Shown in pieces: positions 1 through 64,000 of a stretch of 64,000 nt of DNA (positions are counted from its first letter, which is position 1; every line of letters starts with the position of its first letter). Position numbers and translations under genes: made by a program. Location of the stretch: contig NC_043016.1 of assembly GCF_006345805.1 (NCBI RefSeq), positions 124,001 through 188,000 of the forward strand, written 5' to 3'. A model generated the notes under the pieces. It ran no database searches. It saw nothing but the letters and a program-made list of their open reading frames with translations, and had not been told where the DNA came from. This stretch comes from Octopus sinensis. Its lineage: Eukaryota.

Positions 1-20
1 ACTACTACTACTACTACTAC

Positions 21-205
21 TAATCTTTTACTTGTTTCAGTCATTTGACTGTCGCCATGCTGGAGCACAGCCTTTAGTCGAGCAATTCGACCCCAGGACT
101 TATTCTTTGTAAGCTTAGTACTTATTCTATCGGCTTCTTTTGCCGAACCGCTAAGTTAGGGGACGTAAACACACCAGCATCGGTTGTCAAGTGATGTTGG
201 AGGGA

Positions 206-281
<76 letters not shown>

Positions 282-364
282 CGACGGGCTTCTTTTCAGT
301 TTCTGTCTACCAAATCCACTCACATGTGGCTGGTAAGCAAGCTACTTACCACACAGCCACACCT
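21..364 (-). mobile_element. tRNA-derived SINE, family A (internally deleted copy)
   Basis: Reverse complement of the head (GGTGTGGCTGTGTGGTAAG...) and tail (...CCAGCATGGC...GTCAAATGACTGAAACAAGTAAAAGA) seen at 8831, 18481, 53880, 58967; internal (CA)n(TA)n. Confidence 0.85.
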
Positions 365-435
365 AATCATAATAATAAATAACAACAACAACGACGACGA
401 CGACGAAAACAACAACAACAGCAACAACAATTATA

Positions 436-1676
436 ATAATAATAACCTTCCCAGAGCTCAGGGAGGTCGAGGTTTGATCCAGCTTGAACTTACATACAAA
501 ACCACCACAATCGGACTGGCCAAATACCTTGAAGCAACCAAGGATTGGATGCTAAAACTTGTTGAAAAACATGAGAGACTGAAAAGACTTCACTCTATTC
601 TCAAAGAGAGCAAAGAATTCGCTGCTGATCTCCTAGATACCCACCAGATTGATCAGGCTGAAGGAAATGCGCCAACTGCAGCTGCAAAGGAAATAAAATT
701 AATTGCAAAGACAAAAGCACATGAAAATTTAGCTAGCAGATGGGAACAGAAACCTCTCCATGGCAAGTATGTGGCCCGTAGCAAACAAGCTGATGCCAAC
801 CAGACACACACGCACCAATGGTTACAAAGCTCAGGGTTAAAAGCAGAGAGTGAAGGTTTCATATTAGCTGCTCAAGACCAAAGCTTATTAACCCGGAACT
901 ACCAAGCCAATGTGATAAAAAATGGAGCTGACCCAAAATGCCGATTCTGTAACGATGAGATTGAAACATTAGACCACCTAATCTCAGGGTGTAGAGTCTT
1001 AGCACCTTCAGAATATAAAGCAAGCCATGACAGAGTCGGCCAGTATTTACATTGGACAATATGTCGGTATTATAAAATCAAAACCGCTGACAAATGGTAT
1101 AAACACCATCCTGAAGCTGTGACTGAGGGAGAAAATGTGTCGATTCTATGGGACTTCCCCGTGCAGACCGACAAGACTATAAAAGCTAATAAGCCGGATA
1201 CTATTATAAAAGATCAGACAAAAAGGATGTGTTTATTAATTGACATGAGTATTCCCGGTGATCACAATATAGCGGCGAAAGAATTTGACAAGATTAGTAA
1301 ATATAAAGACCTTGCTAATAAAAGTTGAAAAAATGTGGCATCTCAAGGCGACTACAGTACCAGTGATTGTAGGATCTCTAGGAATGATGAAAAAAGGTAT
1401 TGAAACCTATTTGAAAATGATTCCAGGCTTACCATCCCTACAGGAAGTGCAAAAAATCGTATTAACTGGAACGGCTCATGTACTGAGAAGAGCACTATCG
1501 CTGTGAAAATAACATCCATCCATGAATTTATTTATTTATTAATTTTTAAATACATATTTTATCTGTGAATTTGCGCGTGTAATCTGGGAATGCATACAAT
1601 GCCCTTCTCTGCCCTGGGTGTATGGAAAACACTTGGTGAGAAACGGAAGAAAATTTGAAGAAAGAAGGAAAAAACA
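436..1676 (+). mobile_element. 5'-truncated R4/Dong-like non-LTR retrotransposon (CCHC knuckle + restriction-like endonuclease), frameshifted
   Basis: GGRGL, CRFC..ETLDHLISGC, KPDTIIKD..LIDMSIP.D..K..KY, then frameshift near 1310 to VPVIVGSLG..VLTGTAHVLRRALSL* (1506); AAC/AAT repeats at both ends. Confidence 0.88.
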
Positions 1677-1699
1677 TAATAATAATAATAACAATAATG

Positions 1700-2110
1700 A
1701 GAAGTCTAATTGGCCGGATTTAGTTGTCAGGGATCACCAAGAAAAAGTTGCTTTCTAAACGATGTATCAATACCAACAGATAACAACGTTTCTCTAAAAG
1801 AAACGGAGAAACTTTCAAAATGTAAAGACCTGGAAATAGAGGTAAATCGAATGTGGAGTCTAAAAACAAAAACAATTCCCATCGTAGTAGGCACATTAAG
1901 TATGATAAAAATAAACATTCAGACAAATACATAATAAAAACACCAGGACTAACACAAGATATAGCACTACTAGGCACCGCACACCTGCTACGTAAAACAC
2001 TTTCAATACAGTAAAAATAAGAGCATTACAACCACAGTACATGCCAAAGAAACACAGAGCTTCGTTCGGTAGAGCAGAGAAAATACGTGATAAAAATAAA
2101 CCAACTGAAT
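1700..2110 (+). mobile_element. 3' stub of R4/Dong-like LINE (same family as 3321-5812)
   Basis: DVSIPTDNNVSLKETEKLSK.KDLEIEV.RMW and a 3' UTR ending AAAATAAACCAACTG + (AAT)n, matching 5400-5812. Confidence 0.85.
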
Positions 2111-2145
2111 AATAATAATAACAATATATAATAATAATAATAATA

Positions 2146-2196
<51 letters not shown>

Positions 2197-2322
2197 CAAT
2201 AACAATAATAATAATAATAACAATAATAATTATTATTATTATTATTGTTATTATTATAATTATTATAATCATCATCATCATCATCATCATCATCATTATC
2301 ATCATCATCATCATCATCATCT

Positions 2323-2380
<58 letters not shown>
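2110..2380. repeat. Compound (AAT)n / (ATT)n / (ATC)n microsatellite
   Basis: Direct reading; orientation flips near 2230, where tracts of two tail-to-tail LINE stubs meet. Confidence 0.95.
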
Positions 2381-2381
<1 letters not shown>

Positions 2382-2570
2382 CTTTCCGTGCCAAGGAGGC
2401 AAACCTTTTGTAACAGTTCTACTGGGCACTCTATTACAATTTTCTTTATATTCTTCTTGATGCCTTCTGATACTATTCCCAAGGACCCAACAATAATTGG
2501 TACTATCTTCACCTCCCTTGTTCATACCCGGGCTATTTCGTACTTATACGGGTTGTATATAAGGTTGTAA
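2380..2570 (-). mobile_element. 3' stub of R4/Dong-like LINE
   Basis: Minus ORF MKIVPIIVGSLGIVSEGIKK..ECPVELLQKVCLLGT runs into (AAT)n; homologous to 5848-6060. Confidence 0.75.
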
Positions 2571-2586
2571 TGATAATAATAATAAA

Positions 2587-3137
2587 GGCCCTGATTCAGT
2601 ACCAGGCAGTGGCTCTCGTGGCTTCTGATCTTAACTGATTAGAAGTGTTATCATGTACGTTGTTTTGTCTTGGTATAAAAGATGGGCTACAGCAAATATT
2701 CTGCTCAATACCACAGATTTGCTGGTCAGTTGTTTGACCATAACCAGTTGAGCATGTCCCTTAGTGGCTGACATATGTGCATCTCTGATCACGAGCAGAA
2801 GTAGTGAGGTAGCATCATAGCCATGTGTTGAGAGGGATTCTTAGAGTTTGGATAATTCCCCTTTGGAAACATAGGTGGTTCGTTCAACATCCTTAAACAA
2901 CCCTTATTCAGGGACCTTTTGAGTAGGATGGGCTACTTGACCAGAAGAAAATTCTAACTGAGCCCCACCTACAAGGTCAGATGCTGTTTATCTTGATATG
3001 AAATCACCTGTCATGCACATATGGTTGTGATGCATGTGCCTAGTGTACCTTATCAGAAGGGTAGTCATGATGGGTATACTGGGCTTCGTATATTTTACCC
3101 CAGTGTCACTTTGATGACATGCACGGCTCTCTCACTC

Positions 3138-3138
<1 letters not shown>
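2587..3138 (+). mobile_element. Non-coding interspersed repeat bounded by (AAT)n; probable long 3' UTR or non-autonomous non-LTR element
   Basis: Diverged partial copy at 48745-49015, also ending ...CTCTCTCA(C/T)TCAATAATAAT; no ORF. Confidence 0.65.
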
Positions 3139-3209
<71 letters not shown>

Positions 3210-3241
3210 TAATAATAATAATAATATTTAATATAATAATA

Positions 3242-3294
<53 letters not shown>

Positions 3295-3320
3295 TATAAT
3301 AATAATAATAATAATAATAA

Positions 3321-5806
3321 CATCACAGAGAAAGATTTGCCGGAAATAAAGAAAAGCTGAAGCAAGATATCCTTGCCAAAGCACAAAGGATCCGCCGGTA
3401 CAAGAAACGCCAACGCTTCTTTGAAGAAAACAAAAAGTTCAACTCCAACCCCAAAAGTTCTACCAAGAACTGGGCAAAAATAAAATAGAAGTCACTGCAG
3501 CACCAACGGCAGAAGAATTGGAAGAATTCTGGAGTGAAATATGGTCGGCGACGAACCACCAAAAAAAAGGAGTATCAAAATAACAAACTCGGCATCTGAA
3601 CAACTTTGGACCCCCATAACAACTGAAGAGGTCACCCAGGCACTGCAAAGACTAAGCAAATGGAAGGCACCTGGGCATGATAAGATCCCCAACTTCTGGT
3701 TGAAATATCTAACAGGAATGCCACAAAAAGCTGGCTGAAAACTTTAACAACGTACTAGCAGAGCCAGAGACAATGCCTGAATGGCTCACGAAGGGGAAAA
3801 CCATCTTAATTCCCAAATCAAATGAAACAGAAAAACCAGAAAACTACAGACCAATAACCTGCCTCCTACTATGTTCAAGGCATTTACTGCAGTGATATCG
3901 CAAAGGCTGAACAAGCACCTGGACGAAAACAAACTGTTCCCAGAAGAGCAGAAAGGATGCCGCAAAGGCTCATATGGCTGTAAAGATCAACTAATGATTA
4001 ATAAAGCCGTAACTGAAGACAGCCACAGAAAGAAGAAAGGCCTCAGTATGGCCTGGATTGACTACAAAAAGGCGTTTGATAGCATCCCCCACACATGGAT
4101 CCTCGAAACACTAGCCATTAACAAAGTAGCACCAACAATCATAAAATTCATAGAGCACTCTATGAATAAATGGCAAACAGTCCTACACCTCCAAACAAAT
4201 GAGGGACTCATGAAAACCAATGACATCCCCATTAGAAGAGGAATATTCCAGGGAGACACGCTCTCTCCACTCCTTTTCTGCTTGGCACTGTCACCTCTAT
4301 CTGATATGCTAAATAGAACTGGATGCGGATATATAAATGTTACGGCAAAACGATCAGCACCTTTTATATATGGATGACCTAAAACTATACGCTGCAAATG
4401 ACAAACAGCTGGAAACACCATTAAAGACAGTTCATGGATTTACCAAAGAAATAGATATGAAATTTGGATTAGAAAAATGCGCCAATGTAACCATGAAAAG
4501 GGACAAAACTAGTTAAGAGTAACAACATCACACTAGATAAAACCAATGAAATAAAAGAATTAGACCAAAGCCAAACTTACAAATACTTAGGAATCCATGA
4601 ACTAGATAAGACACAACACACAAAATGAAAGAGAAAATAAAAAAAGAATATTATAGAAGTTAGATCAATACTAAACACAGAGCTCAATGCTAAAAACAAG
4701 ATAATAGGTATCAAGCTGTCCCAGTTATAAGTTACAGCTACAATATCCTTAACTGGACACGAAATGAACTGATCAAAATAGATAGGAAAACAAGAAAAAT
4801 AATGACAGGATCTAGGATGCATCACCCAAAATCTGACATAGAAAGACTATATATACAACGTATAGGCCTTATACAGCTGAAAAACTACTATGAAATAACC
4901 ACCATAGGACTGCAAAAATATCTACTTCAGAAGGAAAGAAAACTGATCCAGATAGCGGCAAAACACGAGCAAAACAAAAAACTGTTCTCAGTATTTAAAG
5001 AAATAGACAAAGAAAAATCCCAGCAATGGTTGAGAAGCTCAGGACTCAAAGCAGAAAGAAACAGGGATTTTTAATTGCAGCACAAGACCAAAGCCTCCCC
5101 ACCAGAAATTACCAAAAACATGTAATGAAAAGAAATATTACAAGTAACTGCAGAATATGTGGAGATGGACAAGAAAAATAAATCATATTATCTCTAGCTG
5201 CCCAGTCCTGGCTAAGAAGGAATATATTCACAGACATGACAGAGTTGGAACCTACATACATTGGAAGCTATGCCAACATTATGGAATAACAACAGAAAAA
5301 AGATGGTATAGGCACACACCAGAAAAGGTCACAGAAAACGAGAAAGCAACCATACTCTGGGATATGCCGATACACACAGATAGAGAAATTAGGCCAACAA
5401 ACCAGATATAGTTATCAGAGATCATGAAGAAAAAAATGCTTTCTAATTGATGTATCAATACCGGCAGATGACAACGTGTCTCTAAAAGAAATGGAGAAAC
5501 TCTCAAAATACAAAGAACTGGAAATAGAGGTAACTAGAATGTGGAATCTGAAACAGAAACAATTCCTATCATAGTAGGTGCATTAGGCATGATAAAAAAA
5601 TATTCAGACAATACATAACAAAAACATCTGGACTTACAAACACATTAACATACAGAAAATTGCACTACTAGGCACTGCACACATCCTACGCAGAACACTT
5701 TCCATACAATAACCATCAGAGCATCACAACAAATCACAGCACATACCCAAGGCACACAGAGCTGCGCTCGGTAGTGAAGTGAAAGCACGCTATAAAAATA
5801 AAACTA

Positions 5807-5812
<6 letters not shown>
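3321..5812 (+). mobile_element. R4/Dong-like non-LTR retrotransposon, RT + CCHC + RLE, degenerate and 5'-truncated
   Basis: KAPGHDKI, PENYRPITCL, EEQKGCRKG, AWIDYKKAFDS, GIFQGDTLSP, YMDD, HPKSD, HIISSC, RLE motif; many frameshifts; (AAT)n both sides. Confidence 0.93.
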
Positions 5813-5846
<34 letters not shown>

Positions 5847-5847
5847 G

Positions 5848-6240
5848 CAATTTTGAATATGAAAAGTGTAAAATTGCAAGAATTTGGAATAGAAAAGCGA
5901 AAAGTTTGTTCCTATAATAATTGATGCATTAGGAACTGCAAGCAAAGGTATCGACAAATGGTTGAAGGAGATTGGAATTGAATGTCCTGTAGATTTTCTA
6001 CAGAAATCTTGCCTTTTAGGGACAGGAAAGATTATCAGGAGGGCCTTAAGCACTTGAAAGACTATTGAATACCTATACTTACAGGAAGTAATCCGATACC
6101 CACATAAATGCTGCCAGGAATAAGACAGAACCTGAGTCAATTCGTAAATAGTAATATTAATATGGGACTCTTCCATTGAAGACCGTGTATGAGCGTTCAG
6201 CTTTTGCAGAGTGACCTGCACAAATGATTTGATTATAATG
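5848..6240 (+). mobile_element. 3' stub of R4/Dong-like LINE with 3' UTR
   Basis: VPIIIDALGTASKGIDKWLKEIGIECPVDFLQKSCLLGTGKIIRRALST*; follows (AAT)n. Confidence 0.75.
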
Positions 6241-7976
6241 AATCAAACGTTCGTGTCGCACATTATCTTACTCTCTCTCTCCAGCAAATCGACGTTGCCT
6301 GGACAGACAGGTGCATAGTGTATCGCGCGTCAGGTGTCGTTGTGATGGCAGAGTAATGTGAGATGAAGTATTTGGTTCATGAACACAACGCACCACCCGG
6401 TCTACGAATTGAAACCACGATCTGGTAATCGTGAGTGCAACACTCTAACTACTAGACTATGCGCCCTCACAATGATGATGATGATGATGCGCGTAGGCTT
6501 TATGCACGTAGTAGATATTATTATTATCATTATTATTATTATTATTAATATTAATATTATTATTATAATTACTATTATTATTATTATTATATTATTATTA
6601 TTATTATTATTATTATCATTATTATTATTGAAGCAGTTAGCTGGCAGAATCGTTAGCATGATGGAGAAATTGCTTAGTGGCATTTCGTTCGTTTTTACGT
6701 TCTGAATTCAAATTCCGCTGAAGTCAACCTTATCTTTCATCGTTTCAGAGACAATACATTAAGTGCCAGTGAGACACTGGGGTCGATGTAATTATTTTAT
6801 GATAATAAAAAAGTCATTCTCCTGTAGATTCTCTGAAAATCAGTGTTAAAAGTCCATTAAGAAATGTATATCATTCGTCATTTCGCTTCTCGTAAATATT
6901 GGTTTTCAAATTTTACTCCGTATAAATATCAACAAAAGTTAGTGTTTTACGATCATAGGAATATCAAATGTGGTTTCTCTTTGTAACAACATGGGGTAGA
7001 AGAAAAAATGGCTTCCATAATAATGCAGGGCATCATCACAGTGGATGAAAGGAGCTCTTTGAAATCGCAGCCTGACTAAATAAATGTGGGACCCAGGTCA
7101 TAATTCATCATACAAAACATATTTCCTTCGTGGAGATATTTTGTCACCTGCATGGGCTTCTTCTACTGGAGTTCTGTTGCCAAAAGGGAAGACAGATTTT
7201 TTTATTTCTTCCATTCCTGGAAACCATTTGAGCCAAAAAAATAATATGAAGCATCAACCGCGACAACGAAAGACATTTTTTTCAAGGAAATCTTAGCAAT
7301 AGTTTATGATACTGCAAACTTGTTGTTTCTAATGGATTAAGTTTTGGCACAGCAGATTTGGTTTTAATTCTTCCTGTGCGCCCCTTCTCCAATCATGTCA
7401 ACGTAGATTGAACCGAGTATCTTTACTCTTTTGTTGCAAGGATATTTTGGTTGTGTTCATCAAGTCGTTTGTTAAAATACTTTTAGGACTGCATTATCCT
7501 ATGTGGCCTTCTAAGCGTTTGAGATATGTGGAATATTTAGTTGTATTTTTATCTCGCAAGTTGACAGACTTATTACAGCAACCACTTCGAGATTGTATCA
7601 TTAACTAGATTTAATAGTGGCATTCTATACGAACTGAACAATAATGACATTTTAGGTTGTCCTTAAAAGTCGTTATTTTTATTGAGATAAATTGAGTTGT
7701 GGTTTATTCTTGTTTCGTTTTGTTTTACTAACATTTTACTTTTTAAATTCAATTTGTAAATAAAACAAGTGTTTTCTCTTTTTTCACAAACTCATGTTTA
7801 TGGTTTCAAATTTTGATACAAAGCCAGAGATTTTAGTGAAAGGGGCTGGTTGATTGCATTGATGCCATTGGTCAACAGGTACTTATTTTATCGACCGCAA
7901 GAGTATGAAAGGCAAAATCGGCTTCAGTGAAATTTGAACTGAGAGACAACGGAAAAAAGGACAAAATGCCGCTAAG

Positions 7977-8430
7977 TATTGGGTCATTCCATAAATATTG
8001 CGTTTTTTTATACTTCTTTTATTTTTCAGAATTCAAAGGTCTGTTTTAATCAAAAATATACTCCCCTTCATTTTCTACAATGCTCTTCCATCTATCTGGT
8101 AGACTTGCAAGAGACCTCTTCTAAAATTCACTTGTCCGTGATGAAAAATACTCCTCCAGTACTGTTCTGACCTTGTCTACAGAATTCATATTTTTTCGTC
8201 CAAATGATTTTGAAGACTGCGGAGTAAATGACAATCAGATGAAGCAATGTCAGGCGAATATGGTGGGTGGGGCATCGTTTCCCATTAAAACTCTCCAGCC
8301 TTTTGAATGTCATTCTCGCTGTATATCGCCCTGCATTATCCTGATGGAAGAACACCTTACGTCTTGAAACCAAAGATGGTCGTTTTTCTTCTCGCTGTAG
8401 ATCTCGTTTGTTATCGTTTGGTTTGGGCTT
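7977..8430 (-). mobile_element. Mariner transposase C-terminal remnant with terminal repeat
   Basis: FFHQDN, then frameshifted PHPPYSPDIA.SDYHLLRSLQNHL..LPDRWKSIVENEGEYIFD*; end TATTGGGTCATTCCATAAA; second copy at 36470. Confidence 0.85.
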
Positions 8431-8830
8431 AAAAGTTCATATTCCACTAAACAGATAACAGCATCTTGCGTGGGTGAAGACCTTTAGTCTAGCAACTGCC
8501 CATTCCTAAAAAATCTTCATCATGAACATGCGGATCTTCATGCGATGTAAAACAATGTTTACATCAATGGTTACCTACCATTTTTAGCTCATGCTTCCCA
8601 CTCTGGAATCTTAAATTTTTATGTAACTCTCATGAATAGTGAATAAAGAACTTCAATTTTCTAATAAATGGTTAATGATAAAAACGGAACACTTTTGATT
8701 AATTCAAAATCCTTTAATAAAAAAATATTTGTAAAATCTATAAGATAACAAATTTTAAATATAAACTGTTTTGAATTACTTTTATCACGAAATTTATTTC
8801 TAAGAATATTTAAAAAGTGATCATTTAGAA

Positions 8831-9004
8831 GCAGGCGTGGCCGTGTAGCAAGACGCTTGCTTCCCAACCACATGATTCAGGTTCAGTCCTACTGCGTGGG
8901 TCCTTGGGCAAGTGTTTTCTATTATAGCTTCGGGCTGCCCAAAGCCTTGTAAGTGGATCTGATAAACCCGAAACTGAAAGAAGCCTGTCGTGAATCTATA
9001 TATA

Positions 9005-9043
<39 letters not shown>

Positions 9044-9400
9044 GTATGCATGTATTTATATATGTATGTATGCATGCATGTATGTATGCATGTATGCATG
9101 TTGTATGTATGTATGTATGTATGTATGTATGTATGTATGTATGTATGTATGTATGTATGCATGCATGCATGTATGTATGTATGTATTATGTATGTATGTA
9201 TGTATGTATGTATGTATTTATATGTGTGTTTGTTTCCCACTACCGCTTGACAACTGGCGTCGGTGTGTTTACGTCCCCGTAACTTAGCGGCTCGGCAAAA
9301 AAGCAATAGAATAATTATTGTGGTTGATTCATTCGAATAGAAATTTTTCAAGGCGGTGCCCCAGCATGGCCTTACTCTAATGGCTGAAACAAGTAAAAGT
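8831..9400 (+). mobile_element. SINE family A with ~230-bp internal (TA)/(GTAT) microsatellite
   Basis: tRNA-like head with B-box-like GGTTCAGTCC; family tail ...GAAACAAGTAAAAG. Confidence 0.85.
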
Positions 9401-9769
9401 AAAAAAAAAATAAAAGAATAGAAATTTATAATAATGAATAGACATTTAAAAAGAAATTTAAAACGTCATGTGATTTCTACATTTACGTATTAGACTCTAT
9501 GAAAATATCAATGTCTATTAACTGCACATTTATTCTCTATTATTCTATTTCACAAAAAGCAATAACACTTTGTTGGGTGGATTAAAAAGTCATTTATAAT
9601 CATACAATATTTTTCGGATATAATGCACATAACAAAACATGCTTCTTTTGACATCCAGAAAATTAATAACTTGTACAAAAACTATTACTTATTTTTTTTT
9701 TTTTGTATAAAAATTATATCCTTTACCAAAATAGAAAAATATATCAAATTTTATTTTTTGCTGTATTTA

Positions 9770-10340
9770 TTCAATGAGATCCTTGTAGCTGATGCAGTTT
9801 CGCAAGTTTTCAATATGAGCTGCAATGATTGTTTTAAACCACTGAGCATCCCTTCTGCTTACAGTTTCTAATTTTGCAACCGAAAAAAAACATTGGATTA
9901 AAACCTGACCCAACAAGGTAAGAAGTAGGAAAAGGCAATGACATACAATTTTGACATCCCGCCAAAGCAAGTGGAATTTCGTAGAAATTTTCACTAGCTA
10001 TCTACAACCAATTGAGCCGATCATTAAAATTTAGCAGGAGTAGTTTGATTAGTCATCAACTCAATAAAGCTTACTTATAGTCTGATAGCAACATCAACTG
10101 CAACAAACAGGTCTCTCATCCAATTTGTTCATTGTTCATTTCGAAGAGACTTTTGAACCCGATTTTCATATTATGGAGCAGTTTCTTAAAGTCAACCGGA
10201 TAAAATTTCTACCACTTGCAGTTCCACTTCAACGGCAGCAATGCTGGAACATGCATCAACGAGCCCAATATTTAAGCTGCATAGATTAAGCTTTCCAAGA
10301 AAAGCACTAATTAAATGATTCGTGTTATTTTTTTTTACCT
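9770..10340 (-). mobile_element. hAT (Buster/ZBED-like) transposase C-terminal remnant
   Basis: Minus translation gives SLPFPTSYLVGSGF and KLAKLHQLQGSH*, resembling the hAT dimerisation-domain end; many stops. Confidence 0.65.
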
Positions 10341-10395
10341 TGTAGTTGTCTTTTCAGCAAATGGAGCTTCTCAAATACATCTGGAATATAGAATA

Positions 10396-10711
10396 CTAGC
10401 ACTATGACCCAGCAACGCCGGGTCATAGTGCTAGTGCATGCACATACAGCTGCGTGCGTGCGCACATACACGCGAGTACTGTCCAAATCTCAGACATAGA
10501 GCTAGCTGGCATTCGATTGGTGTATCAAGTTTCAGGCATTTTGATTGGGTTTTGGATAGAAAATTCACAAAAAAGTCACATCTATTGATTTTTTAATGGC
10601 TTTGCTGGGTGACTGGGGAAATGTAAAGATGTGCACGACCACCCTTGGACGGTTTTGAATGACTACAGAAAGTGCGAGCCCTCTAATTGAAAAATTGTGC
10701 ATTTGTATAAA

Positions 10712-10750
<39 letters not shown>

Positions 10751-10779
10751 ACACATTTTGCCGTTTATATATATAGAGA
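10396..10779 (-). mobile_element. Non-autonomous Helitron-like element
   Basis: 5' TCTCTATATATAAA, internal (TG)n, 3' CTAG with a perfect 16-bp inverted repeat (10395-10435); inserted between A and T with no TSD. Confidence 0.7.
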
Positions 10780-10974
10780 TGTCACATTTCACTACTAGGA
10801 TTTCTTCTCCAAGCTGTTTAATACTTACTTATTCTGTTTCATTGCAACACTGTCCTAAAGCTTCACAAAGCGATAGAAGCAATTATCCTTCAAGATTGTG
10901 ACGGAATATATGGACTTTAAGAGACTAACAAAATATTTAATTCATTCAAGACTTTCCAGTGCCAACTTAGTGCT

Positions 10975-11192
10975 AAAACGTTAGCACGTCGGGCGAAATG
11001 CTTGGCGGTATTTCGTCTGCCGTTACGTTCTGAGTTCAAATCCTCCGCCGAGGTCGACTTTGCCTTTCATCCTTTGGGGGTCGATTAAATAAGTACCAGT
11101 TACGCACTGGGGTCGATATAATCGACTTAATCCGTTTGTTTGTCCTTGTTTGTCCCCTCTGTGTTTAGTCCCTTGCGGGTAGTAAAGAAATA
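10975..11192 (+). mobile_element. SINE family B
   Basis: GTTAGCACG.CGGGCGAAATGC...GAGTTCAAAT (B box)...GGGGTCGAT..AAGTACCAG...AAAGAAATAGG. Confidence 0.85.
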
Positions 11193-11618
11193 GGTATGGG
11201 GGAATGCACCGTTGCAGCCCATCATTGCATCCACCATTTCTCGGTATTTATTTGGGTCGTCTTGTGCAACCCTCCGAGCAGCGTCACAACTAGTCCTCAT
11301 CTCTGCGAAAACCTCCTCATCTGCCGTGATAATGAGACACCTGTGACCGACCAACACGAGCCGTCACCCCAACCGGATTTTCAGAAGACAGAACCCGACA
11401 CGCAGAATCCATTTCGGAAAATCGAGCAGCATGGCAACACAGTTTGAGCTGAGGACCACGAATCCTGCAAGTAAAAAGACGCATCATCAAAGATAAATTA
11501 TTATCGAAGTGTCAAATGACCCTTTTTTTCTGTTACGTTAGAAAATAAGATATGGAAAATGGAAAATAAGCCTTTGTTTGAATGTATTTGTGTGTAAAAT
11601 TTCAAAGGATTAAAAACA

Positions 11619-12225
11619 GGCGGCGAGCTGGCAGAAACGTTAGCACGCCGGGCGAAACACCTAGCGGTATTTCTTCTGCCGCTACGTTCTGAGTTCAAAT
11701 TCCTCCGAGGTCGACTTTGTGGTATATCCTTTCGGGGTCGATTGAATAAGTACCAGTTACGCACTGGGGTCGATATAATCGACTTAATTCGTTTGTCTGT
11801 CCTTATTTGTCCTCTCTGTGTTTATCCTCTTGTGGGTAATAAAGAAATAGCTATTTCGTCTGTCGCTACGTTCTGAGTTCAAATTCCCCTGAGGTCGACT
11901 TTGCCTTTCATCCTTTCGGGGTCGATTAAATAAGTACCAGTTACGCACTGGGGTTGATATAGTCGACTTAATCCGTTTGTCTGTCCTTGTTTGTCCCCTC
12001 TGTGTGTAACCCCTTCTGGGTAATAAATAAATAGGTATTTCGTCTGCTGTTACGTTCTGAGTTCAAATTCCACCGAGGTCGACTTTGCCTTCCATCCTTT
12101 CGGGGTCGATTAAATAATTACCAGTTACGCACTTAATCGACTATAATCGACTTAATCCGTTTGTCTGTCCTTGTTTGTCCCCTCTGTGTGTAGCCCCTTG
12201 TGGGAAGTAAAGAAATAAGAAATAA
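11619..12225 (+). mobile_element. SINE family B multimer (one head + three ~186-bp bodies)
   Basis: Body restarts at TATTTCGTCTG after each GAAATAG end (~11851, ~12036). Confidence 0.85.
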
Positions 12226-12565
12226 GAAAGTTCTAGGAAGATCCAAAATGGCAGCTGTGTTGTTCACTGTATCGAGGCTGAGACCTCTATAATTCCAAAA
12301 ATGTTACTGTGGTCCCATTGAACTTTGAATTGCTCCAGATTTGGAAACACTGGTTTACATCACAGGCTACAGTCGTATATAGAGACCCCCAATCGACCAA
12401 TCACTACTTTATTTCAACGAACACAGAACGATGACATGCAAATTTGATATTGGCTGGATTTGAAATTAGGACATACTAAATGACTATACATAAAACACTA
12501 GAATATAATGCCGGGTGCTCTACCAATTCTGTCCATCAACTGCTTTTTAAATTATTTTACATAGC

Positions 12566-12902
12566 CCATGGTTCCGGGTTCAGTCCCACTGCGTGGCATC
12601 TTGGGCAAGTGTCTCCTGCTATAGCCTCGGGTCGACCATAGAGTGGATTTGGTAGATGGAAACTGTAAGAAGCCTGTCGTATATATGTATATATGTATAT
12701 GTATGTGTGTGTCACCCTAGCATTGCTTGACAACCGATGCTGTTGTGTTTACGTCCCCGTCACTTAGCGGTTCGACAAAAGGGTCCGATAAAATAAGTAC
12801 TGGGCTTACAAAGAATAAGTCCCGGGGTCGATTTGCTCGACTAAAGGCGGTGCTCCAGCATGGTCGCAGTCAAATGACTGAAACAAGTAAAAGAGTAAAA
12901 GA
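12566..12902 (+). mobile_element. SINE family A (short internal microsatellite)
   Basis: Colinear with other family A copies. Confidence 0.85.
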
Positions 12903-13079
12903 GTCTGTTGCCGTGCTTACATTCATTTATTCTCTTAGTATATTAGATGTTCGGGTTAACGTAATTATCTGATAAAATATTCAGCGTCACCGCTTCCCGT
13001 ACTTCTGGAATAAAATAAGACAATTTTTTAAAGTTAATATCTAACCAGTTAGATGGGAATTAGTAAAATTGGTAAACAA

Positions 13080-13530
13080 GTTAGAGGTTTTAATTTTTGG
13101 CACAAGAACAGTAATTGCGGGATGGGTGTAAGCCGATTGCATCGACCCCAGTACTTGACTGGTACTTATTTTATCGATCCCAAAAGAATGAAAGATAAAG
13201 TCAACCTGGGTGATATTGAACTCAAAATGAAAAGCCGAACAAAGTGCGTAAAGCGTTTTGTCGGATGTGCTAACGATTCTACCAGCTCGCCACTCTAAAG
13301 TTGGTAAATAAGATAGTAGTTTCAAACTTTGGAAAAAAGCCACTAATTTCGGTGGTAGATCTAAGTCATATCGACCCCAGTACTCAATTGGTACTTGTTT
13401 TATCGACCTCGAAAGGACAAAAGCTAATGTCGGCATCGGCGACATTTGAACCCGTAACGTAAACACGGACGAATTACCGCTAAGCATTTTGTCAGGGGTG
13501 CTAATGATTCTACTAGCTTGCCACCCTAAT
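13080..13530 (-). mobile_element. Degenerate family B-like SINE fragments
   Basis: ATCGACCCCAG..CTGGTACT..TTATCGA..CC.AAAG motifs twice. Confidence 0.6.
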
Positions 13531-15149
13531 TGGTTAACAAGATATTGGCTGTTAGCTTTAGGGTCAGCAAAGAGTTTAACTTAGAACATACATGTTAAAA
13601 AATTTTTTTTCCAGATTTTTTTATGTTTTTAGTTTTCCCACGCAACTAAAATCCGTCAGGTGCTTTCAGAAGATTTAATAAATCTCGTTAAAAGCTATTT
13701 GGCAACGTGTCGTGTGCACCAATTATTTTAAACATAAATTGGAAATTCTAGTTATTCCAGGTAAAAATCCATTTACTGGAGATAATAAATTGCATAAACA
13801 ACTTCGTGTTTCTATTTTATATACTTATTAATCATTAACATCATCTTTATACGATTTCTATGGTTTCTTCCGTCAAATTTCAGTGTCTTTATTTTTAGGC
13901 GATGATTTAACTCAACATTTCTTTATAATAACAGGTTTACAATTTGTTTTGCTGTTCCTTTCTAACTTTATTGATTTCCCTTTGTGTATATGCAGGAATA
14001 TATGTGCGTAAGGCTGTTGTAGTTATACTCGTCGGTGTGTATATACATAAGTACAAACGCAAACACACATACACACACATATGTATATGCGTAAATATGT
14101 ATTCATGAATACATATGTCCGATTATGTGTGTCTGTGTATCTGTGTATTGTATGTGTGTGTTGTGTGTGTATATATACTATATATATAATATATATATAT
14201 ACACTCTCAGACACACATGTGTCTGAGAGTATACATGTGTACATATATAAGTATATATGTACACACACATATATATGTATAAATATATTTATGTGTGTGT
14301 GTGTGTGTATGAGTGTGTGTGTGTGTATGAGTGTGTGTGGATAAGTGTGTGTGCGTGTGTGTGCAGTTGTGTGTGTGAAACGTGTTGGTAATAGGCTGTT
14401 ATTCTTCCTTTTTTTCCTCCTTTTTATTAATTGTTGTTTAGTTTCCAAGCTTAATAAACCTGTTATATTCATTATCTTTCTTCCTTTTTTTTTCCGACAG
14501 AACGAAACACCTGTTCTTACCCAATGACACGGTGACTGCATTTAAAGGAATGCCTGGGCAAAGGAGTTAATAGATGTTTTTTTTTTTTTACCTGGGATCT
14601 TGAAAAAGGCAAAAAAAAAAAAGAAAAAAAGTTGAAAGAAATACACGTTATTCGCTGAGTTGACAAGAATGATAATCTCTTCTTTATTGGTTGCAATGAA
14701 GTGGATAGGGTTTCACACATACATGCAAAACCTTCTTTATACGAAAAGGCTGCAAAGAAAAAATAAAATCTCGTTGTAGAAATACAATAAAATAGAGGAG
14801 GAGCACAAACGTAAAAGAACATAAATAACAGATTAAATCTGTTTTTAACAATATATAGCAAACACAAGCACGTATGATGAAGAATGAACTGTTACATATA
14901 AAAATCAATCACACCCCGATGTGCCGGTTGTTTTGCACTCTGTTAGCTACCCGTCCCCTAGTGCACTTGAAGCGTAAACAAATCCTCGGTGCTCTCGCAC
15001 GTTCAAATTCACCCCGAGGAGTCAAATTAACATCAGATTTCTAATTGTAGAGCACTTGCATCTCAACTTTCGGTTTTTTTCCTCCTGGACTTGGTCGCAG
15101 AGATATATTCCTCAACCGTTTTACTTGATTCTACCAAACAATCTCTTTC

Positions 15150-15720
15150 ATCATAAATACTTGGCACTCCGCCAGTTACTATGATGAGTGTTCCAGGTGA
15201 TCTGATCAATGGAAGAGTCTGCTTATGATATTAATGTACAAGTAAGGCGGCGAGCTGGCAGAAACGTTAGCGCGCCGGGCGAAATGCGTAGCTGTATTTC
15301 GTCTGCCGTTACGTTCTGAGTTCAAATTTGCCTTTCATCCTTTCGGGGTCGATAAATTAAGTACCAGTTACGCACTGGTGTCGATGTATCGACATAATCC
15401 GTTTGTCTGTTCTTGTTTGTCCCCTCTATATTTAGCCCCTTGTGGGTAATAAAGAAACATATTAATGTTCAAGTGGCTGTGCACTCCACAGACACGCGTT
15501 CCCTTAACGTAGTTCTCAGGGAGATTCAGCGTGACACAGAGGGTGACAAGGCTGACCCTTTGAAATACAGGTACTACTTATTTTTGCCAGCTGAGTGGAG
15601 CAACGTCAAATAAACAGACTGCCTTGCTCAAGAACATAAGCACTGTCGGGAATCGAACTCATGACGTTATGCTTATGAACCAATTACACTAACCACTAAG
15701 TGACTCGTCTACATTGGCAT
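15150..15720 (-). mobile_element. tRNA-derived SINE, family E, interrupted by a family B SINE
   Basis: Minus head with GAGTTCGATTCCC B box and TGTTCTTGAGCAAG body; split at 15244-15458. Confidence 0.7.
15244..15458 (+). mobile_element. SINE family B with 16-bp TSD
   Basis: ATATTAATGT(A/T)CAAGT at 15228-15243 and 15459-15474. Confidence 0.88.
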
Positions 15721-15963
15721 ACCACACAACGGAAAAAACACCCTTTGTTTTCCTCGACAGATAACTCGGTTGGAGCTAAATCTGTCTTGCACTCAATAAG
15801 TAGTTGGATGTAGTTCCATATAGCACTAAAATGCATGCGACCTGAAAGGTGTCCAGAGAATCGTTTTCTTGTACCACTGACAGGTTTGATTCGCAGTGTT
15901 CTGAGCTGGTAATTCTCATGGAGCATTGTCAGGTCAAAGATTTCAGCAAGTTGTCCATACACC

Positions 15964-16572
15964 TATTTCTTTACTACCCACAAGGAAGGACAAACAAGGA
16001 CAGACAAACAGATTAAGTCGATTATATCGACCCCAGTGCGTGACTGGTACTTATTCTATCGACCCCGAAAGGATGAAAGGCAAAGTTGACCTCGGTGAAA
16101 TTTGAATTCAGAACGTAACGGCAGACGAAATACCTATTTCTTTACTACCCACAATGGGTGAAACAGAGAGAGGAAAAACAAGGACAGACAAACGGATTAA
16201 GTCGATCATATCGACCCCAGTGCGTAACTGGTACTTAATTTATCGACCCCGAAAGGATGAAAGGCAAAGTTGACCTCGGTGAAATTTGAATTCAGAACGT
16301 AACGGCAGACGAAATACCTATTTCTTTACTACCCACAATGGGTGAAACAGAGAGAGGAAAAACAAGGACAGACAAACGGATTAAGTCGATCATATCGACC
16401 CCAGTGCGTAACTGGTACTTAATTTATCGACCCCGAAAGGATGAAAGGCAAAGTTGACCTCGGTGAAATTTGAATTCAGAACGTAACGGCAGACGAAATA
16501 CCTATCCCTTTACTACCCACAGACGAAATACCGCTAAGCATTTCGCCTGGCGTGCTGACGCCTCTGCCAGCT
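15964..16572 (-). mobile_element. SINE family B multimer with 19-bp TSD
   Basis: Bodies of 171, 184 and 184 bp plus head; AGCAAGTTGTCCATACACC at 15945-15963 and 16573-16591. Confidence 0.9.
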
Positions 16573-17214
16573 AGCAAGTTGTCCATACACCACCGGCGGA
16601 AAGTCTTGCGAAAGCCAAATACCTTGCTGGCTATCATAAATGACACTGAAAATGTTGTCGATCACAGCAGCAGCTACCAACCGTCTACAGAATGCTTTCG
16701 ATCCCGTACAATGAACCTTTGGCCGAGGACAATGAACCTTGACCAATATAAGGTATCAGGCGCTCAACATTAATCTTTGCTTGGTTCTGCACTTGTTCTA
16801 TGTCTGTTAAGGACATACGTTGTAGTAAATTGTGCTTCGCTAGCAGTTAGTACATTGACATGTCGTGTGGAAATCTTGATAATTTGCAAACGCGATGTAA
16901 CGAAAACTTGGTGCAAATTGTATTGGCAGCAGATTGCCGCCGATACTACGATAAGAGGTAAAAGACCCTTTACACTAAACTCACTTTAGATTAAACATAA
17001 GGCAATGCATGTGATGGACAGGTAGTTACATATATATATATATATAATCTACCAAATATATACGTTTTTATTATTATTTTGCAATTTACTTAATCATCGG
17101 TATATTATTGTTATTTTAATGTTAATATTTCTATTATATGTAATCTTCTAGATGGTGTAATTCAATTGTTCATTTTGAATTGATAAAGGGTGTTTTTTTC
17201 TAATTCTTATATAT

Positions 17215-17460
17215 ATATATAAGTTATATTTTGTGAAATTTGATTTAGTATTTCTAAATGGAATTTTTCCCTGTAAGTTAGGAATAATATTCCCTCAAAT
17301 AATTATTATATATATATACATATTATATTAAATTAGAGATAAAACCACTATTAGGCAAATCAAACAGTGAAAAACATAAGCCAATACATAAAATTAATTT
17401 AAAAATATAAAAGTTAAAAATTAAAAATTTATTTAAATAATTTAAACTTATAAATTTTAA
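17215..17460. repeat. AT-rich interspersed repeat fragments, possibly Penelope-like
   Basis: Shares GAGA(T/C)AAAACCACTATT with 20475-20780 and 33590-33880, and GAATTTTTCCCTGTAAG with 20740; next to (TA)n. Confidence 0.5.
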
Positions 17461-17499
17461 ATATATTTATCTTTTATTAAACTTTTAATATATATATAT

Positions 17500-17535
<36 letters not shown>

Positions 17536-17924
17536 ATAATATATATCTATATTATATATATTATATATATATATATTATCAGAGATCATGTAACCGTTCA
17601 CCACCTTTGCTCCATCTTTGAAGATTGTATTTATCCCATTTTCAGGTGAAGCAATCTACCAAAATCCTATCCCTCGTTTCCAGTTTATTATTCATCTAGA
17701 TACTAATTACAAAATAAGCAATAATCTGCTGTTACTGAATCGTCAGTCCAGTGATAGGCGGCAGTATGCTGGTGAGCATTCACCATTATCCCCAAGTGAC
17801 ACATTGCAAGCTAATTGTCTTCTTGCTGGATATTTGTTGTTGTAGCGGCATACCCCGTCAGTGTAGCGTCAGCCAACACAGTACCTGCTATACACAACAC
17901 ATTGATGATGTATATCTGTTTGTT

Positions 17925-18090
17925 TATTGCCCTCCAGGGGCTAAACACAGAGGGAACAAACAAGGACAGACAGACGGATTAAGTCGATTACATCGACCCC
18001 AGTGCGTAACTGGTACTTAATTTATCGACACCGAAAGGATGAAAGACAAAGTCGACCTCAGGCAGAATTTGAACTCAGAACGTAACGGCA
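17925..18090 (-). mobile_element. SINE family B (partial)
   Basis: Reverse-complement family B body. Confidence 0.8.
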
Positions 18091-18384
18091 TCAGTGATTC
18101 TCAGCCGGTGTCTATATGGTCCCTGTGAACCCGGACCACGTGTTTGAGAAGTAAACTTCTTACCATTCATCCATTCCTGCGCCCATGTCACGATATTTTA
18201 TATAGTTGGTAGCAGAGTTTTATTCTAAGACTACAACTCGATTACCAACTAATGAACTCATTATTTCCATATATTGTTTAATGCAGAGACAGAGCCACAT
18301 TGTCTCATTCCACAAACGGTATTTTGACTCCATATTGCTTTTATCTATTACAGCCAGCCATCTTTTCGTTCTCTGGCGTAATGT

Positions 18385-18416
<32 letters not shown>

Positions 18417-18480
18417 AAACATAAAGCAAGTTATGAGATGCACAGGTAGTTATGTATATATCAGAGATGATGTAATCGTT

Positions 18481-19055
<575 letters not shown>

Positions 19056-19850
19056 TTATGTATGTAAGTAAATATTTCATTTCCCTACTTGTTGCCCTTG
19101 TTGTACCAAGTATTATTGTTGCAGTCGTTATAATACATGATCTTTATTTGTTTTGTTTAAATTCTTTCCATTTTGCACATATATATATTTTCCGTCCTTC
19201 TGTCATCCATACAAGCTTTTTGTTATTGCTATTTTCGTCCCCTCTGATTGATAACACACATCTTCATTTTAAGCAAATTATTTTACACTGTATTAGAATT
19301 TCTTTCACATTCATCTTCGTGATTCTTAATATTGTTATTCGAAACCACACCGCAGAACTGTAACAGCCGTTATCTTGTTGTACAATTTCAATGTTGAATA
19401 ACCCCCTACGCATTTCCTAAATCTACATCGTTTTATTTAATTATTTCAAATTTTTTTTTATTTTTATTCTATTCACCCACGACCAACCGACCGACCAGCC
19501 GACAGATCATGCGGCTGCTAAGTTCATTAATCTGCTTACTGTATTCGCTAAAACTCTTCAAAACTAGATAGGACACGACCATTCTTCTTGTCTTGCGTAC
19601 GTGTATGTTGTGCGGCGAGTGTGTGTATTTCTTTTCATTTATTTATTTATTCGTTCACTTGTTTTGCCTAACCTCGTCACGTTAGAAGTAAATTCAAATT
19701 CATCTTCTTATCTTCATTTTGATAGCCCAGTTTCATATGTGTGGTGTGTGTGTGTGTGGTATAGGTATATGTTTATATGTATATATATTATATATATAAG
19801 ACACACACATAGTTTTATACATCTGTATGTATGCATATATATATATATAC

Positions 19851-19887
<37 letters not shown>

Positions 19888-19967
19888 AATATATATATAT
19901 CTATATATATATAAGGGCAAGCAACACGTTGCTTTAGCCACACACAAACACACACATACATACATAC

Positions 19968-20023
<56 letters not shown>

Positions 20024-20423
20024 ATCTTCTTTTTTTAAACCTGATACTTATTCTATCGTTCTCCTTCGCAGAACCGCTATGTTTTGGATGTAAACAAACC
20101 ATATATATATATATATATACATGTATATGTATATATGTGTGCATATATTTCTGTCCCTGTTTGTCCCTCGCCACCGCTTGACAATCGGTGTTGGTTTGTT
20201 TACGTCCATAACTTAGCGGTTCTGCGAAAGAGAACGATAGAATAAATATCAGGTTTAAAAAACAAAAGATAGTACTCACGTCGTTTCGTACGGCTAATAT
20301 TCTTCAAGGTGGCTTCCCAGCATGACCCAGTCTAATGACTGAAACATGTAAAAGAATAAAAGAACAGAAGACTATAATTTATACATGTATATATATATAT
20401 ATATATTATATTATATATATATA

Positions 20424-20466
<43 letters not shown>

Positions 20467-20474
20467 TATATAAT

Positions 20475-20780
20475 ATAAAATATGAATTAGAGATAAAACC
20501 ACTATTATGCAACTCAAACTTATTATATTATATTTATCTTTCATTTTATACTTTTTGGAAAAATATATAAATAAATAAATATAAAATTGATATATATATA
20601 TATAATATATATACTACTTTTATTTGTTATTTATGTATTGGTTTATGTCTATCACGGTTTATGTTGCATAATAGTGGTTTTATCTCCAATTCATATTTTA
20701 TAAATTTATACTGTGAAATTTGATTTAATACTAAATTGAATTTTTCCCTGTAAGTTTTAGTTATACTTCCTAATATTATA
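20475..20780. repeat. Inverted pair of Penelope-like AT-rich fragments
   Basis: 39-bp inverted repeat, 20475-20513 / 20663-20701, one mismatch. Confidence 0.55.
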
Positions 20781-21614
20781 ATTATATATATATATATATA
20801 AACTGACCACCGTAAACTGTCCGTATCACAAATTCTCTCGCTATGCATTGTTCGTTCCGGGATAAAGCGTGTACGGATATGCTGAATTGTTTAACGCGTT
20901 GAATTTGTGCTGTGAACGTTTTGCAAGTGTATTGAGCGGAGATTCTGTTGAACATATGCAACATACGGTGTTTCTGTTGCGTAGTTTAATTTTAGGCCAT
21001 ACTTGCTTAAAAGCCGTGACCAAACTGTAATTTTAGGACTATCTGAGTCTACATTACCCATATGCATCCATGTTCCAGTTTCATAACTATGTAGATTTTA
21101 TTTGAGGAAGATTTTTGTACATCTTCTGGGGAAGCGGAGGTTATCGTTCACGTAAAGTTTCTGTTTCGGCTTGAAAGAAGTAAAATGAAGGAGGGGGTGG
21201 AGTAAACGATGTAATTACGGAATACTGAAAGCACAAGATCCGCCGCTCGGAATACTACAACTGGTGTAACCTTTCAGTTTTCGTTCGTTGTCTAAGAGTT
21301 CAAAGAAATAACTCGGAAGACTTCCGAAAAGATGAGAAGACGACGTTAATTGAACATTACGAAATGGAAGGGAAGGTTGCAATTTAGGGACGAGTGGAAT
21401 GGCATTGTGACCAGCAATATTCAAGGTGTTCTGATAGCCTGATGGGGGTAGAAAATTTAAGATTTGTGGTTGTGATGAGAGGTGTAGTTCACAAATTGTG
21501 CGAGTTGGTTGAATACGTCTTGTGAAATGAATACGGTACCTAATAGAACGATATAATTCGTGAAATGTGGGCAGTACTTAAGAGAGATTTTGATTTTGAT
21601 TTTTCCAGTTTCAG

Positions 21615-21765
21615 CTAATGAGCTGTGGCCATGCTGGGGCACCGCCATTAAGGATGAAAGGCAAAGTCGACCTAAGCGGAATTTGAACTCACAACGTAAC
21701 GGCAGACGAAATACCGCAAAGCATTTTGCCCGGCGTGCTAACGCTTCTCCCAGCTCGCCGCCTTG
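21615..21765 (-). mobile_element. SINE family B (5' part)
   Basis: Reverse-complement head ending CCAGCTCGCCGCC. Confidence 0.75.
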
Positions 21766-23162
21766 ATGTATAATAAATAAAATGTGTACGATACCTAACA
21801 GCTTCATAATTAATGAAATGTTACCGAAGCAAAAGAGAGAGAGAGAGATTCAAAATACCATTCTTAATAGCTGTCTTCATTACCTTAGATATGTTAGAGG
21901 AGAAATGAAAATAACGATAGTTTTGGCAAGTTCAGAGAGCATGGTTTTGTTTTTCTTTGAGGTGTGCTTTCAAGTGTCAGGATATATCTTTGTAGGCAGA
22001 GACAGACCAAAGAGTTTGGTGACTATAGAAGCAAGTTCAGGAGAGGAACGCTTGATTGTATTGTAATTAAAGATTTTACTACCTATATTTTAATTATAGC
22101 TACTGTTTTTTATTGTTAAACCTGTCACACACATTTGGTTTATTCCTAACGGAAGAGGTATTCCCACTTTTCAAAGCTTTTTATATATCTTATCCAATTG
22201 TCACATTCAATCGTTTTTAGGAAAAGGTATTCCAGTACAGGAGGATTCGATTTTAGTCTGTGTCTATGAGGCTATCTAGAAAGCAGATTATGAAAAAAAA
22301 AAATAAGAACAATATAATAATTGTGTAACTCTATAAAATGAGGAAAATATATCGACATTTCGGGTTATTCTTCTTTGCCAGAACAGAGAGAATGAGAAAT
22401 TTCCACAATAGCTTTTTTCCTGTCTTTAGACTAAACACGAATATTGCCTCACAGTTGAAGGCTCTCAAAGCTCCGATGGCGCTACTAAAGCGGGTGGCCA
22501 TTTAAATCTATTGTCCAAGAATAGGAACGATTTTTTCCTCTAACTACCTTCCTCATAGTTTCTATGTAGCCAATGATATTGATCGATCGGAATCTAAGGC
22601 ACATAAGCTACTGGAATCAAGATTCTTGATTACTAAATGCTTAAAATATGAAACTCCAAATTCGAACATGCCCCTGCTTATTACGTAGTATTTTCTGTTC
22701 AGCAGAGCAAAGATTTAGTTGCAGACATTTTATTTATTTACTTCTTCGTGTTCTTCATTTAAAATTTTTTTTTCTCTTATTTGTGAATTAATTATTTCGA
22801 GAGAAATTAAGGGATGCAAATTTTGAAGTCTGTGACTATCAGTATAAACGTCATACTTTTAAAATATAGTGGCATATGAGCGTTTACGTCATTTAATTTT
22901 ATTGTGAACAAACGAGAGGATATTGTTTCTCTATGTTCATCCTGCTAAAACGAGCCGGAAGTATTGCCTCAAACCAACATCCATGCCTTTCCTGAAACAA
23001 CGCAGCCAATCCACCCCCTTATTTCACTGCAGCTAAAAAGATGTGTAAAATCACAGTCAATAAAAATGGGTGGGGCGGGTCAAAGATCATGTGTTAGAAA
23101 TCCTAGTCTTGCCGATTCTTATTGCATCCATAGCGAGTGAAGTGGGAGAAGAGAGACGAAGC

Positions 23163-23322
23163 AGAAGAAGAAGAAGAAGAAGAAGAAGAAGAAGAAGAAG
23201 AAGAAGAAGAAGAAGAAGAAGAAGAAGAAGAAGAAGAAGAAGGGGAAGAAGAAGAAGAAGAAGAAGGGGAAGAAGAAGAAGGGAAGAAGAAGAAGAAGGG
23301 GAAGAAGAAGAAGAAGAAGAAG
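23163..23322 (+). repeat. (GAA)n polypurine microsatellite with GGG interruptions
   Basis: Direct reading. Confidence 0.97.
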
Positions 23323-23994
23323 GGGAAGCTGTGTCATTTATTGGCGTTGTTGTTGTTGAGTTCGTTTCCTTCTCGCGTGTTTGTTGTTAATTCGTTTATT
23401 TATTGTAGTTTTTTTTGCTGGTGGTAGTTGTGATGGAAGTGGTAGTATATTTTTTGCAATTCCTCCTTTTGTTTTTTTCAGTTTCCTTGCTTTTCTCGAC
23501 TACTCCTCGTTCGCATGGTTAGAGGTTTTGGGATCGGAACACTTCTACTTGTACAGATTCGTTTATGTCCCCGTAAATTAGCGTTTCGACATAAAAGAGA
23601 CCGATAGACTAAATACCAGGCTTAAAAGAAAATAAGTACCGGAGTCAATTGATTCGATTACAAACAATGCGCTTCAAGGTGGTGCTCCAGCATGGCAACA
23701 GTCTATTGCCTCTAACAGATATCTTTTCTTTTATGTGTATGTCAGTGTTTGTGCCTTGAGGAAAGGAGACAGTGAGTGCCAATTTGCGATATCCTCCGGG
23801 TGGTAGTTTTTTATGTTGCAATCGAAATTTTCTGCTACTTCAGTTATTAATGCTAACGAAGTAGATGATGATGGTTCTTCTACGGTCTTCGCTGTTTCCA
23901 CGGTTCCTGATCCTATTCTAGGAATTCCATTGTTGTCAGTGTTGTTGTTTTTATTGTTGTACATTGTTTATGCTAGTTGCAGATGTTACAACTA

Positions 23995-24330
23995 CTTCTG
24001 TTGTTGTCGCTGTTGCTGTTGAGCGGTCCGGTCGGTCCGGAACGTGGTCCTTTGCTATTCGTAAAAACCGCAGAAGAGAGAGCATCGACGGAGGGATGAA
24101 TGCGCATCCAGGCTCAGCGGTTGCGTAGGAAGTCGGGAACAAGAAACAGGAAGAAAGAGTGAAAGAAAGTTGGGGCGATAGAGTACAACAGGGATCGCCA
24201 CCACCCCCTGCCGGAACATCGTGGAGTTTTAGGTGTTTTCGCTCAATAAATACACAACGCCCGGTCTGGGAATCGAAACCGCGATCCTCCGACCGCGAGT
24301 CCGCTGTCCTAATCACTGGGCCATTGCGCC
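23995..24330 (-). mobile_element. tRNA-derived SINE family C, tail type 1
   Basis: Minus head GGCCCAGTGATTAGGACAGCGGACTCGCGGTCGGAGGATCGCGGTTTCGATTCCC; body shared with 27085 and 54905. Confidence 0.8.
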
Positions 24331-24894
24331 CCCTGTCGCTGTTGCTCAGATGAAGTACTCTTGATTCTACGCCCGTACTTCATCTCTATAACATTATCTA
24401 GCGTAATTATGACGTTCCCTAATAAATTTATTTCACCAAATATTAACTATTAAATCAAACACTGTATTCTACACTTATATTACTACTTCATGGCGATATG
24501 AAGATCTAGCTGAGGTTACTACTCTTCCTACAACTTTGCTCCAGGCAGCTAACTTATTACTTCGGTTATTTTCCAGTTCCCATGCGTGTCACATCCTAAC
24601 ACTTACTACCGGTATCTTTTAGTGTTTCAATTTCTTCTACGACCAACGAACATAAACTCATACATATGTGCGTGAGGCTGTTTTTTTTCTTCTTATGCGT
24701 GTGAATTTAAGCCTGTATAACTATACGTGTAACTTTGTTCACCTGTCTCATTTCAAACAGTTTTTGCAGCATGATTTTTTTTTTATTTCTGTCCTTACCT
24801 TTAGGTAACTTCCGGCATACGTTTACGTGTATATATACCGTTTGTGTGTACTTACACTCACACATGCGCACACGCTCAAGCTCATGTACACACA

Positions 24895-25200
24895 TGTATG
24901 TATGTATGTATGTATGTATGTATGTATGTATGTATGTATGTATGTATGTATGTATGTATGTATGTGTATGTATGTATGTATGTATGCATGCATGCATGCA
25001 TGCATGTATGTATGTATGTATGCATGTATGTATGTATGTATGTACGCATGCATGTATGTATGTATGCATGTATGTATGTATGTATGTATGTATGTATGTA
25101 TGTATGTATGTATGTATGTATGTATGTACGCATGCATGTATGTATGTATGCATGTATGTATGTATGTATGTATGTATGTATGTATGTATGTATGTATGTA
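24895..25200 (+). repeat. (GTAT)n / (GCAT)n microsatellite
   Basis: Direct reading; similar tracts at 28760-28960 and 31223-31590. Confidence 0.97.
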
Positions 25201-25310
25201 TTCTCTTATTTGTTTCAGTCCCTAGCTGGAGCACCGCCTTAAAGGACTTTAGTCGAAGAAATCGACCCCAAGATTTATGCTTTGTAAGCCTAGAACTTAT
25301 CCGATCGGAG

Positions 25311-25353
<43 letters not shown>

Positions 25354-25504
25354 ATAGTGAGTTACTTTCATAACCCCTATCTTACTTTGTACTATATATT
25401 ATATATATATATATATATATATTATGATGCCCCAGCATGGCCGCAGTCTAATGACTGAAACAAGTAAAAGATGAAAAATAAAAGATATATCTATATCTAT
25501 ATAT

Positions 25505-25875
25505 ATATTCTGTTATTCTTTCACTTGTGTCAGTCATTTGACTGCGGCCATACTGAAGTATCGCTTTTAACCGAAGAATTCGACACCAGGACTTATTTTT
25601 TGTAAGCCTAGTACTTATTCCACTGGTCACTTTTGCCGAACCGCTACGTTATGGGGGCGTAAACACACCACCATCAGTTGTGAAGTGATGGGGGGGGGGA
25701 CAAACACAGACACACACACACACACACATACATATATGTACATATAAACTACGGGCTTCATACAGTTTCCGTCTACCAATGTACTCATAAGGCTTTGGCT
25801 GGCCCGTGCCTATAACAGAAGACACCTGCCAAAGGTTCCACGCAGTGGACTGAACCCGGAACCATTTGATTGAGA
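25505..25875 (-). mobile_element. SINE family A (diverged)
   Basis: Reverse-complement family A tail, internal (CA)n and B-box region. Confidence 0.75.
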
Positions 25876-26876
25876 ACGGTCTTCTTTCACTTTACTTCTT
25901 TTCCTTTACGACTTCGAAGTCACGTGATCAGTTTGGCGCGAAGTAGCACTGAACCTGGAGCTTTGCCGTTGGGAACCAAACTTCGTACCACACAGCCATG
26001 CATGTATATGTGTGCATGTATATATGCATATAAATTTATTTACATATGTTTATACGTGCCCCTAAAGTTATATGTATATACTGATATACTTAATATGTCT
26101 ACGTCAAAGAAGTTTGGTGGTGGGGAAGTGAACTAGTTTATTTGTTGCATACATACAAGTAACGTACTACCATCACCTTATTTTGTCCTTATTATTTTTA
26201 TATTTTCGTTTTCATTTTTCCCTTCTTTCCTCTTCCCTGTTGTTCCTCATATAAGCTTTTATTACTCATTTATCTATCTCAGCGATAAACACACCAGCTG
26301 TCGGCTCACTGGTTTCCCATTGTTGACGCTAAGCATTCATTAATGACATCATAACCTACTGCGGCCACTATAATAATTTGTGTATGTTTATAGAGAAATG
26401 AAATCACCCCCTGCCTTTTTTTTTAATGTAATCGGTGAGTAGAAGACGCCATTGATTCTAAACCGATTCTAATCTCCATTCCAGTCTTTTTATTCTTTCT
26501 ATTGCTCCATTACGGTAGCTATTTCCCACTGAGCAGTGGTATGTACCTGATGAAAAATTATATTCATAATGTTACGTAAAATGCCTTGATGTGATTTTGA
26601 AACATTTGTAGTACTTCCCTACTTTCTCCATCCCTTTAATTTATAAATTCTTTTTATCGCATTACCAACAAAATGGTTTGCTTTCGAAATGGAGTTGTAA
26701 TGGACTTCTCATAGGAATTTTTTCTTCAATCATTATATGGAACGAACTGCTTGATATATTGTTTAATGAATTTTATTGACAAATTTTGGGGTTCATCTGT
26801 ATCTCTGTTTTCTATACAATCCATGTTTATGCTTGAGATTAAACAACTGCGTTTTTCCACAATTACTCAAATTACA

Positions 26877-26943
<67 letters not shown>

Positions 26944-27084
26944 GATCGTTCAATTGTTCTGAACTGATCAACAGACCAACTCAGTAAACCTATCATCAGT
27001 AATGCACCTATAATTACTAACAGCAAACAACACACAAAGGAAAAATATGTAATGACCATTATTTATAACTTGTCTTATATGAAC

Positions 27085-27388
27085 ATTGGCCCAGTGGTTT
27101 GGGCAGCGGACTCGCGGTTGTAGGATCGTAGTTTCGATTCCCAGACCGTTGTGAGTGTTTATTGGGTCGAAAACACTTAAAGCTCCACGAAGCTGCGGCA
27201 GGGGATGGTGGCGATCCCTGCTGTACGCTTTCGCCACAACTTTCTCTCACTTTTTTCTCTGTTGGCCTGCTCGCTTCGCCAGCGCGGTGGGTGGCGTCAT
27301 TTGAAGGCTAAAACAATGCGAAGCGTATGTGACCAGCGATGTGTAGCAACATCTAATAACCTGGTCGGTTCACGGTGATCACGTGATA
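27085..27388 (+). mobile_element. tRNA-derived SINE family C, tail type 2
   Basis: GGCCCAGTGGTTTGGGCAGCGGACTCGCGG...TTCGATTCCC head; tail ends GTGATCACGTGA(TA)n. Confidence 0.8.
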
Positions 27389-27531
27389 TATATATATATG
27401 TGTGTATGTATGTGTATTATATAATATATATATATTATATAGTATATATATATATTATAATAGTGTATCATATATATATTTATTATAATAGTGTATCAGC
27501 ATATATATATATATATATTATATAATAGTAT

Positions 27532-27570
<39 letters not shown>

Positions 27571-27603
27571 ATATATATATATATATATTTATTATAATAG
27601 TGT

Positions 27604-27640
<37 letters not shown>

Positions 27641-28100
27641 ATAATAGTATGTCATATATATATACATATATATTCTATAACATATATATCTTCATATGTC
27701 GATCTATCTGTCAATCATTCCATGTATAATCTATCGTATAAATATTTAACTTGTCATTCCACATTATTCTTTCCTCCTTTATGTATGATGTTGATTCTTC
27801 TCATTTGTCTCCTACTCCTTTCAACACTTTTACCTCTTCGTCAGCTCTACCTTTCTACATTCTCTATCGCCCTTTCCGTTCCCCCCCTCTCTCTCACTCT
27901 CTCCCTCTCTCGCTCACACTCTCTCTTTCACTCACACTCTCTCTTTCACTCACACTCTCTCTCTCTTTCTGTTTTCACTCATCCCCATCTTCTCATCCTC
28001 TATTAAACTATACATTCAATGTCCTTTATGTCGCCCTCTGATTGAGGATGCGTGAACGGAAGGCGCGTGTCTTGATGCGTATGTGCGTATGTCAGTAAAC

Positions 28101-28135
<35 letters not shown>

Positions 28136-28762
28136 TACACACAAGCAGACACAAACATGTATATATATATATATATGTGTGTGTGTGTATATGTTGTATA
28201 TACACACACATACATGCATGTACATGTACGGATCTATGTTTGTAAATATATATATATATAAATGTGTGTGTATGTGTGTATATAAAGACATAAATACTTA
28301 CGCACAAACACTCACACACACACACACACATACACACACACACACACACACATACACACACACACACACAGAGAAAAATCCCTTTTCTCGCTACGCCTGT
28401 CCTCCCTACACACTCTACATAATTAAGTAAGAAAGCAAAAATAATCAGTGTACATTTTAATTCCTGGACGCTTGATATCAAAATAAAGATAACCAAATAT
28501 TTAAAGACTGAGAGTGTGGATTTACCGGAAAAACAACAATTTAACATGGCGGTTTGGAACCGGCTTTGCTTACGTACATAACCGTAACACACACTTTTTA
28601 TTGTAATTCAATTTATCAGAGTAGCTCCTCTCTCTGCATATATATATATATTAATATATATATATATGTTTAGCCTATACATGTATGTGGTGCGTAGGAA
28701 TATATGTATGTGTGCATGTACATATGTATATATGTATGTATGAATATTTGTCTATATGTTTG

Positions 28763-28796
<34 letters not shown>

Positions 28797-29149
28797 TGTA
28801 TGTATGTATGTATGCATGCATGTATGTATGTATGTATGTATGTATGTAGTATGTATGTATGTATGCATGCATGTATGTATGTATGTATGTATGTGGTATG
28901 TATGTATGTATGTATGTATGCATGCATGTATGTATGTATGCATGCATGTATGTATGTATATATTCAGACTTGGAACAGTTTGCCTTTGTAAATGGAAAGC
29001 AGAACTGCATCGACCCAGTATTGCCGGAGAAACTCTACATGTTGTACAGCTCAAACAGGCGCGTGGATGGCCCTAGCAACACTCGCTCCTCCAAGGTGAA
29101 TCAGCTCAACAGGTATTCCATCCACGAATCAGCTCAACAGGTATTCCAT

Positions 29150-29385
29150 AAGGCGGCGAGCTGGCAGAACCATTAGCACGCCGGGCGAAATGCTTAGCGG
29201 TATTTCGTCTGCCGCTACGTTCTGAGTTCAAATTACGCCGAGGTCGACTTTGCCTTTCATCCTTTCGGGGTCGATTAAATAAGTACCAGTTACGCACTGG
29301 GGTCGATGTAATCGACTTAATCCGTTTGTATGTCCATGTTTGTCCCCTGTGTTTGGCCCCTTGCGGCTAATAAAGAAATAGGTAT
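29150..29385 (+). mobile_element. SINE family B
   Basis: Full head and body; another partial copy at 29540-29710. Confidence 0.88.
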
Positions 29386-30189
29386 TCTATCCACACCTCA
29401 ATCTTTTCCTATGTTTATCTTTTTGATAGAAGTCCTTATTTCATCATTGGTTGGATTATGTCTGTCATAATCTCCTTTTGCAGCAATCCATTACTAATTA
29501 CATCATCGGCTACAGATGGGTTATAAAACAGATCGTTAAAGGTTACGTTCTGAGTTCAAATTCCGCCGAGGTCGACTTTGCCTTTCATCCTTTCGGGTTC
29601 GATAAATAAAGTACCAGTTTCGCACAGGGGTCGATGTAATCGACTTAATCCCTTTGTCTGTCCTTGTTTATCTCTTCTATGTTTAGCCCCTTCTGGGCAG
29701 CAAAGAAATATATAAAACATATCGTTAAAGTGTTCAGTCCTTCATGAATTCTGGATATTTTATGAGGGCATTCCCATTTTTTAACTTCAATGGTGCCACT
29801 TTTAAGGGCTGTGAGCCAAAGATTTACCTTATTCTGTTGCATAATACCTTCAAGTCTTTATTGACATAAATTGTGAATGGAGGGTAGATGATGATAGGGG
29901 TTAGTAGTTGAATAAATAAAGGAAGAAAGACATGAGAAGAATTCTTTAAAACAGGATCTGAGAACATTAGGTTTGAAAAATAAGCTTGTACTGTAATGGT
30001 ATGTATTGAAGAGCCTAAGGTTCTTGCCTGGAGAAAGATTGAAATTATATTAATGATCATTATAATAGTTGTGACAGTGATGACGGAGATGGAAAAAAAA
30101 TTGTGACAAAAATTACATTGATGGAAGGATGATGGCTGAGATGATATTGATTAAAAAAGAGAGATGGAACTCTTGTCGCTATGGTAAAT

Positions 30190-30450
30190 CACTGGATTGC
30201 GAAAGTTAGTGCTACTTTCGGGGAAATTCGAGAAGCGAGTGTGGTTTGATCAGGATACCACCAAAGACACGAAACTCGCTGCACATCCCTGCTGAACGCT
30301 GCAGAGCGTGGACAATATACAGTCATCATATCAAATAGCTGGTATTGCATTGTATCCGGAGCATCCTGAACGTAAGGTTGTCCTCTTACGCACCATTTAT
30401 TGTTGTGCCTGACTACAGTGCCAGCGCAAATCTGGCTGGAATTGGAGGAC
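30190..30450 (+). mobile_element. RTE-clade LINE fragment (post-RT region)
   Basis: Frameshifted IAKVSATFG / KFEKRVW / TKL / WTIYSHHIK / HCIRSILNV, resembling RTE-type consensus. Confidence 0.65.
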
Positions 30451-30490
30451 AATGTGTGTATATAAACACATACATACTTACGCGCACACA

Positions 30491-30530
<40 letters not shown>

Positions 30531-31221
30531 CACACACACACACACTCACACTCATACACATACACACTCACACTCACACACTCACACTCACACAAATACA
30601 TACACACACACAGAAATCCCCTTTTTCACTACCCGTGTCCCCTCTGCACACTGTATAATTAAGTAAGAAAGCAAAAATAATCAGTGTACATTTTAATTCC
30701 TGGACGGTTCATATCAAAATAAAGTTAATCAATGATTTCTCCTGTCAAGATCTGGGTTTATTAACCATCTAAAGTCACATGTACTAAAGAGAAATCGAGA
30801 TACTTGTGAGATGATCCTAACGCCGCGCACAATTTCCCCTTATATTATGTGGAGCAGCGCATTTCAAACGAACTGACAGAGAAAGACCTATCTTAAAATC
30901 AAAGTAAATTGTCGACTTTTTACTTTCAAGTCGAATACAACTATTTCTTGTTAACAAAAACCATTCATTTTCCGTTGTGGTTTTGTTCTCAATAACGTTT
31001 GACTCATGTGATCTGATATAAACAACGTAACGCTGAGGCCCCACTCCTTTACCAAATTAAGGGTTTTTTAAAAATATTTTATAGTCCAGTAGGGCATTTT
31101 CTTGATCAAGAAAATGTCCAGCAGGGCATTTTCTTGATCAACAAAAAAATTATATCAGCTAAGTAAAGTTGTATATGATAGCATGAACTGTTTCCTTTTC
31201 CCTTGTTCAGTTTAAATAAAG

Positions 31222-31253
<32 letters not shown>

Positions 31254-31267
31254 TGTATGTATGTATG

Positions 31268-31301
<34 letters not shown>

Positions 31302-32565
31302 TGTATGTATGTATGTATGCATGGATGCAGGTAATGTATGTATGTATGTATGTATGTATGTAGTGTATGTATGTATGAATGTATGAATGTATGTAGTTGT
31401 AGGTATGCACGTATGTATGTATGTAGGTATGTATGTATGTATGTATGTATGTATGTATGTATGTATGTATGAATGTATATATGTATGTATGTATGTATGA
31501 ATGTATGTATGTAATGTTGTATGTATGTATGAATGTATATATGTAGTATGTATGTATGAATGTATGTATGTATGTATGTATGTATGCATGTATGTGTGTA
31601 TGTATGTGTGTGTGTGAGTATAAGATACATGCACAAGCACACACACATATATATAATAATAAATATAGAAGCATCGCCTACATTGTTATAGGCGTACATC
31701 ATTTTACGCTGTTCCCTGTTGTTGCAAGCATTTGGTGATTTCTGGTGGTGCTGGCGCCGGCCTCTTGTTGGTGGCCGTGTTACAACTGTTGTTCGTATAA
31801 CGCTTGCCGTTGCTACTTCTGCTTTTCAACGATGAAAAACAGAGCAGTATTTTTCAACAGTCAGTATTGTTGCTTCTAAAAACAATAATGCAAGAAGAGC
31901 GACTACTGCCAAAACAGTGTATGGTACTCTTTATAAAAACATTTCTTACATTGCAAAACTTTCGTTCTGGAATTGAATTGTATGTAAGTGAATATAAGTA
32001 AATAGATTGACGTTTTCTGTGTATATAAACAATAGAAAGGGTGTAAAAACCAACGTACTACCAACAGGGTCGTCTTAAATCATGGGGCTACCCTGGGTTC
32101 TTGCCTAGAGACCTTGAGGGCTTAGGTGCCCAATTCTGATTTAAGTATATAGGGATAATGCTGTCCTGAGATAAGAAGAATACAGCCCAGTGTATATGAC
32201 CTTGTACTATGTACTGGACCTTCATATCGTGACTAAATGTGCTAGATATAACAGACAAATATCCTTCGCATTTCACTCTACTTACTTGAAAAAAAATATA
32301 TACATAAATAAATTGAGTGCAGTTCCTAATTCGTAGAAACTAATAGAAAAATAAGTGTAAATGTCCGTGACTAGAACGACTTTGATCCTGTGTTGTTATA
32401 TCAAATAAAGCTGGTGTTAAAACAACAGCAGCGACAACTTCAAGAGGAAGGTAACACCTATAAGACTAGATACACAATGACAAGATTTATATTTACGTGC
32501 ACGTGCGAGTGTGTCTGAGAGACAGAGAGGAAGCGTGAGGGATGGGGAGAGGTGATATGCATGCA

Positions 32566-32800
32566 GGTCGGCGAGCTGGCAGAAACGTTAGCACGCCGGG
32601 CGAAATGCGTAGCCCCTATTACGTCCGCCGCTACGTTCTGAGTTCAAGTTCTGCCGAGGTCGACTTTGCCTTTCATCCTTTTTTCGGGGTCGATAAATTA
32701 AGTACCAGTTACGCACTGCGGTCAATGTAATCGACTTAATCCGTTTGTCTGTCCTTGTTTGTCCTCCCTGTGTTTAGCCCTTTGTGGGTAGTAAAGAACG
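32566..32800 (+). mobile_element. SINE family B
   Basis: Full head and body. Confidence 0.88.
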
Positions 32801-33484
32801 CATACGTGTGTGTGTGTGTGTGTGCTTGTATGCGTAAATTCTCATGTGCTGATGCTGATCTTATTTTCTTATATGTGTTGTTGTTTTGCCGCAAGTCATA
32901 ACTGGTTATTTAAATAATACGACCAATATTCTTTTCTAACCTTCATCATACAACCCACGCCTGAGATTATGACATTCCTAGGACAACAATATCCTGATTG
33001 CATCCCCCATTTCCTCTAATTCTCTCTCTCTCTCTCTTCCCCACTTCTGTCCTTTCTTTCTTTCTCTCCCTCTTCCTCTCCCACCCTCTCTCTAGAACTT
33101 TTTTAAAGATAGGAGCGTTAAATTTTAAGACTTATTTCTTATAGGCTGGGCACCCGCTCAGAACGTCTACCGTTGGATTCTCTCTGATTGGCCTATGTGT
33201 ATCAATAATATTTGCAAATGTGACAACACATCACGAATCGGTTTGTATGATTGTAAAATCACCTTTACGTAGATTTCTCCGATGTTACGCAAGACTTAAA
33301 GTTGTAAATGTCTTTGTTCTTCGTTCTCCGTATAAAAAGATTAACAAGCATTTCATCACGATTGCCATAATCAGTGAAACATACATCTTACTAAACATAT
33401 TTAACAAGCGGATTTTAAATTTCCTTTCTTGAGAATATGAAAGCTCTCTCTATCTGCAAAAACAGAATTATATTTTCTGGATTC

Positions 33485-33584
33485 NNNNNNNNNNNNNNNN
33501 NNNNNNNNNNNNNNNNNNNNNNNNNNNNNNNNNNNNNNNNNNNNNNNNNNNNNNNNNNNNNNNNNNNNNNNNNNNNNNNNNNNN
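33485..33584. other. Assembly gap (100 N)
   Basis: Run of N. Confidence 1.
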
Positions 33585-33739
33585 GTTATTTTAGTTTATA
33601 TATTGTTTATATATTGATTATATATGGATTATATATAGGTTATATATGGATTATATATTTATATTTTTTCATTCATACTTTAATTATTTTAAAATTATTA
33701 TTTTTATATTTTAAAATATTGATATTTTAGATTGGAAGT

Positions 33740-33782
33740 CCACCTGAAGATTGTCGATCAAGACAAGAAACAATTGTAGTGG
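33740..33782 (+). ncRNA. Minimal type I hammerhead ribozyme motif (Penelope-type)
   Basis: CCAC-CTGAAGA-TTGTC gatcaa GACAA-GAAA-CAATTG-TA-GTGG: helix I 4 bp, helix II 5 bp, palindromic helix III ACAATTGT, GUA cleavage triplet. Confidence 0.75.
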
Positions 33783-33873
33783 CGGTTTTTTTGACTATTT
33801 ATTAAATTTTATGTACTGATTAAGTCTTTCCTTGTTTGTTTTGCAAAATAGTGGTTTTGTCTCTAATAATATT

Positions 33874-33994
<121 letters not shown>

Positions 33995-34023
33995 GTGTAT
34001 ATATATATATATGTGTGTATATA

Positions 34024-34062
<39 letters not shown>

Positions 34063-34090
34063 CATATATATACATATTATAATATATATA

Positions 34091-34121
<31 letters not shown>

Positions 34122-34387
34122 GAGTGGTTGTATACTGTCAACTTAACGTGACAGTCCTGTAACGGAATTACACCACTGCTGTTTAGCCCTAGGAAGCATC
34201 GATGCTTCCTGTCGGCCTTGGCACATTTCCTGTGTCTTATATATTTATGAAGGGGAGACGTAAATATATAAGGACACAGGAAATGTGTCATGGCCGACAG
34301 GAAGCCTTGATGCTTCCTAGGGCTAAACAGCAGTGGTGTAATTCCGTTACAGGACTGTCACATTAAGTTGACAGTATACAACCACTC
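34122..34387. mobile_element. Foldback/MITE-like element in (TA)n
   Basis: ~128-bp inverted arms (34122-34249 / 34259-34387), few mismatches, 9-nt loop, GAG...CTC ends. Confidence 0.8.
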
Positions 34388-35271
34388 TCTCTCTATATAT
34401 ATACATACATATATATATAAATATATATGCAAAAAACAAAAGACAAAGGTGAGAGAACAAAAAGCAGGTGTATTAATTTAATGTTCGAGAAGAACGGAAA
34501 ACTCTTTGACATTTCAAGCCTACGCTCATTGACAGAAAGGATTATATGTGTGCATATACACAAATGTTTGTGCATGGATGTGTGTGCATGGATGTGTGTG
34601 TGTGTGTGTGTATTGCATGTATTTTGTAGAACAAAAATTAAAACAGAAATACACAATAATGTTTATGACAAAAGTATGTAATCTAATGTATCTAATGCAT
34701 GGGAATAAATGTCAGTGCATGTGTGTGTGTAAGTGAGTGATTATGTGTGTTGTAACTAGCTTTTTATCTTTTATTTTTTTTACTTATTTCAGTCAATGGC
34801 TGAAGCACTGACTTGAAAAATCTACCTTAGTGTTTATTTTCAAAATCTGGTACTTGTTATATCATTTTCCTTTGCTGAATTGCAAAGTTGAAGGGATGTA
34901 AACAAATTAACACCAGATGTGAAACCTGATTGGGGAGGGGGTAAACACAAAGGTGCACACACACACACATATACACACACACAAACACACACACACACAC
35001 ATGCATGCATATTGAAGTGTAGTGAGAGAATAGATGTTTGTTCTATAATCTTTTACTTGTTTCAGTCATTAGACTGCCTGCAGCTATGCTGGGGTACTGC
35101 CCTGCGAGCACTAGTTAACAGCTGTTTCATAATCTGTGTCAGTAACATAAGTAACACTTGCTGTGAGCTGTGTTTGATTCTTTGATCCCTATTCTTATTT
35201 TATATATATGTTTGGATTAACTATATATATATATGTGTGTGTGTGTGTATATACTTATATATATATTTGTG

Positions 35272-35595
35272 CCGTTGGCATGTAAAAAGCACCATTCGAG
35301 CGTGATCGTTACCTGCATCACCTCACTGGCACTTGTGTTGGTGGCATATGAAAAAACATTCGAGTGAGGTCATAGCCAGTGCTGCTGGACTTGCTCCTGT
35401 GCAGGTGGCACATAAAAAGCACCCACTACACTCTCAGAGTGGTTGGTGTCAGGAAGGGCATTCAGCTGTAGAAACTCTGCCAGATCAGATTGGAGCCTGG
35501 CACAGCCATCTAGTTCTCCAGTCTTCAGTCAAAATCGTTCATCCCATGCTAGCACGGAAAGCGGACGTTAAACGATGATGATGATGATGATGATA
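35272..35595 (+). mobile_element. SINE family D with (GAT)n tail
   Basis: ...GGAAGGGCAT.CAGCTGTAGAAACTCTG...CCCATGCTAGCA.GGAAAGCGGACGTTAAACGATGATGAT; minus copies at 57283 and 58675. Confidence 0.8.
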
Positions 35596-35640
35596 TATAT
35601 TAGTATATTGATATTATTATCATGTTTTTAAAGTTAATTA

Positions 35641-35787
35641 TAACCTCTGACGAGGCCTATGGTTCTTTTAACATATAAGTATGATATGTTTTTTTAAATG
35701 TCTACAACCCTAATATGTTGACATCTATAAGTAATGAAAATTGGATTCACTTTTGACCATAGGCTGAAACAGCTGTAAGAAGTAATT
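35641..35787 (+). ncRNA. Degenerate type I hammerhead motif with ~90-nt loop II
   Basis: CTGACGA (35647), helix II GGCCTATGGT/ACCATAGGCT, GAAA (35766), palindromic ACAGCTGT, GUA; helix I imperfect. Confidence 0.55.
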
Positions 35788-36469
35788 ATTAGGGTTTCAT
35801 TAATTTATACTATGACTTTTAAAATCTGTATTTGTATCATTATCTTATCTATTGATTTATATAATATTTTGTATGCTTTTGATGTCCTCATTTGTAAAAT
35901 GAATAAATAATCCAACATTCTAATATCCGAAAGTTGATGAACAAACTAAATTTGTTTCTCCATTTTCTTATTTGTATTATAAATTTATGGTAAAAATATT
36001 TCTTTACTTTCACCCGTTTAATACAATAAATGAATTAATTGCATTGCAATTAAAAACATTTATGTATTAAGAATTTGGGTACTTTACCAACAGTATATTG
36101 GATAATTGATATCCCATAGTGGGTTACACCCATAACCCCTATCTTACTTTGTACTATATATATATATATATATATATATGTATTCATTCATACACAATGA
36201 CATGCAATGGGTTTCTTTCAATTTCCATCAACCAAATCCACTCATAAGGCTTTGTTGATTCAGGGCTGTGTTAGAATATACTTGCTCAAGATTCCACAAT
36301 GTGGGGCTGAATGCGGCACCATGTGGTTGGTAAGCAAACGTCTTAACACACACCAAGATCTGTTCCTGTGTATATATTAATGAAAATTATGTACTATATC
36401 TGGAGACAGTGGGGATTAAATGTATTAGATAGTTTTTATTATCTAGGTGAACAAATTTCAAAATTAAGA

Positions 36470-36886
36470 TAAACAAAGTTGTTTTTTAATCTAAAATATA
36501 CTCTCCTTCATTTTCTACAATGCTCTTCCATCTATCTGGTGGACTTGCAAGATCCCGCTTCCAAAATTCACTTGTCCTTGGACAAAAAATACTCATCCAG
36601 TACAGTTCTGACCTCATCTATGGAATTCATATTTTTTCCGTCCAAATTGTTTTGAAGACTATAGAATAAATGATAATCAAATGGGGCAATGTCCAGCAAA
36701 TATGGTGGGTGGGGCATCATTTCCCATAATGCTCCAGCCTTTGGAATGTCATCGTTTCTGTATGTAGCTGAGCATTATCCTGATGGAAGAACACTTTTCA
36801 TCTTGAAACCAAAGACGGTCGTTTTTCTTCTAGTGCTGACTTAAGCTACTCAAGCTGTTTGCAGTAGATCTCCTTTGTTATCATTT
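36470..36886 (-). mobile_element. Mariner transposase remnant (second copy)
   Basis: Colinear with 8040-8420; PHPPYLLDIA.FDYHL.YSLQNNL. Confidence 0.82.
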
Positions 36887-36900
36887 GATAGATAAATAGA

Positions 36901-37029
36901 TGTTTCTTTATTAGCCACACAGGGCTGCACACAGACGGGACAGATTACAAAGTAGAGCTTTTCTTTTTGGAGAGAGAAAAAAAAAGGTGGGGTAGGTTTT
37001 CGATCAAAAGGGATTGCAAAAGGGAATAA
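36901..37029 (-). mobile_element. 5'-truncated 3' stub of the Tx1-like LINE
   Basis: Clearly homologous, diverged match to 37189-37310; bounded by GATA repeats. Confidence 0.85.
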
Positions 37030-37151
37030 ATAGATAGATAGATAAATAGACAGATAGATAGATAGATAGAGAGATAGCTAGCTAGATAGATAGATAGACT
37101 TAGATATATAGATGTAGATAGATAGTTAGATAAATAGATAGATAGTTAGAG

Positions 37152-37188
<37 letters not shown>
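37030..37188. repeat. (GATA)n microsatellite
   Basis: Direct reading. Confidence 0.97.
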
Positions 37189-40100
37189 TGTTTCTTTATT
37201 AGCCACACAGGGCTGCACACAGACAGGACAAATTACAAGGTAGAGCTTTTCTTTTGGGAGTAAAAAAGGGGGTTTGGTTTTCGATCAAAAGGGATCGTAA
37301 AAGGAAAGAAAGAGGACAAAAAAAGGGGGGATAAAATAAAAAATTAAAAATTAAAAAAGGGGGGGAAGGGAAAGGAAAAAATTGATCAATAGGGATCGTT
37401 ATCACAGAAATGTCAATATGAAGTGTAAAGGGGAGGACAGGTGAGGTTTACCCATGGAAAGAAATGCCTACGGAAAAGACCACGGTAACCTCGGTCAATG
37501 AAGTCACATGTTATATTTCTTTTTTTTTTTGCAAATAAGCAACTCTCTGTATTAATTTTTACGGTTCATAGAATCATAGTCAAGGTGGCTTCGTCATTCA
37601 TACGTGCCATCCTTGCTACATTCACCCATCTTTTTTAAAACATTCACTAGACAAAACTTGCCTCTCTACTCTCACTTTCCTCTTCAAGTGATACTTGAAG
37701 AAGTTGATGAGAGATTGACCAGAGAGGAAAGTGTTTGTCTCTAATCCTTTCAGGCGCGTCAACCAGATACATTCTTTCGCCATAGCCACAAGTATGATAA
37801 AAATAGCTCTTCCTTTCCGTTTGAAGGAAGGAGGCGTGACGATATTAACGATAGACTCAGCTGATAAACCGACACGTCCCACACGTGACAGCAGTCGTTC
37901 GACATAAGCCCACAGGTCGGAGATTGTTGGACACTGCACGATTGCGTGCAGAGCGGTTTCGTCGCTCTGCCCGCATCTCGGGCAGGTCGGCCCCGTGTTT
38001 CTCGAGCCATGCCTATAGAGTTTATCCCGAACGGGTAGCGCTTCTCGGTAGCACCGCCAGGCCAGGGATCTCTGGAAGTTGCCCATAGGTCCCGGCCCGA
38101 AAGTCGTCCTGAACAGGCGGGTCAGGTATTCCTCGTCGACGCCCAGGTTTGCCCCAAGATCGTCGTCGTACCTCGCCTCCACGAATCCCCTATAGAATGC
38201 TTTGGTTGTGTTGAAGTCACTCGATGTCGACCCGGGACGGCAGAGTTGCTTGAGAGCAACGCGACACTCGCTGTGCCATTCGCTCTTCCTCGGCCTCTTT
38301 TTGATCCACGACTGCAGTTCGGTCATGGAGACGAGCTGCGGGAACGCGTGCCTCACAAACGGCGACCACACCTGTTCACCGTCGTCTACATAGAGCCGGA
38401 GATGTCGCAGTCTCAGCGCGTGTCTGCGCATCATCAACCATGGCATACTCAGCCCTCCTTTTAACGGGTGTTGACAGCAAATGGATCGCCTGACCATCGG
38501 GACGCATCCTTTCCACAAGAAGCGGAAGAGAATGCGTTCTAGTTTGGTGATGGTAGGGTCGGGACAAGGTACGACGGTCAGGCGGTAGTAGATGATGGAC
38601 GCGATGTACGTGTTCGCCACCTCCGCCCGACCTTTTAGGGACAGTTTCCTCTCGGCCCATTGCTGGGCAAGAGTGACCACCCTACTCGTTATCTCGTTCC
38701 AGTTCTTCTCCATTTGGAGGTCCGGACCGAACCAGACCCCGAGCAACTCGACCGGGCCGTCTGTCCAGCGTCCCACGACGGAAGTACTGGTGGACGGCAT
38801 GGGCTTGCTTCTCCAGGTGCCGAGCCGCAAGCCCACTGACTTTTCCCGGTTGATTTTTGCTCCTGTCACCGCTTCGTAGTCTTTCAGTGTCTCACCGACC
38901 AGCTCGATGTGCTCGTGGCTTGACACTATGATGGTGACGTCGTCCGCGTATGCAGACACGCTCGTCCCGCATCCCAATTCTCGCGGGATGCCCCGCAGAG
39001 TCGCCAGCTTCCGCAGTAGTGGCTCAAGAGTCAATACGTATAGAAGCGCCGAGAGGGGGCATCCCTGACGGACCGAACGTGCAATGTCGAAAGGTCTCGA
39101 TTGAGGTCCATTTACGCGAATTACCGAACGGATGCCTCTGTACAAGGCAGCTATCCAGCCGCGGAAGACGGGACCGAAACCAGCCGCTCTCAGGACTGCC
39201 TCCAAGTATCGATGGTCTACCCTATCGAAGGCTTTCGATTGATCCAAGTTGATCAGGGCCCCACCCATGCCAGGTTCCTTAACTACTCTGTCTATGATGT
39301 AGCGCATCAGATGGAGGTTGTCATGGATGCTCCGGCCCGGCACGGCGCACGTTTATGCGTTGTCGACCAGTTTCTCGATGACAAGCGCCAACCTCTTGGC
39401 TAACACCTTTGTCAAAATTTTCAGGTCTGCATTGAGCAGAGTGATTGGTCTAAAGTTATCTATAATGTTCCCCTTGTTTGGGTCTTTCTTCAGCAGCGTT
39501 ACGGCTCCTCGACTCACAAAACCGGGTATGCTCCCGTTTTGCTGCCAGTTGCAGTATACCGCTGCCAAGACGTCTCCAAACAAGTCTGGCATACAATTGT
39601 AAAACTCGTAGGGCAGACCATCCAAACCCGGCGATTTGTCTCTCGAGCATTCTGCCATCGCGTCCCGCACATCCGCCGCCGTGATGGCACCTTCGCAGCA
39701 CCCTGCCTCTCTTGCCGAGAGTCGTGGTAGGCTGTGCAGGTAGGCACTGAAGTCCACTCTGCGTTCACGCTCACCACTCGTCCCGTACAGTCGGGCAAAG
39801 TGCCGCTGAAATGTCTCGCACATCTTGCTGGGCTCGAGCAATTCGCGCCCTTGTTCATCTACCAGAGACCGAATGGTGGCTTTGTTGCCCTGCTGTGCCT
39901 CCGCCACCCGGCCTCCCTCGCGGCTCCAACACCTTCCATCCTTAGAGCACGCATCCTAGCCCTGACAGCACACCCTTCGTGTTTGGCGTTGAAGTGTTGG
40001 TCAAGGGCCAACCTCGCCGCTAACACGTCGGATGTGATGCCGCTTCTTATTGCCTCTTCTAACTTCTTAACTAACTCACCCTCTACTCTATTTCTATCTA

Positions 40101-41750
40101 CGGCTAGTGTCTTGCTGTATCTAATTGCTTCCGCTTTCACTGCTCTCTTGAGGGCGAACCACCATTTGTTGTTGACAATGGCTCCCGTTAAAGCCCTTTT
40201 TACTAACGTGTTGATTCTGTCTCTGAAAACTTGTCTGGACGGGAATGATGCGTTCAGTTTCCAGTAACCAGGGCCCTTATCTAAGTCTAGCGTACACGTC
40301 ACGAATTTGTGATCCGTGTAGCTGACAGTGTGGAATTGTGGACATCCTAAGCTATCCCTGTCTACTGTCCTACACAGTATCCTATCTAGATACGATCTCG
40401 ACGACCCACTGCGGTTGCTCCATGTCCACGTTGGTGCATTTGGGTGGTCGAGTCGGTACCTGTCAGACAGTTGGAATCGTCTGAGCAGGTCTCTGGGGCA
40501 TTTGCATCCCCTTCTGTTTTTGTCTCTCCCCACATAGTCTAGATGCGTGTCCAAGGTAGCATTCCAATACCCCACTAAAAGTAAAGGACGAGACGTTCCC
40601 AGGAATACTTCTAGACGTCGAAAGAAATCCGGCCGACCTGTTAAAGGCGGTGCGTAGACTGATACGAGTCGAAAAGCGCACCCATTGCTGCCGTCGACAT
40701 CCAGAACGACCAGCTGCCCTCCGGGTCTACGAATATCATCTTGACTTCGAGATCCAGGCTCTTGTGAAAAAGTACCGGGGTGCTACTACCGCCCATCCTC
40801 GACAGACGGAGCAAAATAAATGTTAAACTGTCCGCCAAACATGGACTTTAGGGCCCGTGGATCGTGGAGTCTGGTCTCACTTATGGCTATGATTCCCAAA
40901 TCGTGTGACTTGATGTCATTTAGGAGGTATCCTTGTTTCCAAGGAGACCCCAAGCCACGCGCATTCACACAACCAATCTTGACCATGATTCTATTGGGGT
41001 GTGTGCTTTAAAACACAAAAAGGAAAGTACAGAGAGTTACTTACTTGTGTCGAAAGTTTTGGCTTCCTCGTTCTTTGATGTGTCTTGGAGGAGGTTTTTA
41101 TAGAGTTTTTGTGACAAGTATTTTTGGAACGCCCCAACAGCATTTGGAAAGAGGGCTTTGAGTGTGTGGTGTTCTGTCTGTGTGATGTGTAGTATTTTGA
41201 TGTGTTTGGGTGGTGTAGTGCGTGGATGGTTGTTAGTTTTGAAGTCATCTTCACAGATGTTTGTGTGGGCTGTGATGTACTCCATTAGTTTGGAGTCTTT
41301 GGTGTCTATCGCTGATAGCATTGTGTGTGTTTTTGTGGTGTTGGTACTTGTTTGGTTGTGAATGGAGCTTTCAGGGTTCAGTTATCTCCCTGCTTTGGTT
41401 GCGTTTTCTTGTTTGTTTTCTTTTTATCTTTTTCTTTTATCCCCGGTGGCTATTTGCCATTCTGTCGAACTTTCATCGTTAGATGAAAAGTCTGACGAAT
41501 CAGCAGGGGGCAAGGGTAAAGCATCTGGGTCTGTTTGTGCGGTTGTAGATATTGTTGTGGTGTGCGGGGGGTGGTGCTGGGGGGTTTGTTGTGGTTATTG
41601 TCTCTCCTACATCCTTGGAGCTTGTCTTCTTCGTTGTTGTTCTCGGTGTTGGAATTGGTTTAGTTGTCGTTGGTGGTGATGATTCTGTTCTTGGCGCAGG
41701 TGGTGGTGTTGTTTGGTTGGGTTGGTCCGTTCTTTGTTGCTTTTCATGCA
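37189..41750 (-). mobile_element. Tx1/L1-clade non-LTR retrotransposon, 5'-truncated, ORF2 nearly complete
   Basis: ORF2 40986 to ~37566: APE (VNARGL, SET, YLDRI, YTDH), RT (SPGLDG, RPITLLNAD, LDQSKAFDRV, QGCPLS, YADD), C-terminal CPRC..ETALHAIVQC; ~3 frameshifts and a nonsense codon at 39353; ORF1-like remnant 41037-41750; 3' UTR ends AATAAAGAAACA. Confidence 0.95.
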
Positions 41751-41751
41751 T

Positions 41752-41814
<63 letters not shown>

Positions 41815-41828
41815 TGGATAGATAGATT

Positions 41829-41888
<60 letters not shown>

Positions 41889-41890
41889 TG

Positions 41891-41934
<44 letters not shown>

Positions 41935-41936
41935 TA
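41752..41936. repeat. (GATA)n microsatellite at the 5' junction of the Tx1-like LINE
   Basis: Direct reading. Confidence 0.97.
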
Positions 41937-42183
41937 GAAATGTACGATGCGCATGTTTCATTTTCTCTCTACTAAATTCACTCACAAGGCTTTGGTCTGC
42001 TCAGGGCTATAGAAAACATTTACCCAAGGTGCCATACAGTGGGATTGAGCCTAAAAACCATGTGTTTGTGATAGAAATATCTTACCACACAGCCAAACCT
42101 GCACCTATAAATAATTACGTTCCACATAGCTAACTTTACTTGGCTGTACTAATTAGTGAGTAAGCGTGACACAAATTATGGTT

Positions 42184-42355
42184 AGCAGCAGCAGCAGTAA
42201 CAACAACAACGGCAGCAGCAGCAGCAACAGCAACATCAGCAGCCACAATAACAACAACAACAACAGCAGCAGCAGCAGCAACAGCCACAATAACAAAAAC
42301 AACACCAGTGGCAGTAATAAAAACAGAAGCAGCAGCAGCAGCAGTAGCAGCAGCT
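42184..42355. repeat. (CAG)/(CAA) compound trinucleotide repeat
   Basis: Direct reading. Confidence 0.95.
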
Positions 42356-42609
42356 CTTTTGACGTAATAAGCCTCTGATACCAGAAGTCAATCACTGAAT
42401 TACTTGCCTCCAGTATGTCTTCCCTTAAAGTGCATGAAATAAAAGACCAAAAAAAATTACTTTGATATTTTGTTTGTCTTTTGGTTTAGGGATGGGTTAG
42501 CTGGTGAGTTAGAATGGGTGGGTTGGTAAATGGGTGAGTGTGGGTTGTTACATGCTTGGTTGGTTGGTTGGTTTACTGGTGTGATGGTTAGCTATGTTGG
42601 TTAGATAGT

Positions 42610-43790
42610 GTGTTAGCTGGTTGCTTCTTTGGTGTGCTACTTGGCTGTTGTGTTACTTGGCTGGTGTATTGCTTGGCTGTTGTGTTGCTTGGTTGTTGTG
42701 TTGCTTGGTTGTTTTATTGCTTGGTTGTTGTGTTGCTTGGTTGTTTTGTTGCTTGGTTGTTGTGTTGCTTGGTTGTTTTGTTGCTTGGTTGTTGTGTTAT
42801 TTGGCTGGTGTATTGCTAGGCTGTTGTGTTGCTTGGCTGGTGTGGTGATTTGCTGTTGTGTTGCTTGGTTGTTGTGTTGCTTGGCTGTTGTGTTGCTTGG
42901 ATGGTGTGTTGCTTGGTTGTTGTGTTGCTTGGCTGTTGTATTGCTTGGTTGTTTTGTTATTTGGCTGGTGTATTGCTAGGCTGTTGTGTTGCTTGGCTGG
43001 TGTGGTGATTTGCTGTTGTGTTGCTTGGTTGTTGTGTTGTTTGGCTGTTGTGTTGCTTGGATGGTGTGTTGCTTGGTTGTTGTGTTGCTTGGCTGTTGTA
43101 TTGCTTGGTTGTTTTGTTGCTTGGTTGTTGTGTTATTTGGCTGGTGTATTGCTAGGCTGTTGTGTTGCTTGGCTGGTGTGGTGATTTGCTGTTGTGTTGC
43201 TTGGTTGTTGTGTTGCTTGGCTGTTGTGTTGCTTGGATGGTGTGTTGCTTGGTTTTTGTGTTGCTTGGCTGTTGTGTGCTTGGCTGTTGTATTGCTTGGT
43301 TGTTTTGTATTTGGCTGGTGTATTGCTAGGCTGTTGTGTTGCTTGGCTGGTGTGGTGATTTGCTGTTGTGTTGCTTGGTTGTTGTGTTGTTTGGCTGTTG
43401 TGTTGCTTGGATGGTGTGTTGCTTGGTTGTTGTGTTGCTTGGCTGTTGTATTGCTTGGTTGTTTTGTTGCTTGGTTGTTGTGTTATTTGGCTGGTGTATT
43501 GCTAGGCTGTTGTGTTGCTTGGCTGGTGTGGTGATTTGCTGTTGTGTTGCTTGGTTGTTGTGTTGCTTGGCTGTTGTATTGCTTGGTTGTTGTATTGCTT
43601 GGTTGTTATGTTGCTTGGCTGCTGTGTTGCTTGGGTGTTGTGTTGCTTGGTTGTTGTGTTGCTTGGGTGTTGTGTTGCTTGGTTGTTGCGATGCTTAGCT
43701 GTTGTGTTGCTTGGCTGTTTTGTTGCTTGGCTGGTGTGTTGCTTGGCTGTTGTGTTGTTTGGCTGGTGTGTTGCTTGGTTGTTGTGTTGC
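42610..43790. repeat. 16-bp GT-rich minisatellite (GG(C/T)TGTTGTGTTGCTT) with 160-176-bp higher-order period
   Basis: Variant block TTGGCTGGTGTATTGCTAGG recurs at 42801, 42961, 43137, 43311, 43487. Confidence 0.92.
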
Positions 43791-43876
43791 TTCGCAATTG
43801 CAACGACATGACTGCACAGTTTTAGGATAACATTGTAGGTCAGATAGTGAAAGGTCTGATCTGGCCAGATTGAATA

Positions 43877-44274
43877 TAAATTGTCCCCTGAATGGGAAAT
43901 GCAATACAATATTTGAACCAGATATGGCTGGTTTAAATGCTAAAGGATTAATACCACTCTACTGAACCATGTACTGTACATAGCTTTCCTCCTGTAAATT
44001 TGGTCGACCAAAAATTTATGAATTACATGCAACAGGATCTACACAGAAATCTTCTGTGTGTGTGTGTGTGTGTGTGCTTATGCATATATGTATGTGTAAT
44101 TTATGGAGTTAAGGGAGAGAAAAAGAATTTTTGTATGAGCAGAACTTTCATTTTTTTTATTAAATCAGCAGATTCAATGTAAAAAGTTTTCTGTTGTTAT
44201 GTGTCAAAACAAATAATTTTTGCATTTGTAGACAACATTTTTTGTATTGCATTTCCCATTCAGGGGACAATTTA
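43877..44274. mobile_element. Putative MITE with perfect 33-bp inverted repeats
   Basis: TAAATTGTCCCCTGAATGGGAAATGCAATACAA at 43877-43909 and its reverse complement at 44242-44274. Confidence 0.6.
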
Positions 44275-45994
44275 AGGGCTCTCCATATGTGCATCAATGA
44301 TTTTTGATTATATATCTTTTTTCAATGCCAAAACAATGGAAGTTATAAAATAATAATAGTTGATAGTTTTACCTGATATTTTGATATTTGTTAGGACCTC
44401 TTCCTCAGGAAATGTTTCAAGGAAATCTGTTATTCACTGATTTTTCTGAAATACTGAAATACCAGATAAAAAAAACTCTCACTCAATAATGATGATGATG
44501 ATCTGATATATAAAATTCCCAGTGTGTATATGTGTGTGTGTGTGTTTCCTCTATGCATGACCAAACAGCTGGATCAATTTGTACCCAATTTGGCATGAAG
44601 GCTTCTCATTACTCAGGAAGGGTCTAGGCCAGTGTCAAACTGTCATGTTTTTGTTCCCAACTTTGACCCTCCATAAATCCTAAATTCTATTTTAGAATTT
44701 ATTGAAGTAATTGTTTTTGAAGACTCATATTGTCCTTGAATGCTCAAAATGAGGAGTAGATAGACAGCCGACAACTAATGAAGGGTCCTTTCTCTGTGTT
44801 TACTTGTCCTGTTTTCCACTTTTTTGCATTGTTTACATATTTAACTCGTTTGTTTACGTATTTCATGTTATTTGCACCATTGGTGATGTCCTATACCCAT
44901 ATATGCATGTATATATATATATACATTATTTACTATTATATATATTATTTACTATTATATACATATTATTTACTATTTATTTTATATATATAATTGAAAG
45001 CTGCTTCATAGAAGTTGCTTCTCTGAACTGTTGCCACTGCTCTTCATTCTGCAGTGGAGATCCTATTCCTTGTCAGTTGTGCAAACCTCTGTTCATCACT
45101 TTGAGATGCTCTGGCTTTTGTGTGCACAGTCTGTTCATTTCTTGGCATGCTTCCCTTTCTGCAGCTGTCTCTCTTCCCTGGACAGAGACATTCTTTTGGC
45201 TAATCTTGACATTGTAGACAAATTCGACACTTTCCTTCTAGGCATGGTTACATACATATACAGAAATACACAGGTGCAGAAGATAGTAAACAATGAAAGT
45301 AACTGGGTAACGGAAATTATATTTCTTAATACGACAGGAAGAAAATAAAAAAATTTTTACAAAAAATAAAGAATTGTATGGGTTGAAGCGAAATCTGTCA
45401 CTTAGTGAGCCAATATCAAAGGTACCAGAAAAAGGCCTTTAACAACCGAAAAACACAAAACCGTTGCAAAAGTAAATAAGAAATTTTTAGGGAAATTGAC
45501 AAAGTGCATGGATTTAAATGAAATTTTTGAAGTTACTTCTGTCAGTAAATTAGGAATGAAATTACTTTCATCAGTAATTGTGAACTTCTTTCCGTCAGTA
45601 ATTTGTCGTTGTTGTTTGTAAATAGCAAATGAAAACTTGCAATGAAAATAGTGATTGAACTTAAAGTGAAAAACATCCAATTCACTTTCATCTGATGTTT
45701 CACACATGCGTAGAATTGTACTGAAATAGCAGATGTAAAAAAAAAATATTAGAGCACCACCAGAAAACTCAACATGCTAGAAACAACAGGTAAATGACAT
45801 TATTTCTGAAGAAACTTCCCCACTTTGCAAAAAGCTAAAAGCGAAACATTGGGAGTTTGTTGCTTTTTGAAAGTAGTGAGATGATGGGTAGATGTTTGGG
45901 GAAGAAATTTAGTGTCTCTTTAAGAAAGAAGAAAATCTTTAAAGATTCGTACTGTCTGTTTTCCTTTTTCCGTGGATTACCAAGTCTTTTGTGA

Positions 45995-46636
45995 GCTGCT
46001 CTCCGGCTATCTATCTGCGGTTTTATATAGCTATGGTACAACCTCACCTGGAATTTGCATCACCAGTCTGGAACCCCTATCTTGCCCAGGATATCAATCG
46101 TTTGGAAGCCATTCAGTGACATGCAGCCAAGAGAATACCCTCCATCAGGCACTTGCCATATTCTGAATGCCTTACTTCCCTGGGCATGGATACATTGAAA
46201 CTCCGACATCTGGCAGCTGACTTGGCAGACACCCAAAAAAATATTAACCATCTTACAAACAATAACTCTGAGCACCTTTTCAAACTCCACCTGTCTAACA
46301 CCCGTGGACATGTTTACAAAGTCAGAAAACAGCACAGCTCCCATGACTTTCGGAAACATTTTTTCACGCTAAGTGTGGCTGAAGTATGGAACAAACTGCC
46401 AGCATCAGTTGTTAGTTGTCGGAGCACTGCATCCTTCAAAACTTCCATGCTTCCTGAGATTCGCCAACACTACGCCTGATTTTCTCCCCTCCATACACAC
46501 GCAAGCATGTATCTGACTCATACGCTGTTCACTTTCCAGACATTTGTACATTACTGCATGTGCTTTATATGCACTTTTGACAAGTTGTGGTGCACCTGAG
46601 CACTGTATACAATAATTTCATTATTATTATTATTTT
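45995..46636 (+). mobile_element. CR1-clade LINE 3' end
   Basis: MVQPHLEFASPVWNPY..DINRLEAIQ..TRGHVYKV..RKHFF..VAEVWNKLP; 3' UTR ends in (ATT)n. Confidence 0.88.
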
Positions 46637-47376
46637 TAAAAGAATTCGGAATGGTAAAAAAACTGGGATAAGGAGGGGGATAAGGAGGGAGATAAGGAGG
46701 GAGAAAAGAAACTGGGATAAGGAGGGAGAAAAGTAAGATATTGAGAACATGTTTTTTTGGACGAAATCCTAATCTGTATTGAAATCATAGGAATCGGAAG
46801 AAATTAAGGAAAATAATTGGATGGGGGTGGGGACACAAATGTCACCTGGGACATGCTAGAAACAACAGGTAAAGGACAGGATTTCTTGGAGAACTTCCTT
46901 TTCAATTTATACTCACCACAAACACAAATTACAGTATAGAAAAAGGTGATTTCAATGAAATTTGAGCAGTAATTTTGCGCATGAACATTGCAAGAAATAA
47001 AATAATTCATACAGAAGTTTTGCCTAGTGTGTATGTGTGTGTGCATGCGTACATCAAAGGAAGTTATTTTATAACATTCTTTCGTTTGAAGCAGGAAAGT
47101 TGTCAAGTCAATCCTGAGATCATATGATTCTTCGTTAATTTCTAGAAATTTTTTTTTATTTCTTTATGCTTTGAAGAGAGCAGAAATTGAAAGAGAGGAG
47201 AAAGTGAAAAGGTGACATTTGCTTTAATGTGAGAGCAGAAAGTAAAAGAGAGGAGTGAAAGCGGTATGTACGTGTATATGAAATGGACATGTGTGTGTGT
47301 GAGAGAGAGAGAGAGTGAGTGAAGCAGTGTGTTGTCATGTATGTATTTTTTGCAGTTATGTGTTAGTGGCACTCAC

Positions 47377-47417
<41 letters not shown>

Positions 47418-47732
47418 CACACACACACATTATCTTTCATATACACTTGTCCTGTTTTCCACTTTGCACACACCTTTTTTTGTATGTATGTTTGTATGTA
47501 TGTTTGTATGTATGTATGTATGTTTGCGTGTGCATGTGAGTGAGTGATTGTATTTCCTCATAACATATAGAGAAATGGATGTCTTTTACGGTACACACTG
47601 GTATAGAAAATGTGACATCGTTACATAATTAAAATCAACCTTGTTGGAATTTGAGCTCAGGTTACAAAGATGGATGAAAAGCCACTAAGCAATTTTCCAA
47701 CATGCTGGCAAGTTTGCCTTCTCACTGCATTC

Positions 47733-47763
<31 letters not shown>

Positions 47764-48261
47764 TAATGGGTTTTTGCAGCCATTTTAGTATGTTTGTCAT
47801 TCAATTTGATAATCAGGTCATTCAAAGATCATGAAAAATATTGGCACCATGAAGATGGTCATTCAAATTTGTTTTCCGATCATTCAATTTCACACTTTGG
47901 TCAAAGAATTTAGCATTCCCATCATTCAAATTAAAATGCCTGTTGAAAGCATTCAGATTAGTTGGAATGTGAGGAAGCGACTTTTTGGGCATTCAAATTC
48001 GTTTCAGAACAACCAATTTAACACTTGAAGCAATCAAATTAGCACGATAGCTGTTTTGGTTTCATCTCATGATCGTTGTTATCCTAATCATGTGTTTTCA
48101 CCCATTGTTTATGCATCAAGTACTCTATCGAGCGTCCATGTCTTTTCTGTGTGTTCTTTAATTTTTGCATAGGTACGTGTATTTACTGTTAAAGACTTCA
48201 TGAACTTGCATTCCAGCCTTTTCAATCTTTTTAAAGAAACTCACAATTATAATTCGCTTTT

Positions 48262-48470
48262 GGATTTGGTTTGCAAGATTCTTTATATGATTCGTGTGTT
48301 GAAGCATTTCTGTTGTATCTGGGGAGAGTCATTTTCTTTTTGTGCCTTATAATATAACACTCTCACCGGTAAAATTTCCACTGTTTTCTTATTTTTATTT
48401 TCCTAAAATTTTCGTTGCGTCTTGCAACCTTTTCAATAGTTTTGACTCACAATTATAACAAATGCTCATT
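48262..48470 (+). repeat. Interspersed repeat also at 61865-62170 (possibly Penelope-related)
   Basis: TTTTGGATTTGGTTTGCAA...GTGCCTTATAAT...ACCGGTAAAATTTCCAC shared. Confidence 0.6.
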
Positions 48471-48744
48471 TTCTTTGATTTTGAATACCTTACATTGTGA
48501 TATGCGTTCTTCTTTTGCATAATATGTCTTGTTGAGAAAAGTATACATTTCTTTGATTTTTCATTTAATTCTTTAATTTGGGAAAGGGTGCTATGTAGAC
48601 TAAGATGATTATTGATTTACAGACTTGACAAGGAGAGTTAGTTTGAGAGGATTTAGCTATCTATATCCTGGCAGTGGTTGTGACCCTGTATCAAGGATAT
48701 TGGTGCTGAATGTAAAACATTTGTGCACATCATTAATATTAATA

Positions 48745-49013
48745 ATAATATTTCGTTCAAAATCCTTAAACAACCATTATTCAGGGACCTTTTCAACGGG
48801 ATGGGTTACTCGCTCAGAAGGAAATTCTATCTGGGGCCCCACCTGCAATGTCATGCACTGTTTATCTTGATATGAGATCACCATGTTACACACATGTGGT
48901 TGTGATGCATGTGCCTTGTGTACCCTTATCAGACGGGTAGTCATGATGGGTATTCTGGGCTTCATATAATTTACCTTAGTGTCACTTTGATGGTATGCTC
49001 TTCTCTCTCATTC

Positions 49014-49015
<2 letters not shown>
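48745..49015 (+). mobile_element. Partial copy of the (AAT)-bounded non-coding element at 2587-3138
   Basis: Colinear with 2885-3138; followed by (AAT)n. Confidence 0.75.
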
Positions 49016-49069
<54 letters not shown>

Positions 49070-49070
<1 letters not shown>

Positions 49071-49300
49071 CTCTATATATAAAACTGAGAATGTGTGTGT
49101 GTCTGTCTGTCTATCTGTGTGAATCCCTAAAACTTTAGAACTACACAACCAATTTCATTCAAATTTTATACATGCCTTAGGGTCCATGGAGTCTCATGGG
49201 CAAAAAAAAAATTTTACCTTCTTGCCTAGGGTGAGCCCACAGCAATATCATATCTTCTATACTATTTCAGTATTACCTGTCAAAAGTGAAAGAAAAACAT
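49070..49300 (+). mobile_element. Non-autonomous Helitron-like 5' end
   Basis: A|TCTCTATATATAAAA start then (TG)/(TCTG) tract, as in 10396-10779; no 3' end found. Confidence 0.45.
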
Positions 49301-49904
49301 CTCTCTATTGTAATGTCAGATACTTTCACTTTAATACTAAAACTATTAAAATGAAACTATTATATAACAGGGATGAACTGTAACTGGACATCCATTCTGC
49401 TAGAAGAAGATCCGCTATGGTCTTATATGCTACACCACTGGTTCTAAATTCATACTAATCAAATTAATATTCAATTTTTCACCCTTATTATTTTAAATCT
49501 CTATATATATAGATGTATAGATATAGAGGTATAGATATAGATGTGTATATATATAGATGTATATGTATACATGTATATGTAGAGATGTATTTCTATAGAT
49601 ATAGATGTATATGTATACATGTATGTGTAGATGTATATATACATGTACATGTGATATGTACACATATATATATACACATATATTCATGCATACATATATA
49701 CACCCATACATACCTAGCCCCCCTACACACATACACATACATAGGTGCAGGTGTGGCTGTGTGGTAAAAAACTTGGTTCCAAAACACATGGTCCTGAGTT
49801 CAGTCCCACTGTGTGGTAACTTGGCATGTGTCTTCTGCTATAGCCTCAGACCAACCAAAGCCTTGTCAGTGGATTTTGTTGACAGAAATTGAAAGAAACT
49901 GATT

Positions 49905-51440
49905 CTAATGAAAGCAAAAGCTGGGTATGTATTCAAAAGCCGCCTACAAAAAGTCAACCATTTGTTATTCAAGGATGACCTCAAACTTTATAATAAAGAT
50001 GAAGCCCAAGTCAGTTCCCTCAATGATACGATGTATACTTTCAGTGCTAATATCAGAATGGAGTTTAGACTGAGAAAGTGTGGTGTATTAGTCTTGAAGA
50101 GAGGCAAAATCGAATATATGGATGAGCTAACAATACTGTTGGGGAAGGTTATGCAGCAGATAGAAGAGACGGGCTATAAGTACTTGGGGATCTTGGAAAT
50201 GGATAATTGATGGAGAAAGAAATGACAAGAAAAAATTTAAGGTGGAGTACTTATGCAGACTGAGACTGATCCTTAAGTCGAATTAAACGGATGGAATAAG
50301 ATTGAAGCTATCAACACCTGGGTGGTTTCACTCCTTAGATATGGAGCAGGGCTAATCGCATGGACAGTAGATGAACTAAACAGCTTCAACAGAAAGACAA
50401 AGAAGCTGCTAACTATATATGGGACACTCCACCCAAAAAATGACACAGACAGACTGTATGTACCAAGAAAAGAGGAGGAAGAGGACTTATCGGATGCAAA
50501 CACAGCATTAGAGCAGAAGAAAACAACATAGCATGGTATGTAAAAAATGTCACAGAACCGCTATTATTACAAGTAAGAAAGTCAGGCCTGTGCAGGATGA
50601 AAGATTGCAAAGATAAAGCACTATGCAAGAAATTGAATACCAATAAAACTGAAAATAGGTGGGTAAAGAAAAGAACGCATGCTCAATTTCATAGGGATGT
50701 TGAAGATAAGACAGGCAGAGAAAAAAGATGGCTGTGGATGACTAACAGCGATTTAAAACCGGAAACGGATGACCTAGTCTGTGCTGCTGAAGAGCAAGCA
50801 CTAAGAACAAACTACATAAAGTATAGAATAGACAAAACATCAGAAACTGTATGGTATATTACCAGCCAATGTACATCACTAGCCCAGAAAGAATATAAGA
50901 GACATTACGACAATATAGTCATGCTTGTCCACTGAATGCTTTGTAACAAGATTGGACTTGACAGAGAAAAAAATTGGTATGACCACAAAACTGAAGGCAT
51001 CATCCTATGGGATTTTATGATTCAGTGTGACCATGAGATAGAGAATAGGAAGCCAGACATAGTCTTAATTGAGAAAGAAAACTATGCTGGATCATAGATA
51101 TAGCATACCCAGCTGACAACAAGGTATGCGATAAGGAAGAAAGAAAAGTTGAGAGATATGACAGGTTTGCTTGGGAAGTTAAGCAGTTGTGGTCAATGAA
51201 AAAGGTAGCAGTTGTACCAATAATTGTCGGAGCCCTGCGAACAGTGAGCAAAAATCTTGAGAAGCACATGGAACAAATAGGGGCTGCAATAAGGGTGGAG
51301 CACTTGCAGAAAACAGCAATGCTTGGAACTGCTCGAATACTCCGGATGGTGCTCGAGAAATAAAAGGTGTTACCTTAGTTAACTGGTAGTGAGCAGCTGA
51401 CACCATAGTGCATCTCCAGCATTAGGAGCTGTGCAAAGGC

Positions 51441-51444
<4 letters not shown>
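49905..51444 (+). mobile_element. R4/Dong-like LINE, degenerate 3' half
   Basis: HLLFKDDLKLY, YKYLGILE, LHPKNDTDRLYVPRK, KPDIVLI, VPIIVGAL..LQKTAMLGTARILR; (AAT)n after the 3' UTR. Confidence 0.88.
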
Positions 51445-51491
<47 letters not shown>

Positions 51492-51522
51492 AATGATAAT
51501 AATAATAATAATAATAATAATA

Positions 51523-51554
<32 letters not shown>

Positions 51555-51879
51555 TTCAAATTACCCAGGAGATGGAGAAATATTGATCAACAACAATCGA
51601 CTTATATCAATTATTATTTTTTAATTAAATAAAAGTAGACTGTATCCCTTCTAACAGCTGTTTCTGCTTCCAATGTTATATTGGTGATAAACTCATGTTT
51701 ATCTTTGTCATTACCTGTAATCTACGAGCATAATATGCTTGCATATGTATGTCCAGGGTTAAACATAGGTAATTATACCGATAGTGTAATGGATACTTTT
51801 ATCCTTTAGATGGTTATTCCAACCTCTAACTCTACTAACCTTTGATAATAATAATAATAATAATAATAATATAATAATA

Positions 51880-51936
<57 letters not shown>

Positions 51937-52059
51937 TGATGATGATGATGATGATGATGATAATTCTTTCTACTATTGGTACAAAGCCTGAAATTATGGG
52001 GAGGGATATAGTCGATAACATCAACCCCAGTACTCAACTGGTACTTAATGATTCTTCAA

Positions 52060-52275
52060 GGTGGAGAGCTGGCAGAACTGTTAGCATGCCGGGCGAAATG
52101 CGTTGCCGTATTTCGTCTGCCATTACGTTCTGAGTTCAAATTCCACCGAGGTCGACTTTGCCTTTCATCCTTTCGGGGGGTCGATAAATTAAGTACCAGT
52201 TACGCACTGGGGTCAATGTAATCGACTTAATCTGTTTGTCTGTCCTTGTTTGTCCCCTCTATGTTTAGCCCTGTA
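52060..52275 (+). mobile_element. SINE family B
   Basis: Head and body; degenerate copies at 52330-52545 and 53452-53700. Confidence 0.85.
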
Positions 52276-52589
52276 TTTAGCCCCTCGCTGCCACTACAAA
52301 GATAACAACAACAACAACAATAATAATAATAATCCTTTCTACTATAGGCTCAAGGCCTGAAATTTTGAGGAGCAGGATAGTCAATTACATTGACCCCAGT
52401 AGTCAACAGGTACTTAATTTACCGACCCTAAAAGGATGAAAGGTAAAGTCAACCTTGGTGGAATTTGAACTGAAACATAGCAACAGACAAAATGCTGCTA
52501 AGCATTTCGCCTGATGTGCTAATGATTCTGCCATCTTGCTGCTGCCATAATAACAGCAACAATGACAACAGCAATAATAATAATAATAA

Positions 52590-52635
<46 letters not shown>

Positions 52636-53186
52636 GAGACAATAGTAATGCTAAACCTAAAAAAATTAAAATAAGTTCTTATTGAAGAATTAATAGATGT
52701 TATTGTTAGGAATATAATACAAGAGAATCCAAAAACATAGTATTCAGCAATGTGACAATAATAAGAAGAATTAATTGGTAATGTTAGACGAGAACCAATT
52801 AGAGTTAAATGAAAGCTCTGAAGGTGAGAATAACAAACATTATTGTCATGAATAAGCCACAGGGAAATCCTAAACACACAGTATTCAGCAAGATGACAAT
52901 ACTAAGAATTAAAAGTAATTTTAGATGAAATCTAACCAGAGTTAAATAAAGACTTTGAAGGTGAGACTATTAGGTTTTGTTGCGAGGAATGTGTCACAAG
53001 GGAATACAAAAGACCCAGTTTTCAGTGATTTGCCATGAAGAATATATGTCGAAGAGGGATGAAGTAACAAAGAAAGCGTAAAAGAAGGAAACAGTAACAG
53101 AAATAAAATGAAGAAGGAAAGAAAGTAAAACCAAACAAAATAACAATAAGCATTGTGTTAGCAATGTAACAAAAGCTTTATTTTAT

Positions 53187-53220
<34 letters not shown>

Positions 53221-53879
53221 TGTAAGCATGTGGTAAGAAGCTTGCTTCCCAACCACATGGTTCCAGGTTCAGTCTCATTGTGTGGCACCTTGGGCAAGTG
53301 TTTTCTACTTTAGCTCTGTGTTGACGAAAGCCTTGTGAGTGGATTTGATAGATGGAAACTAAAAGAAGTCCATCAAGTGTGTATGTGTGTGTGTGTGTGT
53401 GTGAGTGTATTATCAATGTCACATATTTAATGTATGTTTAATGTATAATGTAGGTGGCGAGCTGGCAGATGCGTTAGCACGTCCCTTCTGTGTTTAGCCC
53501 CTTGTGGGTAGTAAAGAAACAGGTATTTCATCTGTCTTTATGTTCCGAGTTCAAATTCCGCCGAGGTTGACTTGCCTTTCATCCTTTCGGGTTGATAAAT
53601 TAAGTACCAGTTAATCACTGGGGTCGATATAATCGACTTAACCTGTTTGTCTGACCTTGTTTGTCCCCTCTGTGTTTAGCCCCTTGTGGGTAGTAAAGAA
53701 ATATATAATGTATAATGTCAAGTAAACAGTTTACTCTGAGTAAACTGTTATTTTCCCAACCATAATTGAGTATTTCATTCAATATGTACGTCCCTTTAAA
53801 GACACAAGATGTTCAGGCTAAATTCTGTGATTTTTATGGGTCCCTTTTTATCAGGAACAACTCGATATATTGGTAAACA

Positions 53880-54300
53880 GTCAGTGGTAAGTAACTTGCT
53901 TACCAGCCACATGGTTCTGGGTTCAGTTCCACTGCGTGGCACCTTGGGCAAGTGTCTTATGCCATAGCCTCGGGCCGACCAAAGCCTTGTGAGTGGATTC
54001 GGTAGATGGAAACTGAAAGAAGCCCATCGTGTGTATATGTGTATATGTATATATATGTGTGTGTGTTTGTGTGTCTGTGTTTGTTCCCACCCCAACATTG
54101 CTTGACAACCGATGCTGATGTGTTTACGTCTCCATAACTTAGCGGTTCGGCAAAACAGACCGATAGAATAAGTACTAAGGCTTACAAAGAATAAGTCCTG
54201 GTCATCGATTTACTCAACTAAAGGTGGTGCTCCAACATGGCTGCAGTCAAATGACTGAAACAAGTAAAAGAGTAAAAGAGAGAGAGAAAGAGTAAAGAGA
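53880..54300 (+). mobile_element. SINE family A
   Basis: Head, short internal microsatellite, tail. Confidence 0.88.
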
Positions 54301-54473
54301 GTGTTGGAGAGCATAAAGATGAATGCTGTTGTTGAGAAAAAAATTTAGTTGATATGGAGGGCTGGAAGCTGTTTGAATATTGGAAACGAGTTACCTGTAT
54401 CATGATGATTCATGCTAGATTTCAAAATGCCGACTTTATGACTACTGCTCAATGTTTTATGAACACTGTAAAG

Positions 54474-54768
54474 CAGTATTTCCCAAACTTATTGGGGCCA
54501 CTGCCCTCTTGGCAACCAGGCTACGTTCCTAACGATCCCTCCCAACTACCTCACCACCACAAACGTAGACTACTTTTTACAGCAAATTCAAAACAACTGT
54601 ATCTCACAAATAAATCTCAACCTAATTAACCCATTATTTTGGGGTTTTTTTTATACATTCAGCACCCTTTTTTGGCCACCCCATTATCACTCATCTTTTC
54701 TCCAATGTCCCCTCTCAGATCTCCCCCCCCCAACCAGGGGGCAGTACCATCCACTTTGGGAACCACTG
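54474..54768. mobile_element. hAT-type MITE with 8-bp TSD
   Basis: Imperfect TIRs CAGTATTTCCCAAACT / ACTTTGGGAACCACTG; CTGTAAAG at 54466-54473 and 54769-54776. Confidence 0.85.
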
Positions 54769-54904
54769 CTGTAAAGAATGAATATACTATGTGGACTATG
54801 AATATACTATGAATATACTGTGGACAGCGCAATGGAGACTATGAAGCTATGACCAGCAAAAAGGGATACAGCAGTCATTATGATTGCATCCATATGCTCA
54901 TGGA

Positions 54905-55200
54905 TGCACATGGCCTAGTGGTTAGAGCAGCAGACTCGCAGTCGAGGGATCGCGGGTTCGAACCTCAGACCGTGCAATGTGTGTGTTTATGAACGAAACA
55001 CCTAAGCTGCATGTGGCTCCGGCAGAAGTTAATGGCGAACTTCTGCTGACACTTTCACCATAACTTTCTCTCACTCTTTCCTCTTGCATCTTGCAGCTCA
55101 CCTGCAACGGGCCGGCGTCCCATCCAGGTGGGGAACCTATACACCAAGGAAACCGGGAAACCGGCCCTTATGAGCCAGGCATGGCTCAAGAAGGAACAAA
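54905..55200 (+). mobile_element. tRNA-derived SINE family C, tail type 3
   Basis: GGCCTAGTGGTTAGAGCAGCAGACTCGC...GGGTTCGAACC head; tail ends AAGAAGGAACAAACA. Confidence 0.8.
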
Positions 55201-55259
55201 CATCCATATGCTTGAATTCAAGCAACAGCTGAAGAACAGAGACTTAGTCTCAATTCAGA

Positions 55260-56330
55260 CAGTTATATGAAACTGTTGGAGACTAAAATCAAACCCTAGC
55301 TGGAAAAGGTTGCTGCTTGAAAGCCATATGTATGGCAGCAGGATTGGACTCTTTGCCATCCCTCCAGAAAGTGTCAAGTGGTTTTAGGAGAATTTCTATG
55401 ACTTCACCTGCCCCAATTTCTGGTCTCCTAATTCCCCAAATTTTAATCCTATTAATTACAATGTGTGAGCGGCAGCTGGGAAAGATACCAACTGTTCTGC
55501 CTGCAACACTATGGCCGGGCTAGGCTGGGCTGGGCTGAGCTGAGCTGGGCTGGGCTGAGCTGGGCTGGGCTAGGCTGGGCTGGGCTGGGCTGAGCTGAGC
55601 TGGGCTGAGCTGGGCTGGGCTGGGCTGAGCTGGGCTGGGTTGAACTGAGCTGGGCTGAGCTGAGCTGAGCTGGGCTGAGCTGGGCTGGGCTGGGCTGAGC
55701 TGGGCTGGGCTGAGCTGAGCTGGGCTGAGCTGAGCTGGGCTGGGCTGAGCTGAGCTGGGCTGAGCTGGGCTGGGCTGGTCTGAGCTGGGCTGGGCTGGGC
55801 TGGGCTGGGCTGGGCTGGGCTGAGCTGAGCTGGGCTGAGCTGAGCTGAGCTGGGCTGAGCTGAGCTGGGCTGAGCTGAGCTGGGCTGAGCTGGGCTGGGC
55901 TGGGCTGGGCTGAGCTGGGCTGGGCTGAGCTGAGCTGGGCTGAGCTGAGCTGGGCTGAGCTGGGCTGGGCTGGGCTGAGCTGAGCTGGGCTGAGCTGGGC
56001 TGGCTGGGCTGGGCTGGGCTGGGCTGGCTGGCTGAGCTGAGCTGGGCTGAGCTGGGCTGAGCTGGGCTGGGCTGGGATGGGCTGGGATGGGCTGGGCTGG
56101 GCTGGTGGCCAAGATCATAGAGGTGTTCAAAGATCTTCTCAGTGACACAGTGAGGAATGCATGCACCAGGTTCCAGAGCCATCTTGAGGCTGTGGTGGAA
56201 ACTGAGGGCAGCTACTCTGAGTAAACTATTATTTCCCAACCATAATCTAGTTGGTATTTTTTGATTTTTTACGATACTTTTATTTTTGGATGGGATATTG
56301 TTTTCTTTTCCTTTTATGCAAAGTGTCAAA
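55260..56330 (+). mobile_element. Tc1/mariner-superfamily (maT/DD37D-like) transposase remnant, split by pentamer array
   Basis: PYVWQQD..FWSPNSPNFNPINYNV*..NTMA [array] LVAKIIEVF..RNACTRFQSHLEAVVETEGSYSE* (56224). Confidence 0.8.
55517..56103 (+). repeat. (GAGCT/GGGCT)n pentamer array
   Basis: 587 bp, ~117 pentamers. Confidence 0.97.
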
Positions 56331-57282
56331 TTTAACCCAAACAACTTTTAGTGAGCTTAAAGCCCACTAATTTGATAAAATATCTGGTAATCTTTCGATA
56401 GCTGTAAGAGTTAAACCAATGAAAGACAACCACAATTCGTGTGAGTTTTTGAGGCCTTCGTGAACATGGTATGTTTATTCTGATCCGGGAGGAGAGCATT
56501 CGTACATAGCTTGAACATTTAACATTTTACAGAACAGAATGAAGTTGAACAAAAAAGGGTTTTCGTCTTGCCACCTTCCATGACTGGTAAAGAGGATTCC
56601 ACTCGATTCAAATCGGAGCGGGTAGTCTAGTTGCAGAGAGTGAGACAAAGCAGTTAGCAGCAAAAAAGGCTGCTCCCCTCTCTGGTCATCTTTTTATCCC
56701 CTTTTCACGAGCGCCACCTCGTTGTTAATGATGTGACCTGGGGAGATAACTCCAGATGACCCACGGTCGGGCATGGATTTAACTACAGTTGGCTACAAAC
56801 TTGTAAAGAGTTAAAAAAAACACAGTGAATTTCAAAGCCAGTTGAAAAACAAATTGTCTCAGAGGTGAACAAGAATGACAAATATATCAATGTTTCACAG
56901 ATATATCAGCTCATCTGTATCTTATACTTGATCCACTTTGAATTGAATTTGAATTGCTAATTTGATCTATATACAACATTGATGAGTAGAAATAAATAAT
57001 GAACTATTGGTATCTGGTGTTCTTGTTTACTTCTGGCATGATTCAGTCCACCCGGCTTTGAAATTTACTATGTATTTTTTTTATCAATCAACATCTTAAA
57101 GAGATTTTCCCGAGGCAGTGAACTGCAGCTTTGTTGTGTTTAATAACACACATACATTAGGTATGTGATATTGCTTAGGTTTACATCATAGAGCTGTTCT
57201 TAATACCGTATGTGAATATATATATATATATAGATGATGATGATGATGATGGTGATATATATACATACATACATGCATATAT

Positions 57283-57555
57283 CATCATCATCATCGTTTA
57301 ACGTCTGCTTTCCATGCTAGCATGGGTTGGACGATTTTGACTGAGGGCTGGCGAACCAGACGGCTGCACCAGGTTCCAATCTTGATCTGACAGAGTTTCT
57401 ACAGCTGGATGCCCTTCCTAACACCAACCACTCCGAGAGTGTAGGGTGCTTTTTACGTGCCACCGGCACGGGGCCAGTCAGGCAGTACTGGGAATGACCT
57501 CGCCCGAATCTTTTTACACGTGCCACCGGCACAGGTGCCAGTAAGGCGACGTTGC
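57283..57555 (-). mobile_element. SINE family D
   Basis: Reverse complement of 35272-35595. Confidence 0.8.
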
Positions 57556-57669
57556 ATACATATATATATATACATGCATACATATATATATATATATATA
57601 TATGCATATACATATACATATATACATTTACACAACATGTGCGTGCATGCACACACACACACACACGCA

Positions 57670-58650
57670 CACAATGACATAATAGATGTCATCAAACATT
57701 CCACATTGAAAATCTTTGCACATGATTGCAAACTCCAGAAAGCCATAAACGGCATGGGAGACCGAACATGCCTTCAGTCAGATCTGTTTGCTGTTGTCCA
57801 AGGGGCAGAAAAAAACCAATATGCTTTTAAATAAGGATAAGTTTGATTTGATCCACTTCAGGAAAGAGGAAACTCTCAAATTACCATATGCTCTTCCCTT
57901 GGGCGACTCCCTAGTCTCACCCAGCAACATCAGAGACCTTGGAGTAATTGTTGATAACAATCTAAGCTGGAGTTCCCACGTAAACAGCAAGGTTGACTTG
58001 TCCCGCAAGATGTGCACCTGGATTCTTAGAACTTTCCGGTCTAGAGATGCCTACACCATCATCCTTCTCTACTTTTGCCCGACCCCACCTTGCGTACTGT
58101 TGCCCATTGTGATCCCCCCATATGAAGCAACTCATTATGAAAGTAAAAGCATTCCAGGGGCCAATAACAAGAAAGATACATGGCATAAGAGGCACTGACT
58201 ATAGGGGTCGACTAAAAAAACTCAATCACTACTCTCTCCAACGCCGCTGGGAGTGCTACATCATTATGTGAAAAATATTCCATCGATATTGCACAAATGA
58301 TGTTGGCATCAATTTTAAAATCCATCTAACACTTGGCCTCTATGCTCTCCGCTCACTAGAAAAATCAAACTCGGTACACATAGCAACATTACATCACAAT
58401 TACTTTACCTCAACCGATCTAGCTCTCTTTAATACCATACCAAAATACGTCAAAATGGAAACAGGTCCCATAAAATTCAAATGTTCACTGGACAAATTTC
58501 TTCAAAAAATCCTGGACTAACTTCCTACACCCGGATATGTCTCCAACAATGGTGCCCCATATATGACTGAAAGACTCCAGCAGGTGGTGCTATTAAGTTA
58601 GACATGGCCTGGGCCTATACTGGCTGAAACCTATCAAAATTATCAAAGTT
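57670..58650 (+). mobile_element. CR1/L2-group LINE RT C-terminus, degenerate
   Basis: KIFAHDCKL (FADD-like), DLGVIVDNNLSWSSHV, WILRTFRSR, YSLQRR. Confidence 0.85.
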
Positions 58651-58674
58651 GTGTATATATATATATATATCATC

Positions 58675-58835
58675 ATCATCATCATCATCGTTTAACGTCC
58701 GCTTTCCATGCTAGCATGGGTTGGACGGTTCAACTGGGGTCTGGCAAGCCCGAAGGCTGCACCAGGCCAGTCAGATCTGGCAGTGTTTCTACAGCTGGAT
58801 GCCCTTCCTAACGCCAACCACTCCGAGAGTGTAGT
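58675..58835 (-). mobile_element. SINE family D (3' half)
   Basis: Reverse-complement family D tail with (ATC)n. Confidence 0.8.
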
Positions 58836-58837
58836 AA

Positions 58838-58872
<35 letters not shown>

Positions 58873-58966
58873 TACATAATATTTTTCATAAACAAACCTG
58901 AGAATAAATATTATTATATATTATTATACACCTATACATATATATTATATATATATATGTATAGGT

Positions 58967-59379
58967 GCAGGAGTGGCTGTGTGGTAAGTAGCTTGCTAAC
59001 CAACCACATGGTTACGGGTTCAGTCCCACTGCGTGGCATCTTGGGCAAGTGTCTTCTGCTATAGCCCCGGGCTGACCAATGACTTGTGAGTAGATTTGAT
59101 AGACCGAAACTGAAAGAAGCCCGTCGTATATATGTATGTATATATATATGTGTGTGTATGTGTTTGTGTGTCTGTGTTTGTCCCCCTAGTATTGCTTGAC
59201 AACCGGTGCTGGTGTGTTTATATCCCCGTCACTTAGCAGTTCGGCAAAAGAGACCGAAAGAATAAGTACTGGGCTTACAAAGAAGAAGTCCCGGGGTCGA
59301 TTTGCTCGACTAAAGGCAGTGCTCCAGCATGGCCACAGTCAAATGACTGAAACAAGTAAAAGAGTAAAGAGTAAAAGAG

Positions 59380-59380
<1 letters not shown>
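58967..59380 (+). mobile_element. SINE family A, near-complete
   Basis: GCAGGAGTGGCTGTGTGGTAAG head through GAAACAAGTAAAAGAG tail. Confidence 0.9.
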
Positions 59381-59411
<31 letters not shown>

Positions 59412-60042
59412 TATATATGCATAAATATACACATGCACACACACACACACATATACCCCCCCCCCCTAAATTAGATGGATAAAGTAAGTACCAGGCTGAA
59501 GGAAACAAAAGGTACTGGCTTGATTCATTTGATTAAAACCCTTCAAGGTGGTGCATCAGCATGGTCCATAGACAACGGTTGAGACAGGTAAAAGAGAAAG
59601 GTAAAAATAAGTATAGCACATTTTGAGATTGAACCTGTGGTGTCCTGCTTGCAAAGGACACATGCAAAAATATGCACACACATACATGTAAACACACTTG
59701 CACACACACATACCATCCATAGACACACACACACACAAATATACCCCACCCCACCCACACAAATCTGATATATATATATATGTATATAAGTTTAACAATT
59801 AAGGATAATCTCTTAATAAGGATCTTAACAAGAAATTATCAGGTAGCTAGCGTGAAAACCTCATAAAAGAAAAGAATCCGAAAATAATTTTTTCTTCGAA
59901 CAAATTAATTATATCTATATTGTTATAGAGGGGCAATTATTACAATAAATGCCACACTAGGAGGGACAGAGTCATTACTACCAAAATTATACTAATCATA
60001 CCCAAATGCAGTTTTTCAAAGCAAGACATTAAAATGAATTAT

Positions 60043-60096
60043 GTTCTGTATCACCGTGATTTCACATACAACTTGCGTCTAATGATCGTCAGCAGA
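60043..60096 (-). ncRNA. Type I hammerhead motif, unit 1 (2-nt loss in helix I)
   Basis: Core as in unit 2; 5' strand of helix I shortened. Confidence 0.6.
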
Positions 60097-60505
60097 TGAT
60101 TCTGAATACATCATAAATAAACTAACCTTACGGCGAAGACGAACAGACAAGCTCTCTCCGGCCAAGCACATGGAATGTTATAAATCATACTACCGGTAAA
60201 TGGCGGGCTTTTTACGAACTGCATGTCGGGTAATGAAAAGTATTTCGGAATAAGTTTAACAATTAAGGAAATCTCTTAATAAGGGATCTTAACAAGAAAT
60301 TATCAGGTAGCTAGCGTGAAAACCTCATAAAAGAAAAGAATCCGAAAATAATTTTTTCTTCTGAACAAATTAATTATTCTATATTGTATAGAGGGCATTA
60401 TTACATAAATGCCTCACACTAGGAGGGACAGAGTCATTACTACCAAAATTATACTAATCATACCCAAATGCAGTTTTTCAAGCAAGACATTTAAAAATGA
60501 ATTAT

Positions 60506-60561
60506 GTTCTGTATCACCGTGATTTCACATACAACTTGCGTCTAATGATCGTCAGCAGAAC
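60506..60561 (-). ncRNA. Type I hammerhead motif, unit 2 (intact)
   Basis: Minus: GTTCTG-CTGACGA-TCATTAGAC GCAA GTTGTATGT-GAAA-TCACGGTGA-TA-CAGAAC; 6-bp helix I, GNRA-capped helix II, near-palindromic helix III, AUA triplet. Confidence 0.78.
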
Positions 60562-60975
60562 TGATTCTGAATACATCATAAATAAACTAACCTTACGTAG
60601 CGAAGACGAACAGACAACTGCTCTCTCCGGCCAAGCACATGGAATGTTTATAAATCATATATCCGGTAATGGCGGGCTTTTTACGAACTGCATGTCGGGT
60701 AATGAAAGTATTTCGGAATAAGTTTAACAATTAAGGATAATCTCTTAATAAGGATCTAACAAGAAATTATCAGGTAGCTAGCGTGAAAACCTCATAAAAG
60801 AAAAGAATCCGAAAATAATTTTTTTCTCTGAACAAATTAATTATATCTATATTGTATAGAGGGCATTATTAACATAAATGCCTCACACTAGGAGGGACAG
60901 AGTCATTACTACCAAAATTATACTAATCAACCCAAATGCAGTTTTTCAAAGCAAGACATTTAAATGATGAATTAT

Positions 60976-61029
60976 GTCTGCTCACCGTGATTTCACATAC
61001 AACTTGCGTCTAATGATCGTCAGCAGAAC
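60976..61029 (-). ncRNA. Type I hammerhead motif, unit 3 (cleavage site altered)
   Basis: Core and helix II intact; plus strand GTCTGCTCACC instead of GTTCTGTATCACC. Confidence 0.5.
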
Positions 61030-61439
61030 TGATTCTGAATACATCATAAATAAACTAACCTTACGTAGCGAAGACGAACAGACAACTGCTCTCTCCGGCC
61101 AAGCACATGGAATGTTATAAATCATATATCCGGAAATGGCGGGCTTTTTACGAACTGCATGTCGGGTATGAAAAGTATTCGGAATAAGTTTAACAATTAA
61201 GGATAATCTCTTAATAAGGGATCTTAACAGAAATTATCAGGTAGCTAGCGTGAAAACCTCATAAAAGAAAAGAATCCGAAAAATTTTTTCTTCTGAACAA
61301 ATTAATTATATCTATATGTATAGAGGCATTATTACACATAAATGCCTCACACTAGGAGGGACAGAGTCATTACTACCAAAATTATACTAATCATACCCAA
61401 ATGCAGTTTTTCAAAGCAAGACATTTAAAAATGAATTAT

Positions 61440-61495
61440 GTTCTGTATCACCGTGATTTCACATACAACTTGCGTCTAATGATCGTCAGCAGAAC
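61440..61495 (-). ncRNA. Type I hammerhead motif, unit 4 (intact)
   Basis: Same 56-nt motif as unit 2. Confidence 0.78.
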
Positions 61496-61864
61496 TGATT
61501 CTGAATACATCATAAATAAACTAACCTACGTAGCGAAGACGAACAGACACTGCTCTCTCCGCCAAGCACATGGAATGTTTATAAATCATATATCCGGTAA
61601 ATGGCGGGCTTTTTGATGAACCGAACTGCATGTCGGGTAATGAAAAGTTATTTCGGAATAAGTTTAACAATTAAGGATAATCTCTTAATAAGGGATCTTA
61701 ACAAGAAATTATCAGGTAGCTAGCGTGAAAACTCCAAAGAAAAGAATCCGAAAATATTTTTTTCTTCTGAACAAATTAATTATATCTATATTGTATAGAG
61801 GGCATTATTACACATAAATATATTATATATTACACATTATTACACATAAATATATGTATATATA

Positions 61865-62170
61865 TATTTCGTTTTGGATTTGGTTTGCAAATTCTTTATA
61901 TGAGTTCATGTGTTGAAGCATATTCTGTTGTGTCTGGGGAGAGCCATTTTCTTTTGTGCCTTATAATGGAACACATCACCGGTAAAATTTCCACTTATTC
62001 CTTATTTTTATTTCCTAAAACTCTCTAGAGTCAAGACTATTGAAAAGGTTGTAAGATGCAATGAAAATTTTAGGAAAATAAAAATAAGGAATAAGTGGAA
62101 ATTTTACCGGTGGCTGTTACATTATAAGGCACAAAAAGAAATGACTGACTCTCCAGACACAACAGAGTAG
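61865..62170. repeat. Two inverted copies of the 48262 repeat (foldback, ~100-bp arms)
   Basis: Arms 61925-62021 and 62065-62166 are reverse complements with a few mismatches. Confidence 0.8.
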
Positions 62171-62208
62171 AATATATAATTATATATATATACATAATAT
62201 ATATATAT

Positions 62209-62248
<40 letters not shown>

Positions 62249-62399
62249 TGCAGCACGGAATTTTGTCAGTGAACAGGTCGCAGATTTTAGCGACGAAAAT
62301 ATTTTGAGAAATTAAACTTAAATGTTGAAGTGAATCGAACGGCTTTTGTGTGTTTCTTAAATGGCTTATAAACACCTTCCATGCTGCAATTGTATATAT

Positions 62400-62436
<37 letters not shown>

Positions 62437-63790
62437 GCATATATATGTATATATGTGTATATATGTATATATATAATATATTATATATATTATATATATA
62501 TATATATAATATATATATATATATTAAAACACACACTTTGCAGACACTTGGCCATTAAAATGTAGAAAGAAAGAAACAAATGCATGCACACACACACACA
62601 CACACACGCACACACACACACATACATACACACAAGCATATACTGACACACGCATACACATGCAGTGCAGTATACATGCAAAGATATGTAGAGCACACCA
62701 TCATCATCATCATCATCATCATAATCATCGTCTTTCAATATGGTTGAGCAAATCAATCAATCATTACCAGACAGGATTTACAATGCGGGTTTTACCATTC
62801 ATCCTTTTGATGGCTAAATACAAATCATAGCTCACGAGACCTCCATTCTGATGATTTTTCCTGAGTCACCATCTCACCCTTATAACTTTCTTTCATTCTG
62901 TTGATCTTTTCCACTTCAAAGGTAATCATTTCCTTTTCATTTCTTTCTTCTCTTCTTCATCTTTTTTTTTCTCCTTATTTACTTTCCTCCTTCTTTTTTA
63001 ATGGTTAAACACACAGACATTTAGCTATATACAATATTTAGCACCCACAGAATCAATCCGACATGTACCCGACATTATACATAACACATACACAGATGCA
63101 TAATATTGGTTTCCAATTTCGGCACAAGGCCAGCAATTCTGGGGGTGGGGGATAAGTCGGTTACATTCATCCCAGTAATGAACTAGTGCATATTTTATTG
63201 ACCCAGGGAGGATGAAAGACTAAGTCACCATTGGTAGAATTTGAACTCAGAACGTAAAGGCAGATGAAATGCTGCTTAACATTTTGCACTGCATGACTTT
63301 CCTGAGTTCTTCCACCCTTTGATGGGTCTTTCCTTTTGTCCCATCGGGTGGCCAGCAATCACCCTCCTCACCAAGCAAGCTTGATGGGGTTGCCAGGTTA
63401 GTCACTGATGATCCAATAATGTAACGGGTTGTTGTGGGTTACATGCTACCCGTAGCACCCAAGAGCGACCTGATAACACACATGTATATATACATACATT
63501 CATATGAATATACAAGCACATGTTAACACAAGTTCATGTGTTTATATATAAAATCACACATGTAGCATATGGACATACACACACACACATGCACATACTT
63601 GCAAACACATACACAATATGCTCACAAACACTTGCAGACATACAGACACATGCACGCACATGCAGGTGCAACAGACACATAGACACACAGTTACATGCAT
63701 ATATACAACACATACACAAGCTTGTATACATACATTCAATACTCACACATAAATTTGCAAATGTACATGCACACATACACCTGCACACAA

Positions 63791-63823
<33 letters not shown>

Positions 63824-64000
63824 ATACACACACTTGCACATGCAAACACTTGCACAGACACACATGATGCACATGCACTCATTCACACACATGCACAACA
63901 GATATACACATACATGCACACATATATACAATACTTACAAATGCATGCATACATACCTGTGATACACACCTAAACACACACACACACCTACATATACATC

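What the first reader, a model, noticed from the sequence alone, without database searches (positions are those of the whole stretch)
59787..61820. Hammerhead-ribozyme tandem array: candidate retrozyme (circular-RNA retroelement) in a cephalopod-like genome
Seen: ~4.3 head-to-tail units of 464-474 bp with no credible ORF. Each full unit carries a minus-strand type I hammerhead: GTTCTG/CAGAAC helix I, CUGACGA core, GCAA-capped helix II, GAAA, near-palindromic helix III (ATCACGGTGAT) and an AUA site. Units 2 and 4 are intact, with predicted cuts at 60512/60511 and 61446/61445. Established: metazoan non-LTR retrozymes are tandem repeats with one type I hammerhead per monomer whose transcripts self-cleave to unit length and circularise; Penelope pseudo-LTRs carry similar minimal hammerheads that work as dimers. 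Inference: this locus could yield ~467-nt linear or circular RNAs, mobilised by an autonomous RT. Caveats: U.U at 10.1/11.1, a 1-nt helix III loop (implies dimer activity), a monomer longer than I recall for most animal retrozymes, and unit differences that look like long-read indel errors.
Basis: partly seen in the sequence, partly recalled or inferred. Interest (0 to 1): 0.92.

Follow-up and report, generated by a model that had tools for sequence, protein, structure and literature searches.

The report
Hammerhead-ribozyme tandem repeat in an octopod genome
A 2-kb non-coding tandem repeat in a cephalopod genome carries a hammerhead self-cleaving-RNA motif in each unit and fits the known "retrozyme" class of small circular-RNA retroelements, but cleavage, circles and mobility are untested.

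Summary
A 4.3-copy tandem array of about 468 bp lies at 59786-61819. It has no credible ORF and 34% GC. Each full unit carries a minus-strand type I hammerhead (HHR) motif, intact in units 2 and 4. The predicted cuts at 60512/60511 and 61446/61445 are correct.

The motif is far beyond chance, with about 0.0002 expected per 64-kb window. It meets the field's core criteria (CUGANGA / GAAAY / RUH). Its near-palindromic helix III resembles those of validated coral, mussel and axolotl retrozyme HHRs. Its U.U at the base of helix II matches axolotl HHR_Amex2. Two copies co-fold into a double hammerhead. As a circle, the HHR strand of the consensus monomer folds far better than shuffles (z -5.2; other strand z -2.1).

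Against it: no Rfam hammerhead match even at E<=10. A model built from four validated retrozyme HHRs gives only 9.3 bits. Helix II is imperfect. No other copies could be found, and there are no expression data.

Verdict: a probable non-LTR retrozyme, a new member of a known kind in a cephalopod, with function unproven. Unit length and copy number are within published ranges. A second, solo HHR-like motif lies at 33740-33782.

The parts
59786..61819 (-). Tandem array of 4.3 units of about 468 bp. It is non-coding with 34% GC. The minus strand is the proposed RNA strand.
   Evidence: TRF; unit alignment; consensus and GC content; ORF list.
60506..60561 (-). Intact type I hammerhead motif of unit 2. 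It has helix I GUUCUG/CAGAAC, core CUGACGA...GAA, a GCAA-capped helix II and helix III AUCACGGUGAU. The predicted cut lies between 60512 and 60511.
   Evidence: Sequence; descriptor hit; full-length alignment to model R1 at 9.3 bits.
61440..61495 (-). Intact type I hammerhead motif of unit 4. The predicted cut lies between 61446 and 61445.
60043..60096 (-). Hammerhead motif of unit 1 with helix I shortened to 4 bp. Two bases (AC) are missing from its 5' strand. Core, helix II and helix III are intact. The would-be cut lies between 60049 and 60048.
   Evidence: Unit alignment; passes the relaxed descriptor with a 4-bp helix I.
60976..61029 (-). Degenerate hammerhead motif of unit 3. The core and helix II are kept. 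The cleavage-site triplet, the 3' arm of helix III and the 3' strand of helix I are altered (GTTCTGTATCACC becomes GTCTGCTCACC on the + strand).
61820..61849 (.). 30-nt extension after the truncated last unit. It is a diverged re-copy of the last roughly 32 nt of that unit (ATATTATATATTACACATTATTACACATAAAT). It may be an insertion 'tail' or the product of a microhomology jump.
   Evidence: TRF row 61787-61860, period 32, 2.3 copies; flank print-out. PLE 'tails' of 30-40 bp are described. The link to them is inference only.
59776..59788 (.). Left copy of the 13-nt direct repeat ATATATGTATATA that flanks the array. It is a candidate target-site duplication but is low-complexity.
   Evidence: The 13-mer occurs 9 times in the window counting both strands.
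61850..61862 (.). Right copy of the 13-nt direct repeat ATATATGTATATA.

Best explanation
The array is a metazoan non-LTR retrozyme-type element in a cephalopod, probably octopod, genome. It is a non-coding tandem repeat of about 468 bp whose minus-strand transcript carries one type I hammerhead per unit.

**Shown:** the repeat, the complete catalytic core, the three helices, the dimer-compatible helix III and the strand-specific foldability.

**Inferred mechanism:**
1. A multimeric minus-strand transcript forms.
2. Two neighbouring hammerheads pair through their near-palindromic helix III (AUCACGGUGAU, 10 bp with a central G.G). This makes a double hammerhead that cuts after A17, at the AUA^C site.
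3. Cleavage releases unit-length RNA of about 467 nt. From the assembly as written, with unit 3 broken, the product would be 934 nt. The ends would be 5'-OH and 2',3'-cyclic phosphate.
4. A host tRNA-type ligase circularises this RNA.
5. A reverse transcriptase supplied in trans copies the circle more than once round, and the multimeric cDNA integrates. Published work points to Penelope-like elements as the source of that enzyme.

The array ends do not fall at the cleavage site. That fits a circular template, or later DNA-level duplication, and not an end-to-end copy of a cleaved linear monomer.
For: 1. The motif satisfies the field's criteria CUGANGA / GAAAY / RUH (criteria quoted; sequence). 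All invariant core positions and a 6-bp helix I are present.
2. The chance expectation is 0.0002 per window. The motif occurs once per unit of a tandem repeat.
3. Helix III is near-palindromic. The four experimentally validated retrozyme HHRs have palindromic helix III: coral ACAGUACUGU, mussel ACGCGCGU, and axolotl ACACGUGU and ACAUGU. Axolotl HHR_Amex2 also has the U.U at the base of helix II and A17, and it works as a dimer.
4. Two 56-nt motifs co-fold into the double hammerhead at -29.3 kcal/mol, against 2 x -9.1 kcal/mol for the monomers. The helix III duplex alone contributes -11.9 kcal/mol, whereas the monomer hairpin gives 0.
5. The consensus monomer folded as a circle gives -121.8 kcal/mol on the HHR strand, with z -5.24, 0 of 150 shuffles as stable and 68% of bases paired. 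Helix I and the helix II hairpin are present in that fold. The other strand gives z -2.13. The raw unit gives z -2.81 against -1.49.
6. Class features are met: 34% GC, no ORF, no LTR, and unit length and copy number within published ranges.
7. A second, unrelated HHR-like motif with a perfect palindromic helix III lies in the same window. Two independent loci were found where 0.0009 is expected. This suggests the genome really harbours such ribozyme motifs.
Against: - No Rfam hammerhead model matches, at gathering score or at E<=10 in 2.4 kb or in 86 nt.
- My covariance model, built from four validated retrozyme HHRs, aligns the motifs full-length but at only 9.3 bits and E 2.7. Eight unrelated sites score higher.
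- Positions 10.1/11.1 form U.U instead of the highly conserved G-C. Helix II is 3 bp, a 2x2 internal loop, then 3 bp.
- The isolated motif is no more stable than shuffles (z +0.67).
- Two of the four motifs are damaged as assembled.
- The window holds only one locus, and no relatives were retrievable. There is therefore no covariation and no proof of mobility.
- No PLE genes lie near the array.
- The candidate target-site duplication is low-complexity.
- There are no RNA data.
Confidence: 0.62

Rival explanations
1. The array is an ordinary local satellite, amplified by unequal crossing-over or replication slippage. Its unit happens to contain a hammerhead-like string. No ribozyme or RNA function is involved.
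For: - Covariance models do not support the motif.
- Helix II is imperfect and has a U.U closing position.
- The isolated motif is not unusually stable.
- There is a single locus with no relatives.
- The region is full of tandem repeats.
- In a genome of a few Gb, the strict descriptor would still give a handful of chance hits. This follows from 0.0002 per 64 kb.
Against: - A chance hit falling inside a tandem repeat of the right unit size is much rarer than a chance hit anywhere.
- The same strand shows strong extra foldability outside the motif (z -5.24 against -2.13).
- The palindromic helix III and the GNRA-capped helix II were not required by the core pattern, yet they match validated retrozyme HHRs.
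- A second HHR-like motif lies in the same window.
Confidence: 0.2
2. The array is a fragment of an autonomous Penelope-like element, not an independent non-autonomous element. It would be a multimerised pseudo-LTR or terminal non-coding region carrying the PLE's minimal, dimer-acting hammerhead.
For: - The long helix II, the lack of recognisable loop-loop contacts and the palindromic helix III resemble PLE minimal hammerheads.
- A 30-nt terminal extension and a microsatellite insertion site are PLE-like traits.
- A 2026 preprint derives animal retrozymes from PLE pseudo-LTRs.
Against: - No RT or GIY-YIG ORF adjoins the array in the 9 kb upstream or the 2.2 kb downstream that the window holds.
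- The window's RTs are LINE-type, with RVT_1 and zf-RVT domains and relatives carrying an AP endonuclease. They lie at least 20 kb away.
- A PLE pseudo-LTR arises from partial tandems of a 3-4 kb element, not from 4.3 units of 468 bp.
- The G10.1-C11.1 pair typical of PLE minimal hammerheads is absent.
- The PLEs reported in cephalopods are Naiads, which lack hammerheads.
Confidence: 0.1
3. The element is a decayed retrozyme. The array descends from a real hammerhead-bearing retroelement but is now a dead relic: not transcribed or no longer cleaving, because of the U.U closing position, the helix II mismatches and two broken units.
For: - Two of the four motifs are damaged.
- The motif shows non-canonical features.
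- Model scores are weak.
- Animal PLE and retrozyme HHRs of this dimeric kind show low activity in vitro.
Against: - Units are 95-99% identical to the consensus with almost no substitutions (8 substitutions against 44 gap events). The array is therefore young, or the damage is assembly error.
- The consensus folds better than the raw unit, as expected if the indels are noise.
Confidence: 0.08

Closest known systems
Metazoan non-LTR retrozymes (Cervera & De la Pena 2020, PMC7229834), for example Mytilus galloprovincialis repeats of 350-390 bp
   Same: - Both are non-coding, low-GC tandem repeats with one type I hammerhead per monomer.
- Helix III is palindromic.
- The RNA is predicted to be highly self-paired.
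- There are no LTR, PBS or PPT features.
- The host phylum is Mollusca.
   Different: - The unit of about 468 bp is longer than the 150-450 bp first described, though it lies within the 51-972 bp reported later.
- Helix II is 8-9 positions long with an internal loop, not 4 bp.
- Positions 10.1/11.1 form U.U.
- Helix III has 5-bp arms and one central G.
- No sequence similarity was sought or found.
- Expression, circles and copy number are unknown here.
Axolotl retrozyme Rtz_353 / HHR_Amex2
   Same: - U.U mismatch at the base of helix II.
- A at position 17.
- Palindromic helix III containing CACGUG (ACACGUGU there, AUCACGGUGAU here).
- Expected to depend on a dimeric (double-hammerhead) conformation.
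   Different: - It is a vertebrate element with a 353-bp unit and a 4-position helix II with a 5-nt loop.
- It retains loop-loop contacts.
- It is experimentally shown to cleave and to circularise.
Minimal hammerheads of Penelope-like element pseudo-LTRs (Cervera & De la Pena 2014, PMC4209133)
   Same: - Long helix II.
- Extra nucleotide after A9.
- Palindromic 15.x/16.x positions.
- No obvious tertiary contacts.
- Presumed dimer action and low expected activity.
   Different: - Those have helix I of 4-5 bp, a conserved G10.1-C11.1 pair and little or no helix III.
- They sit in the terminal repeats of a 3-4 kb element that encodes RT and GIY-YIG.
- None of these genes is present next to this array.
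Newt satellite 2 and Schistosoma Sm-alpha hammerhead repeats
   Same: Both are genomic tandem or SINE-like repeats of a few hundred bp that carry type I hammerheads. The newt motif needs a double-hammerhead conformation.
   Different: Different hosts and sequences. Those motifs are recognised as canonical, with loop-loop contacts. This one is not matched by Rfam models.

Membership tests
Hammerhead ribozyme, type I | Conserved catalytic core: C3 U4 G5 A6 N7 G8 A9, G12 A13 A14, A15.1-U16.1 and H17, in the order helix I - core - helix II - GAA - helix III - H - helix I. | tested here: met
   CUGACGA ... GAA A...U A^C is found in u1, u2 and u4. It also meets the GAAAY and RUH criteria (15.2 = U, 16.2 = A) quoted.
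Hammerhead ribozyme, type I | Helix I is open-ended and base-paired next to the core and the cleavage site. | tested here: met
   GUUCUG/CAGAAC forms six Watson-Crick pairs in u2 and u4. The helix is formed in the local and in the circular minimum-energy folds.
Hammerhead ribozyme, type I | Helix II is closed by the conserved G10.1-C11.1 pair. | tested here: not met
   Positions 10.1/11.1 are U.U. The stem is 3 bp, a 2x2 internal loop, 3 bp and a GCAA loop, with a fold energy of -3.5 kcal/mol. There is a precedent for U.U in an active dimeric HHR, axolotl HHR_Amex2.
Hammerhead ribozyme, type I | Helix III is formed, either as a monomer hairpin or as an extended helix in a double hammerhead. 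| tested here: met
   The monomer hairpin is not stable (0 kcal/mol). The intermolecular duplex gives -11.9 kcal/mol, and the co-fold of two motifs gives the double hammerhead at -29.3 kcal/mol.
Hammerhead ribozyme, type I | Recognised by curated covariance models (the Rfam hammerhead families). | tested here: not met
   No hammerhead match at gathering score or at E<=10.
Hammerhead ribozyme, type I | Similarity to experimentally validated retrozyme hammerheads under a covariance model. | tested here: inconclusive
   Model R1 was built from four sequences (coral, mussel and two axolotl). It aligns both intact motifs end to end at exactly the predicted coordinates, but at 9.3 bits and E 2.7, ranked 9th-10th in the window. 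The model expects a 4-bp helix II.
Hammerhead ribozyme, type I | Site-specific self-cleavage. | not testable with these tools
   This needs in vitro transcription of monomer and dimer constructs.
Hammerhead ribozyme, type I | Covariation in helices across related copies. | not testable with these tools
   Only four near-identical units are available (8 substitutions in total). No relatives were found in any reachable collection.
Metazoan non-LTR retrozyme | Head-to-tail tandem repeats of a short non-coding monomer, from dimers to multimers, with one type I HHR each. | tested here: met
   4.3 units of 464-474 bp. Published ranges are 150-450 bp and 51-972 bp, with at most 7 units in 75% of families.
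Metazoan non-LTR retrozyme | Low GC content (<45-50%), with no ORF, LTR, PBS or PPT. | tested here: met
   GC is 34%. The longest ORF is 74 aa and has no homologues. No terminal repeats other than the units themselves were seen. PBS and PPT were not searched for separately.
Metazoan non-LTR retrozyme | The monomer RNA is predicted to be stable and highly self-paired. | tested here: met
   The circular fold of the consensus HHR strand has z -5.24 and 68% of bases paired.
Metazoan non-LTR retrozyme | Multiple dispersed genomic loci, with target-site duplications where visible. | tested here: inconclusive
   The 64-kb window holds one locus. A 13-nt flanking direct repeat exists but is TA-rich low complexity. 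No eukaryotic genome collection is available.
Metazoan non-LTR retrozyme | Expressed as linear and circular unit-length RNAs. | not testable with these tools
   No RNA data are available.
Metazoan non-LTR retrozyme | Co-occurrence with hammerhead-bearing Penelope-like elements in the same genome. | tested here: inconclusive
   No PLE genes were found in the window. The literature reports Naiad PLEs in cephalopods, and these lack HHRs. A solo min-HHR-like motif at 33740-33782 hints at other HHR-bearing elements.
Penelope-like element pseudo-LTR | The repeat flanks, or is a partial tandem of, an ORF encoding RT plus a GIY-YIG endonuclease. | tested here: not met
   Flanking ORFs of 94-163 aa at 50.4-54.2 kb, 57.3-59.5 kb and 62.5-62.8 kb gave no RT or GIY-YIG match. 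The window's RTs are LINE-type and lie at least 20 kb away. Only 2.2 kb downstream is visible.

The most novel reading that the evidence does not exclude
This would be the first retrozyme family described in cephalopods. Its hammerhead variant would be an obligate dimer with three unusual features: a long, interrupted, GNRA-capped helix II, a U.U at 10.1/11.1, and an 11-nt near-palindromic helix III. It would be actively transcribed in octopus tissues and processed into abundant circular RNAs of about 467 nt. Together with solo HHR motifs such as the one at 33740-33782, it would mark an undescribed hammerhead-bearing retroelement system in a lineage where only hammerhead-less Naiad PLEs have been reported.
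Probability: 0.3. Interest if true: 0.55.

Novelty: new member of a known kind. Interest (0 to 1): 0.38.

Why it matters
If real, it extends ribozyme-dependent circular-RNA retroelements to cephalopods. These genomes are known for heavy repeat content and unusual RNA biology. It would provide a natural hammerhead with a non-canonical helix II closing position and a long dimerisation helix, useful for understanding how far the motif tolerates change. It would also raise the question of which autonomous element mobilises it, because the Penelope-like elements reported in cephalopods lack hammerheads. It does not open a new category. Retrozymes are already documented in cnidarians, molluscs, arthropods, amphibians, fishes and others.

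Tried and rejected
1. **Rfam.** I ran gathering and permissive searches on the whole window, on 2.4 kb and on 86 nt. There was no hammerhead or other ribozyme family. The weak snoRNA and miRNA hits are chance.
2. **Exact and degenerate DNA scans.** I scanned metagenome and viral contigs for the hammerhead. There were zero hits. These collections hold no animal genomes, so this says little.
3. **Relatives through spurious ORF calls.** The 93-aa open frame of the consensus gave no hit in the word-indexed protein search. The window's 74-aa ORF gave one hit against 1.84 billion representatives, at E 5e-4. That hit is the translation of an unrelated 74-bp satellite with no hammerhead, so I rejected it.
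4. **Source record look-up.** A look-up through the LINE RT found nothing on record. A homology search places the window in a cephalopod: the best named hit is Argonauta hians at 64%, and Acanthosepion pharaonis also appears.
5. **Linked PLE genes.** None were found.
6. **Other copies of the unit in the window.** None were found.
7. **Covariance model from four validated retrozyme hammerheads.** It did not separate the array motifs from background. It did reveal the solo motif at 33742.
8. **First shuffle script.** It timed out and was replaced by Markov simulation.
9. **tRNA scan.** It found nothing. Bacterial promoter and terminator scans were not run, because they do not apply to an animal genome.
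Full report
**1. Observation**

Tandem Repeats Finder reports an array at 59786-61819 with period 468, 4.3 copies, 94% matches and 4% indels. Anchoring on a conserved 17-mer gives five units: 59788-60251 (464 bp), 60252-60719 (468 bp), 60720-61185 (466 bp), 61186-61659 (474 bp) and a 160-bp partial unit at 61660-61819. The consensus is about 470 nt with 34% GC.

The longest ORF in the array is 74 aa. Neither the longest open frame of the consensus nor that ORF has any relative in the large protein collections. The one weak hit, at E 5e-4, is the translation of an unrelated 74-bp satellite without a hammerhead.

On the minus strand each full unit contains 5'-GUUCUG CUGACGA U CAU UA GAC GCAA GUU GU AUG U GAA AUCACGGUGAU A^CAGAAC-3'.
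- The motif is intact at 60506-60561 and 61440-61495.
- Unit 1 lacks two bases of the 5' strand of helix I.
- Unit 3 is altered at the 3' arm of helix III, the cleavage-site triplet and the 3' strand of helix I.
- The predicted cuts at 60512/60511 and 61446/61445 are correct.

**2. More than chance?**

I wrote a descriptor with three parts: a 6-bp helix I abutting CUGANGA, GAAA 8-40 nt later, and U-H within 16 nt followed by the helix I partner. It matches only the two intact motifs in the 64-kb window.

In 632 Mb of first-order Markov sequence with the window's composition, the expected counts per window on both strands are:

| Descriptor | Expected per 64 kb |
|---|---|
| Core plus 6-bp helix I | 0.045 |
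| Plus fully self-complementary helix III | 0.001 |
| Plus helix II hairpin of at most -2 kcal/mol | 0.0002 |

Over a genome of a few Gb, that still allows a handful of chance hits. A chance hit inside a tandem repeat of the right unit size is much rarer.

With helix I relaxed to 4 bp the expectation is 0.0009 per window. The window then contains two independent loci: the array, and a solo motif at 33740-33782.

**3. Does it look like known retrozyme hammerheads?**

The supplementary constructs of Cervera & De la Pena 2020 give four validated motifs. All have a palindromic helix III string running from A15.1 to U16.1:

| Source | Helix III string |
|---|---|
| Coral Amil224 | ACAGUACUGU |
| Mussel Mg353 | ACGCGCGU |
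| Axolotl Ax353 | ACACGUGU |
| Axolotl Ax330 | ACAUGU |

The octopod string AUCACGGUGAU is of the same kind, with one extra central G. Ax353 (HHR_Amex2) also has a U.U at the base of helix II and an A at position 17. The paper shows it cleaves weakly as a monomer and much better as a dimer. The motif also meets the criteria those authors apply, CUGANGA / GAAAY / RUH.

Helix II is 8-9 positions long, carries an extra U after A9 and shows no obvious loop-loop contacts. In this it resembles the minimal hammerheads of Penelope-like elements (PLEs). Those, however, keep G10.1-C11.1, which this motif does not.

**4. Thermodynamics**

- The isolated motif is no more stable than shuffles (z +0.67), and helix III cannot form as a hairpin.
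- Two 56-nt motifs co-fold into the double hammerhead at -29.3 kcal/mol, against -18.2 kcal/mol for two monomers. The helix III duplex contributes -11.9 kcal/mol.
- The consensus monomer folded as a circle gives -121.8 kcal/mol on the hammerhead strand. That is z -5.24, with 0 of 150 dinucleotide shuffles as stable and 68% of bases paired. Helix I and the helix II hairpin are present in the fold.
- The complementary strand gives z -2.13.
- The raw unit as assembled gives z -2.81 against -1.49.

The strand asymmetry lies mostly outside the 56-nt motif. It is therefore partly independent evidence that the minus strand is the functional RNA. Retrozyme circles are described as highly self-paired.

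**5. Evidence against**

- No Rfam hammerhead family matches. This holds at gathering score, at E<=10 in 2.4 kb and in 86 nt. I could not calibrate how well those models detect validated retrozyme or PLE variants.
- A covariance model built from the four validated motifs aligns the two intact motifs end to end at the predicted coordinates. The score is only 9.3 bits (E 2.7), and eight unrelated sites rank higher. The model expects a 4-bp helix II, so the 22-nt helix II is penalised.
- There is no covariation to examine. The units differ by only 8 substitutions against 44 gap events.
- The window holds no other copy, and no relative is retrievable from the available collections.
- There are no RNA data.

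**6. Context**

The window is cephalopod. Its LINE-type RT has RVT_1 and zf-RVT domains, and its relatives carry an AP endonuclease. The RT is 64% identical to an Argonauta hians protein and also matches Acanthosepion pharaonis.

No RT or GIY-YIG coding capacity adjoins the array. It is therefore not a pseudo-LTR of a visible PLE.

The array sits in microsatellite-rich DNA. It is flanked by a 13-nt direct repeat, ATATATGTATATA, at 59776 and 61850. This is a possible target-site duplication, but the repeat is low-complexity and occurs 9 times in the window.

The last, truncated unit is followed by a 30-nt diverged re-copy of its own end. This recalls PLE insertion 'tails', but the link is inference only.

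The array ends do not coincide with the cleavage site. That argues against an end-to-end copy of a cleaved linear monomer. It is compatible with rolling reverse transcription of a circle, or with later DNA-level duplication.

**7. Comparison and novelty**

[quoted passage not shown] Recent work extends consensus lengths to 51-972 bp, finds at most 7 units in most families, and derives them from PLE pseudo-LTRs.

The sequence-level defining features are met here. The functional ones are untestable with these tools. The full-text library returned no paper describing hammerheads or retrozymes in cephalopods, and only Naiad PLEs, which lack hammerheads, are mentioned for them.

The locus is therefore best filed as a probable new member of a known kind, with a somewhat unusual hammerhead variant.

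**8. Verdict**

The anatomy fits a dimer-acting retrozyme, but cleavage, circles and mobility are unproven, and covariance models do not back the motif.
- Confidence that this is a retrozyme-type element with a genuine hammerhead by descent is about 0.6.
- Interest is moderate to low (0.38).

Noticed in passing
window 33740-33782 (+): A second, solo hammerhead-like motif: CCAC|CUGAAGA|UUGUC-GAUCAA-GACAA|GAA|ACAAUUGU|A^GUGG. It has a full core, a 5-bp helix II, an 8-nt perfectly palindromic helix III and only a 4-bp helix I, which makes it look like a PLE-type minimal hammerhead. It is the top hit in the window for my model built from validated retrozyme HHRs (15.9 bits, E 0.026). Rfam does not match it. 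It lies in a 142-nt unique segment between TA-rich microsatellites, 150 nt after an assembly gap. The 3' 70 nt of that segment is a dispersed repeat end that recurs at 17325-17395 (-), 20621-20699 (+) and 20477-20519 (-) without the hammerhead part.
   Followed up: partly
window 61921-62020 and 62067-62169: An inverted repeat with arms of about 100 nt, roughly 90% complementary, and a spacer of about 45 nt. It lies 100 nt downstream of the array and looks like a foldback or MITE-like element.
   Followed up: partly
window 11668-12217 and 15987-16521: Two tandem arrays of about 3 copies of a 184-bp unit, in opposite orientation to each other and 3.8 kb apart. The unit contains a tRNA-like or SINE-like stretch (GTTCAAATTCCACCGAGGTCGAC). 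ARAGORN finds no tRNA there. Both arrays show 0% indels, unlike the hammerhead array.
   Followed up: no
window 59788-61819: The units differ from the consensus by 44 gap events but only 8 substitutions. Either long-read errors were left unpolished in this repeat, or the repeat is unusually prone to indels. The apparent damage to the hammerheads of units 1 and 3 may therefore be an artefact.
   Followed up: partly
window 37622-40575 (-), 324-1328 (+), 3871-4377 (+): Fragments of LINE-type reverse transcriptase genes with RVT_1 and zf-RVT domains. The largest is split into three frames. The best named relative is from Argonauta hians at 64% identity.
   Followed up: partly
window 33485-33584: A 100-base run of N, an assembly gap.
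   Followed up: no
window 42640-43792 and 55513-56105: Two large minisatellites: a 16-bp unit repeated 72 times (CTTGGCTGTTGTGTTG) and a 5-bp unit (GGCTG) repeated 119 times. The second produces a spurious keratin-like ORF.
   Followed up: no
L001 3128-5992: The only protein-level 'relative' of the array ORF is a 1004-aa gene call in an ENA metagenome contig. It is the translation of 38.7 copies of a 74-bp satellite. Its Pfam hits are artefacts of the repeats.
   Followed up: yes
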